DNA of 64,000 nucleotides from Acidimicrobiales bacterium (GTDB lineage: Bacteria > Actinomycetota > Acidimicrobiia > Acidimicrobiales > CADCTF01): assembly GCA_035540495.1 (NCBI GenBank), contig DATLGL010000047.1, forward strand, positions 30,383-94,382, given 5' to 3'. Positions 1-64,000 of the stretch are shown one piece after another. The position numbers and the translations under genes were made by a program. Numbering within the stretch: position 1 is the stretch's first letter; the number at the start of each line of letters is the position of its first letter. The notes under the pieces were generated by a model, which searched no databases, was not told the origin of the DNA, and worked only from the letters and a program-made list of their open reading frames with translations.

Positions 1-3000
1 GCGGACGTCCTCGCAGCTGTGGCGGCCACGGCAACCGTCGCGATCACACTGCCAGCGCTGTGGTCGGGCGCCTTGGTGGACCCGAACCTCCGGCGGCCGG
101 AGGACATCCCCGAGTGGAACATCGAGGCGGCTCGAGCACTCGACCAGGGCGAGCCTCGCAACCGTGTGCTGGAGATCCCGGGCACCGACTTCGCCGCGTT
201 CCGGTGGGGCAACACCATCGACCCGCTGCTGCCGGGCCTGATCGACCGGCCGTGGGTGAGCCGCGAGAGCGCGCCGCAGGGCACGCCCGGCACCATCTCC
301 CTCGTCACCGCACTCGATCGGCGCGTGCAGGAAGGACTGCTCGAGACCGAGGCGCTCGCTCGCGTCGCGCGCCTCGTGTCGGCGGGCGATCTCGTCGTGC
401 GAGGCGATCTTCAGACGGAGCGGTACCGCACGCCGCGTCCGCGCGTGCTCGCCGACCTCGTCACGCCGACGCCGCCAGGGCTGTCGGGCCCCGCGACCTT
501 CGGCCCGGCAGGCCAGAACGTGCCGCCGCCATCGCTTCCGCTGGTCGACGAGATCACGCTCGGCCTCCCGTCCGACACGCCCGACCTCGCGGCGCTGTCG
601 GTCTTCGGCGTCGAGGGCGCGCCGCAGCTCGTGCGCTCGATCGGCCTCGCACGGCCGGCACTCGTCGACGGCGACGGCGAAGGTCTCGTCGAACTCGCTG
701 CCGCAGGACTTCTCGACGGGCGAGAGCTGGTGGCGTTCGGCCCGACGGCGACGTCGTCGGCCGCTGCGCGCCGTGCGCTCCTGCGCGACGACGCGCGCCT
801 CGTCGTGACCGACACGAATCGCCGCCGAGCGCAGCGCTTCACCCAGCTCCGGGAGAACTACGGCTTCACCGAGCAGGCAGGGGAGCGGCCGCTCCGGCCG
901 GATGCGGCCGACGCGCGCATGGACCTGTTCCCCGGCGCGGGCGACGACGCCAGGACCGTTGCCGTCGTGTCGGGCGTGCGCTCGATCCGCGCCACGGCGT
1001 ACGGCAACACGATCACCTACATCCCCGAGGAGCGCCCGTTCGCCGCGATCGACGACAGCATCGACACGGCATGGCGCGTCGGCGCGTTCGAGTCGCCGAT
1101 CGGTCACCGACTCCGGATCGAACTGGCGGAGCCGACGACCTTGGAGGAGCTGGTCCTCACCCAGCCGGTCACCGGCGCCCGCAACCGCTGGATCACCAAG
1201 GTCGGCATCCGGCTCGACGGCGGCCGGCCGCGCCAGGTCGTCCTCGACGACTCGTCGCGGCTCGCAGCGGGTCAACGCATCCCCATGGATGGCACGCGCG
1301 CGACGGTCGTGGAGCTGGAGGTGCTCGAGGACAACGTGGGCAAGCGGCCCGACTACGTCGGTCTGTCCGCCGTCGGGTTCGCCGACGTCCGCGTCGTCAC
1401 GCCGGCGGGACTGGTCGTGGCCGACGAGTGGATCCGCCCTCCCCGCACGCTCCTCGACGCGGCCGGGACGCGATCCGCGTCGCACGACCTCACCTACGTC
1501 TTCTCACGGCTGCGCGCGAACCCGGCCGAGCCGGTGCGGGCCGACCCGGAGCGTCGGATGCAGCGAATCGTCTCCCTGCCGACGTCACGCGCGTTCCAGT
1601 TGTCGGGCTCGGCGCGGATCTCGGCCAGGGTCGGCGACGACAGGATCGATGCGCTTCTCGGGCTGCCCGCGGCAGATGCCGGAGGACTCACGGCGAGGTC
1701 ATCCAGCCGCCTGCCCGGGTCGCTCATCGCGCGCGCGTCGAGCGCGTTCGATGGTGACACCTCCACCGCGTGGATCCCGGCATTCAACGCGGAGGGGGAG
1801 CAGTACCTCGAGGTGGTGCTCCCGCAGCCGGCCACGATCGACCGCCTCGACCTCCGGCTCGTCGTCGACGGACGCCACAGCGTCCCCACGCTGCTGCAGC
1901 TCACGAGCGGCACCGAGGTGCGCACGATCGTCGTCCCCGACCAGCCCGCGGAGGTTCCCGGCGGCATCGCCGAGGTGCCGGTCGAGCTCGATCCCATCAC
2001 CGGCACGACCTTCACGCTCACGATCGGCGAGGTCGCGACGCGCACCACCACCGACTACTTCAGCCGAGCCCAGCTGCCGCTGCCCGTCGCAATCGCGGAA
2101 GTCGGGTTGCCCGGCGTCGTGCGCCCGCCGTTGCCTCAGCAGGTGCCAACCACCTGCCGGGGCGACGTGCTTCGCGTCGACGACCGCTGGGTGCCGATCC
2201 GCCTCGCCGGCGACGCCGCCGCGGCGGCTCGAGGCGGCCAGCTGTCGATCGAGCCGTGTGACCACGGGCAGCTCGACCTCGCCGCCGGCGACCACCGCCT
2301 GCAGACCGCCGCCGGCGTGAACACCGGCATCGACGTCGACCGGCTCGTGCTCGACTCGCCGACGAACCGAGCAGGTGGAGGGGCAGGTGCCGGCGCGGAC
2401 CGCGAGCTTCGATGGGAGCGCACGTCGCGATCGAGCTACCGCGTGACGGTGCCCGCCGATCGGAACGACTCGTGGCTCGTCCTCGCGGAGTCGCTGAGCC
2501 CCGGCTGGTCGGCCAAGGTCGAGAGCGGCGGCGACCTCGGCGATCCGGTGCTCCTCAACGGGTTCGCGAACGGATGGCTCGTCGATCGTGAGGTGGTCGG
2601 AACCGGTGAGGTCGACATCGAGCTCCGGTGGACGCCTCAGCGAGCGGTGACCGCCGGGCTCGTCGTCTCGGCGATCGGGGCGCTCGCCTGCATCGCTCTC
2701 CTTGCCGTCAGCCACCGGGCCGGGCCCGGACATCGAGTCGATCGATGTCTCGTCGTCGAGGCGCCGTCGTGGGGTCCGGTGGTGCAGCCGGCGGACGTCG
2801 CAAGCGGTCGTGGCACCGCCGTCCCGACACGTGCGAGCGCGGCTGCTGCTGTCGCATGCGCCGGATTCGCCGCGTTCGTCGCGTCCCCGGCGCACGGGGT
2901 CGTCGCGGCCGTGCTCGTGGCGGTCGCTGCGAGCGTGCGCTGGGCCCGGGCGCTGCCTATGGCGGTCGCGGTCGGGGCCGCCGCAGCAGGCGGCGCCGGC

Positions 3001-3189
3001 ACGTTGCTCCTCCAGGTCCGGCACGGCTACGCGCCGGGATTCGAGTGGGCCTCGAACTTCGACCGGCTCCATTCGATCGGGTGGTTTGTTTTCGTGGGCG
3101 TAGCGGCGGAGATCGTCGTGAGCATGGTCGGTGCGCGTACGGGTACCAACCGGACAGATCGGGATCCGGAGGAGCCTGAAGTTGGCTGA
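1..3189 (+). CDS. AftD-like alpha-(1->3)-arabinofuranosyltransferase family (DUF3367-type) large membrane protein, 5' end outside window
   Basis: Frame 1 is open from nt 1; the track starts it at an internal GTG at 19. Two discoidin/F5-8-C-like segments (DDSIDTAWRVG.., FDGDTSTAWIP..). 'SPGWSAKV...NGFANGWLV' block and C-terminal TM helices as in actinobacterial AftD-family proteins. Assigned from remembered family resemblance only. Confidence 0.55.
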   Translation, partial: ADVLAAVAATATVAITLPALWSGALVDPNLRRPEDIPEWNIEAARALDQGEPRNRVLEIPGTDFAAFRWGNTIDPLLPGLIDRPWVSRESAPQGTPGTISLVTALDRRVQEGLLETEALARVARLVSAGDLVVRGDLQTERYRTPRPRVLADLVTPTPPGLSGPATFGPAGQNVPPPSLPLVDEITLGLPSDTPDLAALSVFGVEGAPQLVRSIGLARPALVDGDGEGLVELAAAGLLDGRELVAFGPTATSSAAARRALLRDDARLVVTDTNRRRAQRFTQLRENYGFTEQAGERPLRPDAADARMDLFPGAGDDARTVAVVSGVRSIRATAYGNTITYIPEERPFAAIDDSIDTAWRVGAFESPIGHRLRIELAEPTTLEELVLTQPVTGARNRWITKVGIRLDGGRPRQVVLDDSSRLAAGQRIPMDGTRATVVELEVLEDNVGKRPDYVGLSAVGFADVRVVTPAGLVVADEWIRPPRTLLDAAGTRSASHDLTYVFSRLRANPAEPVRADPERRMQRIVSLPTSRAFQLSGSARISARVGDDRIDALLGLPAADAGGLTARSSSRLPGSLIARASSAFDGDTSTAWIPAFNAEGEQYLEVVLPQPATIDRLDLRLVVDGRHSVPTLLQLTSGTEVRTIVVPDQPAEVPGGIAEVPVELDPITGTTFTLTIGEVATRTTTDYFSRAQLPLPVAIAEVGLPGVVRPPLPQQVPTTCRGDVLRVDDRWVPIRLAGDAAAAARGGQLSIEPCDHGQLDLAAGDHRLQTAAGVNTGIDVDRLVLDSPTNRAGGGAGAGADRELRWERTSRSSYRVTVPADRNDSWLVLAESLSPGWSAKVESGGDLGDPVLLNGFANGWLVDREVVGTGEVDIELRWTPQRAVTAGLVVSAIGALACIALLAVSHRAGPGHRVDRCLVVEAPSWGPVVQPADVASGRGTAVPTRASAAAAVACAGFAAFVASPAHGVVAAVLVAVAASVRWARALPMAVAVGAAAAGGAGTLLLQVRHGYAPGFEWASNFDRLHSIGWFVFVGVAAEIVVSMVGARTGTNRTDRDPEEPEVG

Positions 3190-3243
3190 AGTTTCCGCCG
3201 TTTGCGACGAACGTGTTACGAACCCGGGTAGATTCCCGGTGGT

Positions 3244-3259
3244 TGTGACTACCGTCACA
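3244..3259. promoter_or_regulatory. Candidate CRP/GlxR-family operator, perfect TGTGA-N6-TCACA (core of the 20-bp palindrome GTTGTGAC-TACC-GTCACAAC, 3242-3261)
   Basis: Read directly from the sequence. Lies about 50 nt upstream of the GTG start (3310) of the ABC substrate-binding gene, in the lower-GC intergenic region. An AGGAGAG RBS sits at 3297-3303. Confidence 0.45.
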
Positions 3260-3309
3260 ACGGGGGAAAGCGCCGCAGATCGCGGTGGATACCGACAGGA
3301 GAGCGATAC

Positions 3310-5007
3310 GTGACAGCACGTACCCCGTCGCAGCGATCCCTGCTGCTGCGGCTTCTCGCCCTTCTCGCCATCGTCACCTTCATCGGAGCCGCCTGTGGCG
3401 GCGGTGATGAAGGGGCCGAGGGCGAGAACGAGGGCGGCATCGTCGAGAACGAAACCGAAGATGAAGGCGAGCCCCAGTCGGGCGGGTCTGTCTCGATCGC
3501 TCTCGAAGCGGAGAGCGCCGGCTGGCAGCCGTGCGTCGACGCGCACTCGGAGTCCGGCACGATGGTCATGCGTGCCATCTACGACCCGCTGACCGCTCGC
3601 GGTGAAGACGGCAAGGTGCGCCCGTACCTCGCCGAGACCCTCGATTCCAACGACGACGCGACCGAGTGGACGCTGAAGCTCCGCTCCGGCGTCAAGTTCC
3701 ACGACGGCACCGACCTCACGGCCGATGTCCTCAAGAACAACTTCGACGCGGCGAAGCAGCCGTCGTCGCGTTGCTTCGCCGCACTGCAGCCCATCAAGGA
3801 GATGCAGGTCGTCGACCCGCTCACCGTCAAGTACGTGATGAACTCGCCGTACGGCCCCTTCCCGGAGCTGCTCATGGCGTCGTACCCGTACTCGCCGTCA
3901 AACGCGGAGGCCAAGGGCAAGGACGTGTCGGCGAATCCGGTCGGCACCGGGCCGTTCACCTTCGTGAGCTGGGAGCGTGACTCGAAGCTCACCGTGAAGA
4001 AGAACCCGAACTACTGGCAGAAGGGCCTGCCGTACCTCGACGAGGTCGTCTTCCGCCCCGTGACGGACGAAGACGCCCGTCTCGCAGCGGTGGAGTCCGG
4101 CGAGGTCGACATCATGCACACCCTCCGCCAGGAGACCGTGAAGAACGCCCGCAACCTCGGCGATGCCGTGAACCGCATCGAGTTCGTCGGCAACAACTGC
4201 GGTGGCTCGATCTTCAACACGGCTCGTCCGCCGGTGGACGACAAGCGGGTCCGCAAGGCGCTCGCTTACGCCATGAACCAGGAAGAGCTCATCGCGATCC
4301 TGGGCGGTGAGGGCATCAGCCCCAGCTGCACGCAGTTCTTCTCGAAGGACTCGCCGTGGTACTCGGAGAAGATCGCCAAGGCCTACCCGCAGAACAAGCC
4401 GGCCGAAGGCAAGAAGCTCCTCGACGAGTACAAGAACGACCCGGCCCGCTCCGACAAGAAGGCTGCCGGAGCCGAGGTCGTCGTCGAGTTCAACTGCCCG
4501 CCGGACCCGACCCTGATCGCTGTGGCCCAGGGCTACCAGCAGCAGGCGCAGGCCGTCGGCTTCAAGATGAACCTGAACCAGGTCGAGCAGGCCACCCACA
4601 TCAACAACGCCGTGGGCAAGCCGCCGTTCACCGACGCCGACTACATGATCAACTGCTGGCGTCTCGGCAGCCAGGGCGACCCTGACTCGGTGCTGTTCAA
4701 CCAGTACGGCGACCCGAACAACAACGCCTCGAACGTCACCAACTTCTCCACGCCCGAGCTGCAGTCGCTGCTGAAGCAGGGCCGTGAGGAGTCCGACCCC
4801 GCGAAGCGCAAGGAGATCTACGAGAAGGTCCACGAGATCTTCAACGACGAGGTCCCCCACGTGTGGACCGGCGCTACGGTGACGTCCGTCGTGTCGAAGC
4901 CCGCGGTGAAGGGCATCCAGGGATGGACCTTCCCGGGCGGGAAGACCAAGGGCAACGGTGCCGAGAACTCCGGCATCCGCTTCGTCCAGGTCTGGGTCCA
5001 GAAGTAA
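3310..5007 (+). CDS. ABC transporter substrate-binding protein, family 5 (peptide/nickel, DppA/OppA-like), probable lipoprotein
   Basis: N-terminal signal with ..IGAAC-GGG lipobox-like cysteine. Family-5 SBP-like sequence throughout. First gene of an SBP-permease-permease-ATPase-ATPase operon. Confidence 0.85.
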   Translation: MTARTPSQRSLLLRLLALLAIVTFIGAACGGGDEGAEGENEGGIVENETEDEGEPQSGGSVSIALEAESAGWQPCVDAHSESGTMVMRAIYDPLTARGEDGKVRPYLAETLDSNDDATEWTLKLRSGVKFHDGTDLTADVLKNNFDAAKQPSSRCFAALQPIKEMQVVDPLTVKYVMNSPYGPFPELLMASYPYSPSNAEAKGKDVSANPVGTGPFTFVSWERDSKLTVKKNPNYWQKGLPYLDEVVFRPVTDEDARLAAVESGEVDIMHTLRQETVKNARNLGDAVNRIEFVGNNCGGSIFNTARPPVDDKRVRKALAYAMNQEELIAILGGEGISPSCTQFFSKDSPWYSEKIAKAYPQNKPAEGKKLLDEYKNDPARSDKKAAGAEVVVEFNCPPDPTLIAVAQGYQQQAQAVGFKMNLNQVEQATHINNAVGKPPFTDADYMINCWRLGSQGDPDSVLFNQYGDPNNNASNVTNFSTPELQSLLKQGREESDPAKRKEIYEKVHEIFNDEVPHVWTGATVTSVVSKPAVKGIQGWTFPGGKTKGNGAENSGIRFVQVWVQK

Positions 5008-5056
5008 TCACCTGATTCATCGGTTAGCGAACGAGTAGAGGGACGGTCGGACTGCC

Positions 5057-6010
5057 TTGGTGTTGCTGCGCAAGTTGCTCACGTTGGTTCCGACCGTCCT
5101 TCTCGTCTCGTTCCTGACGTACGTACTCGTCGATCTCCTGCCGGGTGACGCCGCCACGCTCCTCGCTGGCAACGACCCCCGGCAGGAGACGATCGATGCG
5201 ATCCGCGAGGAGCTCAACCTCAACGATCCGCTGCCGGTCCGCTACGTGAAGTGGCTCGGCGACGTCGCGACCGGCGACTTCGGCCGCTCGTTCCGCACGA
5301 ACCAGCCGGTGCTCGAGGCGATCGGCGAGCGCCTGCCGATCACCCTGCAGATCGGCCTGATGGCGTTGCTGTTCGCCATCATCCTCTCGATCCCGCTCGG
5401 GGTCATCTCGGCCTATCGGGCCAACACCGCGATCGACAAGACGATCACCACCGTGAGCTTCGGGCTCCTGGCCATCCCCAACTTCGTGATGGCGCTCGTG
5501 CTGCTCTACGTGTTCGCGGTCCGGTTTCGCATCTTCCCCGCGGTCGGCTGGACCCGCATCACCGAAGATCTCGGCGAGAACATCAAACGCTCGATCCTGC
5601 CTGCGCTGTCGCTCAGCATCGGTCAGCTCGCCGTGTACACCCGGCTGCTGCGCACCGACATGATCGCGACGCTCCAGGAAGACTTCGTGTCGATGGCCAA
5701 GGCGAAGGGGCTGCCGACGTGGCGCATCCTCTTCACCCACGCCCTGCGGCCGTCGTCGTTCTCGTTGCTCACGATCGTCGGTCTCCAGGTCGGCGGTCTC
5801 ATCGGTGGGGCCGTGATCGTCGAGCAGTTCTTCGCCCTGCCGGGCATCGGACGCATGCTGTTCGAGGCCATCTCCCAGCGCGACCTCGTGCTGGTGCAGG
5901 GCGTCGTCCTGTTCATCGGTCTCACAACCGTGCTCGCCAACTTCGCTGTTGACCTCGTGTACAGCGTGCTCGACCCGAGGATCCGCCGTGGCTCGACCCG
6001 TGCAGCCTGA
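5057..6010 (+). CDS. ABC transporter permease (DppB/OppB-like)
   Basis: N-terminus 'LLRKLLTLVPTVLLVSFLTYVLVDLLPGD' and a multi-TM BPD-type permease pattern. Start could be TTG 5057 or GTG 5060. Confidence 0.85.
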   Translation: MVLLRKLLTLVPTVLLVSFLTYVLVDLLPGDAATLLAGNDPRQETIDAIREELNLNDPLPVRYVKWLGDVATGDFGRSFRTNQPVLEAIGERLPITLQIGLMALLFAIILSIPLGVISAYRANTAIDKTITTVSFGLLAIPNFVMALVLLYVFAVRFRIFPAVGWTRITEDLGENIKRSILPALSLSIGQLAVYTRLLRTDMIATLQEDFVSMAKAKGLPTWRILFTHALRPSSFSLLTIVGLQVGGLIGGAVIVEQFFALPGIGRMLFEAISQRDLVLVQGVVLFIGLTTVLANFAVDLVYSVLDPRIRRGSTRAA

Positions 6011-6968
6011 TCTCGATCCGTCGTCGGACGCCCCGAACGACGGGTCCGCACCCGACCAGCTCGCTGCTCCTGCCGGCGTCGCCGTCGCCGAGCAGGGCAT
6101 CTCCGCCGGTGCCTCCGGCGGCGCGGCCATCCAGCTGCCGGCGCCGCCGCGGAAGAAGTGGCGCATCTTCTACTACCTGGCGATCGCATGGCTCGCGTTG
6201 ATCGTCTTCGCCGCCGTGTTCGCGGACGTCCTGCCGCTCCGCGACCCGAACTTCCAGGTCGTTCGTGACCGCCTCGCCGCCCCTGGTGAGAAGGGCTACA
6301 TCCTCGGCACCGACGACCTCGGCCGCGACCTGTTGAGCCGCCTGGCCTACGGCGCCCGCGTCTCGTTGATCATCTCGATCACCGCGGTACTCATCGGCAG
6401 CATCTTCGGTGGAGCGCTCGGCCTCACGGCCGGCTTCTTCCGCGGCTGGTACGAGCGCATTGTCATGTCGTTCGTCGACGTGCTCCTGGCGTTCCCAGCC
6501 CTCGTCCTTCTGCTCGCGCTCGTCGCCTTCGTCGGTCAGAGCCTGCGGACGATCTCGCTCGTGATCGGCTTCCTCGCCATCCCGTCGTACTCGAGAGTCG
6601 CGAGAGCCACCACGCTCGCGGTGTCGCAACGCGAGTACGTGATGGCGGCACGAGCGCTGGGGGCCAAGTCGTCCCGCATCCTGTTCAAGGAGCTGCTGCC
6701 GAACGTCGCGCTCCCGGTCGTGGCGTTCGGTCTCGTCGCCCTCGGCCTCGTCATCGTCGCCGAAGGCGGCCTGGCCTTCCTCGGCCTCTCGGTCGAGTTC
6801 CCGACGGCCACCTGGGGTTCCCTCATCGCTCAGGGCAAGCGCAGCATCCGCTCGGCGCCGCACCTCGCGCTCATCCCGTCGCTGGTGATGCTCCTCACGG
6901 TCCTCTCGCTCAACTACGTGGGCGACACTCTCCGCAGCCGCTTCGACGTCAGGGAGTCCGCCCTCTAA
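5949..6968 (+). CDS. ABC transporter permease (DppC/OppC-like)
   Basis: BPD-transport permease pattern ('ILGTDDLGRDLLSRL', TM helices). Start uncertain: TTG 5949, or in-frame GTG at 5988 or 6000. All overlap the upstream stop at 6008-6010. Confidence 0.8.
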   Translation: MTSCTACSTRGSAVARPVQPDLDPSSDAPNDGSAPDQLAAPAGVAVAEQGISAGASGGAAIQLPAPPRKKWRIFYYLAIAWLALIVFAAVFADVLPLRDPNFQVVRDRLAAPGEKGYILGTDDLGRDLLSRLAYGARVSLIISITAVLIGSIFGGALGLTAGFFRGWYERIVMSFVDVLLAFPALVLLLALVAFVGQSLRTISLVIGFLAIPSYSRVARATTLAVSQREYVMAARALGAKSSRILFKELLPNVALPVVAFGLVALGLVIVAEGGLAFLGLSVEFPTATWGSLIAQGKRSIRSAPHLALIPSLVMLLTVLSLNYVGDTLRSRFDVRESAL

Positions 6969-8161
6969 TGGCCACTCGTCGGGAACAGCGCCGGCATCAG
7001 CGCGAGCTCGACCGGCTCGCGCAGCCCGATCAAACCCACGTCCCGCCGGCGCCCAGCGGCGGCGGCAGCGAACTGCTGCTCGACGTCGACGATCTCCGGA
7101 CGTACTTCCGTTCACCCCGCGGCATCGTCCACGCAGTCGACGGCGTGTCGTTCACCCTCGAGCGGGGCAAGACGCTCGGCGTCGTCGGCGAGTCGGGTTC
7201 GGGCAAGACCGTGCTCTCGCGGTCGATCATGCGGCTCCTCCCTCGCTCGACCACGCTGCACCCGACCGGGCGCGTGATGTTCGAGGGCCGCAACCTCCTC
7301 GAGATCGGCGCGAAGGAGATGCAGGACATCTGGGGCGAGGAGATCGCGATGGTCTTCCAGGACCCGATGACCTCGCTCAACCCGGTCGTCAAGATCGGCC
7401 GCCAGATCACCGAGGGCCTGCGTCACCACCTGGGCATGAGCAAGGACGACGCCAAGGAAGCAGCGATCGCGCTGCTCACCAGCGTCGGCATCCCCGAGCC
7501 CATCCGCCGCCTCAACCAGTACCCGCACGAGCTGTCGGGCGGCATGCGCCAGCGCGTCACGATCGCGATCGCGCTCGCGTGCGGACCCCGCCTGCTGATG
7601 GCCGACGAGCCGACGACGGCGCTCGACGTGACGGTCCAAGCCCAGATCCTCGACCTGCTGCAGAAGCAGCAGCGTGAGCGGTTCATGGCGATGGTGCTCG
7701 TCACCCACGACCTCGGCGTCGTCGCCGGCCGCACCGACGAGATCATCGTCATGTACGCGGGAAAGGTCGTCGAGAAGGCCCCGACGTACCACCTCTTCCA
7801 CGAGATGCGCATGCCCTACACCGAGGCGCTCCTCAAGTCGATCCCGCGGGTGACGAACCCGAGCCACACGCGGCTCCAGGCGATCGTCGGCCGCCCGCCC
7901 GATCTCGTGAAGTTGCCGACGGGGTGCAAGTTCGCGCCGCGCTGCCCGTACGCGCAGGAGAAGTGCCTCGAGGAGGACCCCCCGCTTCTGCCCGGGCCGA
8001 CGCCCGGTCACGAGTACCGCTGCTGGTTCCCCGTCGGCACGCCCGAGGGAACGGCTGCGCTCGAGCGCAACATCCGAGAGCACCGCGTCCCCGGCATGGA
8101 CAACCCTGCCGCGCAGCCCGTACCGCCCGACGTCCTCGAACAGTTGGAGAGCAACGCCTAA
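6968..8161 (+). CDS. ABC transporter ATP-binding protein (DppD/OppD-like)
   Basis: Walker A 'GESGSGKT', signature 'LSGGMRQR', Walker B '[12 protein letters not shown]'. C-terminal oligopeptide-ABC extension with Cys motif '[14 protein letters not shown]'. Confidence 0.9.
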
Positions 8162-8164
8162 GTC

Positions 8165-9208
8165 ATGGCCGGCACCGGAAAGGCGCATCTGCGCAAGGAC
8201 GCGCTCCTGCGCGTGGAAGACCTCGTCGTCGAGTTCCCTGCGGGTCCTGGCCGAAAGGTCCACGCCGTCTCGGGGATCAGCCTCGATCTGAAGGAAGGCG
8301 AGACCCTGGGGCTCGTCGGTGAGTCGGGCTGCGGCAAGTCGACGACGGGCAAGGCGATCATGCAGCTCCCGCCGCCCACGCGAGGGTCGGTGATCTTCGA
8401 GGGTCGCGATCTCGTCAAGCTTCACGGCGAGGAGCTACGTCGCACGCGCCCGCAGCTGCAGATGATCTTCCAGGACCCGATCTCGTCGCTCAACCCGCGA
8501 CGCAAGATCAAGGAGATCATCAGCGAGCCGCTGTCGATCTGGGGTCGCACCGAGGCCGTGGCGAAGGTCGACGAGGTGCTCGAGGCCGTCGGCCTCGACC
8601 CGGTCGCGGTCGCCGATCGCCGGCCGCACCAGTTCTCCGGTGGCCAGTGCCAGCGCATCTCGATCGCCCGGTCGCTGGTGCTCGACCCCAAGGTGATCAT
8701 CTGCGACGAGCCGGTCTCGGCGCTCGACGTCTCGGTGCAGGCCCAGATCCTGAACCTGCTGGAAGACATGAAGGCCCGCTACCAGCTGACGCTGGTGTTC
8801 ATCGCCCACGACCTCGCCGTCGTGAAGAACGTCAGCGACCGCGTCGCGGTCATGTACCTCGGCAAGGTGTGTGAGGTCGCGGGCTCCGACGACCTCTACG
8901 AGCAGCCCCACCACCCGTACACCGCGGCCCTCCTGGCGTCGATCCCCGAGCCGAACCCGGAAGCCCGCCCGTCTGCGGCGGGGTTGAAGGGCGAGCTGCC
9001 GTCGCCCCTCGACCCGCCCTCCGGCTGCCGCTTCCGGACGCGATGCCCGCGTGCGCAAGATCGCTGCGCGGCCGAGGAGCCGCTCATGCGCGAGGTCGAG
9101 ACCGACCACTTCGTCGCGTGCCACTTCCCGCTGAGCGCCCCGGTCGCCCCGCCCCGGGAAGAGCTCGAGCGGGCGGAGCAGCAGCACCTGGCCTCGCTGA
9201 AGTCTTGA
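8165..9208 (+). CDS. ABC transporter ATP-binding protein (DppF/OppF-like)
   Basis: Walker A 'GESGCGKST', signature 'FSGGQCQR', Walker B 'IICDEPVSALD', C-terminal 'CRFRTRCPRAQDRC'. Confidence 0.9.
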   Translation: MAGTGKAHLRKDALLRVEDLVVEFPAGPGRKVHAVSGISLDLKEGETLGLVGESGCGKSTTGKAIMQLPPPTRGSVIFEGRDLVKLHGEELRRTRPQLQMIFQDPISSLNPRRKIKEIISEPLSIWGRTEAVAKVDEVLEAVGLDPVAVADRRPHQFSGGQCQRISIARSLVLDPKVIICDEPVSALDVSVQAQILNLLEDMKARYQLTLVFIAHDLAVVKNVSDRVAVMYLGKVCEVAGSDDLYEQPHHPYTAALLASIPEPNPEARPSAAGLKGELPSPLDPPSGCRFRTRCPRAQDRCAAEEPLMREVETDHFVACHFPLSAPVAPPREELERAEQQHLASLKS

Positions 9209-9329
9209 AGACCTACCGACTGATCATCGCGGCGTTGATCTGCGCGGTCGTGATACCGCTCGCCTTCGTGGTGCAGCTGCTGATCGCTCGTTAGGGCTAA
9301 CGGGGCCTGCTGGGTAGGCTCCGCCACAT

Positions 9330-10736
9330 ATGGCCGAACAGTTCGATGTCGTCGTGATCGGAGGCGGTCCAGGAGGCTACGCGGCCGCGTTGTACGGCGC
9401 AGCCGCTGGGCTCAACATCGCCGTCGTCGAGAAGGACAAGGTCGGCGGCACCTGCCTCCACCGGGGATGCATCCCGGCGAAGGAGTTCCTCGAGACCGCG
9501 TCGACGTACCGCCACGTCGCCGGCGCGAAGGAGTTCGGGATCACAACCGACGCCCCGCAGCTCGACTTCGGCGTGAGCCAGGCGCGCAAGCAGAAGGTCG
9601 TCGACCAGCTGTGGAAGGGCCTGTCCGGCCTGATGAAGCGGCGCAAGATCACGACGATCCACGGCACCGGTCAGTACGTGGGCCGGGGCACCGTCAAGGT
9701 CTCCGACGGCACCGAGCTCAAGGGGACGAACGTCATCCTCGCTGCGGGCTCGGTGCCTCGCACCATCCCCGGCTTCGAGATCGACGGCAAGACGATCATC
9801 ACGAGCGACGAGTTCCTGATGCTCGAGAAGATGCCCGCTACCGCGGCCGTGATCGGTGGTGGTGCGATCGGCTGCGAGTTCGCCTCGACGATGTCTGACC
9901 TCGGCGTGAAGGTGACGATCCTCGAGGGGCTGCCGAAGATCCTTCCGGGGTGCGACAAGGAAGTCGCCGACGTCGTCGTGAAGTCGTTCAAGAAGCGCGG
10001 CATCGACATCCGCACGAGCGCGCAGGTGAAAGGTCACACGCCGAAGGGTGACGGCGGCACGACCGTCGAGTTCGGCGAGGGAGAGTCGCTCGACGTCGAC
10101 GTGGTCGTCGTGTCGGTGGGCCGGCGCCCGAACTCGGACGGACTGCTCGGCGACGGCACCGCGGTCGAGGTCGACGAGCGTGGCTTCGTCCGCACCGACG
10201 AGTGGCTGCGCACGGGCGAGGAGAACGTCTACGCGGTCGGCGACCTCATCTCGACCGGCACCGGCGTCCACCCTGCCCTCGCCCACGTCGGCTTCGCCGA
10301 GGGCATCCAGGTCATCAAGACGATCCTGAACGAGAAGACGGTACCGGTCGACTACGGCAAGGTCCCGTGGTGCATCTACACGTACCCGGAGGTCGCCTTC
10401 GCCGGGTACTCGGAAGAGGCGGCGAAGGAGGCCGGCCTCGACGTCGTCGTGAAGAAGGACCCGTTCATCGGCAACGGCCGGGCGCTCATCCTCGGCGAGC
10501 CGGAGGGCATGGTGAAGGTCATCGCCGAGAAGCGACCGGACGGGAAGGCGGGCACCATCCTCGGTGTTCACATGGTCGGACCGTGGGTCACCGAACAGCT
10601 CGGGATGGCGTACCTGTCGGTGAACTGGGAGGCGACCGTCGAAGAGGTCGCGCAGTTCATCCAGCCGCACCCGACGCTGTCGGAGGTGTTCGGAGAGACG
10701 GTGCTCGCGCTCACCGGCCGCGGGCTTCACACCTGA
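9330..10736 (+). CDS. lpdA: Dihydrolipoyl dehydrogenase (E3)
   Basis: FAD motif 'VVVIGGGPGGY', redox-active disulfide 'GGTCLHRGCIPAK', C-terminal dimerisation region with HPT motif. Adjacent to the E2 gene. Confidence 0.92.
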   Translation: MAEQFDVVVIGGGPGGYAAALYGAAAGLNIAVVEKDKVGGTCLHRGCIPAKEFLETASTYRHVAGAKEFGITTDAPQLDFGVSQARKQKVVDQLWKGLSGLMKRRKITTIHGTGQYVGRGTVKVSDGTELKGTNVILAAGSVPRTIPGFEIDGKTIITSDEFLMLEKMPATAAVIGGGAIGCEFASTMSDLGVKVTILEGLPKILPGCDKEVADVVVKSFKKRGIDIRTSAQVKGHTPKGDGGTTVEFGEGESLDVDVVVVSVGRRPNSDGLLGDGTAVEVDERGFVRTDEWLRTGEENVYAVGDLISTGTGVHPALAHVGFAEGIQVIKTILNEKTVPVDYGKVPWCIYTYPEVAFAGYSEEAAKEAGLDVVVKKDPFIGNGRALILGEPEGMVKVIAEKRPDGKAGTILGVHMVGPWVTEQLGMAYLSVNWEATVEEVAQFIQPHPTLSEVFGETVLALTGRGLHT

Positions 10737-10753
10737 GGAGCTGAGGCACAGAC

Positions 10754-12274
10754 ATGGCCGAGATCACGATGCCCCAGCTGGGCGAGACCGTCACCGAAGG
10801 CACCATCACCAAGTGGCTGAAGAGCGTCGGTGACCGCGTCGAGGAAGACGAGGTCATCTACGAGGTGTCGACCGACAAGGTCGACTCGGAGGTGCCCTCG
10901 CCGGTCGCGGGGTACCTGGCCGAGATCAAGGTTCCCGAAGGCGAGACGGCCGAGGTCGGTGCCGTGCTCGCGGTACTGAGCGACTCGCCGCCCGACGGCG
11001 CCGCGGGCAGCGGCGGCGACGCTGAGCCTGCCTCCGCCGGCGAAGCCGCTGCTCCTGCCGACGGCTCCGGCGGCGGCGATCCCGAACCAACGGAAGGAAC
11101 CGACGTCCCCGCGGGAGGCGGCAACGCCCCCGACCCGACGGGCGCCGCTCAGGCCGAGTCCGTCCAGCCGGAGACGCCGACGGAGCAGCCTGCGCCCACG
11201 CCTTCGGCCGACGCCACGCAGGCACCAGCCGGCGCGCCTCCCGCGTCAGCCGACGGCGACTCCATGCTGTTGTCGCCCGTCGTGCGCCGGTTGATCGCCG
11301 AGCACAACATCGACCCGTCGCAGATCAAGGGGACGGGCACCGGCGGGCGCATCACCCGCAACGACGTGCTCGCCGTCGTCGAAGGCGGCGGAGCCGCGGC
11401 AGCCGCGCAACAGAGCGCCACACCACCGCAGCAGCAGACACCGGCACCCGCCGGTCAGGCAGCGCTCGCGCCCGGTGCGTCCGCGCCGGCCGCGTCTGCG
11501 TCGGGCGCGTCCGCCGCGGCGACCGCGCGCCAGGCACCGTCGGTCGCAGCCACCGCGGGCGATCGCGACGAGGTGGTCCCCTTCTCCAACATCCGCAAGC
11601 GGACCGCCGAGCACATGGTGCGCTCGCTCGCGACGTCCGCGCACACGCTCGTCGTGATCGAGGTCGACTACCAGAACGTCGCCAAGGTGCGGAACGCCGA
11701 GAAGGACACCTTCAAAGCCGCCGAAGGGATCAGCCTCAACTACCTCCCGTTCATCGCGCGGGCGGTTGTGGACGCGATCCGCGAGTTCCCCCACGTCAAC
11801 GCCTCGGTCGGCGACGGCGAGCTGATCGTCCACCACTACGTGAACCTCGGCGTGGCGGTCGACCTGAACTTCCAGGGCCTCATCGTCCCGGTCGTGCAGG
11901 ACGCTGACGGCAAGCGGCTGCGGGCGATCGCTCGCGAGATCGCCGACCTCGCGAACCGGGCGAGGGCGAAGAAGCTCGGCGCCGACGACATCGCGGGCGG
12001 GACCTTCACCCTCACGAACGCCGGGCCCTTCGGCACGCTGATCACCGCGCCCGTGATCAACCAGCCTCAGGTCGCGATCCTCGCGACGGACGGCGTGAAG
12101 CCGCGGCCCGTCGCGATACCGCTGCCGGACGGTAGCTACGGCATCGCGGTGCACCCGGTCGGCAACCTCGCGCTCTCGTTCGACCACCGCGCCTACGACG
12201 GCGCGTACGCGTCAGCGTTCCTCGCCAAGGTCAAGGAGATCCTCGAGACGCGCGACTGGTCGTCGGAGCTCTGA
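10754..12274 (+). CDS. sucB: 2-oxoacid dehydrogenase E2 dihydrolipoamide acyl(succinyl)transferase
   Basis: N-terminal lipoyl domain ('EVSTDKVDSEVPSP'), long Ala/Pro linkers, E3-binding domain ('SPVVRRLIAEHNIDPSQIKGTGTGGRITRNDV'), catalytic 'SFDHRAYDG'. Confidence 0.9.
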   Translation: MAEITMPQLGETVTEGTITKWLKSVGDRVEEDEVIYEVSTDKVDSEVPSPVAGYLAEIKVPEGETAEVGAVLAVLSDSPPDGAAGSGGDAEPASAGEAAAPADGSGGGDPEPTEGTDVPAGGGNAPDPTGAAQAESVQPETPTEQPAPTPSADATQAPAGAPPASADGDSMLLSPVVRRLIAEHNIDPSQIKGTGTGGRITRNDVLAVVEGGGAAAAAQQSATPPQQQTPAPAGQAALAPGASAPAASASGASAAATARQAPSVAATAGDRDEVVPFSNIRKRTAEHMVRSLATSAHTLVVIEVDYQNVAKVRNAEKDTFKAAEGISLNYLPFIARAVVDAIREFPHVNASVGDGELIVHHYVNLGVAVDLNFQGLIVPVVQDADGKRLRAIAREIADLANRARAKKLGADDIAGGTFTLTNAGPFGTLITAPVINQPQVAILATDGVKPRPVAIPLPDGSYGIAVHPVGNLALSFDHRAYDGAYASAFLAKVKEILETRDWSSEL

Positions 12275-12280
12275 GCCGAC

Positions 12281-13903
12281 GTGACGCTCCGCGTGCGGTG
12301 GCTCGGGCGGGTCCGCTACCGCGACGCGCATGCGCTGCAGCACGCGCTGTTCGCTCGGTCGTCCGACGACCACCTGCTCCTGCTGGAGCACCCGCACGTG
12401 TACACGATGGGTGTGCGGGCGAAGCGCGAGCACGTGCTCGTCGACCCTGCGTCCGTCGGTGCCGAGATCGTCTCGACCGATCGCGGCGGTGATGTCACCT
12501 ATCACGGGCCGGGGCAGCTGGTCGGCTACCCCATCGTCTCCGTACCGCTGGCGCCCGACGCCACGCCTCGCTACGTCCACTCGATCGAGCAGCTGATCAT
12601 CGACGTGCTGGCCGATCTCGGCCTGCCGGGTGCTTCACGGCTCGACGGCTATCCCGGCGTGTGGATCGGTGATCGGAAGATCGCGGCCATCGGCGTGCGG
12701 CTCTCGCGGGGCCGGTCGATGCACGGCTTCGCGCTCAACGTCGACCCCGACCTGTCGATGTTCGGCCACATCGTGCCGTGCGGCATCCCCGACAAGACCG
12801 TCACGTCGATGGCGGCCGAGGGCGTGGGCGCGCCGATGCGTGAGGTTGTCGACGCCGTCGTCGCTCGGGCCGCTTCGCTGTGGGGCCGTGACGGTGTCGA
12901 GCGTCATGACTCCGCGTGGACCGTTCGCAACGAAGATCTCGCGATGTTCACGCGCGGAGCCGGGGCCGGCGCGACGGTGACCGAGCAGCCGGTCCGCCTC
13001 CTCGGGCGCCTCGCCGCTGCAGGTGTCGACTCGTCGACGGCCCTCGCGATCAACGAACGCAAACCCGAGTGGCTCCGGGTGAAGGCGAACATGGGGCCCG
13101 AGTACCGACGGCTCAAGTCGACCATGCGGTCGAACGAGCTGGTGACGGTGTGCGAAGAGGCGGGTTGCCCCAACATCTTCGACTGCTGGAACGCCGGCAC
13201 CGCGACCTTCATGATCAACGGCGAGCGGTGCACCCGGGCGTGTGGGTTCTGCCTCGTCGACACGCGAAAGCCGGAGGCGCTCGACGCTGCCGAGCCGGAG
13301 CGGGTCGCCTCTGCGGTCGAGTCGATGGGCCTGCGCCACGCGGTGGTCACCGCGGTCGCTCGAGACGATCTCTCCGACGGTGGCGCGGGCGCGTTCGCCG
13401 CGACCGTCGCCGCCATCCGGCGCCGCACGCCGGACGTGACCGTCGAGGTGCTGATCTCCGACTGCAAGGGGGATCCCGACGCGCTGCAGATGATCTTCGA
13501 CAGCCGTCCCGACGTGTTGAACCACAACATCGAGACGGTGCTGCGGCTGCAGCGGGCGGTGCGTCCCTCGGCGTCGTACGCACGCTCGCTCGCGGTGCTG
13601 GCCCGAGCCAAGGCGGCGGGGCTGACCACCAAGTCCGGGATCATCCTCGGGATGGGCGAGACGGAGGACGAGGTCATCGGGGCGCTGGCCGATCTGCGGA
13701 GCACCGGCGTCGACATCGTCACCATCGGCCAGTACCTCCGGCCGACCGCGCATCACCTCCCTGTGGCGCGGTGGTGGACGCCCGACGAGTTCGACTCGTT
13801 GCGGGTCGTCGCGCAGTCGATGGGCTTCGCCCACGTCGAGGCGTCACCGCTGACGCGGTCGAGCTACCACGCGGGCGACGCGATCAGCGCGACCCGCGTC
13901 TAA
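12281..13903 (+). CDS. lipB/lipA: Fused octanoyltransferase LipB / lipoyl synthase LipA (single 540-codon ORF)
   Basis: Residues 1 to about 215 are LipB-like ('LLLLEHPHVYTMG', 'TDRGGDVTYHGPGQLVGYPI'). From about 245 it is LipA-like ('RKPEWLRVK', 'CEEAGCPNIFDCW', radical-SAM 'CTRACGFC', 'RSSYHAG'). No stop codon lies between them. Possible internal starts: ATG 12944, GTG 12977. Confidence 0.85.
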   Translation: MTLRVRWLGRVRYRDAHALQHALFARSSDDHLLLLEHPHVYTMGVRAKREHVLVDPASVGAEIVSTDRGGDVTYHGPGQLVGYPIVSVPLAPDATPRYVHSIEQLIIDVLADLGLPGASRLDGYPGVWIGDRKIAAIGVRLSRGRSMHGFALNVDPDLSMFGHIVPCGIPDKTVTSMAAEGVGAPMREVVDAVVARAASLWGRDGVERHDSAWTVRNEDLAMFTRGAGAGATVTEQPVRLLGRLAAAGVDSSTALAINERKPEWLRVKANMGPEYRRLKSTMRSNELVTVCEEAGCPNIFDCWNAGTATFMINGERCTRACGFCLVDTRKPEALDAAEPERVASAVESMGLRHAVVTAVARDDLSDGGAGAFAATVAAIRRRTPDVTVEVLISDCKGDPDALQMIFDSRPDVLNHNIETVLRLQRAVRPSASYARSLAVLARAKAAGLTTKSGIILGMGETEDEVIGALADLRSTGVDIVTIGQYLRPTAHHLPVARWWTPDEFDSLRVVAQSMGFAHVEASPLTRSSYHAGDAISATRV

Positions 13904-14385
13904 TCGGCCAGCTGCGGGCGAGGCTTCCCCGGGGCCACCGTCCGGGCGAGGATGCCTAGCGTCGCGCGCAGCGCCGTCTCGGAGATGACCGGGAAGATGT
14001 TCGCGTCACGCCACTTCTGGTCGATGCGTGACCAGTCGTAGTACGACGTCGCCAGCGTGCCCGCTTCGATCGGCTCGAGCCGGTAGCCGTAGACGTGACC
14101 GATCTCGAGCTGACCCTTGATCGCCCACGCGATCTCGCGGTCCTGCTCGAACGTCACGATCTCGACGACGACGTCGTACAGACCCAACGGGTAGTCGTTC
14201 AGCGCCTCGCGGTCCATGTGGACCGTGAACCGGTCGCCGACCGCGCGCACGGGTTCGCCCGTGGCCGCCATCAGCATCCCCGAGCTGTCGATGGCGACGT
14301 GGCCCTGCGGGTCGCACAGCACGCGGAAGATGTCGGCGGGCGGGGCGGCGATGGCCCTCGCCACCTCGATGCGTTCGTCGGCCAT
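13900..14385 (-). CDS. SRPBCC (polyketide cyclase/START-like) family protein
   Basis: Taken from internal ATG 14385 ('MADERIEVARAIAAPPADIFRVL..'), a typical SRPBCC N-terminus. The track ORF extends further upstream into the ppc 3' end. Confidence 0.65.
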   Translation of the reverse strand: MADERIEVARAIAAPPADIFRVLCDPQGHVAIDSSGMLMAATGEPVRAVGDRFTVHMDREALNDYPLGLYDVVVEIVTFEQDREIAWAIKGQLEIGHVYGYRLEPIEAGTLATSYYDWSRIDQKWRDANIFPVISETALRATLGILARTVAPGKPRPQLAD

Positions 14386-14410
14386 CGGCCGAGTCTGCCC
14401 GGTCAGCCGC

Positions 14411-17065
14411 TCATCCGGTGTTCTGCAGCCCTGCCGCGACCCCGTTGAGCGTGCGCAACAGCTGACGCTCGACGTCGGGATCGGCGCCCTCGGTTCGGAG
14501 CTGACGCAGCGCGCGCAGCTGGAGGTACGACAGCCCGTTGGTGGCACCGGCCCGCAAGCGGATGCCGTCACGCCGCCGTTGGAACCGGGACAGCAGCTCC
14601 TCCTGTTCGGTGACGGCGAGGATCATCCGCTCGGTCCGATCCCGCTCTTCGACCACCTTCGCCACGAGTCCGCCGCGGTCCGAGAGCGCGAGGAACCGAG
14701 CGCCGAGGGCGCGGTCGGTCTTCGCCAGCGACATCTCCGCGGTGTCGATGAGCATGGCCAGCAGCGGCCACTCCTCCCGGGCACGGCGTAGGTCTTCGAT
14801 CGAACCGGCGGCTTCGAGGCCCGTGCCGAGTCCGTACCAACTCGTGAGGTTCAGGCGGGCCTGCGACCACGCGAACACCCAGGGGATGGCGCGGAGGTCG
14901 GCCAGGTCGCGCCCCGTCATCGCTCCCTGGCGCTTCGGTGGACGTGATCCGAGGCGCAGGTGGCCGATCTCGTCGAGCGGCGTCACCTCGGCCACGAAGT
15001 CGGCGAAGCCTTCGGTGCCGACGAGGTCGAGCCACGCCCGCCGAGCCGCCTCCTCCAGTCGCCGTCCGACGCCGGCGAACTTGGTCGCCGCCGCCTCGTT
15101 GCGTGCCGCGTTCTCGTCGGTCGCCGCTTGCAGCACGGCTGCGGTGAGCCGCTCGAGATGACGCTGGCCGATCGTGGCGTTGCCGTAACGGGCTGCGATC
15201 ACCTCGCCTTGTTCGGTTGCCTTCCACCGTCCGGCGACCGAGCCCGGCGGCTGGGCGAGGATCGCTCGGTGGACGGGACCCCCGCCGCGGCTGAGCGATC
15301 CGCCGCGGCCGTGGAAGAGCGTGAGGCGGATGCCGCGATCGACGGCCCATCGGGTGAGCTCGGCCTGCGCGTCGTAGAGAGTGAGGGTGGCGCTGGCCGG
15401 GCCCACGTCCTTCGCCGAGTCGGAGTAGCCGACCATGACCTCGAGAGAGCCGCCGCTTTCGGCCAGCTGGCGCTGAGCCGACGGGAGATCGATCCACTCG
15501 TCGAGCACGGCGGTCGCGCCGCGGAGGTCGTCGTAGGTCTCGAACAGCGGGACGGCCGTGATGCGCAGGTCGTCGGCATCGACCGCCAGCCGGGCCAGCG
15601 CGTGGACCGATGCGAGGTCAGCCGCGCTCTGGGTGAACGACACAACGTAGCGCCCGCACGCGCGGCGTCCCCACCGGCGCTGGATCTCGGCCATCACCCG
15701 GAACACCGCCAGCGTCTCGAGCGCCTGCTCTCCCTCCGCCACCGTGTCAGCGGGCCAGCCGTCGGTGGCGAGGCGGTCGATCTGCTCGGCGTTCGTGCGA
15801 CCGGCCGAGTCGATGCCGGCTGCGTCGAGGAGCTCGTTCAGCACACCGGCGTGCACCCGCGAGTGCTGTCGCACCTCGAGCTCGGCGAGATGGAAGCCGA
15901 ACGTCTCCACCTGCCAGATCAGGTGCTGCAACTCGCCATACGCGACACGGGCCGCGCCGGCGGTCGCGAGTGACTCCTGCACCAACCGGAGCGCCTCGAG
16001 CAGCTCGTCGGGCGCCCGGTACCCGAGGTCGGCATCGCGTCGTCGCGTTGCCGCGACGCGCGCCGCGACCACGAGCATCTTCTGGCGGTGGGGCTCGCTC
16101 GGCGACGCCGCCCGTATGTCGCGGATGAGCTCGGGCCACGCCGCGGTGTCCATGTCGACACGGCGACGGAGTGCCGGGCTGGGCGGCGTCGCCTGCTCGT
16201 CGAGGGTGAGGGTGCGCGCGATGCGGTACGCCGCTCCCTCGAGGATCCGCAGCGCCGTGTCGGCGTAGAGCTCCGCGGCCTGCAGCGTGACGTCCGCGGT
16301 GACGAACGGGTTGCCGTCGCGGTCGCCGCCGACCCACGAGCCGAATCGGATGAAGGCGGGAACCGGAGGCGCGGACGTGCCTGGAACGTCGTCGCTGATC
16401 GCGCCTTCGGTCGAGCGGTACACCCTGGGCACGATCCGCGCGAGGCTCTGCTCGAAGACCGGCACGAGCGTGCGGACCTCGTCGAGCGGTCCTGGCCGGG
16501 TCTCCCGCAGCGCCTCCGTCCGCCAGAGGATCTCGACCTCTTCGCCGACGCGGCGCTCGGCCACTCGGCGCTCGGCCGGACCGTGGCGCGGGTCGTCGAA
16601 GCGGTGCAACTGCTCGTCGATGCGGCGCAGCGCGGTCACGACCGCGCGCCGTCTCGCCTCCGTCGGGTGCGCGGTCAGTACCGGACGGAGCTCGAGGCCG
16701 GCCACCGCGTCGACCGCCGCGCTTCCGAGGGCGCGCAGATCCGGCCAGAGGATGTCGGTTGTCTGGCGAGGGGCAGCTTCCTCATGCCTGATTGCGGCTG
16801 CGTGCTCGCGCTCGTCGACGAGGTTGACGAGGTGCAGGTAGACCGCGAGATACCGGGCCACGGACACCGCCGTGTCGTCGTCGAACGTGTCGACCAGCGC
16901 TGCCGCGGCGCCGGGATCCGCGAGTGCGCGCTGCTCGAGCTCGTGAGCCAGATCGACGATCTTCGAGCTCGCGGCGGCGGTCACGACGTCGTCGAGTGCC
17001 TTGGTGAGGAGCTCGAGCTCCGCCGCGGCGCTCACTCCTGGCGTCGGCGCCGGCGAAGAAGGCAT
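14411..17065 (-). CDS. ppc: Phosphoenolpyruvate carboxylase
   Basis: 'VGYSDSAKD', 'FHGRGGSLSRGGGP', and a C-terminus ending ..GLQNTG, the PEPC hallmarks. Confidence 0.95.
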   Translation of the reverse strand: MPSSPAPTPGVSAAAELELLTKALDDVVTAAASSKIVDLAHELEQRALADPGAAAALVDTFDDDTAVSVARYLAVYLHLVNLVDEREHAAAIRHEEAAPRQTTDILWPDLRALGSAAVDAVAGLELRPVLTAHPTEARRRAVVTALRRIDEQLHRFDDPRHGPAERRVAERRVGEEVEILWRTEALRETRPGPLDEVRTLVPVFEQSLARIVPRVYRSTEGAISDDVPGTSAPPVPAFIRFGSWVGGDRDGNPFVTADVTLQAAELYADTALRILEGAAYRIARTLTLDEQATPPSPALRRRVDMDTAAWPELIRDIRAASPSEPHRQKMLVVAARVAATRRRDADLGYRAPDELLEALRLVQESLATAGAARVAYGELQHLIWQVETFGFHLAELEVRQHSRVHAGVLNELLDAAGIDSAGRTNAEQIDRLATDGWPADTVAEGEQALETLAVFRVMAEIQRRWGRRACGRYVVSFTQSAADLASVHALARLAVDADDLRITAVPLFETYDDLRGATAVLDEWIDLPSAQRQLAESGGSLEVMVGYSDSAKDVGPASATLTLYDAQAELTRWAVDRGIRLTLFHGRGGSLSRGGGPVHRAILAQPPGSVAGRWKATEQGEVIAARYGNATIGQRHLERLTAAVLQAATDENAARNEAAATKFAGVGRRLEEAARRAWLDLVGTEGFADFVAEVTPLDEIGHLRLGSRPPKRQGAMTGRDLADLRAIPWVFAWSQARLNLTSWYGLGTGLEAAGSIEDLRRAREEWPLLAMLIDTAEMSLAKTDRALGARFLALSDRGGLVAKVVEERDRTERMILAVTEQEELLSRFQRRRDGIRLRAGATNGLSYLQLRALRQLRTEGADPDVERQLLRTLNGVAAGLQNTG

Positions 17066-17106
17066 GGGTCCATCCTGCCCAACCGGCCGCCCTACGCTCG
17101 ACGCCG

Positions 17107-18201
17107 ATGGCTGCCGATCGTCTCGCTCGCGTCCGCGCCCGCATGGAGGAGCTCGGCGTCGACGCGCTGCTCCTGTCGCTTGGCGCCGATCTCCCGTGGC
17201 TCACCGGCTACGCCGCCCACGAGTCGGAGCGGCTCACCATGTTCGTCGTCCCGCGTGACGGCGATCCGGCGATGGTCGTACCTGGTCTCGAGGCGCCGAA
17301 GGTCGCGTCGGTGTCGACGGTCGCTCTTCGTCCCTGGAGCGAGACGGAGGATCCGGTGAAGCTCGTCGCCGCGCTGGTCGGGCCGGCCGCACGTTCGGTC
17401 GCGATCTCCGACCGCACGTGGTCGACGTTCCTTCTCGGTCTCCAGGAGGCGATGCCAGCGGTGTCGTGGCTCGCGTCGTCGACGGTGACGTCGCCGCTGC
17501 GGGCTCGGAAGGACGCCGACGAGATCGAGGCGTTGCGCCGGGCCGCTGCCGCTGCTGACGTCGTCGCCGCATCGCTGCTCGGCGGTGAGATCCCGCTCAT
17601 CGGCCGGCGCGAGGTCGACGTCTCGCGAGAGATCGCTCAGCGGTTGCGCGACGAGGGGCACTCGCGGGTCGGCTTCTCGATCGTCGGCAGCGGTCCGAAC
17701 GGCGCCAGCCCGCACCACGACGCAAGCGACAAGGTGATCGGTGAAGGCGAGGCGATCGTCTGCGACTTCGGCGGGTGGTTCGAAGGCGGCTACTGCTCCG
17801 ACATCACCCGCACGGTCTTCACCGGCGACCCGCCGGCGGAGTTCGTCGAGTTGTACGAGGTGCTGCAGCGGGCGCAGGCCGCTGCCGTCGACGCTGCTGT
17901 CGTCGGCACGCCGTGCGAGGACGTCGACGGCGTCGCCCGCACGATCATCACCGACGCGGGATACGGCGAGTACTTCATCCACCGGACGGGTCACGGCATC
18001 GGGCTCGAGGGCCACGAGCACCCGTACCTCGTCAGCGGGAACGACGAACCGCTCGCGCCGGGTCATGCGTTCTCGATCGAACCCGGCATCTACATCCCCG
18101 GGCGGTGGGGCGCGCGGATCGAAGACATCGTCGTGGCCACGGACGCCGGTCCTGACTCGCTCAACCGCGCGAACCACGACCTGCACGTGGTGGAGGCATA
18201 G
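17107..18201 (+). CDS. M24 family Xaa-Pro dipeptidase/aminopeptidase
   Basis: Creatinase-like N-terminal domain plus M24 metal-ligand pattern ('CDFGG..', 'HRTGHGIGLEGHE', 'FSIEPGIY'). Confidence 0.85.
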   Translation: MAADRLARVRARMEELGVDALLLSLGADLPWLTGYAAHESERLTMFVVPRDGDPAMVVPGLEAPKVASVSTVALRPWSETEDPVKLVAALVGPAARSVAISDRTWSTFLLGLQEAMPAVSWLASSTVTSPLRARKDADEIEALRRAAAAADVVAASLLGGEIPLIGRREVDVSREIAQRLRDEGHSRVGFSIVGSGPNGASPHHDASDKVIGEGEAIVCDFGGWFEGGYCSDITRTVFTGDPPAEFVELYEVLQRAQAAAVDAAVVGTPCEDVDGVARTIITDAGYGEYFIHRTGHGIGLEGHEHPYLVSGNDEPLAPGHAFSIEPGIYIPGRWGARIEDIVVATDAGPDSLNRANHDLHVVEA

Positions 18202-18203
18202 CG

Positions 18204-18938
18204 ATGGATCTTGGCATCTCCGGACGCGTGGCCCTCGTGACAGCGTCGTCGAAGGGACTGGGGAAGGCGTCGGCTGTCGCGCTCGCGCAGGAAGGCTGCA
18301 AGGTCGTCATCTGCGCGCGAGGCGAGGAGGCGCTCGCCGCGGCCACCGAGGAGATCGGCGACACCGGCGCCGAGGTGCTGGCGATCGTCGACGACGTCAC
18401 CGACCCGGAGGCCCCTGCTCGTCTCGTGGCGTCGACGGTCGAGCACTTCGGGGCGATCGACATCGTCGTGGGGAACGCCGGTGGGCCGCCGCCCGGCCGT
18501 GCGCTCGACGTCACCGACGAGGGGCTCGACGCGGCCGTGAACGCGAACCTCGCGACGTCGGTGCGCCTCGCGCGTGAAGCCGTTCCGCACATGCGAGGCG
18601 GGGGCTGGGGACGCATCTGCTTCATCACCTCGTCGTCGGTCAAGCAACCGATCTCGACACTCGCGCTGTCGAACGTCGCCCGCACCGGACTGTGGGCGTG
18701 GGCGAAGACCGCAGCGCAGGATCTCTTCGCCGACGGCATCACCGTGAACCTCGCCTGCCCCGGATCGCACGACACCGACCGGATGAAGCAGCTGGTCGCA
18801 TCGGGTGCGTTCACCGGCCCCCTCGGTGACCCGTACGACTTCGGCAGGCTGGTCGCCTTCCTCTGCTCCGACGCGGCGAAGTTCATCTCGGGAGTCGCGG
18901 TGCAGGCCGACGGCGCCCGCACCGTAGGGCTTCTGTGA
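18204..18938 (+). CDS. SDR family oxidoreductase
   Basis: 'VTASSKGLGKA' Rossmann motif, 'NAGGPP', short-chain dehydrogenase length. Confidence 0.8.
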   Translation: MDLGISGRVALVTASSKGLGKASAVALAQEGCKVVICARGEEALAAATEEIGDTGAEVLAIVDDVTDPEAPARLVASTVEHFGAIDIVVGNAGGPPPGRALDVTDEGLDAAVNANLATSVRLAREAVPHMRGGGWGRICFITSSSVKQPISTLALSNVARTGLWAWAKTAAQDLFADGITVNLACPGSHDTDRMKQLVASGAFTGPLGDPYDFGRLVAFLCSDAAKFISGVAVQADGARTVGLL

Positions 18939-19795
18939 TCAAGCTCGACGCGGCGACCGTTCTCCTCCAGTGGGCGGTCGGCGGGCTGCTCTTCCTGTGG
19001 GTCACCACGCGCCGTCGCGAGGTCGGCATCGGCTACGGGTGGTTGCTGCGCGGCGTGTACGGGGTGATGGCGCTCGGGTCGCTGTGGGCCGGCCGGTCGT
19101 TCGGCGACGAGGTCGTGATGCGTGACGTCTCGTCGTTGCTCGTCGCTGTCGCTACTGGCGTGGCGTTGGCGGTGTCGGTCGTGCGGCGGCGTGCGGGCGT
19201 TCGAGGAGAGCACGTCGAGCGCTCGCGGAAGATGGCGCGTGTGTCGGCGATGACCGGCATCGAGCGCGAGTACGAGGACGCCGACACCTCCGTGCGCGAG
19301 TTCCCGCCGGCACTCGACCTGCTCGCTCCGGTGATCGGGGTCGTCGGGCTGCTCGCCGGAGGGCTCGCTGCGTCGTCCGGCTCCGACGTGCTCTCCGTCG
19401 TTCGTGTGCTCGCCGGCGCGGCGTTCCTCGGCGCGGTTTCCGATGCGATGTTGCTGGGCCACTGGTACCTCGTGCAGCCCGGACTCGCGCGTGGGCCTCT
19501 GAACGAGCTCGTGCGGTGGGTCGGCTTCACGTGGCCGATCGAGGTGGGCGCGCTGCTGTGGCCGACGGGGATGCTGTCGGTGGTGTCCGGGTCGATCGAC
19601 GACGGTTACGGCGGCCTGCTCGGCTGGTTCTGGATCGCGTGTGCGGTCACGACGATCGCGCTGGTGGGCGTCACGGTTGCCGCGCTTCGGGAGCGGGCGT
19701 ACTCGGCCGTGATGGCCGCGACCGGGCTGCTCTACCTGGCGATCCTGACGGCGTTCGGGACAGACCTCGTCGCCCGAGCCGTGCTCGCCGGGTAA
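18935..19795 (+). CDS. Polytopic integral membrane protein, unknown function
   Basis: GTGA overlap with the SDR stop. Multiple hydrophobic helices, high GC3. No family recognised. Confidence 0.6.
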   Translation: MIKLDAATVLLQWAVGGLLFLWVTTRRREVGIGYGWLLRGVYGVMALGSLWAGRSFGDEVVMRDVSSLLVAVATGVALAVSVVRRRAGVRGEHVERSRKMARVSAMTGIEREYEDADTSVREFPPALDLLAPVIGVVGLLAGGLAASSGSDVLSVVRVLAGAAFLGAVSDAMLLGHWYLVQPGLARGPLNELVRWVGFTWPIEVGALLWPTGMLSVVSGSIDDGYGGLLGWFWIACAVTTIALVGVTVAALRERAYSAVMAATGLLYLAILTAFGTDLVARAVLAG

Positions 19796-19805
19796 CAACT
19801 CGAGT

Positions 19806-20267
19806 GTGACCACCATCGAGCACACCGTGGAGATCGATGCGCCTCTCGATGACGTGTGGGCGCTGCTGGAGGACGTGCGAAGGCTGCCCGAGTTCTCGCC
19901 GTCGACCGAGGCCGTCCTCGACGCGCCGCAGCGACTCACCGCTGTCGGGCAGCGGTTCCGTCAGCTGGTGAAGCTGCTCGGGCGGTCGTTCGATTCCGAG
20001 TGGCGCGTCGTCGACCTGCGCCCGAAGTCGACGATTGCCATCGAAGGAAGCGTCGGCTACGGGGTGGGATACTGCCTCACCCAGGAGGTCGCCGCGATGT
20101 CGCGCGATCGCTCGAGGCTCACCGTCAAGATCGACTACAAGCTCCCGTTCGGACCGTTGGGCCGCGTCGCTTCGAAGCTCGGCGTCGAGTCCCGTGCGCG
20201 CGACGAATCGCGGCAGGTCGTCGAGGGGATCCGCCGCATCGTGGAAGACGAGCGACGCGCGGCTTAG
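19806..20267 (+). CDS. SRPBCC family protein (polyketide cyclase/dehydrase-like)
   Basis: 'IEHTVEIDAPLDDVWALLEDVRRLPEFSP' is a typical SRPBCC N-terminus. About 150 aa. Confidence 0.7.
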   Translation: MTTIEHTVEIDAPLDDVWALLEDVRRLPEFSPSTEAVLDAPQRLTAVGQRFRQLVKLLGRSFDSEWRVVDLRPKSTIAIEGSVGYGVGYCLTQEVAAMSRDRSRLTVKIDYKLPFGPLGRVASKLGVESRARDESRQVVEGIRRIVEDERRAA

Positions 20268-21046
20268 AGGTTTACCTCGACGGTGCCTGAGTCCGGAGCG
20301 GCATCGCCGCCCGCTTGGGGCAGCAGGGTGTCTCGAGACGACCAGTCGAGGAAGGTGGAGAAACGGAAGCTCCGCTTCCCTCCGACGCTCGACCAAGGGA
20401 CCTCGAACATGACGCGCCTGGACCCGACGGCGAACGTGCCCGGATATCTCACGAACCCATCCGGCGTCTGGAGGTAGCCCGTCCAGCCGTTGATCCCTCC
20501 ATCGGCGAACAGCTGGTAGTCGCTCTCGCGCTCATCCTTGCGATACATGTCGACGCCGACACCGAGAACTTCACGTTCCTTGAACGCCGGGAACGGCGCA
20601 CCGACGTCGACGAGGACGCGGACGCCGGATCCGGTGTCGATGAAGGTGACGGACTGCACGTCTGCATACGACGGTGCTGCGCCCGAGGTGCCGCCGGGAT
20701 CCGTCACGTGCGCGACCCGACGCTCTCCACGCGCTGTCGGAGCGGGTGGCGCTACAGGAGCAGTTGTCGGCGTGGGCGCGTTCACGACAGTCGTGGCCAC
20801 GGGAGAAGAGGTCGCAGCGGCGTCACTCCGCGGCGCTGCACGGGTCGGTGCCTCCGATGTGGTGGTGTCGGCAGGCGGTTCGATCGGGAGCCGCTCTGCC
20901 GGCACACCGAGGTCAGGTCGCCGCTCCTCGGTCGCGTCGCCCTTGTCGAGCGGTGACCGGCATCCAGCGAATCCAACCAGCATGATCAGCGCGAGCAGGA
21001 GGCGCGACGAGGGCCGGGCTTTCGCCCGGCCCTTCGCTCGTATCAC
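20264..21046 (-). CDS. Hypothetical lipoprotein (Pro/Thr-rich linker plus C-terminal globular domain)
   Basis: Start placed at GTG 21046, giving signal 'VIRAKGRAKARPSSRLLLALIMLVGFAGC' (lipobox FAGC). The track start at 21145 would overlap the upstream gene. Confidence 0.55.
   Translation of the reverse strand: MIRAKGRAKARPSSRLLLALIMLVGFAGCRSPLDKGDATEERRPDLGVPAERLPIEPPADTTTSEAPTRAAPRSDAAATSSPVATTVVNAPTPTTAPVAPPAPTARGERRVAHVTDPGGTSGAAPSYADVQSVTFIDTGSGVRVLVDVGAPFPAFKEREVLGVGVDMYRKDERESDYQLFADGGINGWTGYLQTPDGFVRYPGTFAVGSRRVMFEVPWSSVGGKRSFRFSTFLDWSSRDTLLPQAGGDAAPDSGTVEVNL
21011..21032 (-). terminator. Perfect 9-bp hairpin GGGCCGGGC-(GAAA)-GCCCGGCCC, possible terminator/attenuator
   Basis: Seen in sequence 25 nt downstream of the 21057 stop. 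It lies inside the predicted signal-peptide codons of the next gene. No U-tract. Confidence 0.3.
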
Positions 21047-21056
21047 AACGGTGAAG

Positions 21057-21662
21057 CTACTTGCCGTTCTTGCCGTTGTCGCCGGCGCCATCACCGTCGG
21101 CGTCGTGCTTCCATCCGGCGCCGCCGCGCATGTCGTGCGGCACATTCACCTCGAACGAGCCCGCGCAGGTCGTCTCGACGTAAGTCTCGGGGTCCTGAGC
21201 GCCGTTCGTGAATTCCGCTTGGTAGTTCAGCGTGTACGTACGGCCGTCGCCTGCACCGGACCGCTCGGAACGGAGCTCCCCGACGACGGTCGTTGCGTCC
21301 TCCTTCGCGTCGCCACCAACTGCGGTGGAGTCAACAGGCGTGTTGCCGCTGCCCGTGGCGTCGGCCGGCTCGTCGCTCACGATCTCCACAGTCAGCGACA
21401 CGGTGTCGTTGTCGGCCGAGGCCGGATCTGCATCGGCTGCACTCACCGACACCGGCTGCATCTTGTGGTTCGGCGGCCAGAGATACTCCGGCCCCCCGTA
21501 AGTGACCGTGCCGACGACTGCGCCGGTCGAGTCCTTGCACTCGTCAACGAGAGCAGTTGACTCGTACTTGTTGTTGAACGCCGGCCCGGCGATTCCGGCG
21601 CCGGCGAATGCCGTCGCGCCGAGAGCGCCGGCGGCGGCAAGGGCCGCGATTCGCAGCTTCAA
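21057..21662 (-). CDS. Secreted hypothetical protein
   Basis: Signal peptide 'MKLRIAALAAAGALGATAFAGAG', high GC3. No recognised domain. Confidence 0.6.
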   Translation of the reverse strand: MKLRIAALAAAGALGATAFAGAGIAGPAFNNKYESTALVDECKDSTGAVVGTVTYGGPEYLWPPNHKMQPVSVSAADADPASADNDTVSLTVEIVSDEPADATGSGNTPVDSTAVGGDAKEDATTVVGELRSERSGAGDGRTYTLNYQAEFTNGAQDPETYVETTCAGSFEVNVPHDMRGGAGWKHDADGDGAGDNGKNGK

Positions 21663-21711
21663 GTGAGTGTCCTCCTAATCGTGGCCCGGCCAGGGCCGGA
21701 TCCCCCAGTGG

Positions 21712-21727
21712 TGTGACCCCGGTGACA
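21712..21727. promoter_or_regulatory. Second, imperfect CRP-like site TGTGA-N6-TGACA (9/10 match)
   Basis: Read directly. Lies about 50-65 nt upstream of the start (21662) of the minus-strand secreted-protein gene. Confidence 0.25.
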
Positions 21728-21816
21728 CATTCGCCGTCGAGGCGCTTCCTCCTGTCGTCCAACGACAGAAAATCGACTCGCCGCGTGGCCTTGTCGCAGC
21801 TAACTGAACCTGAACG

Positions 21817-21842
21817 GAAGGGCGCCCGCAGGGGCGCCCTTC
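21817..21842 (-). terminator. Stem-loop terminator candidate downstream of metH
   Basis: Perfect 11-bp stem GAAGGGCGCCC / GGGCGCCCTTC with a 4-nt loop, 14 nt after the metH stop. No clear U-tract, which is common in high-GC genomes. Confidence 0.55.
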
Positions 21843-21855
21843 TTCGCGCTCGGAC

Positions 21856-24800
21856 TCAGGCGACGAAGTACTTCGCCTGGGGGTGGTGGCAGATGATCGC
21901 GGAGGTGGTCTGTTCCGGGTGGTACTGGTACGACGTCTCCTCGGAGCACGACACCCCGATCCGAGAGGCATCCAGCAGGCGAGCGACCTTCTCGTTGTCC
22001 TCGAGATCGGGGCAGGCGGGGTAGCCCCACGAGTAGCGGCCGCCTCGGTACTGCTGGCGGAAGAGGCCTGCCAGCGAAGGCCCGTCCTCGTCGGCGAACC
22101 CCCACTCCTCACGGATGCGGCGGTGCCACATCTCGGCGAGCGCTTCCGTCATCTCGACGCCGAGCCCGTGGAGGAACAGGTAGTCCTGGTACCGATCCGC
22201 CGCACGCAGCTCCGCGGCCGCCTCCGTCACCGCCGGACCCATCGTGACGATGTGGAACGCGGCGTAGTCCACCTCGCCCGACGACACGGGACGGAAGAAG
22301 TCGGCGATGCAGAGGTACGGCTCGACCGCCTGGCGGGGGAACGGGAACCGGGCGATCTCCACCTGTGAGTCGGGTGACTCCCAGAGGACGACGTCATCGC
22401 CGTCGGCGTTTGCGGGGTAGTAGCCGTAGACCACCTGTGGCACGAGCACACCCGCGGCCACGGCGGCCGACATCTGCTCGCGGAGCACCGGACGGATGCG
22501 CTCCTTGAACGCGTCGTCCTTCTCGCCGATCGACTTGTCGGGCCGGAAGCCCCACTGGGTCCGGAAGAGCGCCGTCTCGTTCAGGTATGCCGAGATGTCG
22601 TCGAGCGACAACCCGCGCACGACACGCGACCCCAGGAACGGCGGCTTGAATATCTCGTTGTCTTCGACGACGTCCGGCGAGCGAGCAGGCAGGTTCGACC
22701 GGTCGGCTCGAGCGCGCACAGAAGAAGCACGCTCCGGTAGATCACGCCCGCCGGGCGCACGCCCGAAGTCGGGATCCGCCTCGAGCCCGGCATCGGAGCG
22801 CTTGAGCTCCATCAGGCGGTCCATCGTGCGGAGCCCCTCGAACGCGTCCTTGCCGTAGAACAGCCGTCCCTCGTACACACCACGCAGATCGCGTTCGACG
22901 TAGGTGCGGGTGAGCGCCGCTCCGCCGAGGAGCACGGGCATCCCCATCGCGAGGCCGCGGGAGTTCAGCTCCTCCAGGTTGTCGCGCATGATCAGCGTCG
23001 ACTTCACGAGCAGTCCGCTCATGCCGATGGCGTCGGCGCCGACCTCCATCGCCTTCTCGACCATCTCGGTGAGGGGCACCTTGATGCCGAGGTTGTAGAC
23101 GGTGTAGCCGTTGTTCGTGAGGATGATGTCGACGAGGTTCTTGCCGATGTCGTGGACGTCGCCCTTCACCGTGGCGAGCACGATCTTCCCCTTGCCGCCG
23201 GCGTCGGCCTTCTCCATGTGCGGCTCGAGGAAGTTGACCGCCGTCTTCATCGTCTCGGCGGACTGCAGCACGAACGGCAATTGCATCTCGCCCGAACCGA
23301 ACAGATCACCGACCACCTTCATGCCTGCGAGCAGGTGGTCGTTGATGATCTGCAGCGGACGGATCCCCTCGTCCATCGCCTGCTGCAGGTCGAGCTCGAT
23401 GCCGTCGCGGTCGCCGTCGATGATGCGCTGCTTCAGGCGTTCCTCGACGGGCCAGCCCGACCGGTCCTCCTTGACGGCGGCCGCCACCTTCGCACCCTCG
23501 AACGCCTGCATCAGCGCCTCGAGCGGGTCGTAGCCATCTTCCGGACGGCGGCGGTCGTAGATGAGGTCACGGCAGATCTGGACGTGCTCCGGATCGATCC
23601 GGTTCAACGGCACGATCCGCGCGGGATGGACCATCGCGGCGTCGAGGCCGGCCTGCTGGGCCTCGTGGAGGAACACCGAGTTCAGGACATGGCGCGCAGC
23701 GGGGTTGAGGCCGAACGAGATGTTCGACACGCCGAGCGACGTGTGCACGCCAGGCAGCTGCTCCTTGATGAGCCGGATGCCCTCGATCGTCTCCGCGCCG
23801 TCGAGGCGCGACTCCTCCATGCCCGTCGTGATGGTGAGCGTGTTCGTGTCGAAGAACAGGTCTTCGGGCGGGATGCCATATCGCTCGACCGCGATGTCTC
23901 GCATCCGTCTAGCGATCTCGAGCTTGCGCTCGGCCGTCCGGGCCTGGCCGGTCTCGTCGATGCAGATGCAGACGACGGCGGCGCCGTAGTCGCGAGCGAG
24001 CGTCATGACCCGATCCCATCGGGTGCCCTCGCCCTCGCCGTCCTCGAGGTTCGCCGAGTTGAGGATCGCCTTCCCGCCGATCCACTGCAGGCCGGCCTCC
24101 AGCACCCACGGCTCCGTCGAGTCGAGCATCACGGGAACGGTGATCGCGGTCGCGAACCGACGGGCCAGTTCGTCCATGTCCTGGGTGCCGTCTCGGCCGA
24201 CGTAGTCGACGCAGAGGTCGAGCACGTGCGCGCCCTCGCGCACCTGGTCGTTGCCGATGCGGACGCAGGTGTCCCAGTCCTCGGCGAGCATCGCCTCGCG
24301 GAAGAGCTTCGAGCCGTTCGCGTTGCAGCGCTCACCGACGGACAGGTACGACGGCGACTGGTCGTAAGCGACGTGGCTGTAGATCGACGCCACACCAGGC
24401 TCCGGCGTCGCCGTTCGAGCAGCGGGCGTCAGGTCGCGGCAGACCTCGACCACCCGGGCGAGGTGCTCGGGTGTGGTGCCGCAGCACCCGCCGACGACCG
24501 ACACGCCGAACTCGGTGATGAATCGGGCGTGATGCTCGGCGAGCTCGTCCGGCGTCAGGTCGTAGTGCTCGCGGCCGTCGACGACCGACGGCAGCCCGGC
24601 GTTCGGGAGCACCGAGATCGGCACCGGCGACTGCTGCGACAGATGGCGGAGATGCTCGCTCATCTCCTGCGGACCGGTCGCGCAGTTCAGCCCGACCACG
24701 TCCGGGCGCAGAGCGAGCATGGCCGTCAGCGCGGCTCCCACCTCGCTGCCGACCAGCATCCGCCCGGTGAGCTCAATCGTCACCTGGGTCTGGATCGGCA

Positions 24801-25383
24801 CCTCTCGTCCGACCGCGCGCATCGCCCGCCGAGCGCCGATGACCGCGGCCTTGAGCGTCAACAGGTCTTGGTACGTCTCGAAGAGGAGGACGTCGACGCC
24901 GCCGAGGATGAGCCCACGAGCCTGCACCTCGAAGGCGTCACGCAGCTCGCCGAAGCGGATGTGACCCAGCGACGGGAGCTTGGTGCCCGGGCCGATCGAC
25001 CCGGCGACGAAGCGAGGCCGCCCCGGCTGCGAGTACGACGACGCCACTTCACGGGCGATCTCCGCGGCACGACGGTTGAGCTCCTCGGCCCGATCGGCGA
25101 TGCCGTACTCGGCGAGGGTGATGGGCGACGCGCCGAACGAGTTCGTCTCGACGATGTCGGAGCCGACCTCGAAGAACGAGCGGTGGAGGTCGGCGATGAT
25201 GTCCGGCCGCACCGCGCAGATCATCTCCGGGCAACCTTCGAACTCGGGGCCGCCGTAGTCGTCGACGGTGAGGCCCCTCCTGAACAGGTTCGTCCCCGTC
25301 GCGCCGTCGAAGATGACGACGCGCTCGCGGACAGCTTCGAGGTAGCCGGACATCTCGGAAAGTCTACGGGCGCCTTGGAACAA
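21856..25383 (-). CDS. metH: Cobalamin-dependent methionine synthase
   Basis: 1175 aa. Hcy-binding N-terminus, pterin-binding region, B12-binding 'GDVHDIGKN' (DxHxxG), C-terminal AdoMet reactivation domain. Confidence 0.95.
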   Translation of the reverse strand: MFQGARRLSEMSGYLEAVRERVVIFDGATGTNLFRRGLTVDDYGGPEFEGCPEMICAVRPDIIADLHRSFFEVGSDIVETNSFGASPITLAEYGIADRAEELNRRAAEIAREVASSYSQPGRPRFVAGSIGPGTKLPSLGHIRFGELRDAFEVQARGLILGGVDVLLFETYQDLLTLKAAVIGARRAMRAVGREVPIQTQVTIELTGRMLVGSEVGAALTAMLALRPDVVGLNCATGPQEMSEHLRHLSQQSPVPISVLPNAGLPSVVDGREHYDLTPDELAEHHARFITEFGVSVVGGCCGTTPEHLARVVEVCRDLTPAARTATPEPGVASIYSHVAYDQSPSYLSVGERCNANGSKLFREAMLAEDWDTCVRIGNDQVREGAHVLDLCVDYVGRDGTQDMDELARRFATAITVPVMLDSTEPWVLEAGLQWIGGKAILNSANLEDGEGEGTRWDRVMTLARDYGAAVVCICIDETGQARTAERKLEIARRMRDIAVERYGIPPEDLFFDTNTLTITTGMEESRLDGAETIEGIRLIKEQLPGVHTSLGVSNISFGLNPAARHVLNSVFLHEAQQAGLDAAMVHPARIVPLNRIDPEHVQICRDLIYDRRRPEDGYDPLEALMQAFEGAKVAAAVKEDRSGWPVEERLKQRIIDGDRDGIELDLQQAMDEGIRPLQIINDHLLAGMKVVGDLFGSGEMQLPFVLQSAETMKTAVNFLEPHMEKADAGGKGKIVLATVKGDVHDIGKNLVDIILTNNGYTVYNLGIKVPLTEMVEKAMEVGADAIGMSGLLVKSTLIMRDNLEELNSRGLAMGMPVLLGGAALTRTYVERDLRGVYEGRLFYGKDAFEGLRTMDRLMELKRSDAGLEADPDFGRAPGGRDLPERASSVRARADRSNLPARSPDVVEDNEIFKPPFLGSRVVRGLSLDDISAYLNETALFRTQWGFRPDKSIGEKDDAFKERIRPVLREQMSAAVAAGVLVPQVVYGYYPANADGDDVVLWESPDSQVEIARFPFPRQAVEPYLCIADFFRPVSSGEVDYAAFHIVTMGPAVTEAAAELRAADRYQDYLFLHGLGVEMTEALAEMWHRRIREEWGFADEDGPSLAGLFRQQYRGGRYSWGYPACPDLEDNEKVARLLDASRIGVSCSEETSYQYHPEQTTSAIICHHPQAKYFVA

Positions 25384-25406
25384 CGCCTCTACGGTTAACG
25401 GGCGCC

Positions 25407-27053
25407 ATGACCCTCACTGCCCGCAACATCTCGAAGTCGTACGGCGGGCAGCTCGTCCTCGACGACGTGTCGGTGACGATCGGTCCCCGCAGCCGCATCG
25501 GGCTCGTGGGTCCGAACGGGATCGGGAAGTCGACGCTGCTCCGCATCCTCGCCGGTCTCGAAGACGCCGACGGCGGGTCGATCGAGCGTTCCCCGAAGAC
25601 GCTCACCGTCGGCTGGCTTCCACAAGAGGTCGAGCCGCGTGAGCAGGAGACGTTGCAGGACTACCTCGCCCGCCGGACGGGAGTCGCCGAGGCCGAGGCC
25701 GAGCTCGACCGCCTCACGAAGGCGCTCGAGACCGACCCCGGCGCGATCGACGCGTACACCGACGCGCTCGACCGGTTCCTCGCACTCGGGGGCGACGACC
25801 TCCACGCCCGTGCCGCCGAGGTGTGCGAGGACCTCGACCTCCCGGCCGATCGACTCGGCGTGGAGGTGTCGGCACTGAGCGGCGGGCAGCAGGCCAGGGC
25901 GGCGCTGGCCGCGATCCTGCTGTCTCGTTACGACGTGTTCCTCCTCGACGAGCCGACGAACAACCTCGACTTCGACGGGCTCCAGCGCCTCGAGCAGTTC
26001 CTCGCAGGTCTCGGCGGCGGCGTGTTGACCGTGTCGCACGACCGCGCCTTCCTCGACCGTGCCGTCGAGCGGGTGATCGAGCTGCAGGAGGAGAGCCATC
26101 GCGCGGTGGAGTACGCCGGCGGTTGGAGCGACTACGTCGCCCAGCGCGACCTGGCCCGCCAGCAGCAGTACGAGGCCTTCGACACCTACCGCAGCGAGAA
26201 GCAACGGCTCACGGAGCGGCTGCGCGAGCAGAAGTCGTGGGCGGTCAGCGGCGTCGCCAAGGAGAAGAAGCGCAAGGAGACGCAGAAGGAGAAGATGGCC
26301 GCCGACTTCCGGATCAACCGAACCGAGAAGCAGGCGGGCAAGGTGAAGATCACCGAGAAGCGCCTCCAGCGGCTCGAGGCCGTCGACAAGCCGTGGGAGG
26401 GCTGGCAGCTGCGTCTGCAGCTGACCCCGGATGCTCGCAGCGGTGACGTCGTCGCCCGCCTCGATGCCGCGGTGGTCCGACTCGAGAACTCGGGTAGCGA
26501 GTTCACGCTCGGCCCGGTCGACCTCGAGATCGGATGGGCGGAGCGGGTGGCTCTCCTCGGCGCGAACGGGAGCGGCAAGACGACCCTGCTGCGGGCGCTG
26601 TTGGGGGAGGTTCCGCTCGCGAGCGGCAACCGCTACCTCGGCCCGGGCGTCCGTCCCGGGCGGCTCGACCAGGAGCGGGGGCTGTTCGACACCGACGAGC
26701 CCGTCCTCGCGGCGTTCCAGCGGGAGGCGTCGATCCCGGCCATCAGCGAAGCGAGGGCGCTGCTCGCGAAGTTCGGGCTCGGCGCGCAACACGTCGACCG
26801 GGCGGGCGGAAGGCTGAGCCCGGGCGAGCGAACGAGGGCGCTGCTCGCGACGCTCATGGCGACCGGCGTGAACTGCCTCGTGCTCGACGAGCCGACGAAC
26901 CACCTCGACCTCGCAGCCATCGAGGAGCTCGAGCGGGCACTCGACGGCTACGACGGCACGCTCCTGCTGGTGACGCACGACCGGCGCTTCCTCGACGCGG
27001 TCGAGGTCGATCGCGTGCTCGAGGTGGAGGCCGGTAGGGTCACCGAGCGGTGA
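25407..27053 (+). CDS. ABC-F family ATPase (two NBDs, no TM domain)
   Basis: Walker A 'GPNGIGKST' and 'GANGSGKTT', signatures 'LSGGQQ' and 'LSPGER', Lys/Glu-rich inter-domain linker. Confidence 0.88.
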   Translation: MTLTARNISKSYGGQLVLDDVSVTIGPRSRIGLVGPNGIGKSTLLRILAGLEDADGGSIERSPKTLTVGWLPQEVEPREQETLQDYLARRTGVAEAEAELDRLTKALETDPGAIDAYTDALDRFLALGGDDLHARAAEVCEDLDLPADRLGVEVSALSGGQQARAALAAILLSRYDVFLLDEPTNNLDFDGLQRLEQFLAGLGGGVLTVSHDRAFLDRAVERVIELQEESHRAVEYAGGWSDYVAQRDLARQQQYEAFDTYRSEKQRLTERLREQKSWAVSGVAKEKKRKETQKEKMAADFRINRTEKQAGKVKITEKRLQRLEAVDKPWEGWQLRLQLTPDARSGDVVARLDAAVVRLENSGSEFTLGPVDLEIGWAERVALLGANGSGKTTLLRALLGEVPLASGNRYLGPGVRPGRLDQERGLFDTDEPVLAAFQREASIPAISEARALLAKFGLGAQHVDRAGGRLSPGERTRALLATLMATGVNCLVLDEPTNHLDLAAIEELERALDGYDGTLLLVTHDRRFLDAVEVDRVLEVEAGRVTER

Positions 27054-27598
27054 CCCGCGAGAGCTTCTACACGAAGAAGGGCGACGACGGATCGACCGGC
27101 CTGCTCTACGGCGGCCGGGTCCGCAAGGACTCCGACGCCCCCGAGGCCTACGGCGCGGTCGACGAGGCCCAGGCCGCCATCGGCGCCGCTCGGGCAGAAG
27201 CCGAGCGCGGATCGGAGCTCGACCGCATCCTCCTCGATGTCGAGCGCGACCTCTACGTCCTCATGGCCGAGCTGGCGACGCTGGCGGAGAACCGGTCGAA
27301 GCTCACGCCGGGCTCCACCCTCGTCACCCAGGAGATGGTGGACGAGATCGGCCGCCGCACCGACCAGCTGTCGGAGCGCTTCGAGATGCCCGATGGGTTC
27401 GTCCTTCCCGGCCAGAACCGCGTCTCGGCGTCGCTCGAGGTCGCCCGCACCGTGGTGCGCCGTGCCGAGCGGCGCGCCGTCAGCGTCGCGGCCGCAGACT
27501 CCTTCGTCATCCCGTACCTGAACCGCCTCTCCAGCCTGCTGTGGGCCGCCGCCCGCTGGCAGGAGGGCGACTTCGTGAGCGCGAAAAGGAACGACTGA
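27050..27598 (+). CDS. PduO-type ATP:cob(I)alamin adenosyltransferase
   Basis: 'YTKKGDDGSTGLLYG' N-terminus, about 180 aa helical bundle. GTGA overlap with the upstream stop. Confidence 0.85.
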   Translation: MTRESFYTKKGDDGSTGLLYGGRVRKDSDAPEAYGAVDEAQAAIGAARAEAERGSELDRILLDVERDLYVLMAELATLAENRSKLTPGSTLVTQEMVDEIGRRTDQLSERFEMPDGFVLPGQNRVSASLEVARTVVRRAERRAVSVAAADSFVIPYLNRLSSLLWAAARWQEGDFVSAKRND

Positions 27599-29064
27599 TG
27601 CCCATCACCTTCTCGACGTCACGCGACGTTCCCGACGACGCGCCCGTCTTGGCCATTCCGGTCTTCGCCGACGGCACGGTGCCGGCCGGCTCGCCGGCGG
27701 AGCTCGACAACGACTTCCTCGCCGCCCGCGACTTCCAGGGCAAGGTCGGCCAGACGCTGCCGCTGCTGGCAGACGACGGCACGACGATCCTCGCCGTCGG
27801 TGTCGGCGCGGCGGGCGAGGTCGACGACGACGTCCTCCGCCGCGCCGCGCACGCGGCCGTCAGGAACGCCGGCAAGGCGAACGTCGTCGCCATGACGCTG
27901 CTCGACGCCGCTCCAGGCGACGCCGATCGCGGACGTGCCGCTCAGGCGATCGCGGAAGGCGCGTCCCTCGGCACCTACAAGTTCACGACCTACAAGAGCG
28001 ACGCGAAGCGATCGAGCGTCGAGCGGGTCGTGCTCGTCACGCGCGCCGGCAACCACGTCCAGCGCGGTCTCGATCGCGGCTCCGCGATCGCGTCCGCCGT
28101 CGCGTTGGCGCGAGACCTGATCAACGAACCGCCCGGCGCCATGACGCCGCGACGGATGGAGGAGGTCGCTCGCGCGGTCGCCGCTGAAGGCGGGCTCACC
28201 GTCGACGTGTGGGACGAGGAGCGGATCGCCGCTGACGGTCTCGGCGGCCTCGCCGGCGTCGCGGCCGGGTCGGACGAACCGGCGCGCCTCATCCAGCTGA
28301 CGTACGACCCGCCTGGCGCCCGCGGAACGCTCGCCCTCGTCGGCAAGGGCATCACCTTCGATTCCGGCGGCCTCTCGATCAAGACCGGCGAGGGGATGAT
28401 GACGATGAAGTGCGACATGTCCGGCGCGGCCGCGGTGATCGCCGCCATGGCCGCGATCCCGGCCGTCGCGCCGAAGGTCCGCGTGCTGGCGTTCGCCGCG
28501 TGCACCGAGAACCTGCCGAGCGGCAAGGCGATGAAGCCCGGCGACGTGCTCAAGATCCGCAACGGCAAGACCGTCGAGGTGCTCAACACGGACGCAGAGG
28601 GACGTCTGGTGCTCGCCGACGCCCTCTCGCTCGCGGTCGAGCAATCGCCCGATGGCATCGTCGACCTCGCCACCCTCACCGGCGCGATGAGCGTCGCCCT
28701 CGGACGCGACATCGCGGGGCTCTTCTCGAACGACGACGACCTCGCCGATCAGGTCGGAGCGGCTGCGGAACGAGCCGGAGAGCCGATGTGGCGCATGCCG
28801 CTCGCGAAGCGGTACCGGAAGCAGATCGACTCCGAGGTCGCCGACATCAAGAACATCGGCGCGGCCGGCCAGGCGGGGTCGATCACGGCCGCGCTGTTCC
28901 TCGAGGAGTTCGTCGGCGACGTGCCATGGGTCCACCTCGACATCGCGGGGCCCGCCTTCCGCGCCGACGAGGACGGCTACCTCCCGAAGGGCGGCACCGG
29001 CTACGGCGTTCGCACGCTCGTCGACCTCGTCGCGAACTACCGGAAGCCGTCGCGCCGCCGCTGA
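27598..29064 (+). CDS. pepA: Leucyl aminopeptidase (M17)
   Basis: Start at ATG 27598 (TGATG overlap). 'VGKGITFDSGGLSIK' and 'NTDAEGRLVLADAL' motifs. Confidence 0.92.
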   Translation: MPITFSTSRDVPDDAPVLAIPVFADGTVPAGSPAELDNDFLAARDFQGKVGQTLPLLADDGTTILAVGVGAAGEVDDDVLRRAAHAAVRNAGKANVVAMTLLDAAPGDADRGRAAQAIAEGASLGTYKFTTYKSDAKRSSVERVVLVTRAGNHVQRGLDRGSAIASAVALARDLINEPPGAMTPRRMEEVARAVAAEGGLTVDVWDEERIAADGLGGLAGVAAGSDEPARLIQLTYDPPGARGTLALVGKGITFDSGGLSIKTGEGMMTMKCDMSGAAAVIAAMAAIPAVAPKVRVLAFAACTENLPSGKAMKPGDVLKIRNGKTVEVLNTDAEGRLVLADALSLAVEQSPDGIVDLATLTGAMSVALGRDIAGLFSNDDDLADQVGAAAERAGEPMWRMPLAKRYRKQIDSEVADIKNIGAAGQAGSITAALFLEEFVGDVPWVHLDIAGPAFRADEDGYLPKGGTGYGVRTLVDLVANYRKPSRRR

Positions 29065-29107
29065 GCGCGCGCCGCGTCACCGGTCGCTGCCGTCTGTAGG
29101 GTCGACG

Positions 29108-29956
29108 GTGATGCCCCGCCGCAGCAGATTCGCCGCACTCTTCGTCGCGCTCAGCGCTCTGCTCGCACCTGCCGTCGCCATCCCAGCGCCTGCATCGGCG
29201 GCCGGCCCCGGCTACTGGCTCCTCAAGGCCGACGGTGGCATCCACGCCTACGGCGGCGCCACCCACGCCGGTGACACCGGCGGCAACGTGCCCGATCCGA
29301 CGCCGGCGATGGCTGCCATGCGATCGGGCGGCGGCTACTGGATCGGCGCCCGAAACGGCGTGGTCTACGCGTTCGGGGACGCCCGCTTCTACGGCAGCGC
29401 AGCGGGACGCCGGCTGAACCAACCGATCGTCGGCATGGCGTCGACGCCCGGCGACGACGGGTACTGGCTCGTCGCGAGCGACGGCGGCGTCTTCAACTTC
29501 GGAGCGGCCGGCTACCACGGCTCGACCGGAGACATCCGCCTCAACTCGCCGATCCTCGCGATGGCGTCCACGGTCTCCGGCGGCGGCTACTGGATGGTGG
29601 CCGGCGACGGCGGCATCTTCACGTTCGGCGACGCGCCGTTCTTCGGGTCGACCGGTGCGATGCGCCTGAACCGGCCCGTGGTCCGGATGGAGCCGACGCC
29701 GTCCGGTCGCGGCTACTGGCTCGTGGCCAGCGACGGCGGCATCTTCGCCTTCGGCGACGCCGGCTTCCACGGCTCGACGGGAGCGATGCGGCTCAACTCG
29801 CCGATCGTCGGCATGGCCTCGAACGCCGACGGCAGCGGTTACTGGCTGGTCGCGGCCGACGGCGGCGTCTTCACCTTCGGCACTGCCGACTTCCACGGCT
29901 CGGCCGGCGGTGGAGGGCTGACGGCCCCCGTCGTCGACGTCGTCGCGTCCCGCTGA
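29108..29956 (+). CDS. Secreted six-repeat ('GYW' repeat) beta-propeller-like protein
   Basis: Sec signal ending ..APASA/AGPG. Six tandem 41-42-aa units 'GYWLVASDGGVFxFGDAxFxGSxGxxxLNxPIVGMAxT'. First gene of a translationally coupled operon. Confidence 0.75.
   Translation: MMPRRSRFAALFVALSALLAPAVAIPAPASAAGPGYWLLKADGGIHAYGGATHAGDTGGNVPDPTPAMAAMRSGGGYWIGARNGVVYAFGDARFYGSAAGRRLNQPIVGMASTPGDDGYWLVASDGGVFNFGAAGYHGSTGDIRLNSPILAMASTVSGGGYWMVAGDGGIFTFGDAPFFGSTGAMRLNRPVVRMEPTPSGRGYWLVASDGGIFAFGDAGFHGSTGAMRLNSPIVGMASNADGSGYWLVAADGGVFTFGTADFHGSAGGGGLTAPVVDVVASR
29210..29953 (+). repeat. Intragenic tandem repeat, six units of about 126 nt
   Basis: Tyr of the GYW motif falls at residues 36, 77, 119, 161, 203 and 245. 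The DNA-level repeat is visible (ggctactggctcgt...gacggcggc.tcttc..cttcgg). Confidence 0.8.
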
Positions 29957-30480
29957 TGGACGAACTCGCGTCGGCAGCAGCCCTCGTCCTCGCCATCGTG
30001 TTCGTGTGGGCGGGCGTGGCCAAGCTCGCCCGTCCGAGCGACACCGCGGAGTCGTTCGCGGCGCTGGGGTTGCCCGCGGCGAAAGCACTTGCCCGGGTCG
30101 TCCCCGTGGTCGAGCTGGCGCTCGCCGCGGGCCTCGTGTTCCGCCCCGCGGTCGCATCCTGGGCCGCGCTCGTGGTGCTCGGCGCGTTCACCTTCGTGAT
30201 CTGGGTGGCCATCCACCGAGGCGTGCAGGCGCCGTGCAACTGCTTCGGGTCGGCCCGGAAGGAGCCGGTGTCGACGCTCGAGCTCGTGCGCAACGCGATG
30301 CTCGCCGGGCTCGCGGTCATCGCCACCGCGGCCCACGGCGCCGCTGGATGGCCCGGGGTGCCTTCGGTCATCGCGATCACGGTGATCGTCGCGTTCGGCC
30401 GGCTCTCCCTCGCGCTGGCCGAGTTCCGGCGGACGGGCGGGCGGATCTTCCCGACGATGCCCGGCGGATCTCCGCGATGA
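29956..30480 (+). CDS. MauE/DoxX-family redox-associated membrane protein
   Basis: Four hydrophobic helices and the family-typical 'APCNCFG' motif. Its start overlaps the upstream stop (TGATG). Confidence 0.75.
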   Translation: MDELASAAALVLAIVFVWAGVAKLARPSDTAESFAALGLPAAKALARVVPVVELALAAGLVFRPAVASWAALVVLGAFTFVIWVAIHRGVQAPCNCFGSARKEPVSTLELVRNAMLAGLAVIATAAHGAAGWPGVPSVIAITVIVAFGRLSLALAEFRRTGGRIFPTMPGGSPR

Positions 30481-30950
30481 GCGGGTCGGTCTGGGTCGTC
30501 AGCTACGTGCTCCTGTGGCTCGCCGTCGTGGGACTCACGGTGGTCGTCATCGCGTTGCTTCGCCAGGTCGGCGTTCTCCACGCTCGCCTGCAGCCGCTCG
30601 GCGTCCATCCCGCAGGGGAGGGGCCGCACGAGGGAGAACCGGCGCCGCCGCTTCCCGCCGTCGACTACTCCGACGCAGCGGCGACCCTCGTCACCTTCAC
30701 CTCGCCGACGTGCACGGTGTGCGAGCAGTTGGCTCCCTCGTTGCGCGCACTCGAGGCGCAGTACGGCGACGTGAGGCTCGTAGAGATCGCGATGAACGCC
30801 GACACGAGCGCGGTGTTCTCGGCCTTCGCCGTCCGTTCGACGCCGTACCTCGTGGCCGTCGACCGCGAGGGGATCGTGCGCGGCAAGGGAGTCGCGAACT
30901 CGTTGGAACAAGCGGAGGTCCTGGTGGAGGAAGCGCTCGCCGATGCCTGA
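30477..30950 (+). CDS. Membrane-anchored thioredoxin-fold protein, MauD/TlpA-like (CxxC = CTVC)
   Basis: ATG 30477 (ATGA overlap). N-terminal TM anchor 'VWVVSYVLLWLAVVGLTVVVIALL', then 'VTFTSPTCTVCEQL' and 'STPYLVAVD' thioredoxin-fold elements. The track embeds it in a longer off-frame-start ORF. Confidence 0.75.
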   Translation: MSGSVWVVSYVLLWLAVVGLTVVVIALLRQVGVLHARLQPLGVHPAGEGPHEGEPAPPLPAVDYSDAAATLVTFTSPTCTVCEQLAPSLRALEAQYGDVRLVEIAMNADTSAVFSAFAVRSTPYLVAVDREGIVRGKGVANSLEQAEVLVEEALADA

Positions 30951-32367
30951 GCTCGACGGGATCGCTGAGGGAGCGGCGCGCTGGCTCGCTCGCCGGCACA
31001 CACGGCGGTCGTTCCTCGGGCGTCTCGGCAGGGGAGCCGTGTTCGTGGCCGGCGGATCGACGCTGGCGACGCTTCTGCTCGAGCAGGAGGCCGAGGCTCG
31101 GGTGTGCGGGCAGTCCGGCGTGAGCACCAAGTGCGACACCTACGACTGCGGCGACGTGTGGGGCTGGTGCTGGTACGCCTCAGGGTGTTGCGCGGGCGGC
31201 GAGCTCAAGAAGATCTGCGACTGCTGCCGCGCCGACCACCCGAACGTGCACGGGTACTGCCCGAGCGGCACGAACGTGCTGTGCATCGTCGAGAGCTGCG
31301 GCGCCGATCCGCGGGTGCAGGTCGTCTCGCTTCGCCGGGTCACCACCGACGAGGTGATCGCCGCGTCCGCGCTGGCGTCCCGCGCTCGCGCAGGCGAGGG
31401 CCAGGGCCCCGTGGTCTGGATGGTGAACGCAGCCGACCCGTTGTTGGCTGCCGTCGTCGCCCCGGTCGCGGTGCGGGCGAACGCCATCCTTCTCCTGACC
31501 GATGGATCCGGGCTCGCCGCGCAGACGATCGCGGAGCTCCAGCGGCTCGGCACGGCGCGCGCGGTCCTCGCCGGCACCGGCATCGGCCCGGGGGTCGAGC
31601 AAGCCCTCGCGCGTTATGGGATCGTCGCCGAGCGCCATGAACCGTCGGCCGACGCGATCGTGATGTCGCGCCGCACGACCGAGGAACTGCTTGCCGCCGG
31701 AGCTCGACGGGTGGTCTGCATCGAACCCGCCGGCTTCTCGCTCGCCGCCGCGCCACTGGCCGGAGCGCTCGCGGCGGCGAAGGGGTACCCCGTCGTGATC
31801 GGCGTCGACGCCGCACGTGAGCTGTCGGTCCGAGCAGCGGGAGCGCGACCTGTGCTCACGTACATGGTGGGGCCTGAAGCGGCATCGCGGGCCGGCGAGG
31901 TGCAAGGCGGCCACCCGTTCCACTCAGCCGACTGGGCCTCGTTGTCGTCGGAGATGTTCACCGCGGCGTTCCAGACCGAGAACGTCGGGGGTGGGCGGCT
32001 CGCCCTCGTACCCGCAGGTTCCCCTGCGCTGCACGGAGCGCTGAGCTTCGGCGGGCCGATCCTGGTGCACGGCTCAGGCGTGTTGGAAGGCGTCCGCGAC
32101 GCGCTGTTCCAGTCGCGCGATCGCTTCCGGTCGGCAGCGCTGATCGGCGGCGCGAACGCTCTGTCGACACAGGCGTACTACGAGTTGCAGTCGATCGTGA
32201 ACGGCTTCGAGGCCCACAAGCTCATCGGCGTCGCGGGCCAGGGACTTCCGGTGATCGACCAGCCGCTGGCCGAACGCCCGGTCGGTCTCGCCCGCCGGTC
32301 GAGCGCGAGTCAGGTGCAGGCGGAGTCGCGGTACTGGACCGACCGGGTCCGCTCCCTCGGCTCCTGA
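30943..32367 (+). CDS. Tat-exported protein: 12-Cys/Trp-rich module (MauA-light-chain-like features) fused to three cell-wall-binding-repeat-2-like domains
   Basis: Twin-arginine motif 'TRRSFLG' plus h-region and AEA site. 12 Cys within residues 55-119 ('VWGWCWYASGCC', 'ICDCC', 'YCPSGT'). Then three roughly 100-aa units of the pattern 'AD.L.A...A....A.ILLT......T...L......AVL.G....I'. Confidence 0.7.
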   Translation: MPELDGIAEGAARWLARRHTRRSFLGRLGRGAVFVAGGSTLATLLLEQEAEARVCGQSGVSTKCDTYDCGDVWGWCWYASGCCAGGELKKICDCCRADHPNVHGYCPSGTNVLCIVESCGADPRVQVVSLRRVTTDEVIAASALASRARAGEGQGPVVWMVNAADPLLAAVVAPVAVRANAILLLTDGSGLAAQTIAELQRLGTARAVLAGTGIGPGVEQALARYGIVAERHEPSADAIVMSRRTTEELLAAGARRVVCIEPAGFSLAAAPLAGALAAAKGYPVVIGVDAARELSVRAAGARPVLTYMVGPEAASRAGEVQGGHPFHSADWASLSSEMFTAAFQTENVGGGRLALVPAGSPALHGALSFGGPILVHGSGVLEGVRDALFQSRDRFRSAALIGGANALSTQAYYELQSIVNGFEAHKLIGVAGQGLPVIDQPLAERPVGLARRSSASQVQAESRYWTDRVRSLGS

Positions 32368-32368
32368 C

Positions 32369-32440
32369 GTGACGTTCCTCGTCGCGGTCGCGCTCGTCGC
32401 CGCGTTGTTGGCCGCGGTGCGCTCGCTCTGGTCGCCCTGA
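32369..32440 (+). CDS. 23-codon hydrophobic ORF (VTFLVAVALVAALLAAVRSLWSP-TGA). Either an independent micro-protein or the N-terminal TM helix of the next gene if the TGA is recoded
   Basis: GTG lies 1 nt after the upstream stop. All 23 third codon positions are G/C. In frame with ORF 32462-33628. Confidence 0.3.
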   Translation: MTFLVAVALVAALLAAVRSLWSP

Positions 32441-32461
32441 GGCCTGTCCGTCGCCGAGACG

Positions 32462-33628
32462 GTGGTGCCCTCGGTCCGGGGGCCGAAGCGCATCCTGGTC
32501 GCGTCCCTGCTGACGATCTCGTCCGCCGGCTCCGGCGCGCTCACCGGGTTCGTCCTGGGCGTCATCGGCGAGGCCTTCGGCGTTGCTGACGTGCCGCGGT
32601 GGGCAGTCGTCGTCGCGGCAGCGCTCGTCGTCGTGGTCGATGCGTTCGTCCCGCCGCTGTCGGTCCGACGGCAGGTGCCGCAGCTGTGGGGTCGGGTCTT
32701 CGACGTGCGCACGACGGCCGTTCTCTACGGGCTGCGGCTGGGCGTCGGCCCGCTGACCATCCTCCGGACGTGGTGGTGGTGGTTCGCCGTCGTCACCGCC
32801 GCGCTGGCGGGCGTGTGGTGGTCGGTGGCGGTGGGTGCGTCGTTCGGCGTGGCCCGGATCCTCGTGATGCTCGGCGCCGGCACACGAGCCGGCTGCATGC
32901 GGCGGAGCGAGCGACTGGCGATCGCTTCTGGTGCTGGCGTCCTCGCGGTGATCGTGGTCGCTGCGCTCGCTCTTCCGGAGGAGCTCGCAGGCGATGACCG
33001 CAGCTCTGCGTCGAGATCGCGCGCGCCGGCGCCCTCTGCCGCTCCGACGAACGACGGGAGCGCAGCGCCGTCGACGTCGAGTGTCCCCGCGCCGAGGGCG
33101 ATCCCCGCCGACCCCGGCCTGGTATTGGCGCTCCCCGCCGACATCGGCGAGCGGTATGAGCTCATCCCCGACGATCCTGGTCGAGCGTTGGGAGCGCTCG
33201 ACCTCGCCACCGCGGCCGCCATCGAGCAGGACGAACCCGCTGAGCGCTCACTCCTCGAGACCCGCCGGTTCCAGATCGGCCACGCGCGTGCCTGGCGACA
33301 CCGCGACGGCCGGGTCGCCTATGTCGCCGCGTACCGCTTCGGCTCCGCTGACGACGCCGCTGCCTACCTCGTCGACGGGTTCATAACGCTCGAGAGCCGC
33401 GGAGCGCGCGTCTACGGGCTCGCCTCGCCGGCAGGCGCTAGAGGATTCAGCCAGGCCGCCAGCGCGGGGGAGACGAGCGAGGTCGCCCACGGTGTCGGCT
33501 TCACCAGAGGGGACGTGCTCGTCCTGGTCGTGGAGACCTCGCGTGGTTCCGCAGCCACTCCGTCGGGCGCTCAGCGGATCGCCCAACTGGTCGAGATGTC
33601 TGTGGCCGAACCTCGATCGGCGTGGTGA
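32462..33628 (+). CDS. Polytopic membrane protein with Ser/Pro-rich linker and extracytoplasmic C-terminal domain, unknown function
   Basis: At least four hydrophobic helices (residues 10-170, including the 'WWWWF' helix), a low-complexity linker, then a roughly 170-aa globular region. Last gene of the coupled operon. Confidence 0.6.
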   Translation: MVPSVRGPKRILVASLLTISSAGSGALTGFVLGVIGEAFGVADVPRWAVVVAAALVVVVDAFVPPLSVRRQVPQLWGRVFDVRTTAVLYGLRLGVGPLTILRTWWWWFAVVTAALAGVWWSVAVGASFGVARILVMLGAGTRAGCMRRSERLAIASGAGVLAVIVVAALALPEELAGDDRSSASRSRAPAPSAAPTNDGSAAPSTSSVPAPRAIPADPGLVLALPADIGERYELIPDDPGRALGALDLATAAAIEQDEPAERSLLETRRFQIGHARAWRHRDGRVAYVAAYRFGSADDAAAYLVDGFITLESRGARVYGLASPAGARGFSQAASAGETSEVAHGVGFTRGDVLVLVVETSRGSAATPSGAQRIAQLVEMSVAEPRSAW

Positions 33629-33750
33629 CGTCATCGGCCGCGTGATGCTCCGGCCGTCGTGGCCCAGGCGCGACTTTCGGCCACTCGGCGACGGGCGGGA
33701 TTCGTCGTCCGAATGACCGAAAGCGCGGGTGTCCGCGAAGCCGGTGGGGG

Positions 33751-34377
33751 TCAGCCGGCTGCGGACACGGCTGCCGCGAGCGCGCGTTGGTGACGGTCGA
33801 CGGCCCAACGGACGCCGTCGTGGCAGACAGCCGGGTGGTAGTCGAGGCGCATCAGCTGGCGCTCCGTCTCCTCGATGCCGAGGCCCGCCTCGAGGTACGA
33901 GAGCGCGAGTTGGCGGGCTCGCTGGCGCTGCTGCTCGACCGCGGGGATCTGCAGCTGGTGCTCCTGCCACGACCGGTGGGCCCGCTGGAGGAGCTCCGGG
34001 AGCCTCGATTGCTGCGCTCTGGTCAGCGGCGGCACCCGTAGCCGCACAGCGAGAGTCGATGCATCCTCGAGCTGCGCGAACTGGAAGCGCACCAGTCGCT
34101 GGATGGTGCGGGCGAACGGCGAGTGACGGCCCAGGCGCTCGCCGAGGCCGAGGCGCTGTGCCGTCGACGTGAGGTCGAGGTCGTAGCCCTCAGGGGTCGC
34201 TTCGAGCGACGTGACGAGGTGGCGCAGGAGCCAGGTGGTCGACGGACCGAGGATCCCGAGCCAGAAGGTCTCCACGTACGAGCTGCAGGGGTGCTGCCCG
34301 ACGGCGTCGATGACCGGGTCGGGCCAGGGGCGGACGGACAGTGAGTTCTCGAGGTCGAGCGGAAAGGGGATCGGCAC
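33751..34377 (-). CDS. Conserved hypothetical protein (possible winged-helix fold)
   Basis: GTG start, high GC3, 208 aa. No motif I can name. Lies downstream of pilT on the same strand. Confidence 0.55.
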   Translation of the reverse strand: MPIPFPLDLENSLSVRPWPDPVIDAVGQHPCSSYVETFWLGILGPSTTWLLRHLVTSLEATPEGYDLDLTSTAQRLGLGERLGRHSPFARTIQRLVRFQFAQLEDASTLAVRLRVPPLTRAQQSRLPELLQRAHRSWQEHQLQIPAVEQQRQRARQLALSYLEAGLGIEETERQLMRLDYHPAVCHDGVRWAVDRHQRALAAAVSAAG

Positions 34378-34483
34378 GGCTGCTCCCAGCTAGCGGCGTG
34401 TTCAGGAACCGAGGAAGTGTCTCTTCGCATTTCTCAATGCATTTCATGTTCTACCAGCGCTCCTGATTGCTTCGCAAGGCAAA

Positions 34484-35635
34484 TTACCAGGCGGCGACCT
34501 CCGGGCGGGACGGTTCTTCGACGCCGTTGTTGTGCAACAGAAGCTGCAGGTCGTGCGGGTTCGACGCGTGGGCCAGCGCCGTCGGCACGTCGATCACGCG
34601 CTCTGCGCACAGGCGGGCCAGCGACTGGTCGAAGGTGGTCATGCCGTAGTACTCCCCGCGGGCGATGATCTCGCTGATGTCCCCGTGGCGGTCGGGATCG
34701 AGCACGCACTGCTGGACGCGGCCGTTGGCGATCAAGATCTCCACGGCCGGAACCCGCCCCGGCGTGTAGCTCGTCGGCACCAGCCGCTGCCCGATGACGC
34801 CCTTGAGCGTGCTGGCGAGGCTCATCCGCACCTGGTGGTGCTGGTGCGGAGGGAAGAAGTCGACGATGCGGGTCACGGTCTCCACCGCGTCGCTCGTGTG
34901 GAGGGTCGACAGCACGAGGTGCCCGGTCTCGGCCGCGTGGATCGCGGCGGACACGGTCTCCAGGTCGCGCATCTCGCCGACGAGGATGACGTCGGGATCC
35001 TGGCGCATCGCTGCGCGCATCGCCGAAGGGAAGTCCTTGGTGTCGACGCCGATCTCACGCTGGGAGATCTCGGCCCGGTCAGGGCGATGGACGACCTCGA
35101 TCGGATCCTCGATCGTGACCACGTGGCAATCGCGGGTGCGATTGATGTGGGCGATCATCGCAGCGAGCGTCGTGGTCTTGCCGGAACCTGTCGGACCGGT
35201 CACCAGCACGAGACCACGCTGCTCTTGGGCGAGACGCTCGACCGTCGGCGGCAGGTTCAGCTGGACGAACGACGGGACCTTCGACGTGACGTGACGGAAG
35301 GTCATGGCCAGCCCACCCGCCTGCCGATAGACGTGGACGCGGAACCGCCCGACCTCGTCGTCCTGATAGGAGACGTCGACCTCCTCGCCCTGCTCGAGCT
35401 TGTCGACAGCCTCAGGCCGCAGGATCCCGCGCGCGAAGTCGGAGAGCTCCTGCGCACCCAGAGGGGACTCGCCGGCGACCTTCTCGAGGCGCCCGTCGAC
35501 CCGGACCCGAGGCGACGATCCGCTCTGCAGATGGAGGTCGGACCCGCGCGCGCTCACGACGAGCGCGAGCAATCGAGCGAGCCGAGGGTTCTGCGTGGTC
35601 GTCTGTCCGATCGGACGGTCGAGAATCGCGGTCAT
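34484..35635 (-). CDS. pilT: PilT-family type IV pilus retraction ATPase
   Basis: Walker A 'GPTGSGKTTT', 'IEDPIE', Walker B 'DPDVILVGEMRD', 'TGHLVLSTLHT' His box. PilT-like length. Confidence 0.88.
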   Translation of the reverse strand: MTAILDRPIGQTTTQNPRLARLLALVVSARGSDLHLQSGSSPRVRVDGRLEKVAGESPLGAQELSDFARGILRPEAVDKLEQGEEVDVSYQDDEVGRFRVHVYRQAGGLAMTFRHVTSKVPSFVQLNLPPTVERLAQEQRGLVLVTGPTGSGKTTTLAAMIAHINRTRDCHVVTIEDPIEVVHRPDRAEISQREIGVDTKDFPSAMRAAMRQDPDVILVGEMRDLETVSAAIHAAETGHLVLSTLHTSDAVETVTRIVDFFPPHQHHQVRMSLASTLKGVIGQRLVPTSYTPGRVPAVEILIANGRVQQCVLDPDRHGDISEIIARGEYYGMTTFDQSLARLCAERVIDVPTALAHASNPHDLQLLLHNNGVEEPSRPEVAAW

Positions 35636-35756
35636 GCGAGCTCCTCGTTGTGCCGGTGTTGGCTGAAGCCGTTATCGCTTCGCGCCGACGACCTCCTTGA
35701 GCCGATGTGGCGAGATTGCCTAGGTCGGTGCACGGCTGTCACCGCCCGTACGAGGG

Positions 35757-38732
35757 ATGCACCGGAGCATTTTCCTCAACGCAGCTCAACGAGGCCTCAA
35801 GCTTCCTTGCACCACGCGCCGATCGGCGGTCATGCCCGGACAGGTGGTGCCGGCAGCGGTGGCGGCTGCTGCGCTCCTTGCCGCCGCTGCGCGTAGCGCA
35901 CGCGGAGGAACGCCTCGCGGCGAAGCCGAGCGTGCGCTCTCGATCGTCGCGCTGCTCGTGCTTGCTGCCGCAGGGGCCATGTCGGCCTTCACGACGGCAG
36001 CCGCGCAGGGGCTTGCCGTCTTCGGTTCTGCGATCGCCGCGCTGACGGTGTGCCGGTGGCTGTGGCCCCGGCGCCGCAGAGGGGACGTCGCCGTCGTGCT
36101 GTCGTCGACTGCGCTGGTGGCGACGACGGTCACCTTCGACGGGATGCAGGAGGCGGCGGTGGTGGCGGCCGGCCTGCTGATCGCGGTGACCACGATCGCC
36201 GCGGCTGGCGGGGGTGCTGCAGGGCTCGCTCTGCTGGTCTTCGCCGCGGCAGCGGCGACGGGCCTGGCGGACGCATCGGTGGCGGTGGCGGCTTGTGCGG
36301 CGCTGGCGGGCGCCGCGCTCGTCGCTTCTCGCACCTCGTCCGCCGTTGCAGCCTTCGGGGCGGCGGCCAGCGTGCTGGCCACGGTCGCGGGGATCGGTTC
36401 GATCCGCGCGGCGAGCCTCGTAGCGCTCGGCGCGCTGTTGCTCTCACTGCACGCACGATCGACGCTCGGCTCCGCGGCGGCGATGGGAGGACCTGCCATC
36501 GAGGAGGAGCCCGAGGTCGCTCAGGACTCGTTGGGCGAGCCTGGCGACGACCTGTTCCGCGCGCTCATCGCGGATGCGTCCGACATGGTGACGCTCATCG
36601 ATCCGAGCGGGCTGATCGAGTACCAGAACGACGCTGCGATCCGGTGGCTCTCGCCCGACGGCCGCGCTCAGGTCGGAAAGCCGATCGAGGCGGTCGTGCA
36701 CCCCGATGATCGAGCGGTCCTCCTCGGTCTCCTCGACCCCGCAAGGCTGCTCGAGACCAGAGGCGTCGCGATCGAGCTGCGCCTACGCGTTCCGAATGGC
36801 AGCTACGTGCGCACGGAAACGACCGTCAACAACCACGTGGCGAACAACGCGGTGCGGGCTCTCGCTCTCACGAGCCGCGACATCAGCGACCGGAAGATGC
36901 TCGAGGAGCAGCTCGTCGTCCGCGCGTTTCATGACTCCCTCACCGGGCTCGGCAACCGGGCGCTGTTCCGCGATCGCCTCGAACACGCCGTCGCGTGGGC
37001 GCGGCGGTACGGCACCGGCATCGCGGTGCTGTTCATCGATCTCGACGGGTTCAAGCTCGTCAACGACACGCTTGGTCATGACGTCGGCGACGGGCTCCTC
37101 CAAGAGGTGGCGAAACGGCTCGCGTCGAACCTGCGCACGACAGACACCGTCGCCCGGATGGGTGGCGACGAGTTCGCGATCCTCCTCGAGGACCCTCGCG
37201 ACGTCTCGGCTGCGGCGACCATCGCGGCTCGGATCCTCGCCTCTCTCCAGACCCCGATCTTCGTCGACCCCTTCCCGCTCAAGGTGTCCTGTTCTATCGG
37301 CCTCGACACGACGGGCGGCAAGCACGCGGTCAGCGCAGAGGATCTGCTTCGCAACGCGGATCTCGCGATGTACCGGGCGAAGGCGCTCGGCAAGAACCAG
37401 GTCGCCCGCTACGAACCGAACATGCGGGAAGAAGCCCAGCTCAGGATGCGACTCGAGAAGGAGCTGCGACTCGCGATCGACCGCGACGAGCTCGTCCTCC
37501 ACTACCAGCCCGTCGGTTCGATCGCGAGCGGCGAGATCACCGGCGTCGAGGCGCTCGTGCGGTGGCAGCATCCCGAGCGCGGGATGATCCCCCCATCGGA
37601 CTTCGTGCCGGTCGCCGAGGAGTCGGGGCTGATCGTGGAGCTCGGCCGGTGGGCCCTCGCCAAGGCGTGCACCGAGATGGCCGAGGTCTCGCAGCGAACC
37701 GGGCGCGAGTTCTGGGTGTCGGTGAACGTGGCGACCAGGCAGCTGCTCCAGCCGGGCCTGGTGCAGTCGGTGCGGGGAGCGCTCAACCGGTCCGGGTTGC
37801 CCGCGCAACGCCTCGTCCTCGAGATCACCGAAGGCGCGCTCCTCGACGATCCGAAGGCGTGCGCGAGCCTCCTGCACCAGCTGCGCGGTCTTGGGGTCCG
37901 CCTGGCGATCGACGACTTCGGCACGGGTTACAGCTCGCTGTCGCGGCTCCGCAGCTTCGCCGTCGACAAGCTGAAGATCGACCGATCGTTCATCCAGGAG
38001 ATCGTGAACGCGTCCGACCACGCGCCGATCGTCGCTGCGGTGATGGCGATGGCCCACAGCCTCGGCTTGACCGCTGTGGCCGAGGGCGTCGAGACCGCCG
38101 ACCAGCTCGCGTGCCTCCACCGGCACGGCTGCGAAGAGGTGCAGGGGTATCTCCTCGCTCGACCTTTGCCCGTGAACGACCTCGAGGTGATGTTGCGTCG
38201 CGAGGGCGATCTGCTCGCCTCGGTCGGAGTGCCTGCACGAGCTGCGGTCGCGGAGTCGCCGCTGTCGGCGCTGGTACGCGAAGCAGCGTCCTTGCGTGAC
38301 CGGACCGGTACGCCCCGTGCCGACGTGGTTCCGCTGTTGTTGACGGAGCTGTCGCGCCAGCTCCACGCGTCGAGCGCGTACCTGGCCAAGGTCGACCTCG
38401 TGCGAGGCGGTGAGGAGGTCGTCGTGGCATCGCGTGGCGGTGCCGTCGATCTGCCGTCCCATCTCCTCATCGCCTCGGACAACCCGGGCACGTTCCGGAC
38501 GGTGGTCGGCAACGACGTCCCGAGTGTCCTGCGCGAGCGGGGTGTGGCGTCGCTCACGGTCGTGCCGATGGTCGACGACGGTCCGCTCGCGTCGTATGTG
38601 CTCGCAGTCGTCGGCACGACGCCCTCCGCCCCACCGCCGCAGCACGTGGTGCTGATGGAGCTGTTGACACGGCTCCTCGGCGACACGTCGGTGATCGAGT
38701 CGTCGCCGTCGGTGGTGGGCGCCGTCGCCTGA
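35757..38732 (+). CDS. Membrane-bound PAS-GGDEF-EAL protein with extra C-terminal GAF-like domain
   Basis: Ala-rich polytopic N-terminus, PAS segment ('ASDMVTLIDPSGLIEYQN'), 'RMGGDEFAIL', 'EALVRWQHP', 'DDFGTGYSSL', 'KIDRSFI', 'QGYLLARP', then a roughly 170-aa GAF-like tail. Start codon uncertain (35757 or ATG 35832). Confidence 0.85.
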   Translation: MHRSIFLNAAQRGLKLPCTTRRSAVMPGQVVPAAVAAAALLAAAARSARGGTPRGEAERALSIVALLVLAAAGAMSAFTTAAAQGLAVFGSAIAALTVCRWLWPRRRRGDVAVVLSSTALVATTVTFDGMQEAAVVAAGLLIAVTTIAAAGGGAAGLALLVFAAAAATGLADASVAVAACAALAGAALVASRTSSAVAAFGAAASVLATVAGIGSIRAASLVALGALLLSLHARSTLGSAAAMGGPAIEEEPEVAQDSLGEPGDDLFRALIADASDMVTLIDPSGLIEYQNDAAIRWLSPDGRAQVGKPIEAVVHPDDRAVLLGLLDPARLLETRGVAIELRLRVPNGSYVRTETTVNNHVANNAVRALALTSRDISDRKMLEEQLVVRAFHDSLTGLGNRALFRDRLEHAVAWARRYGTGIAVLFIDLDGFKLVNDTLGHDVGDGLLQEVAKRLASNLRTTDTVARMGGDEFAILLEDPRDVSAAATIAARILASLQTPIFVDPFPLKVSCSIGLDTTGGKHAVSAEDLLRNADLAMYRAKALGKNQVARYEPNMREEAQLRMRLEKELRLAIDRDELVLHYQPVGSIASGEITGVEALVRWQHPERGMIPPSDFVPVAEESGLIVELGRWALAKACTEMAEVSQRTGREFWVSVNVATRQLLQPGLVQSVRGALNRSGLPAQRLVLEITEGALLDDPKACASLLHQLRGLGVRLAIDDFGTGYSSLSRLRSFAVDKLKIDRSFIQEIVNASDHAPIVAAVMAMAHSLGLTAVAEGVETADQLACLHRHGCEEVQGYLLARPLPVNDLEVMLRREGDLLASVGVPARAAVAESPLSALVREAASLRDRTGTPRADVVPLLLTELSRQLHASSAYLAKVDLVRGGEEVVVASRGGAVDLPSHLLIASDNPGTFRTVVGNDVPSVLRERGVASLTVVPMVDDGPLASYVLAVVGTTPSAPPPQHVVLMELLTRLLGDTSVIESSPSVVGAVA

Positions 38733-38744
38733 CAAGCTCGCGAG

Positions 38745-39548
38745 GTGGCCGCTTCCTCCGCCCTGCAGCCTCTGATCGCTCGCGCTGCGGCGCTCGTCGA
38801 CGCGGCAGAGCGCGTGCTGGTGCTCACCGGCGCCGGCATCTCGACCGACTCCGGCATCCCCGACTACCGCGGTCCTCAGGGCGTGTGGACGAAGAACCCG
38901 GGTGCCGAGAAGATGGCGACGCTCGAGCACTACCTGACCGATCCGGAGATACGGAAGCGTTCGTGGCGGTCTCGGCTCGACACGCCGATCTTCCGCGCCG
39001 AGCCGAACGACGGCCACGCGGCGATCGTCGAGCTCGAGAAGCGGGGCAAGCTCCACGCGCTCGTCACCCAGAACGTCGACGGGCTGCACCTCAAGGCCGG
39101 CACGTCGCCGGAGAAGCTCGTCGAGATCCACGGGCACGTGCGCGACGTCGTCTGCTGGAGCTGCGGTGAGCGGGCGCCGATGGAGAAGGCACTCGACCGC
39201 GTGCGGGCGGGGGAGGAGGACCCGCCCTGTCACACCTGCGGCGGAATCCTGAAGTCCGCGACGATCTCGTTCGGCCAGCAGCTCGAGCGGGCGGACGTGC
39301 TGCGGATGGACCACGCAGCCATGACGTGCGACCTCGTCCTCGCCGTCGGGTCGACGCTGTCGGTGTGGCCGGCCGCGGGAGCGGTGCCGCGGGCGCTACG
39401 CCACGGAGCGAAGCTGATCATCGTGAACCAGGAGCGCACGGAGTTCGACGCGGAGGCCGATGTCGTGCTGCGTGCGTCGATCAGCGAGGTGCTCCCTGCC
39501 ATCGTCCGCGGTGGATCACCTCCTCCGCCGGACGGCGCCCCCGCCTGA
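38745..39548 (+). CDS. cobB: NAD-dependent protein deacylase (Sir2 family)
   Basis: 'GAGISTDSGIPDYRG', 'TQNVDGLH', zinc ribbon 'CWSCG...CHTCGG'. Confidence 0.88.
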   Translation: MAASSALQPLIARAAALVDAAERVLVLTGAGISTDSGIPDYRGPQGVWTKNPGAEKMATLEHYLTDPEIRKRSWRSRLDTPIFRAEPNDGHAAIVELEKRGKLHALVTQNVDGLHLKAGTSPEKLVEIHGHVRDVVCWSCGERAPMEKALDRVRAGEEDPPCHTCGGILKSATISFGQQLERADVLRMDHAAMTCDLVLAVGSTLSVWPAAGAVPRALRHGAKLIIVNQERTEFDAEADVVLRASISEVLPAIVRGGSPPPPDGAPA

Positions 39549-40098
39549 GCGACGGCGACGGCTCGTCGGGCTCGGGATACCCGATCGCGATCGCGCCGAT
39601 CGGCGTGTACGCATCCGGCACATCGAACGCCTTCCGAAAGCGCCCCATGCGAGCCGGGAAGATGCCGAAGAACAGCGCGCCGAGGCCCGCGTCGACGGCG
39701 GTGAGCAGCATCAGCATCGAGGCCATGCCCGTGTCGATGTCCCAGTAGGGGACGGGCCAGTGGTCGTCCGCTCGGTCGGTCCATCCCTTGTCTGCCTCGG
39801 CGTAGCGGTCGATGTACGCCTGCTTGTGCGAGAGGGGGACGACGATCAGGGGCGCGTCGAAGAGCCCCTGCCAGCGGAACGATGTCCGGTCTGTCTCGTC
39901 GGGAGGGAACGTCGCGTTCCAGAACCGCTCGGTGTCGTCTCTCCCCTCGAGGACCAGGAAGGCCCACCCCTGGCTGAAGCCGGCCGACGGTGCCCGCTGC
40001 GCGTTCGAGAGGATCCGGTCGACCACGTCTTCCGGAACCGGCCGCGGCGCGAAGTTGCGCACCATCCGGCGGCGGCGGACGACGTCTTGGAACTCCAT
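39481..40098 (-). CDS. Nitroreductase family protein
   Basis: 'RRRRMVRNFAPRPVPEDVVDRILSNAQRAPSAGFSQGW', a typical nitroreductase N-terminus. Its 3' end overlaps the sirtuin 3' end by 68 nt (convergent). Confidence 0.8.
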   Translation of the reverse strand: MEFQDVVRRRRMVRNFAPRPVPEDVVDRILSNAQRAPSAGFSQGWAFLVLEGRDDTERFWNATFPPDETDRTSFRWQGLFDAPLIVVPLSHKQAYIDRYAEADKGWTDRADDHWPVPYWDIDTGMASMLMLLTAVDAGLGALFFGIFPARMGRFRKAFDVPDAYTPIGAIAIGYPEPDEPSPSLRRGRRPAEEVIHRGRWQGAPR

Positions 40099-40179
40099 GT
40101 GTCAAATCCTTGTCAGACGGACGCCGTGGTCGTGGTCGACACTCGGACGAAGATCCTGTTCGAGCCTTGGGGAGGCGCG

Positions 40180-40617
40180 ATGTTCCGTTCGATCGTGGTG
40201 GGCACGGATGGCTCACCGACCGCTACAGAAGCCGTCCGCCAGGCGACGGCGCTGGCCCGCCTCGGCGGCGGAACCGTGCACCTCGTCAGCGCGTACCGCC
40301 CCCTCGAGAGCTACGCAACGGTCGCGGAGGCGCTCCCGCCGAACGTGCACGACCTGATCGATCCGGCGGGAATAGCTCGCGGCGTTCTCGACGAGGCGGC
40401 CGCGAAGGTGCGGGCCGAGGGCGTCGAGTGCGAGGTCCACGGGCGCGCCGGTGACGCGGCCCAGGCGCTCATCGAGGTCGCCGAGGCGAACGGAGCCGAC
40501 GTGATCGTCGTCGGGAACAAGGGCATGCACTCGAAGGCACGGTTCCTGTTGGGCTCAGTGCCGAACAAGGTCTCGCACCACGCCCCGTGCGCGGTGCTTA
40601 TCGCGAGGACGGCGTGA
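40180..40617 (+). CDS. Universal stress protein (UspA family)
   Basis: ATG 40180 preceded by GGAGG. 'IVVGTDGSPTA...', 'VIVVGNKGMHS..FLLGSVPNKVSHHAPCAVLI'. Confidence 0.88.
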   Translation: MFRSIVVGTDGSPTATEAVRQATALARLGGGTVHLVSAYRPLESYATVAEALPPNVHDLIDPAGIARGVLDEAAAKVRAEGVECEVHGRAGDAAQALIEVAEANGADVIVVGNKGMHSKARFLLGSVPNKVSHHAPCAVLIARTA

Positions 40618-40686
40618 CCTCCGGGATCAGCTGGGTGTAGTTCGGGAGGCGGGAATTCCGACCTGTCCGGTAGGGTTTTACTCGCT

Positions 40687-41871
40687 ATGCCGAGCTTCCG
40701 AGAGCTTCTGAACGCGACCAAGGCGCGCATCCAAGAGATCGACACGGCCGAGGCCGAGTCACGCCTGAAGGAGCGCCAGCCGGTGCTGCTCGACGTGCGC
40801 GAGCCCGACGAGTACGAGCAGGGCGCGATCCCGGGCGCGATCCACATCCCACGGGGGCACCTGGAGAGCCAGGTCGAGTCGAAGGTCACCGACAAAGACG
40901 CCGAGGTGCTGATCTACTGCGCCGGCGGCGTCCGCTCCGCCTTCGCGGCCGACACGCTCACCCAGCTCGGCTACACGAACGCCATCTCGGTCGCGGGTGG
41001 GTTCAACAAGTGGAAGAACGAGGGCCGCGACTGGAAGACGCCTCAGACGCTCTCGGGCGAGCAGCGCAACCGCTACCAGCGCCACCTCCTCCTTCCCGAG
41101 GTCGGTGAGGTCGGCCAGCAGAAGCTGCTCGACTCGAAGGTCCTCCTGCTCGGCGCCGGCGGCCTCGGGTCGCCTGCTGCCCTCTACCTGGCAGCTGCGG
41201 GCGTGGGCACGCTCGGCATCATCGACATGGACGTGGTCGACGAGTCGAACCTGCAGCGCCAGATCCTCCACAACATGGACCGCATCGGGGAGCGCAAGGT
41301 CGACTCCGCGAAGAAGACGCTGACCCTGCTGAACCCCGACGTCAACGTCGTCACCTACGACGTCCGCCTCGGCGCCGACAACATCCTCGACATCATCGAC
41401 GGCTACGACGTCATCGTCGACGGCACCGACAACTTCCCGACGCGCTACCTCGTGAACGACGCGTCGCTCCTCAAGAAGATCCCGGTCGTCTACGGCGCCA
41501 TCTTCCGCTTCGAGGGTCAGGCATCGGTCTTCCACCCCTACGAGGGCCCGTGCTACCGCTGCCTGCTGCCCGAGCCGCCGCCCGCCGAGCTCGCGCCGTC
41601 GTGCGCCGAGGCCGGCGTCCTCGGCGTGCTGCCGGGCATCATCGGCTCGATCCAGGCCATGGAGGCGATCAAGATCCTCCTCGGTCTCGGCGACAGCCTT
41701 GCCGGTCGCCTGCTCGCGTACGACGCGCTCGAGGAGTCGTTCCGCACGTTCAAGGTGCCGCGCGATCCCGACTGCCCCGCGTGCGGTCCGAACGCGGGCG
41801 AGATCGTCATCGCCGAGTACGACGAGCTGTGCATGCCGCATCCTCGGGAAGCCCCGCCCGCCGCTTCCTGA
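40687..41871 (+). CDS. Rhodanese-ThiF/MoeB fusion (sulfur-carrier-protein adenylyltransferase/sulfurtransferase) with the rhodanese domain N-terminal
   Basis: Residues 1 to about 120 are rhodanese (active-site loop 'CAGGVRS'). Then ThiF/MoeB: 'RYQRHLLLPEVG', 'LLLGAGGLGSP', 'DESNLQRQILH', zinc motifs 'CYRC' and 'CPAC'. Confidence 0.8.
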   Translation: MPSFRELLNATKARIQEIDTAEAESRLKERQPVLLDVREPDEYEQGAIPGAIHIPRGHLESQVESKVTDKDAEVLIYCAGGVRSAFAADTLTQLGYTNAISVAGGFNKWKNEGRDWKTPQTLSGEQRNRYQRHLLLPEVGEVGQQKLLDSKVLLLGAGGLGSPAALYLAAAGVGTLGIIDMDVVDESNLQRQILHNMDRIGERKVDSAKKTLTLLNPDVNVVTYDVRLGADNILDIIDGYDVIVDGTDNFPTRYLVNDASLLKKIPVVYGAIFRFEGQASVFHPYEGPCYRCLLPEPPPAELAPSCAEAGVLGVLPGIIGSIQAMEAIKILLGLGDSLAGRLLAYDALEESFRTFKVPRDPDCPACGPNAGEIVIAEYDELCMPHPREAPPAAS

Positions 41872-42001
41872 CGGCTGGCAGCGGCTGACACTTCACGCTG
41901 ATCGCGAGGGATGAACCCCGGTAACGGGGAACAAGTGGTGCCGAAGCGACATCTCGGGACGAGACGGTGGGACAGTCCCGACCGAGGTTCGGAGGCATCG
42001 G

Positions 42002-43180
42002 ATGCTACGAAAGCGGCTCGCCGCCGGAGCGTTGGCGCTCGCGGTCGGCCTTGCGGGCGCGGGAACCGTGCTCAGCGGAACCAACGCATCGGGCGTGACC
42101 ACGTCGAGCGATCCCGTCGAGATCGGGAACTACCAGCTGACGGCGGAGAAGCTCGACGCGCTGCGCCTGCGTTGGGGCCAGCAGCTCATCGACCGCCACG
42201 GCACCGGCACGTGGGCGCCGATGCGGTTCGACCTGGGCGACGAGGAGCTGGCGCTGATGGGCCTGCCCTCCAAGGACGTGCTCGCCAAGCACCGGTATCC
42301 CGAGCCCACGTACTTCGACGAGTCGGGCAACCCGAAGCGGATCCCGCTCGCGAAGGGCGGGGGCAAGGGCAGCGGTGACTCCGCTGGCGGCGATCCGCAG
42401 AGCGACTCCGCCGTCGCCGCCTACGCGGGCGCCGGTTTCCTCGGGATCCGCCCAGGCGGTCTCCTGCTGACGGTGACCGACAAGGCGATCGGCTGGTGCT
42501 CGTTCGCCCACGTCTACGGGACGCCCGGGTCGTACAAGATCAGCACCGCGGGCCACTGCGGCAAGGTCGGCGACGTCGCGACCGTGATCGGCGTGATCGG
42601 CAACCACACGCCGGTGCTGATCGACATCGGCCGCTACTCGAAGTCGACCGGCGACGGCGGCATCGGGAAGGACTGGGCGCTCATCGACATCGAGCCGCAG
42701 TTCCAGGACCTGGTGACGCCGACGATGGCCGGTTGGGGCGGCCCGTTCGGCATGTACACCGCCACCGGCGACGTCGTCGCGTTCAACTACTCCGGCCGCA
42801 ACCTGCTGCCGTCCCCGAGCGTCAACCCGAACCCCATGCTGGCGCAGCAGATCGTCCACTACGGCCACGGCACTGGGCTCGGATTCCTCGTCGGGACGCC
42901 GCGATCGGGTACCGCGCTGTCGTGGAAGCCGGCGTACTACACCTTCTTCGGCGCCATCTCCCCGGGTGACTCGGGCTCCGGCTCGAACACCGTCACCGGT
43001 GACACCGTCGGTGCCCAGCGGGAGGCGGCCGGCATCAACACGCACATCTACCTCGACGGGATCCAGCCGTTCAAGACCGGCACGGGGTACCTCGCCGGCA
43101 CGCGGGCGACGCTGGTGAGCGCAACGCTGGCGAACGGCCAGCTGCTGCCGTACCCCGCTCCGGTCCCGGTCGCTCCGTAG
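42002..43180 (+). CDS. Secreted chymotrypsin-fold (S1-like) serine protease with long pro-region
   Basis: Signal peptide. His 'TAGHCG', Asp 'KDWALIDI', Ser 'PGDSGSG', in H-D-S order. GGAGG RBS 6 nt upstream. Confidence 0.65.
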   Translation: MLRKRLAAGALALAVGLAGAGTVLSGTNASGVTTSSDPVEIGNYQLTAEKLDALRLRWGQQLIDRHGTGTWAPMRFDLGDEELALMGLPSKDVLAKHRYPEPTYFDESGNPKRIPLAKGGGKGSGDSAGGDPQSDSAVAAYAGAGFLGIRPGGLLLTVTDKAIGWCSFAHVYGTPGSYKISTAGHCGKVGDVATVIGVIGNHTPVLIDIGRYSKSTGDGGIGKDWALIDIEPQFQDLVTPTMAGWGGPFGMYTATGDVVAFNYSGRNLLPSPSVNPNPMLAQQIVHYGHGTGLGFLVGTPRSGTALSWKPAYYTFFGAISPGDSGSGSNTVTGDTVGAQREAAGINTHIYLDGIQPFKTGTGYLAGTRATLVSATLANGQLLPYPAPVPVAP

Positions 43181-43228
43181 CCGTTTCGACTCGTTGCTTC
43201 AACAGCGGCGGGCGTAGCCTTTCGAGCT

Positions 43229-44821
<1,593 letters not shown>

Positions 44822-44825
44822 TGTC

Positions 44826-45977
44826 GTGAAGATGCCGTCGAGGCGGGTGGTGGTGGTCGTCGCCACCACGCTCGTCGTCGGTGGTGTCGTCGCCGGCGCC
44901 ACCGTCGGAGGCGATGGTGGTCGTGACGCGCGCGGAGCCTCCGCGGCGTCGACCACCTCCACGACCTCCGCGCGCACGACCTCGACCGAGCAGGCCCCGG
45001 CGGATGACGGCGACGAGCAGGAGTCGACGACGACGTCTTCGCGGATCGACTTCCTGTCCGAGCCCATCGGCCCGCGGATGGTCTTCCTCGTCGCCGAGGC
45101 CGAGGTCGTCGTCGTCGATCTCGACGCGAACGTCGTCCGGCGAGTCCCGCACGAGATCAAGATCGCGTCCGATGGCCGGGCGGGCGCAATCGCGTTCGCG
45201 GCGGGGACGTCCGGTGTGTTCCTCGCCGGAGGTGGCCGGATCCACTTCCTCGGCAGGAACGCGCAGGGCCCACCCGACGACATCGGCGAAGCCATCGTCG
45301 CGATCCCGTCGACGACGGCGGGCAGAGCATGGGTCGCGCGCGAGCGCGGCGGCGGGTTCGTCCTCGTCGAGATCGACACCGGCGGCCGCGAGACGCGAAC
45401 GTCCGCACGGCTGCCGGACGACATGACGCCGGTCGGTTCCGCCGGCGACACCGTCGTGCTGCAGTCCGCAGCCGATGCCCTCGTCGCCTGGTCCCCTGCC
45501 ACCGGTACGGCGTCGTGGACCACCGACTCCGCGGCCGAGTACATCGGCTCGTCGCGAGGACGTGTCGTGTGGCGGCGTCCGTGCTCGTCACCTCTCTGCA
45601 CCGTGCACGTGACCGACCCGGCGACGGGACGCGACGAAACCATCCCGATCCCGGAGTTCGGCGTCGGCTGGTCGAGCAGCTACGAGGTCGACCCGACCGG
45701 CCGGTACCTCGGAGCGCTGACCGGCGAATACCGCCGCGACAGCGCGGCGTTCGAGGTGGTTGTCGTCGACCTCGAGACACGGCTGGTCGCAGCGGAGGAG
45801 GCGTTCGAACCCGGCGACCTCGCGTGGTCGCCCGACGGTCGATGGCTGTTCCAGTCGGGGGAGGCCGACTTCGGCCTGCAACTGCGATGGGCCTACCGCC
45901 TCGACGGCAGCTCCTTGCGGCGCGTCGACCTCCGCCTCCCGGAGCGGTACCAGACCCTCGCCACGGTCGTTCTCTGA
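44826..45977 (+). CDS. Membrane-anchored hypothetical protein, possible beta-propeller (TolB/WD40-like 'AWSPDGRWL' element)
   Basis: N-terminal TM 'VVVVVATTLVVGGVVAGATV', Ser/Thr-rich linker, weak propeller-like motifs. Confidence 0.5.
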   Translation: MKMPSRRVVVVVATTLVVGGVVAGATVGGDGGRDARGASAASTTSTTSARTTSTEQAPADDGDEQESTTTSSRIDFLSEPIGPRMVFLVAEAEVVVVDLDANVVRRVPHEIKIASDGRAGAIAFAAGTSGVFLAGGGRIHFLGRNAQGPPDDIGEAIVAIPSTTAGRAWVARERGGGFVLVEIDTGGRETRTSARLPDDMTPVGSAGDTVVLQSAADALVAWSPATGTASWTTDSAAEYIGSSRGRVVWRRPCSSPLCTVHVTDPATGRDETIPIPEFGVGWSSSYEVDPTGRYLGALTGEYRRDSAAFEVVVVDLETRLVAAEEAFEPGDLAWSPDGRWLFQSGEADFGLQLRWAYRLDGSSLRRVDLRLPERYQTLATVVL

Positions 45978-45992
45978 ATCGCGCCGGACGCC

Positions 45993-46856
45993 TCAGCCGG
46001 CCGCGGCTTCGTCGATGACGGTGTCGCAGAGCGCGAGGCAGTCGTTGCAGATGCGAGCCCGAGCGCCCTTCACCATGCGGTCGACGCTCGGTGTCCGGAG
46101 GCCGCAGAACGAGCACGGGTGCTGCTCGCGTATCGCCGGAAGGAGCCCGACGCGGCGGGGCCCGGAGGTGGCTTCCCCGGTCGATGCCACCTCCTGAGCC
46201 GCCGCCACGCAGGACCCGCAGATGTAGACGCCGGGTCCTGCGACCAACTTCTCGACCTGTGCCTGGCTCGCGTTGCAGAACGAGCACCGCATGACCGGCG
46301 AGCGCCGGCGCATCACCGTTCGCTTCGCCTCCGCGGCCTCCGCCGGTGGATCGATGATCCGTTCGCAGGTCCGCACGCACTCGGCGCAGATGAGCGCACC
46401 GTTCCTCTCGAAGGCCGACTCCGTCGCCTGGCGGCAGAAGTCGCACTCCGCGAGATCGACCGGCGACAGTTCGCCGGCTGCCCGCTCGACGCAAGCGTCG
46501 CAGATGAACGAGCGGCCCGGCGCGGCCAGCAACTTCTCGACCTTGCGGCGGGGTGTTCCGCAGAAGGAGCACGCGTCTTCCGCTGCGGTGACGGACACCG
46601 ATGCGTTCGGATGCGGAGTGACGTCGGTCGACGTCGCCTCGACCTCGACGATGGCGTCTTCGCCGATGATCTGGTGCACGCGCTGGTGGCTCATGCCCAA
46701 CGCGTTCGCGATCTCGCGCATCGACGCGCCGCCGGTGTGGAGCCGGCGGATCGCTTGATGGAACTCGGCCCTCGCGTCGAACACCGCCGTCTCGAGGAGC
46801 TCGAGCTTCTGCCGGGCGGCCTCGACATCGCGCACGAGGTCGTCGTCGAGTGCCAC
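45993..46856 (-). CDS. HTH protein with four tandem ClpX-type C4 zinc fingers
   Basis: N-terminal 'MREIANALGMSHQRVHQII' HTH. Four CxxC-x(15-19)-CxxC modules, e.g. 'CSFCNASQAQVEKLVAGPGVYICGSCV', which closely resembles the ClpX N-domain 'CSFCGK...KLIAGP.VYICDECV'. Confidence 0.75.
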   Translation of the reverse strand: MALDDDLVRDVEAARQKLELLETAVFDARAEFHQAIRRLHTGGASMREIANALGMSHQRVHQIIGEDAIVEVEATSTDVTPHPNASVSVTAAEDACSFCGTPRRKVEKLLAAPGRSFICDACVERAAGELSPVDLAECDFCRQATESAFERNGALICAECVRTCERIIDPPAEAAEAKRTVMRRRSPVMRCSFCNASQAQVEKLVAGPGVYICGSCVAAAQEVASTGEATSGPRRVGLLPAIREQHPCSFCGLRTPSVDRMVKGARARICNDCLALCDTVIDEAAAG

Positions 46857-46857
46857 G

Positions 46858-46904
46858 TGTCTAGGGAACTAGACGGGCGGCGGCCTGTCAAGGGCTGCTA
46901 GACA
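46858..46904. promoter_or_regulatory. Candidate operator: GTCTAG-GGAA-CTAGAC palindrome plus a third half-site CTAGACA
   Basis: TGTCTAG at 46858-64, CTAGAC at 46869-74, CTAGACA at 46898-904. The first begins 2 nt upstream of the GTG (46856) of the HTH/zinc-finger gene, in the divergent intergenic region. Confidence 0.35.
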
Positions 46905-46940
46905 GATGTTGCTCCGGCGGACGGGTAGGGTCGTCGCGCT

Positions 46941-48308
46941 ATGGCCCTCCGCTTCGTGATCATCGGCGGCGGTCCCGCCGGGCACACCGCTGCGACCCAC
47001 GCCGCCCGCCTCGGCGCCGAGGTGACGGTCGTCGAGAAGGACGTCGTCGGCGGCGCGGCGCACCTGTGGGACTGCATCCCCAGCAAGGCCATGATCGCGA
47101 CCGGCAACGAGATGACCGAGGCTCGGCGGGCGCCGTCGATGGGTCTTCGATCGCTGACGGCAGAGCTCGATTTCGAGGCGCTGAAGAAGCGCATCGCCGG
47201 CATCGAGGGCCGGCTGAACACGTCGGTCTGCGAGTTGCTCGACAGCCAGGGCGTTCGCATCATCCGCGGCACCGCTCGCCTCACCGGACCGCATTCGGTC
47301 GAGGCGACGACGGTCACCGGCGAGGTGACCCAGCTGCACACCGATGCGATCCTCCTCGCCACCGGGTCACGTCCCCGCGTGCCCGAGTGGTGCGAGCCCG
47401 ACGGTGTGCGGGTGCTGCTGACCCGCCACGCCTATCCGCCGCCCGAGCTTCCGACCCATCTCGTCGTCGTCGGTTCCGGCGTGACGGGCGTGGAGTTCGT
47501 CCACATGTTCTCGTCGTTCGGCTGCGAGGTCACGCTGATCGTCAGCCGCCAGCAGGTGCTGCCGGGCAAGGACCCGGAGGTCGCCGCCGCGTTGGAGACC
47601 GACTTCCTCGAGCGGGGCGTTCACCTGTTGAAGGGCGCTCGTGCCATCGGCATCGATCGTTCCGAAGACGGGTCGTCGGTCACCGTGCGCTGCGACGACG
47701 GTCGCGCGGTGACGGGATCGCACGCGTTGCTCGCCATCGGTGCCGTCCCGAACTCCGACGATCTCGGGTTGGAGGCCGCAGGCGTCGAGTCCGACCACGG
47801 GTACATCCCGGTGAACCAGCACTGCCAGTCGAACGTCCGGCACATCTACGCAGCCGGCGACCTGTCGGGGAAGCTGCCGCTGTCGTCGGTGGCGTCGATC
47901 CAGGGCCGCAAGGTCGCGGAGCACGTGATGGGTCTGCACACCCGTGAGCACCGCCACCTCGACTACGACAAGGCAGCATCCGCGATCTTCACCGAGCCCG
48001 AGATCGCCGACGTGGGCCTCGCGGAGGCGGAGGCTTTCGCCATCGGGCGGAAGATCCGGGTGACGAAGGTCCCCTTCGCCTCCTCGGCCAAGGCCCACAT
48101 CTCCGGCGACACCCGCGGCTTCGTGAAGATCCTGTCCGACCCTGCGACCGGCGTCGTGCTCGGCGGTTCGATCGTCGGACGGAACGCGGCCGAGCTCATC
48201 TCGGTGATCGCTCTCGCCGTCACCGCCGGGCTCAAGGTCACCGACATCACCGAGTCGTTGCTCGTCCACCCCGCACTTGCCGAAGCGCTGGCCGACGCGG
48301 CGGAGTAG
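46941..48308 (+). CDS. Flavoprotein disulfide reductase family, LpdA(Rv3303c)-like NAD(P)H-quinone dehydrogenase
   Basis: 'FVIIGGGPAGH' FAD motif. The redox-centre region reads 'GGAAHLWDCIPSK', with only one of the two canonical Cys. Confidence 0.8.
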   Translation: MALRFVIIGGGPAGHTAATHAARLGAEVTVVEKDVVGGAAHLWDCIPSKAMIATGNEMTEARRAPSMGLRSLTAELDFEALKKRIAGIEGRLNTSVCELLDSQGVRIIRGTARLTGPHSVEATTVTGEVTQLHTDAILLATGSRPRVPEWCEPDGVRVLLTRHAYPPPELPTHLVVVGSGVTGVEFVHMFSSFGCEVTLIVSRQQVLPGKDPEVAAALETDFLERGVHLLKGARAIGIDRSEDGSSVTVRCDDGRAVTGSHALLAIGAVPNSDDLGLEAAGVESDHGYIPVNQHCQSNVRHIYAAGDLSGKLPLSSVASIQGRKVAEHVMGLHTREHRHLDYDKAASAIFTEPEIADVGLAEAEAFAIGRKIRVTKVPFASSAKAHISGDTRGFVKILSDPATGVVLGGSIVGRNAAELISVIALAVTAGLKVTDITESLLVHPALAEALADAAE

Positions 48309-49260
48309 CGCGCTCGCAGTTGCGCTGCTGCTGCTGCTGGGGGCGTCGGCCTGCGCCGGCGAACCGGAGTCCGCAGGACGCAACGGGCTTCGTCCTTCGC
48401 CCTCCGAATCGACGGCGGCGTCGTCTTCGACGACGTCCACCGTGAGCACCGCGCCGCCGATGCGTGCGGCGGCGGTGAGAGTGGCTGCTGCGGGCGACAT
48501 CTCGTGCAAGCCCGGACTCGCGGTGACGGCGTCGCAATGCGAGATGGAGGCCACGGCCCGCCTCGTGGAGCAGTTCGACCCTGCGTTCGTCCTGCCCCTC
48601 GGCGACCTGCAGTACGAGTACGGCGAGCTGGCGAACTTCCAGACGTCGTACGACAAGACGTGGGGGCGGTTCCGCGACCGGACGAAGCCCGTCGTCGGCA
48701 ACCACGAGTACGCGGGCGGACGAGCACGCGGCTACTTCGCGTACTGGGGCGATCAGGTCGCACCGCCGAACGGCTGGTACGCCTTCGACGTCGCGGAGGT
48801 GGGTTGGCGGGTGATCGTCCTCAACTCGGTGTGCTCCGTCGTCGGATGCGATGACGACTCGGAGCAGGCGTCGTGGCTGCGCGGCCAGCTGTCGGCGTCG
48901 ACGGCACGGTGCACGCTCGCTGCGTTCCACCACCCGCGGCGGACGTCTGGGCTCCACGGCGAGTACGAGCCGATGGATCCGCTGTGGCGCCAGCTGGTGG
49001 ATGCCGGCGCCGACCTCGCCCTGTCGGGCCACGATCACCACTACGAGCGCTTCGCCCCCGAGGGGACGCTGCGGCAGTTCGTCGCCGGCACCGGTGGCCG
49101 CAACCTCTATCCGGTCGTGGCGCGATCACGTGGAAGTGAGTTCGTCGACACGAGGAACTTCGGGATCCTCGAGCTCGACCTGCGCGAGGGCGCCTACGGA
49201 TGGCGGTTCCGGACGATCTCCGGCGCGGTGCTCGACGAGGGTCAGGCCGACTGCCGCTGA
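48277..49260 (+). CDS. Calcineurin-like metallophosphoesterase, probable lipoprotein
   Basis: Signal 'ALAVALLLLLGASAC'. 'GDLQY', 'VVGNHEY', 'GHDHHYERF' metal-ligand motifs. Start uncertain, as it overlaps the upstream gene end. Confidence 0.8.
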   Translation: MPKRWPTRRSSALAVALLLLLGASACAGEPESAGRNGLRPSPSESTAASSSTTSTVSTAPPMRAAAVRVAAAGDISCKPGLAVTASQCEMEATARLVEQFDPAFVLPLGDLQYEYGELANFQTSYDKTWGRFRDRTKPVVGNHEYAGGRARGYFAYWGDQVAPPNGWYAFDVAEVGWRVIVLNSVCSVVGCDDDSEQASWLRGQLSASTARCTLAAFHHPRRTSGLHGEYEPMDPLWRQLVDAGADLALSGHDHHYERFAPEGTLRQFVAGTGGRNLYPVVARSRGSEFVDTRNFGILELDLREGAYGWRFRTISGAVLDEGQADCR

Positions 49261-50453
49261 CCGGCGAGCAGCCGGCGACGCACGCTGTCGGTCGTCGCGG
49301 CGTCGATGACCGTCTGCGCCATCGCCACCGCTCCGTCGCGCATCGCCTCGTCGGCCGTCGGCGTGGCACAGAACGCGGCGAACTCGGGCTGGTGGTTCGA
49401 CACGGGGAAGCAGCCGAGGCCGAGCATCGGGTGGATCGTCGGGATGGCGAGGGAGATGTTCGCCATGTCGGTGGATCCGGCGAGCTTCTGGGCGAGCGGG
49501 CCGCCGAGGTCCATGAACGTCCGCCCGAGGTCCTCCGCGTTCTTGCGGTAGAGAGCCCGCAGCTCGAGGTCGTCGCGCATCTCGGAGTACGGCGGCGACT
49601 TCTCCTCGATCTCGTACGTGCAGCCGGTCGCGGCGGCACCGGCCTCGAAGCATCGCTCGACCCGGGGTTGGAGCTGGGCGAGCTGAGCGAGCGTCTCTTC
49701 GCGGATGTACCACTTGCTGGTGGTGTGGGCAGGGACGACGTTCGGTGCGTCGCCGCCGTGGGTGACGATGCCGTGGATGCGCGCGTTCGGTGAGATGTGC
49801 TGGCGCAGAAGACCCACGGAGGTCTGCGCGATCGTCTGCGCGTCGGCGGCGTTGATGCCGAGCTCCGGGAAGGCCGATGCATGGGCTTCCTTGCCGGTGT
49901 AGTGGACCTCGACGTGCGCGACGGCGAGGCACGGCATGTTGTCCATCTCGCTCGGCGCGGGATGCACCATCATCGCCGCGTGCACGCCGTCGAAGACCCC
50001 GCGGTCGAGCATGAGGATCTTCCCGCCGCCGCCCTCCTCGGCCGGGGTGCCCATGACCTTGACCGTGATGCCGAGGTCGTCTGCGAGGGGCAGGAGGGCG
50101 AGCCCGGCGCCGACCGCTGACGCGGCGATCACGTTGTGGCCGCAGGCGTGGCCGACGCCCGGGAGCGCGTCGTACTCGGCGCAGATGGCGATCACGAGGT
50201 CGCCGCTTCCCGTCTTCGCCTCGAACGCCGTCGGCAGGTCGCCGACGCCCATCGTCACGTCGAAGCCGCCCTCGCTCAGGAGATCCGCGCACCACCTCGA
50301 GGAGTTCTCCTCCTCCCAGCTGATCTCCGGGTTCGCGTGGAGACGGTGGGACAGCTCGACCAGCGCGTCGGCGAGCGCGTCGACCGCACCTTCGGCCTCG
50401 CTCTTCGCTCGGCGTGGCCGCTCGTCGCTGGCGCTTCCGTCGCGTCCGTTCAT
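49242..50453 (-). CDS. M20D family amidohydrolase/peptidase
   Basis: 'LHANPEISWEE', 'GVGHACGHN', 'GTPAEEGGGGK' motifs. Confidence 0.85.
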   Translation of the reverse strand: MNGRDGSASDERPRRAKSEAEGAVDALADALVELSHRLHANPEISWEEENSSRWCADLLSEGGFDVTMGVGDLPTAFEAKTGSGDLVIAICAEYDALPGVGHACGHNVIAASAVGAGLALLPLADDLGITVKVMGTPAEEGGGGKILMLDRGVFDGVHAAMMVHPAPSEMDNMPCLAVAHVEVHYTGKEAHASAFPELGINAADAQTIAQTSVGLLRQHISPNARIHGIVTHGGDAPNVVPAHTTSKWYIREETLAQLAQLQPRVERCFEAGAAATGCTYEIEEKSPPYSEMRDDLELRALYRKNAEDLGRTFMDLGGPLAQKLAGSTDMANISLAIPTIHPMLGLGCFPVSNHQPEFAAFCATPTADEAMRDGAVAMAQTVIDAATTDSVRRRLLAGQRQSA

Positions 50454-50463
50454 GGACGCGGGT

Positions 50464-52281
50464 CTACTCGATCACCGCGACGATGTCGCCCGCGCCGACG
50501 GCCTGGCCCGCGGAGACCTTGATCTCCTTGATGGTGCCGGCCTTCTCGGCGGTGACGTTGTTCTCCATCTTCATCGCTTCGAGGACGCAGATCGGCTGAC
50601 CGATCTCGACCGCGTCACCCTCCGCGACCAGCACCTTGACGATGGTGCCCTGCATCGGGACGGCGACGTTGCCGCTGCCGGCTGCGCCTCCGGCGCCACC
50701 ACCGCCGCCGCTGCCGGGACGCGGCCGCGACTTCTTGGCCGCGGTGCTGACGCCGCCGGAGACCACCGCGGGCGCCACGTCGGGCACCCAGAGCTTGACC
50801 TTGAAGCGGCGGCCGTCGACCTCGACGTCGACGTCACGCTCGACCTTCGGGATCTCCTCACCGTCGTCACCGGCGGTCGTGGGCGCGGCGGCGGGGGCGG
50901 CGGTGTCGCTCAGGTCGAGCCGCTCCTCGACCCACTTCGTCGAGTGCTCCCCGTTGATGAAGTCCTCGTGGCGGAGGATCGCGAGATGGGCCGGGATCGT
51001 GGTCTTCGGGCCGACGATCTCCGTCTCCTCGAGGGCACGGATCAGGCGGCGGCGGGCCTCTTCACGGTCGGCTCCCCACACGATCAGCTTCGCGATGAGG
51101 TTGTCGTAGAACTGGCTGACCTCGTCGCCCTCGTCGTAGCCGGCGTCGGTGCGGGTGCCGTAGCCGTCGGCCCGGCGGAAGCGGGTGATCCTGCCGGGGG
51201 AGGGAAGGAACTTGCCGCCGGCCGGGTCTTCGGCGTTCAGGCGAGCCTCGATCGAGTGGCCGCGCCGGCGCTCGTTGATCTCCGCCTGGGTGAACGGGAT
51301 CGGCTCGCCCGCAGCGATGCGCAGCTGGAGCTCGACCAGGTCCATGCCGGTGACCATCTCGGTGACCGGGTGCTCGACCTGGAGGCGCGTGTTCATCTCG
51401 AGGAAGAAGAAGTCGCCGTCCTGGTAGAGGAACTCGACGGTGCCGGCGTTGAGGTACCCGCACGCCTTCGCCACGTTGACGGCCGCCTCGCCCATCCGCT
51501 GGCGGATCTCGTCGGGGAAGTTCGGGGCGGGGCTCTCCTCGATGAGCTTCTGGTGGCGGCGCTGGCACGAGCAGTCGCGCTCGCCGAGCCACACCGCGTT
51601 GCCTTGGGTGTCGGCGAAGACCTGCATCTCGATGTGGCGGGGCCAGGTGAGGTACTTCTCGATGTAGCACTCGCTGCGACCGAAGCCCTTGAGCGCCTCC
51701 GACTGCGCCGACTCGAGGGCACCAGCCGCGTCCTCGGGCGCCTTGACCACGCGCATGCCGCGGCCGCCGCCGCCGTACGCGGCCTTGATCGCGACGGGCC
51801 AGCCGTGCTCGTTCCCGAAGTCGATGACCTGCTGGGCGTCGGTGAGGACGGTGTTGTCGCCAGGGACGCCGGCCACGCCGCCCTTGCTGGCCGCGATGCG
51901 GCTCGAGATCTTGTCGCCCATGATCTCGATCGCCTCCGGCGGCGGACCGATGAACGTCACGCCCATGTCGGTGATCGCTCGCGCGAAGTCGGTGTTCTCG
52001 GAGAAGAAGCCGTACCCGGGGTGCACCGCCTCGGCGCCGCTCCGGCGGATGGCGTCGAGGATCTTCTCCGTGTTGAGGTAGCTGTCGGCGGCCGTCTGGC
52101 CGCCGAGCGCGTACGCCTCGTCGGCGATGCGCACGTGGAGGGCGTCTCGGTCGAGGTCGGAGTACACGGCGACGGTGGCGATCCCGAGCTCGCGGCACGT
52201 GCGGATGACCCGCACCGCGATCTCGCCCCGGTTGGCGATGAGCACCTTGGAGAAGGGGGGGTTGGAGATGGGAGCAGGCAT
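50464..52281 (-). CDS. accA: Acyl-CoA carboxylase alpha subunit (biotin carboxylase plus biotin carboxyl carrier domain)
   Basis: Start at ATG 52281 ('MPAPISNPPFSKVLIANRGEIAVRVIR'), ATP-grasp region, C-terminal biotinylation motif 'EAMKMEN'. The track ORF extends spuriously to 52968. Confidence 0.92.
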   Translation of the reverse strand: MPAPISNPPFSKVLIANRGEIAVRVIRTCRELGIATVAVYSDLDRDALHVRIADEAYALGGQTAADSYLNTEKILDAIRRSGAEAVHPGYGFFSENTDFARAITDMGVTFIGPPPEAIEIMGDKISSRIAASKGGVAGVPGDNTVLTDAQQVIDFGNEHGWPVAIKAAYGGGGRGMRVVKAPEDAAGALESAQSEALKGFGRSECYIEKYLTWPRHIEMQVFADTQGNAVWLGERDCSCQRRHQKLIEESPAPNFPDEIRQRMGEAAVNVAKACGYLNAGTVEFLYQDGDFFFLEMNTRLQVEHPVTEMVTGMDLVELQLRIAAGEPIPFTQAEINERRRGHSIEARLNAEDPAGGKFLPSPGRITRFRRADGYGTRTDAGYDEGDEVSQFYDNLIAKLIVWGADREEARRRLIRALEETEIVGPKTTIPAHLAILRHEDFINGEHSTKWVEERLDLSDTAAPAAAPTTAGDDGEEIPKVERDVDVEVDGRRFKVKLWVPDVAPAVVSGGVSTAAKKSRPRPGSGGGGGAGGAAGSGNVAVPMQGTIVKVLVAEGDAVEIGQPICVLEAMKMENNVTAEKAGTIKEIKVSAGQAVGAGDIVAVIE

Positions 52282-52977
52282 GGCGGGCCGTATCGTAAGC
52301 CCATCACCTGGGACGTCAGGAAGTTCGAGTCGATCGACAGCACCAACACGTGGCTGCTCGAGCGCGCCCGGGAGGGCGCCCCTCAGGGTCTGGTCGCCGT
52401 TGCCGATCACCAGACCGCCGGACGGGGTCGTCTCGGCCGCCGCTGGGAGGCGCCTCCGGGGGCGAACCTGCTGTGCTCGATCCTGTTGCGGCCACCGTCT
52501 GTGTCGTGGCTGTCGGTCGCGCGCGTGTCGCTCGCAGCGCTGGCGGCCGCGCCCCCTGACACCGGGCTGAAGTGGCCGAACGACATCGTCCACGGCCCCG
52601 ACTCGCTCAAGCTTGCCGGAGTCCTCGCGGAGGTCGAAGGTGGCGCCGTCGTGGTCGGGATCGGGATGAACGTCGGATGGGCGCCGCCTGATCTGCCCGC
52701 GACCTCCCTCGCCGCGCTCGGGGTGTCCTCGAGTCGGGATGAGGTCCTGGCGACGCTGCTCGAATCGCTCACCCACTGGGTGGCCGCCTCCGACGCCGAG
52801 GTCGCCCGCGCCTACCGCGAGCGCTGCGTCACGATCGGCCGCCAAGTGCGGGTCGAGCTTCCCGATGAGACGTTCGAGGGCACCGCAGCCGACGTCGCCG
52901 ACTCCGGGCACCTTCTGGTCGAGACCTCCGTGTGCCTGCGCGAGGTGTCCGCCGGCGACGTCGTCCACCTACGATGA
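52282..52977 (+). CDS. birA: Biotin-[acetyl-CoA-carboxylase] ligase (group I, no DNA-binding domain); start codon unresolved
   Basis: 'ESIDSTNTW', 'ADHQTAGRGRLGRRW', 'KWPNDI' motifs. This is the C-terminal third of the 1013-aa track ORF, whose remainder is antisense shadow. There is no canonical in-frame start between 52135 and the GRGRxGRxW motif. Confidence 0.8.
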   Translation, partial: GGPYRKPITWDVRKFESIDSTNTWLLERAREGAPQGLVAVADHQTAGRGRLGRRWEAPPGANLLCSILLRPPSVSWLSVARVSLAALAAAPPDTGLKWPNDIVHGPDSLKLAGVLAEVEGGAVVVGIGMNVGWAPPDLPATSLAALGVSSSRDEVLATLLESLTHWVAASDAEVARAYRERCVTIGRQVRVELPDETFEGTAADVADSGHLLVETSVCLREVSAGDVVHLR

Positions 52978-53007
52978 GCCGCACCAGCACTTCCCCCTGC
53001 TGAGAAG

Positions 53008-53023
53008 CCCCGGCCGACCGGGG
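53008..53023 (+). terminator. Short GC hairpin CCCCGG-CCGA-CCGGGG after birA
   Basis: 6-bp perfect stem 31 nt past the birA stop. Weak, with no U-tract. Confidence 0.3.
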
Positions 53024-53082
53024 AACCGGGGTGCGCCAGCTGCAACGCGTTGCGGCTGTCGCGCCCAGAACGGGGAAGTCTC

Positions 53083-53991
53083 ATGTCCATCTGGGAGACG
53101 ATGGCGAGCCAGCACGGTGTCGCCACGCTGCAGCAGTTCAAGGCCGCGGGCGTACCGGAGCGGACGGTCCAGCACTGGGCGGCGACCGGCAAGCTCATCC
53201 GGGCGCACGAGAACGTCTACGTCGCGCCGGCCTCGCCGGATACGTTCCTGCGTACGTGCTGGATCGCCTGCAAGGCGGCGCCGGGGTGTGCGTTGTCGTA
53301 CCGCACCGCCGCGTACTTGTGGGACCTCATTGACGAGGAGCCGCCAGTCGAGATCCTGGTGAAGCGTGGGCGTACGCCTGCGATCGATGGGGTCATCGTG
53401 CATCAGACGCGAGACGCGTACGAGTGGCACGCGAGGCGCGGCCTGCGCGTGACGTCGCCCCTGAGGGCTGTCCTCGACCTTGGCGCCGTGGACCCGCGGA
53501 GCGTCGAGGGCGCGGTGGAACGGGGTCGTGTCGCGAACCTGTTCACGATCGCTGCGCTGGAGTGGCAACTCGCCGAGGTGGGGCGACGCGGGCGTGCTGG
53601 CACCGCATCCCTGCGCAAGGTCCTAGACGAGTGGGCACTCGGCGCCGCTCGTCCGGACGGACTCCTCGAGCCGCGCTTCGCACGGCTGCGCGTTCGGTAT
53701 GAGTTGCCGGAGGCGCAATTCCAGCACGCCGTCGGTCCGTACCGAGTCGACTTCGCTTATCCCGAGCTCCTCATCGCGATCGAGGTGGATGGCTACGCCG
53801 TGCACGCGTCACCGACGAGCCTTCGGCGCGACCTCGAACGCCAGAACTACCTCGTCGGTCTCGGGTGGACGGTCCTGCGGTTCACGTGGCACGACGTCGT
53901 CCGCAGGCCGGGATACGTCTCTGCGACGATCCGCGCGGAACTGGAGCGGGCTGAGCGCAACATGTGGCGTCCTACGGGCTCCGGAACCTGA
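53083..53991 (+). CDS. DUF559 (Vsr/PD-(D/E)xK-like endonuclease domain) protein with AbiEi-like N-terminal wHTH
   Basis: C-terminal 'YRVDFAYPELLIAIEVDG..H....RRD..R.N.L...GW.VLRF', typical of DUF559. ATG 53083 preferred over TTG 53050. Confidence 0.7.
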   Translation: MSIWETMASQHGVATLQQFKAAGVPERTVQHWAATGKLIRAHENVYVAPASPDTFLRTCWIACKAAPGCALSYRTAAYLWDLIDEEPPVEILVKRGRTPAIDGVIVHQTRDAYEWHARRGLRVTSPLRAVLDLGAVDPRSVEGAVERGRVANLFTIAALEWQLAEVGRRGRAGTASLRKVLDEWALGAARPDGLLEPRFARLRVRYELPEAQFQHAVGPYRVDFAYPELLIAIEVDGYAVHASPTSLRRDLERQNYLVGLGWTVLRFTWHDVVRRPGYVSATIRAELERAERNMWRPTGSGT

Positions 53992-54018
53992 CGAGGACGA
54001 GGACGCGGCCCGTCGACA

Positions 54019-54843
54019 CTACGGGTCGAGGTCGCGCTGGACGAGCGCGGTGAAGGCTTCGGCGGCCGCCGTCGTCAGAGGTCCCGGCGCCGCCGGCAGC
54101 CCCCGCCCGTCGACGGCCCGGATCGGTTGGACCTCGCGGGTCGTGGAGGAGAGGAAGGCTTCATCGGCCTCGGCGAGCGCCGACAGCGGCAGGTCTTCCT
54201 CGACGGCGTCGGTGACCTCGAGCACGAGCGCACGGGTGACGCCGGCGAGGCAGCCGGCCGACAGCGGTGGCGTGATCAACCGCCCGCCGATGTCGACGAA
54301 CACGTTCGTGCCGGTGCCCTCGCACAGGTTGCCGATCGTGTTGCCGAAGATCGCTTCGCCCGCACCGCGTTCCTTCGCATAGGCGAGGGCGACGACGTTC
54401 TCGCCGTATGACGTCGTCTTCAGCCCGGCGAGGGCGCCACGCTCGTTGCGCGGCCACGGGACGACCGACACGTCGGTGGCGTCGGGCCAGGGTGCGAGGG
54501 GTCCGCCGGCGACGATGATCAGCGGACCGCCGTCGCCTCGCTCGGAGCCGAGGGGAGAGACGCCGCCCGTCAACGTGATGCGGATCCGGCCCGAGTCGAG
54601 TGCGTTCGCCTCGATCACCGCAGCCATCGCCTCTCGCAGCACGCCGTGGTCGGCAACCGGAAGACCGAGCCCGCGACACGACACGTCGAGGCGCTCGAGG
54701 TGTCGCCGAGCGGCGAACGGCACGCGGTCGTACACCTTCAGCGTCTCGAAGACGCCGTCGCCGGTGAGCAGCCCGTGGTCGAACGGAGACACGCGCGCGT
54801 CGCTTTCGTCGCACAGCACCCCGTCGATCCACACGCGACTCAC
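54019..54843 (-). CDS. pabC: Class IV aminotransferase fold, probable aminodeoxychorismate lyase
   Basis: 'DHGLLTGDGVFETLKVY', class-IV pattern. 4-nt overlap with the upstream pabB-like gene. Confidence 0.7.
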   Translation of the reverse strand: MSRVWIDGVLCDESDARVSPFDHGLLTGDGVFETLKVYDRVPFAARRHLERLDVSCRGLGLPVADHGVLREAMAAVIEANALDSGRIRITLTGGVSPLGSERGDGGPLIIVAGGPLAPWPDATDVSVVPWPRNERGALAGLKTTSYGENVVALAYAKERGAGEAIFGNTIGNLCEGTGTNVFVDIGGRLITPPLSAGCLAGVTRALVLEVTDAVEEDLPLSALAEADEAFLSSTTREVQPIRAVDGRGLPAAPGPLTTAAAEAFTALVQRDLDP

Positions 54844-55847
54844 GACGACACCACGGACAGGAGCCTACGGGCCTTGAGCTCCGTCTCGGCCCACTCGCCC
54901 TCGGGTGTCGAGTCCCACGTGATGCCGCCGCCGGTGCCCAGGTGGATGCGCCCTTCGGCGAACCAGAACGTGCGGATCGCCACGTTGAGGTCGCCTTCCT
55001 TGGCGTCGGCATCGACCCACCCGATAGCGCCGCAGTACGGGCCCCGGTTGACCGGCTCGAGGGCTCGGATCATCTGCATCGCGGCGATCTTCGGCGCGCC
55101 GGTCACGGACCCGGGGGGGAACGTGGCGTCGATCGCATCGGCCCAGCCGCATCCCGGCCGCAGGCGTCCTCGGACCGTCGAGACCAGGTGGTACAGCCCC
55201 GGGTGCTTCTCGATCGCGCACAGCTGTCCGTCCGGCACCTCGACCGAGCCCCACTCGCACACCCGGCCGAGGTCGTTGCGGACGAGGTCGACGATCATCA
55301 CGTTCTCCGCCCGGTCCTTGCCCAGGAACCCTGTCGGTGTCGCCGCGGTGCCCTTGATCGGCTGTGACTCGACGACGTCGCCGTCACGCCGAAGGAAGCG
55401 TTCCGGTGACGCAGACGCCACGTGCACGCCGTGGCGCGGCAGGCGGACGACGGCGGAGTACGGGGCAGGGTTGCCCGACACCAACGCGGCACCCAGCGCG
55501 GCGACGTCGGCTCCCCGCGGCAACGGTGCCGACAGCGTGCGCGTGAGGTTCACCTGGTACACGTCGCCTTCGGCGATCGCGTCCCGGATGGTCGCCACGC
55601 CCTTGCAGAAGGCGCCTCGGTCGAGCGACGACGTCCACGAAGACGCGGGAGGTCCGACCCATCGGCGGCCCGGCCACGGCACGGCGGCCCGCACCCGATC
55701 GAACCGGGCGCACACCGGCTCGTCGTCGTAGGGCAGCACGACGACCCAGAACCCTTCGGAGTCGAGCGCCGTGAGGTCGCTGGTGACGTCGATCAGGTCG
55801 GTCGCCAGCTGTCCGCCGACCACGGCGAGCGAGGGCTCCGACGTCAC
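54840..55847 (-). CDS. pabB: Aminodeoxychorismate/anthranilate synthase component I family (short form, chorismate-binding domain only)
   Basis: Start at GTG 55847. 'GDVYQVNL', 'SASPERFL', 'PIKGT', 'FPPGSVTGAPK', 'RGPYCGAIG', 'GGGITWDS'. The track ORF (to 57050) is an antisense extension over the acyl-CoA dehydrogenase. Confidence 0.8.
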   Translation of the reverse strand: MTSEPSLAVVGGQLATDLIDVTSDLTALDSEGFWVVVLPYDDEPVCARFDRVRAAVPWPGRRWVGPPASSWTSSLDRGAFCKGVATIRDAIAEGDVYQVNLTRTLSAPLPRGADVAALGAALVSGNPAPYSAVVRLPRHGVHVASASPERFLRRDGDVVESQPIKGTAATPTGFLGKDRAENVMIVDLVRNDLGRVCEWGSVEVPDGQLCAIEKHPGLYHLVSTVRGRLRPGCGWADAIDATFPPGSVTGAPKIAAMQMIRALEPVNRGPYCGAIGWVDADAKEGDLNVAIRTFWFAEGRIHLGTGGGITWDSTPEGEWAETELKARRLLSVVSS

Positions 55848-55856
55848 GGCGTCAGA

Positions 55857-57014
55857 ATGCCAAATGTGGATTTCGACTTCTCGCCCGAGCAGGAGGAGTT
55901 CCGCCGCGTCGTGCGGGACTTCGCGGAGCGGGAGATCGCTCCTCATGCCGCAGATTGGGACCGCGACCACCACTTCCCGGTCGACGTCGTTCAGGCGATG
56001 GGGGAGCTCGGCCTCTTCGGTCTGATCTTCCCCGAGGAGTACGGGGGCGCCGGCGCCGACTTCACCACGCTGTGCATCGCCATCGAGGAGATCGCACGCG
56101 TCGACCAGTCGCTGGCGATCACGCTCGAGGCCGGCGTCGGCCTGGGGGCGAACCCCATCTTCCAGTTCGGCACGGAGGAGCAGAAGCAACGGTGGCTTCC
56201 GGATCTCGTGGCCGGGAGGACCCTCGGCGGGTTCGGCCTCACCGAGCCCGGCGCAGGGAGTGACGCCGGAGCGACCCGCACGAAGGCTGAGCTCGACCAC
56301 GGAACGGGCGAGTGGGTGATCAACGGTGAGAAGGCCTTCATCACCAACAGCGGGTCGTCGATCACATCCATCGTCACGGTCACCGCGAAGACGGGAGCGA
56401 GCGAGATCAGCGCGATCGTCGTGCCCGCCGGCACCCTGGGGTTCGAGGTGCTCCCGCCGTACCGGAAGATGGGCTGGCACGCCTCCGATACGCACGGCCT
56501 GGCCTTCGCCGACTGTCGCGTGCCCGCCGACCACCTCCTCGGTCAGCGAGGCCAGGGCTTCCGCCAGTTCCTCGCCATCCTCGACGAGGGACGCATCGCG
56601 ATCGCCGCGCTCGCCGTCGGGACCCTCCAGGCGTGTCTCGACCTGTCGGTCGAGTACGCCAAGGAACGGGAGGCGTTCGGCCGGCCCATCGGCGCCAACC
56701 AGGCGATCGCGTTCAAGTGCGCCGACCTCGCGGTCCTCGTCGACAACGCCCGGCTCCTCACCTACCGGGCGGCATGGCTCAAGGACCACGGCCGGCCGTT
56801 CAAGCGCGAGGCCGCGATCGCGAAGTTGTACGCAACCGAGGCTGCGGTGACGGCGACGAGGGAGGCGACGCAGATCTTCGGCGGCTACGGCTACATGGAC
56901 GAGACGCCGGTCGCCCGCTTCTACCGAGACTCGAAGATCCTGGAGATCGGCGAGGGCACGAGTGAGATCCAGCGCCTCGTCATCAGCAGGGAGCTCGGCC
57001 TGCCGGCGACCTGA
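55857..57014 (+). CDS. Acyl-CoA dehydrogenase
   Basis: ATG 55857 ('MPNVDFDFSPEQEEFRRVVRDFAE'), 'GLTEPGAGSD', 'IFGGYGYMDETPVARFYRDSKILEIGEGTSEIQR'. Confidence 0.92.
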   Translation: MPNVDFDFSPEQEEFRRVVRDFAEREIAPHAADWDRDHHFPVDVVQAMGELGLFGLIFPEEYGGAGADFTTLCIAIEEIARVDQSLAITLEAGVGLGANPIFQFGTEEQKQRWLPDLVAGRTLGGFGLTEPGAGSDAGATRTKAELDHGTGEWVINGEKAFITNSGSSITSIVTVTAKTGASEISAIVVPAGTLGFEVLPPYRKMGWHASDTHGLAFADCRVPADHLLGQRGQGFRQFLAILDEGRIAIAALAVGTLQACLDLSVEYAKEREAFGRPIGANQAIAFKCADLAVLVDNARLLTYRAAWLKDHGRPFKREAAIAKLYATEAAVTATREATQIFGGYGYMDETPVARFYRDSKILEIGEGTSEIQRLVISRELGLPAT

Positions 57015-57048
57015 GCAGCAGAGGGAGCGCGGGTAACCTCGGATCCTC

Positions 57049-58512
57049 ATGGCTGCCCCGCAGGGGGAGGTCGTCCTGACGCGTCACCGACGGTGGCCTC
57101 GGCGGCTCCTCATCGCTGCCAACATCATCGTTGCCCTCTGCGTGGTCGCGACCGCGGGCGGTTACGCGTACTTCCGCATCCAGTTCGGGCGGATCCCGAC
57201 GATCGACGGCCTGAAGGACGTGCTGGCCGGCGGGGGCGACAACGAGCCCAGCGATCCGATGAACGTCCTCCTGGTCGGCTCCGACACCCGCGCCACGCTC
57301 GAGGGCGAGGAGAAGCAGTTCGGGACCGCGACCCAGGTCGGCGGCCAGCGCGCCGACACGATCATCGTGCTCCGGATCGAGCCCGAGGCGAAGCGCGCCG
57401 CGATGATGTCGGTGCCGCGCGACCTGTATGTGAAGCAGGCCGGCACACAGCGCTCGAGCCGGATCAACGATGCGTTCCAGGCCGGGCCCGACCGCCTCAT
57501 CCAGACGATCACCGACAACCTCGGGATCCCGATCCACCACTACGTCCAGCTCGACTTCAACGGGTTCCGGGCCATCGTCGGCGCCCTCGACGGCGTCGAC
57601 ATCTACAGCCCCGCTCGCGCTCGCGACACCGTCAGTGGACTCAACATCCCCAACCCCGGTTGCGTCAGCCTCAACGGGGAGCAGGCGCTGGCCTTCGTGC
57701 GCAGCCGTCATTATCAGTACTTCGAGAACGGCAAGTGGCGGTCCGACCCGACCGGCGACCTGGGGCGCATCGAGCGCCAGCAGGACTTCATCCGTCGAGT
57801 GCTCAAGAAGGCGAACCAGAAGGCCAAGGGCCTCGACGTCTTCGCGGTGAACAACCTCGTCAACGCGGGCATCAAGAACGTCCAGATCGACGAGCACTTC
57901 TCCTCGAAGGACATCACCGCGCTCGCCCGCCGGTTCCGATCGCTCGATCCGAACGCGGTCGAGATGTTCACGCTGCCGACGGTGCCTGCGAACGTGGGCG
58001 GCGCGTCGGTCCTTCGCCTGAAGCAGCCGGACGCGAGCGCCGTCATCGACACCTTCCTCGCGAAGGCACCGCCTCCCGCAGAAGGCGGAGCCGCCAAGCC
58101 CGACGTGCCGGACATCCCGCCGTCGTCGATCCGCGTCCGGGTGCTCAACGGATCGGGGGCCGAGGGACAAGCTCGCGAGGTGTCGAAGGATCTGGGGGCC
58201 GCCGGCTTCACGATCGCCGGCATCGGGCAGGCCGACTCGTTCCGGTACGACGCGACGGTGATCCGGTTCGTCCCGTCGCAGCGAGACAAGGCGCTCGTCG
58301 TGCAGTCGAAGATCCAGGGCGAGACCGAGCTGAAGGAAGACCCGACGCTCAAGGCCGTCGACGTCGTGGTCGTCACGGGCGGCAAGTTCGCCGGCATCGT
58401 GGGCGGCACGCCGCAGGCGCCGACGACGACTGCTGCTCCCGCCAAGGGCGCCGGCAGCAAGCCCGCTGCGACGACCACCACCGCGCCGCCGAAGCCGGAG
58501 CCAGACTGTTGA
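57049..58512 (+). CDS. LCP (LytR-CpsA-Psr) family wall-polymer ligase with C-terminal LytR_C domain
   Basis: N-terminal TM anchor, '[10 protein letters not shown]', 'RADTIIVLR', 'SVPRDL', C-terminal '[15 protein letters not shown]'. Confidence 0.85.
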
Positions 58513-58514
58513 GC

Positions 58515-59393
58515 ATGAAGGGCATCGTCCTCGCCGGTGGCAGCGGAACGCGGCTGCACCCGGTGACGCTCGGCGTGTCGAAGCAGCTGCTGCCTGTCTA
58601 CGACAAGCCGATGATCTACTACCCGCTGTCGGTGCTGATGCTGGCCGGCATCCGTGACGTGCTCGTCATCTCGACGCCGCACGACCTGCCGCTGTTCGAG
58701 CGGTTGCTGGGCGATGGATCGCAGCTCGGTATGTCGTTCTCGTACTCGGTGCAGCCGGAGCCGAGGGGCATCGCCCAAGCCTTCGTGATCGGCGCGGACC
58801 ACATCGGCAGCGACAACGTCTGCTTGGTGTTGGGCGACAACATCTTCCATGGCCACGGCCTGCAGGATCAGCTCACGCAGGCTGCGTCGCTCGAGAGCGG
58901 TTGCGTGCTGTTCGGCTACGTCGTGAAGGACCCGGAGCGCTACGGGGTGGCCGAGGTCGACGAGGAATCGGGCCGTGTGCTCTCGATCGAGGAGAAGCCG
59001 CCGCACCCGAAGTCGAACGTCGCCGTCACCGGGCTCTACTTCTACGACAACGACGTCGTCGAGATCTCCCGGACGTTGACCCCGTCGGCACGCGGCGAGC
59101 TCGAGATCACCGAGGTCAACAACCGCTACATCGAGCGCGGTGATGCGACGCTCCAGCTGCTGGGGCGGGGCATGGCCTGGCTCGACACCGGCACGCAGGA
59201 CGCGATGCTCGAAGCGTCGACGTTCGTGCAGGTGCTCGAGCATCGACAAGGCGAGCAGATCGCGTGTCTCGAAGAAGTGGCGTGGCGGATGGGCTTCATC
59301 GACACCGATCAGTTGGAGCGGCTGGGTCGCGGGCTCGGCAAGTCGAACTACGGCCAGTACGTGATCCGCCTGGCTGAGGAGGCGAGGCGATGA
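58515..59393 (+). CDS. rfbA: Glucose-1-phosphate thymidylyltransferase
   Basis: '[36 protein letters not shown]'. The track embeds it in a 766-aa off-target ORF. Confidence 0.93.
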
Positions 59394-60343
59394 GACTGTT
59401 CGTGACCGGCGGGGCGGGGTTCATCGGCTCGAACTACGTCCGCTACGTGCTGCGCAACACCGACGACGAGGTCACGGTCTACGACGCGCTGACCTACGCG
59501 GGGAACCTCTCGACGTTGAAGGACGTCGACGACGATCCTCGCTACCGGTTCGTCAAGGGCAACATCTGCGACCCGATCCCGCTCGAAGAGGCGATGCGCG
59601 GCCACGACGCGGTCGTCCACTTCGCGGCGGAGAGCCACGTCGATCGGTCGATAGCAGGTCCGGACGACTTCATCCTCACGAACTGCTTCGGCACGAACCT
59701 GGTGATGGACACGGCGCGCCGCCTCGAGATCCCCCGTGTCGTTCACATCGGTACCGACGAGGTCTACGGGTCTGTCGAGGTGGGGTCGTCGAAGGAGGAC
59801 GACCCGCTCGAGCCTCGCTCGCCGTACTCGGCGTCGAAGGCGGGCTCCGACCTGATCGCGCTGTCGTACCACCACACCTACGGGCTGCCGATCACGGTCA
59901 CCCGGTGCACGAACAACTTCGGCCCGTACCAGTACCCCGAGAAGGCGATCCCGCTCTTCACCACCAACCTGCTCGACGGCAAGAAGATCCCGCTCTACGG
60001 CGACGGGTTGAACGAGCGTGACTGGCTCTACGTCGACGACCACTGCGCCGGCGTCCACCTCGTCTTGCACAAGGGCGAACACGGCGAGATCTACAACATC
60101 GGGGCCGGGAACGAGACGCCGAACCGGGTGCTCGTCGACAAGCTGCTCGGGCTGGTCGGCGCGAGCGACGACATGATCGAGTACGTCCCCGACCGCCTCG
60201 GCCACGACCGCCGGTACTCGGTCGACATCAAGAAGATCACCGAGCTCGGGTGGAGGAAGGAGCGGTCGCTCGACGAGGCGCTCGAGGAGACGGTGCGCTG
60301 GTACCGCGACAACCGCTGGTGGTGGGAGCCCCTCAAGGCGTGA
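59390..60343 (+). CDS. rfbB: dTDP-glucose 4,6-dehydratase
   Basis: '[12 protein letters not shown]', 'STDEVYG', 'YSASKAGSD'. ATGA overlap with rfbA. Confidence 0.93.
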
Positions 60344-61170
60344 GGGTTCTGATCACCGGAGCGGGCGGCCAGCTGGCCACCGACCTCGTCCCCGCGTTCG
60401 ACGGCCACGAGGTCGTGGCGACGACACGCGCGGAGCTCGACCTCGCAGACCGCGACTCGACGATGGGCGCCATCTGTTCGGTGGAGCCCGACATCATCGT
60501 CCACCCTGCCGCGTGGACCGCGGTCGACGCGTGCGAGGCCGACCGAGAGCAAGCCTTCCGGATCAACGCCCTCGGTACGAGGCACGTCGCGAACGCGGCT
60601 CGCATCGTCGGGGCCCACGTCGTCTACATCTCCACCGACTACGTGTTCGATGGTGACGCCGACGAGGCGTACCACGAGTGGTCGCCGACCAACCCGCAGT
60701 CGGTCTACGGCGCGTCGAAGCTCGCCGGGGAGCACGAGCTCGATCCATGTTGGAGTGTCATTCGTACCGCGTGGGTCGTCGGTCCGCACGGGCGCAACTT
60801 CGTCAAGACGATGCTGCGCCTGGCGGCCGAGCGAGACGAGATCGGCGTCGTCTCCGACCAGCGGGGTTCGCCCGCGTTCACGGGCGACCTCGCGCCGATG
60901 ATCCGCCGCCTCGCTATCGCGCGGTACCCCGGCGTGATCCACGTCACCAACCAGGGTTCGGTGACGTGGTTCGACTTCGCACGTGAGATCCTGCGGCTGG
61001 CGGGGCACGACCCGGAGAAGATCCGGCCCATCTCGACGGACGACTACGGCGCCCCTGCGCCGCGGCCGAAGAACTCCGTCCTCGACAACCTCGTCCTGCG
61101 ATCCCTGGGGATCCCGCTCCTGCCGGCGTGGCAGGAGTCGCTCGAACGCACCATCAAGGAGTTGGTCTGA
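60340..61170 (+). CDS. rfbD: dTDP-4-dehydrorhamnose reductase
   Basis: GTG 60340 (GTGA overlap). 'ITGAGGQLA', 'YGASKLAGE'. Confidence 0.88.
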   Translation: MRVLITGAGGQLATDLVPAFDGHEVVATTRAELDLADRDSTMGAICSVEPDIIVHPAAWTAVDACEADREQAFRINALGTRHVANAARIVGAHVVYISTDYVFDGDADEAYHEWSPTNPQSVYGASKLAGEHELDPCWSVIRTAWVVGPHGRNFVKTMLRLAAERDEIGVVSDQRGSPAFTGDLAPMIRRLAIARYPGVIHVTNQGSVTWFDFAREILRLAGHDPEKIRPISTDDYGAPAPRPKNSVLDNLVLRSLGIPLLPAWQESLERTIKELV

Positions 61171-61171
61171 C

Positions 61172-62449
61172 GTGGCGAACGTCGCCGTCATCGGAACCGG
61201 GTACGTCGGCCTCACGACCGGTGCGATCCTCGCCCACCTCGGGCACAACGTCGTCTGCGCGGACGTCATCCCCGCCAAGGTCGAGGCGCTGGGCAGAGGC
61301 GAGGTGCCGATCCTGGAAGACGGCCTCGACGAGCTCGTCCGAGAGGGGATCGACGGTGGCCGTCTCTCGTTCATCCTCGGAGCCGCTGCAGCGGTGGAGG
61401 AAGCCGACGCCGAGTTCATCTTCCTGTGCGTTCCGACGCCGCAGGGCGACGACGGATCTGCCGACCTCAGCTACATCGAAGAGGCGGCCCGCCAGATCGG
61501 TCCGGTGGTGCGGCCGGAGTCGGTGGTCATCAACAAGTCGACCGTGCCGGTCGGTTCGACGCTCGTCGTCGAACGCGCGCTCGGGCGTGGCGACGTCTAC
61601 GTCGTGTCGAACCCCGAGTTCCTCCGCGAGGGGTCCGCGGTGTACGACGCGCTGAACCCCGACCGCATCGTGATCGGCAGCGAAGACCAGGCCGCGGCCA
61701 TCCGCGTGGCGAGCCTCTACACCGACGTGAAGGCGCCGGTGATCGTCACCGATCCCGCATCGGCCGAGACGATCAAGTACGCCTCGAACGCCTTCCTCGC
61801 CACGAAGATCTCCTTCGTCAACGCCGTGGCGAACCTCTGCGAGGCGGTGGGCGCCGACGTCCGCGACGTGATCGTCGGCATGGGCTACGACCGCCGCATC
61901 GGCTTCGAGTTCCTCAAGCCCGGCCCGGGTTGGGGCGGCAGTTGTTTTCCGAAGGACTCCCGCGCTCTGGTCCGGATCGCGGAGGACAACGGGTACGACT
62001 TCTCGCTCCTCAAGGGTGTGATCGAGGTCAACGACGAGCAGTTCGAGCGGATGGCGTCGAAGATCGAGCGCATGATCGACGGGCCGCTGGAGGGCGCGGT
62101 GGTCGGCGTCTGGGGGCTCACGTTCAAGGCCCGGACGGATGACACCAGACGGTCGCCGTCGCTCGAGATCATCGAGCGCCTGCAGAAGAAGGGCGTGAAG
62201 ATCAAGGCGTACGACCCGGCCGCGTCCGACACACCCGAGGGTGTCGAACGGGTCGCCGACGCGTACGCCGCGGGCGAAGGCGCCGACGTCGTGGCGGTGC
62301 TGACCGAGTGGGACGAGTTCCGCTGGATCGACTTCGAGAAGTTGGCCGGTGTGATGAAGGCGGCCCGCATCGTCGACTGCCGGAACCTGCTCGACGCCGC
62401 GGCGGTGCGCCGCAAGGGCTTCCAGTTCGAGGGACTGGGACGGCCGTGA
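61172..62449 (+). CDS. ugd: UDP-glucose 6-dehydrogenase
   Basis: GTG 61172. '[15 protein letters not shown]', catalytic 'GGSCFPKD'. Confidence 0.92.
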
Positions 62450-63387
62450 CGTCCCCGAAGCGCATCGTGGTCACCGGCGGCGCCGGGTTCCTCGGGTCGC
62501 ACCTCTGCCGCGCGCTCCTCGCGCGTGGCGACGAGGTCGTCGCGATCGACAACCTCATCACCGGCTCGTTGTCGAACATCGAAGACCTGTTCGGTCACGA
62601 GCGGTTCACGTTCCAGAACCACGACGTCAGCAACTACGTGCACGTGGCCGGACCGGTCGACGCCGTCATGCACCTCGCGAGCCCGGCTTCGCCGGCGGAC
62701 TTCGAGCGCATCCCGATCCAGATCCTCAAGGTGGGTAGCCGCGGCACCCACCACACGCTCGGCCTCGCCAAGGAGAAGGGGGCGCGCTTCTTCCTCGCGT
62801 CGACGAGCGAGGTGTACGGCGACCCGCTCGTCCATCCGCAGCCCGAAAGCTACTGGGGCAACGTGAACCCGATCGGTCCGCGTGGCGTCTATGACGAGGC
62901 GAAGCGGTTCGCGGAGTCGATGACGATGGCGTACCACCGCTACCACGGTCTCGACGTGCGCATCGTTCGGATCTTCAACACCTACGGCCCGTCGATGCGG
63001 CCGGACGACGGTCGTGCCGTGAGCAACTTCCTGGTGCAGGCGCTGCAGGGCAAGCCGATCACGGTCTACGGCGACGGGAGCCAGACCCGGTCGTTCACCT
63101 ACGTCGACGACGAGATCAAGGGGTTCCTCGCGCTTCTCGACGGCGACATCACCGGGCCCTGCAACATCGGCAACGACCAGGAGTTCACGATCCAGCAGCT
63201 CGCCGAGATGGCGATCGAGGTCACCGGCAGCTCGAGCGAGATCATCTACGAGCCTCTCCCGGTCGACGATCCGACGCAGCGCAAGCCCGATCTCACCCTT
63301 GCCCGCACCGCGCTCGGATGGGAACCGGAGACCGATCTCCGCACCGGCCTCACCCGCACGGCGGAGTACTTCAGAAGCCGCCTGTGA
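62446..63387 (+). CDS. UDP-glucuronate decarboxylase (UDP-xylose synthase)
   Basis: GTG 62446 (GTGA overlap). '[12 protein letters not shown]', 'STSEVYGDP', 'YDEAKR', 'RIFNTYGP'. Confidence 0.88.
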
Positions 63388-64000
63388 GCGCTGCCGGCGA
63401 CGTCACCGCGGTCGTCGTCAACTACAACGCCCGCGCGCTCCTCCTGCAGTGCATCGAGAGCCTGCGCGACGAGGGCGTCGACGACGTCATCGTCGCCGAC
63501 AACGCGTCGGCCGACGGCAGCGAAGAGGCGGTGCGCGCAGCAGACGCCGCCGTTCGCTACCACCAGACGGGCCGCAACCTCGGCTACGGCACCGGCGTCA
63601 ATCGCGGCGTGTCGTTCGCCGGTGGCGACACCGCCTACCTGCTCATCTGCAACCCCGACATCGTCGTCGCGCCGGGCGCGGTGGAGGCGCTGGTGTCTTC
63701 GATCGAGAAGGACCCGCAGCGAGCGATCGTCGGCCCGCGCATCGAGGAGCCGGACGGCACGCTCTATCCGAGCGCGCGGACGTTCCCCGATCTCGCGGAC
63801 GCGGTCGGACACGCCTTCCTCGGCATGATCTGGCCACGCAACCCGTTCACCCGCCGCTATCGCATGCTCGACTGGGACCACGCCGAGCCCGCCGAGGTCG
63901 ACTGGGTGTCGGGTTCCTGCTTCCTCATGCGCCGTGACGCGTTCGAGGCCATCGGCGGCTTCGACGAGGCGTACTTCATGTACGCGGAGGACGTCGACCT
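63384..64000 (+). CDS. Family 2 glycosyltransferase (WbbL-like rhamnosyltransferase type), 3' end outside window
   Basis: GTG 63384 (GTGA overlap). '[19 protein letters not shown]', 'DNASADGS', '[11 protein letters not shown]', '[12 protein letters not shown]', 'YAEDVDL'. Not in the track because no stop falls in the window. Confidence 0.8.

Follow-up and report, generated by a model that had tools for sequence, protein, structure and literature searches.

A conserved in-frame TGA, very probably a selenocysteine codon, in a family of membrane protein genes of Acidimicrobiia

The locus and its reading frame

The window, a stretch of 64,000 nucleotides from an Acidimicrobiales bacterium, contains a cassette of four genes. 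These encode a MauE-family protein, a MauD-like CxxC thioredoxin, a Cys-rich TAT protein and, in last position, a membrane protein proposed here to be a selenoprotein. The features of the cassette are the following:

29956..30480, + strand: MauE-family membrane protein, first gene of the cassette (PF07291, E = 1.5e-25)
30477..30950, + strand: MauD-like membrane-anchored thioredoxin-fold protein, 157 aa, with a CxxC motif, CTVC here (PF00085; TIGR02661 below cut-off)
30943..32367, + strand: TAT-signal protein, 474 aa, with about 16 Cys in about 70 residues (translation)
32369..33628, + strand: proposed full selenoprotein ORF, 419 residues, U being residue 24, stop at 33626-33628
32369..32437, + strand: start GTG and N-terminal transmembrane helix, ending R-S-L-W-S-P (start-codon conservation, AlphaFold model)
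32438..32440, + strand: in-frame TGA, proposed selenocysteine codon, residue 24 (TGA in 70/70 genome loci and 35 metagenome loci)
32441..32461, + strand: codons for G-L-S-V-A-E-T, 5' of the annotated start (protein-level conservation)
32441..32985, + strand: rest of the polytopic membrane domain (motifs Q-V-P..W, L-Y-G-x-R-L-G-x-G-P-x-T and W-x-W-W invariant)
32448..32462, + strand: first small hairpin, CCGUC-GCCGA-GACGG, role uncertain (79% of cells paired)
32467..32483, + strand: candidate SECIS hairpin, GCCCUC-GGUCC-GGGGGC, overlapping the P-S-V-R-G codons (covariation, folding energy)
33113..33625, + strand: C-terminal alpha/beta domain, after a low-confidence Pro/Ser/Ala-rich linker (AlphaFold, Foldseek)

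The stop codon of the Cys-rich gene occupies positions 32365-32367, and GTG 32369 begins one base after it. This GTG opens 23 codons, VTFLVAVALVAALLAAVRSLWSP, and direct reading finds G or C at the third position of 23/23 codons of 32369..32437. Beyond the TGA the same frame reads GLSVAETVVPSVRG..., and translation shows it to be unbroken apart from the TGA, from GTG 32369 through GTG 32462 and GTG 32465 to the stop at 33626-33628. A preliminary description of this DNA had placed the mini-ORF at 32369, the TGA at 32438-40, the continuation of the frame at 32462 and a hairpin at 32467-32483, and each of them is found there; the continuously high GC3 that it reported over the junction is also borne out, with values of 0.90-1.00 throughout. 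The annotation at this place, from NCBI and from other gene callers, is a 387/388-aa protein. Most likely, as judged from sequence comparison, one ORF (32369..33628) replaces the annotated pair formed by the 23-codon ORF and the 387/388-aa gene.

Taken in one sequence, a lone in-frame stop looks like a pseudogene or a sequencing or assembly error. The TGA and its flanks (600 nt), whose read support had been in doubt, are identical to the window in three independent assemblies (one from ENA, two from Logan), and an assembly error is therefore excluded. Furthermore, the same TGA occurs in more than 100 diverged loci, with intact ORFs on both sides. The explanation by pseudogene or error retains a negligible probability and is already refuted by these comparative data. 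A search of the window for other coding-looking in-frame TGAs, with a filter that was too strict for the target itself, returned none beyond an antisense artefact and a gene boundary at 12272.

Conservation of the TGA and of its flanks

The comparison set is composed of 69 related genome loci reaching the TGA position and of the window (n=70), to which 35 metagenome loci were added (105 in total). TGA is found at the position equivalent to 32438 in 70/70 genome loci and in 35/35 metagenome loci, and TAA or TAG in 0/105. The motif surrounding the stop is conserved as W-S-P-[TGA]-G-L-S-V-A-E-T. In the 70 loci, codon positions 1 and 2 are about 100% identical from codon -3 to codon +7 (87-100% in G-L-S-V-A-E-T), compared to 43-84% for position 3, and the substitutions show a three-base periodicity across the TGA. 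All four Gly codons are used across the loci immediately after the TGA, and the Ser of G-L-S-V-A-E-T is encoded by TCN or AGC. Selection of the coding type on both sides of the TGA is supported by these alignments. On the 5' side, 42/70 loci have a start codon at a distance of exactly 23 codons from the TGA (ATG in 31, GTG in 10, TTG in 1), and the sequence 5' of that position is not conserved in the 70 loci.

The current annotation implies that a 23-residue micro-protein ends at the TGA and that GTG 32462 or 32465 is the start of a distinct membrane protein. Gene callers, including that of NCBI, do give the 387/388-aa protein, and an ATG or GTG is present directly before PSVRG in many orthologues; Pro-UGA, a poor termination context, has also been counted on this side. 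Yet the seven codons following the TGA, which would be untranslated in such a case, are under selection at the amino-acid level, and in 19/70 loci no ATG, GTG or TTG exists between the TGA and PSVRG. A genuine stop would also be expected to vary between TGA, TAA and TAG, yet TGA is kept in 105/105 loci, and both parts are fused in the Cys homologues (see below). In the alignment, the orthologues do not simply begin at the equivalent of 32462, the outcome that the preliminary description had contrasted with its own proposal: the upstream helix, the TGA and the peptide from the TGA to 32462 are all conserved. The annotated arrangement is thereby rendered very improbable.

Homologues with a cysteine codon

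The Cys codon envisaged in place of the TGA does occur among homologues, as TGC or TGT, in six cases (P0314, P0342, P0311, P0234, L098, and L106). These Cys homologues are single uninterrupted ORFs spanning both parts, and the only one whose flanking DNA is long enough for the comparison (L082) belongs to the same operon. Every sense-codon form (6/6) has Cys at the TGA position; a Sec/Cys-pair criterion of this kind has been applied in PMC1976440. Cys forms are unusually rare, about 1 in 20. They also keep the G-L-S-V-A-E-T peptide, and in 5/6 of them the downstream hairpin and the PSVRG peptide are both absent. The Cys forms hence constitute a natural control, in which loss of the hairpin goes with loss of the peptide encoded by it, showing that the putative SECIS element constrains the protein sequence.

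Hairpins downstream of the TGA

The candidate SECIS hairpin begins 26 nt after the TGA, and 94% of its cells are paired in the 70 loci. Covariation is observed at pairs 45-61 and 49-57, with 0/500 shuffles reaching the observed values; the first of these pairs joins a synonymous third position with a variable first position. The mean folding energy is -12.3 kcal/mol, versus -5.5 for control windows of the same genes. The hairpin is found in 105/105 TGA forms, with energies ranging from -6.8 to -16.9 kcal/mol, the 35 metagenome loci serving as replication. An invariant G-U is found in its loop, whose start is 32-34 nt downstream of the UGA. RNAalifold alone recovers 3 pairs of the hairpin 32467-32483, and no Rfam match was obtained for it. 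The SECIS-like hairpin proposed at the outset can hence be described as a conserved and covarying candidate element with an invariant G-U in its loop.

The same proposal carried the caution that GC-rich hairpins arise easily by chance, which is justified for the single sequence: the hairpin of the window alone folds at -11.7 kcal/mol (z = -1.2 versus dinucleotide shuffles), 26/200 shuffles fold as well, and the whole 53-nt stretch in the window has a z of -0.03. The putative element exceeds chance only through comparison with relatives, the single sequence being statistically unremarkable.

The first small hairpin (32448..32462) was rejected as covariation evidence: its register differs between lineages, and it persists in Cys forms. 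This persistence results from its being built from the SVAET codons, and it therefore does not discriminate between the hypotheses.

Selenocysteine machinery and decoding of the TGA

The Sec machinery expected alongside such a gene is found in two relatives. In L010, the gene adjoins a WAxxUGC selenoprotein, selA, selD and tRNA-Sec. The L048 genome has the gene on a contig of 3,609,885 bp that also carries selA and selB. SelA is common among Acidimicrobiales MAGs, and selABCD has been reported in all Actinomarinales, which belong to the same class (bioRxiv 10.64898/2026.04.03.716425). No tRNA, Rfam family or sel homologue was detected within the 64-kb window, a result that is uninformative for a piece of such size. 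Two further candidates were discarded. SelA HVM01051.1 was not retained as that of the window's own MAG, as it is about 8,500 accessions away from HVM09540.1 and hence probably comes from another MAG; the apparent SelB match in L085 is EF-Tu.

The UGA might also be read through without Sec, by near-cognate insertion of Trp or Cys or by another programmed read-through stimulated by the hairpin. The comparative data indeed demand translation through the UGA and leave the inserted residue unspecified, and the window shows no Sec machinery of its own genome. However, each of the six sense-codon forms carries Cys, in the classical pattern of a Sec/Cys pair; the Sec machinery occurs together with the gene in two relatives and is adjacent to it in one; and the hairpin resembles bacterial SECIS elements in its position and in the G-U of its loop. 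Read-through of this type is accordingly considered improbable.

The selenocysteine reading put forward in the preliminary description is supported by the conserved TGA, the coding flanks, the Cys homologues, the hairpin, and the machinery in two relatives. On the other side stand the hairpin's unremarkable folding in the single sequence, its greater distance from the UGA than in E. coli fdhF, the rarity of Cys forms, and a protein that has one conserved Sec/Cys residue and no resolving Cys. The TGA at 32438-32440 is, with high probability, decoded as selenocysteine, in which case the mini-ORF and the annotated 388-aa gene would form a single membrane selenoprotein of 419 residues. Translation would start at GTG 32369. 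The Cys-rich gene ends 1 nt ahead of this codon, and initiation here is probably coupled to the termination of that gene. The ribosome would then make 23 residues, consisting of a transmembrane helix followed by R-S-L-W-S-P. At the UGA, we infer that the hairpin 32467-32483, located 26 nt downstream, recruits SelB carrying Sec-tRNA(Sec), and elongation would proceed into the ORF annotated as a separate gene, yielding an integral membrane selenoprotein of 419 residues.

Protein architecture and family

AlphaFold models were obtained for residues 25-419 of the window protein and for the Cys homologue P0314. The models of the membrane domain are helical throughout, with a pLDDT of 92.8 for P0314. 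In the latter, the N-terminal helix spans residues 3-23; this helix is conserved in orthologues, in agreement with the initial suggestion that an N-terminal transmembrane helix is joined to the membrane protein. In the Cys-homologue model, the Sec-equivalent residue caps the N-terminus of a short helix that directly follows TM1. The Sec/Cys position is the sole conserved redox residue, and family alignments reveal neither a second conserved Cys column nor a resolving Cys; the redox mechanism is therefore not obvious.

The C-terminal domain is predicted with a pLDDT >90 in the window protein model. Foldseek matches it to the extracellular sensor domain of PknH (4ESQ, E = 1.5e-3) and to TiME (7CU9), and it is probably located outside the cytoplasm. 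About 20 short members of the family lack this domain or have it separately.

The family comprises at least 391 representative clusters at E <= 1e-10. It is widespread in Acidimicrobiia and systematically truncated in databases. Everywhere it is wrongly entered as a hypothetical protein that lacks its N-terminus and begins at an arbitrary start codon, and its most conserved motif and likely active-site residue are therefore absent from protein databases. Literature searches on selenoproteins with MauE or in Acidimicrobiia turned up nothing on this family, and none of the curated models searched describes it. Integral membrane selenoproteins are uncommon in bacteria, and the family would add one to the bacterial selenoproteome. 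The Acidimicrobiia, an abundant class in soil and water, would gain a conserved selenoprotein, which may help explain why they have retained the Sec machinery.

A conserved cassette and a possible redox role

The gene order observed in the window is largely conserved. The Cys-rich TAT gene is directly upstream of the putative selenoprotein gene in 68/69 loci, the MauD-like CxxC gene is present in 64/69, its CxxC being conserved wherever the motif is found, and the MauE-family gene is upstream in at least 49/69. The TAT-signal Cys-rich protein has no match in Pfam or NCBIfam. The operon devoted to disulfide chemistry that had been proposed as the context of the gene thus holds, with MauE, the CxxC thioredoxin-fold protein and the Cys-rich TAT protein conserved beside it. 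This provides a concrete operon in which to consider function, and would connect selenium with those MauE/MauD maturation systems, still poorly understood, that operate outside methylamine metabolism.

As a tentative proposal, suggested by this context, the selenol could be the redox-active residue in thiol-disulfide (selenenylsulfide) exchange during maturation of the Cys-rich protein. More speculative still is the idea that the family might represent a new selenium-based transmembrane redox component, unrelated to DsbD/CcdA, DsbB and VKOR, with a single interfacial Sec and no partner Cys; Sec, MauE and the MauD-like thioredoxin might then together act on the TAT-exported Cys-rich protein, by forming or isomerising its many disulfides or perhaps by providing it with a cofactor. 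If this were true, sulfur would not easily take the place of selenium in this chemistry, as the near-obligate use of Sec (about 20 Sec forms per Cys form) would then indicate.

Comparison with known systems

The locus shares with bacterial selenoprotein genes, such as E. coli fdhF or the ResA-like WAxxUGC family (NF041054), a conserved in-frame UGA replaced by Cys in homologues. As in these known genes, it co-occurs with selA, selB, selD and tRNA-Sec, here in relatives, and as in fdhF-type genes, a hairpin with a G-U in its loop is located within the coding sequence, tens of nucleotides downstream. The splitting of selenoprotein genes into two ORFs by gene callers has been described for mycobacterial fdhA/fdoG (PMC13449736). 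Unlike the curated selenoprotein families, to none of which it has a detectable relationship, this family is a polytopic membrane protein; it displays a lone Sec with no nearby Cys, in contrast with the UxxC, CxxU and UGC motifs, and its Sec form greatly outnumbers its Cys form. The loop of the E. coli fdhF hairpin is nearer to the UGA than the 32-34 nt seen here. Similarly, the predicted apical loop of the neighbouring WAxxUGC gene of L010 is about 18 nt after the UGA, versus 33 here.

With CcdA/DsbD (PF02683, PF13386; 5VKV), the protein shares a small polytopic domain of about six helices, a Ser-Pro-Cys/Sec beside a transmembrane helix, and a link to an extracytoplasmic thioredoxin-fold CxxC protein. 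Homology was rejected: hhalign against the DsbD alignment gives a probability of 0.3% and aligns only WSPC with CSPC. The Pfam DsbD search yields no match for the window protein (E = 0.47-1.5), with 2/40 members matching below threshold (DsbD_2, best E = 0.0085), and a profile search against PDB sequences for such a relationship returned nothing. Using the model of pLDDT 92.8, Foldseek ranks 5VKV (CcdA) second (E = 0.24, probability 0.47, TM-score 0.31), and CcdA is the match of highest probability; it is not significant. Whereas CcdA/DsbD has one redox Cys per half of the membrane domain, one conserved redox residue is present here, and no CcdA gene occurs in the examined loci. The CcdA/DsbD-type thiol transporter of the preliminary description is hence reduced to a resemblance of motif, with no second conserved Cys.

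The C-terminal domain is modelled with the same alpha/beta fold as the extracellular sensor of PknH and actinobacterial envelope proteins (4ESQ, 7CU9, 4TMD, 4PWS), and, as in PknH, a Pro-rich linker separates it from the last transmembrane helix. The resemblance to PknH is weak, with E = 1.5e-3, a target-normalised TM-score of about 0.5 and 10-13% identity. Unlike PknH, there is no kinase here, and the domain is dispensable in short family members.

Finally, the cassette differs from the mau cluster by having no MauA (PF02975) or MauB match, the Cys-rich protein and neighbours being without Pfam/NCBIfam match, and by a MauD match below the equivalog cut-off (TIGR02661, 76.6 versus 188.6 bits). 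No selenoprotein is known from the classical mau cluster. The MauA light chain of methylamine dehydrogenase is disulfide-rich. As in the mau maturation system, MauE-family and MauD-like CxxC proteins are encoded here beside a secreted and very Cys-rich protein.

The probable selenocysteine site

Residue 24 of the 419-residue family protein (32369-33628, + strand) is very probably selenocysteine (Sec), encoded by the TGA at 32438-32440, which is a real recoding site. The recoding mechanism is of a known kind. The family is a new selenoprotein family, at least relative to curated resources and the searchable literature; no prior description of it was found in those resources or in the literature searched. 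The ORF, TGA and hairpin reported in the preliminary description are all present:

30943-32367: TAT-signal Cys-rich gene (RRHTRRSFLGRLG), stop at 32365-32367; a Cys-rich part, then ~350 residues without a family match
32369: GTG opening a 23-codon stretch, VTFLVAVALVAALLAAVRSLWSP, which ends at the TGA
32438-32440: in-frame TGA
32462 and 32465: GTG codons through which the frame after the TGA runs to the stop at 33626-33628
32467-32483: hairpin GCCCUC-GGUCC-GGGGGC

GC3 is 0.90-1.00 across the TGA junction, in a window of 69% G+C from an Acidimicrobiales MAG. The NCBI annotation at the locus consists only of a 387-aa hypothetical protein (HVM09540.1, locus tag VM345_13820). A sequencing error is excluded, because the sequence, with its TGA, is the same in three independent assemblies. 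Elsewhere in the window, a TGA at 12272 separates two long same-frame ORFs (~509 and ~542 codons, both of high GC3); this is probably the normal end of one gene, with its successor in the same frame.

Conservation of the TGA

A protein search returned 75 homologues. All of them leave the first 23 residues uncovered, as expected when gene callers terminate at the TGA. At the DNA level, a scan in which each GTDB species was represented by one genome gave 75 loci, nearly all from Acidimicrobiia/Actinomycetota MAGs, of which 69 reach the TGA region (70 with the window). The orthologue alignment proposed in the preliminary description reveals the upstream helix and the TGA in the same frame in all 69 loci: a hydrophobic helix, (R/H)(S/T)(L/M)-W-S-P, the stop, G-(L/R)-S-(V/I)-(A/T)-E-T, two variable residues, and P-S-V-R-G. 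The stop codon is TGA in 70/70. Metagenomes, scanned independently, contributed another 35 TGA loci, of which 31 differ from every genome locus.

Codon-by-codon statistics bear the marks of protein-level selection on either side of the TGA. From codon -3 to +7 of the 70 loci, identity is 87-100% at positions 1 and 2 and 43-84% at position 3; around the TGA, Gly is encoded by any of its four codons, Leu by CTN or TTG, and Ser by TCN or AGC. Conservation ends abruptly upstream of codon -23, and exactly that codon is ATG in 31, GTG in 10 and TTG in one of the 70 loci. Between the TGA and PSVRG, 19/70 loci have no ATG, GTG or TTG at all. In the others the candidate "starts" are merely Val codons at differing positions, and public gene calls therefore begin arbitrarily (MAETV..., MSVAETV..., MPSVRG...). 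In P0212, P0219, P0227, P0284 and other database proteins, the start was called within GLSVAET, at a codon for Val or Leu that most calls translate as M; such artefactual N-termini (MAETV..., MSVAETV..., LSVTETV...) have spread through clustered protein databases.

Cys homologues

Among 1.84 billion cluster representatives, a profile search recovered 1,259 members of the family at E <= 1e-3, and 391 at E <= 1e-10; four of the best 150 have ~25 additional N-terminal residues. Cys codons in place of the TGA, for which the preliminary description proposed a check, occur at exactly that position in six homologues: two TGC forms from metagenomes and the four database proteins below.

P0314: N-terminal region ...GIRSLWSPCGLSVAETTYLTVSGARR, TGC
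P0342: N-terminal region ...GIRSLWSPCGLSVAETIVAPGRERR, TGC
P0311: N-terminal region ...AFSLWCPCGYSIAETVTHTVSGWRR, TGT
P0234: N-terminal region ...VHSFWSSCGISVAETLITPLAGRMR, TGC

These Cys forms prove that the annotated protein and the helix at the N-terminus are one polypeptide. L082, the sole Cys-form locus with sufficient flanking DNA, is likewise accompanied by MauE, a thioredoxin and a 470-aa gene. Sec/Cys pairing is the standard criterion for naming a new selenoprotein family (PMC1976440).

The candidate SECIS hairpin

The warning that GC-rich hairpins arise by chance holds for the single sequence, in which the hairpin is not statistically unusual (-11.7 kcal/mol, z = -1.2). When the 70 loci are aligned without gaps, 94% of the cells of the stem are paired. 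Pair 49-57 occurs as U-G (36), U-A (22), C-G (9) and G-C (2), and pair 45-61 as G-C (45), C-G (5), G-U (4), U-A (4), A-U (1) and U-G (1). In the latter, a synonymous third position pairs with base 1 of a variable codon, and the pattern is therefore not explicable by amino-acid conservation. The observed pairing values were not attained in any of 500 shuffles, and sliding the register lowers the score greatly. The hairpin folds in 70/70 loci (-6.8 to -16.9, mean -12.3 kcal/mol), against -5.5 +/- 3.1 kcal/mol for control 23-nt windows of the same genes, 2.9% of which reach -12.3; its mean in the 35 metagenome loci is -12.8 kcal/mol.

The loop (GUC, GUU, GUG, CGUGC or GGUC) begins 32-34 nt past the UGA and always contains G-U. 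In R-to-E variants the Gly codon becomes GGC and the GGUC tetraloop hairpin is kept. In position and loop G, the candidate hairpin fits Zhang and Gladyshev's model of bacterial SECIS elements, in which the loop reportedly lies 16-37 nt from the UGA and has a G among its first bases; its GGUC loop is also reminiscent of fdhF. No Rfam family matches it. The PSVRG peptide is absent from the Cys forms, of which 5/6 lack a stable hairpin at this position (-2.3 to -5.2 kcal/mol), the sixth having an unrelated one (-11.2 kcal/mol); PSVRG is thus probably conserved for the RNA element that its codons would form. A first small hairpin (32448-32462) was given no weight, as its register shifts between lineages and it persists in Cys forms.

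Sec machinery

No Sec machinery genes lie within the 64-kb window; direct evidence of them comes from relatives. After the family gene in the related locus L010 come a ResA-like WAxxUGC selenoprotein, which has a TGA of its own in WAPY*GC (NF041054, E = 1e-74), selA (TIGR00474, E = 2.4e-115), selD in a Cys form, GAGCGCK (TIGR00476), and tRNA-Sec (ARAGORN and Rfam RF01852, 65.9 bits). This compact selenium island (L010 4559-8160) adjoins the family gene; although the record is labelled Acidobacteria, its genes are similar to Acidimicrobiia genes. The contig of locus L048 is 3,609,885 bp long, and a contig of exactly this length carries SelA P0103 and, adjacent to it, a SelB (TIGR00475, 294.7 bits, above the cut-off). 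SelA is common among Acidimicrobiales MAGs, and all Actinomarinales, of the same class, are reported to have selABCD (2026 preprint, bioRxiv 10.64898/2026.04.03.716425).

Protein architecture

Pfam and NCBIfam contain no model that matches the protein, with or without its N-terminus. For the Cys homologue P0314, AlphaFold gives a confident model (pLDDT 92.8, pTM 0.89): TM1 is helix 3-23, the Cys caps the N-terminus of a short helix (25-35), and five more membrane helices follow, with the conserved R-L-G-x-G-P-x-T segment unwound. A positive-inside reading would put the Sec loop on the cytoplasmic side of the membrane and the C-terminal domain on the outer side. This domain is well modelled and shows a weak likeness (E = 1.5e-3) to the extracellular sensor domain of PknH and to that of TiME. 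It is missing in ~20 members, the short forms of 181-254 aa comprising the membrane domain only (L027, L028, L030-L032, L036, L042-L045, L047, L048, L050, L054, L056, L057, L060, L066, L067, L069, L074). At some of these loci tblastn places it downstream in a different frame, where it may be a separate ORF or reflect a frameshift. In the family alignment A1, the distant full-length homologues P0043, P0049, P0070, P0072 and P0073 display a lipobox-like L-A-(A/G)-C-S-(G/N/S) directly after the last membrane helix, which hints that the outer domain may be cleaved and lipidated in some lineages.

Cassette and function

The proposed disulfide-chemistry operon is borne out by its conserved upstream genes: MauE in at least 49 of 69 loci, a MauD-like thioredoxin in 64 (with CxxC in every locus where the motif was found), and, directly upstream of the family gene, the TAT-signal protein with ~16 Cys within 70 residues in 68. 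The latter is itself an uncharacterised family. The neighbours below were also observed; the downstream ones are not conserved among related loci.

29108-29956: 282-aa secreted-looking protein, ~six repeats GGYWLVASDGGVFxFGDAxFHGS, propeller-like in look, without a Pfam match; upstream of MauE in 13 related loci
33751-34377 (-): 208-aa protein without a family match
34484-35635 (-): PilT-family type IV pilus ATPase

MauE and MauD are associated with the disulfide-rich MauA and, by this analogy, the cassette probably matures the exported Cys-rich protein. In this maturation the selenol would take part as a redox-active group, although a redox-relay role for the selenoprotein is put forward only tentatively. 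The relationship to CcdA/DsbD suggested in the preliminary description fails as homology: hhalign gives a probability of 0.3%, DsbD_2 matches 2/40 members, and Foldseek compares the model with CcdA (5VKV) at E = 0.24. The family alignment contains no second conserved Cys, unlike DsbD/CcdA. A lone Sec with no resolving Cys would imply an intermolecular selenenylsulfide or a different chemistry.
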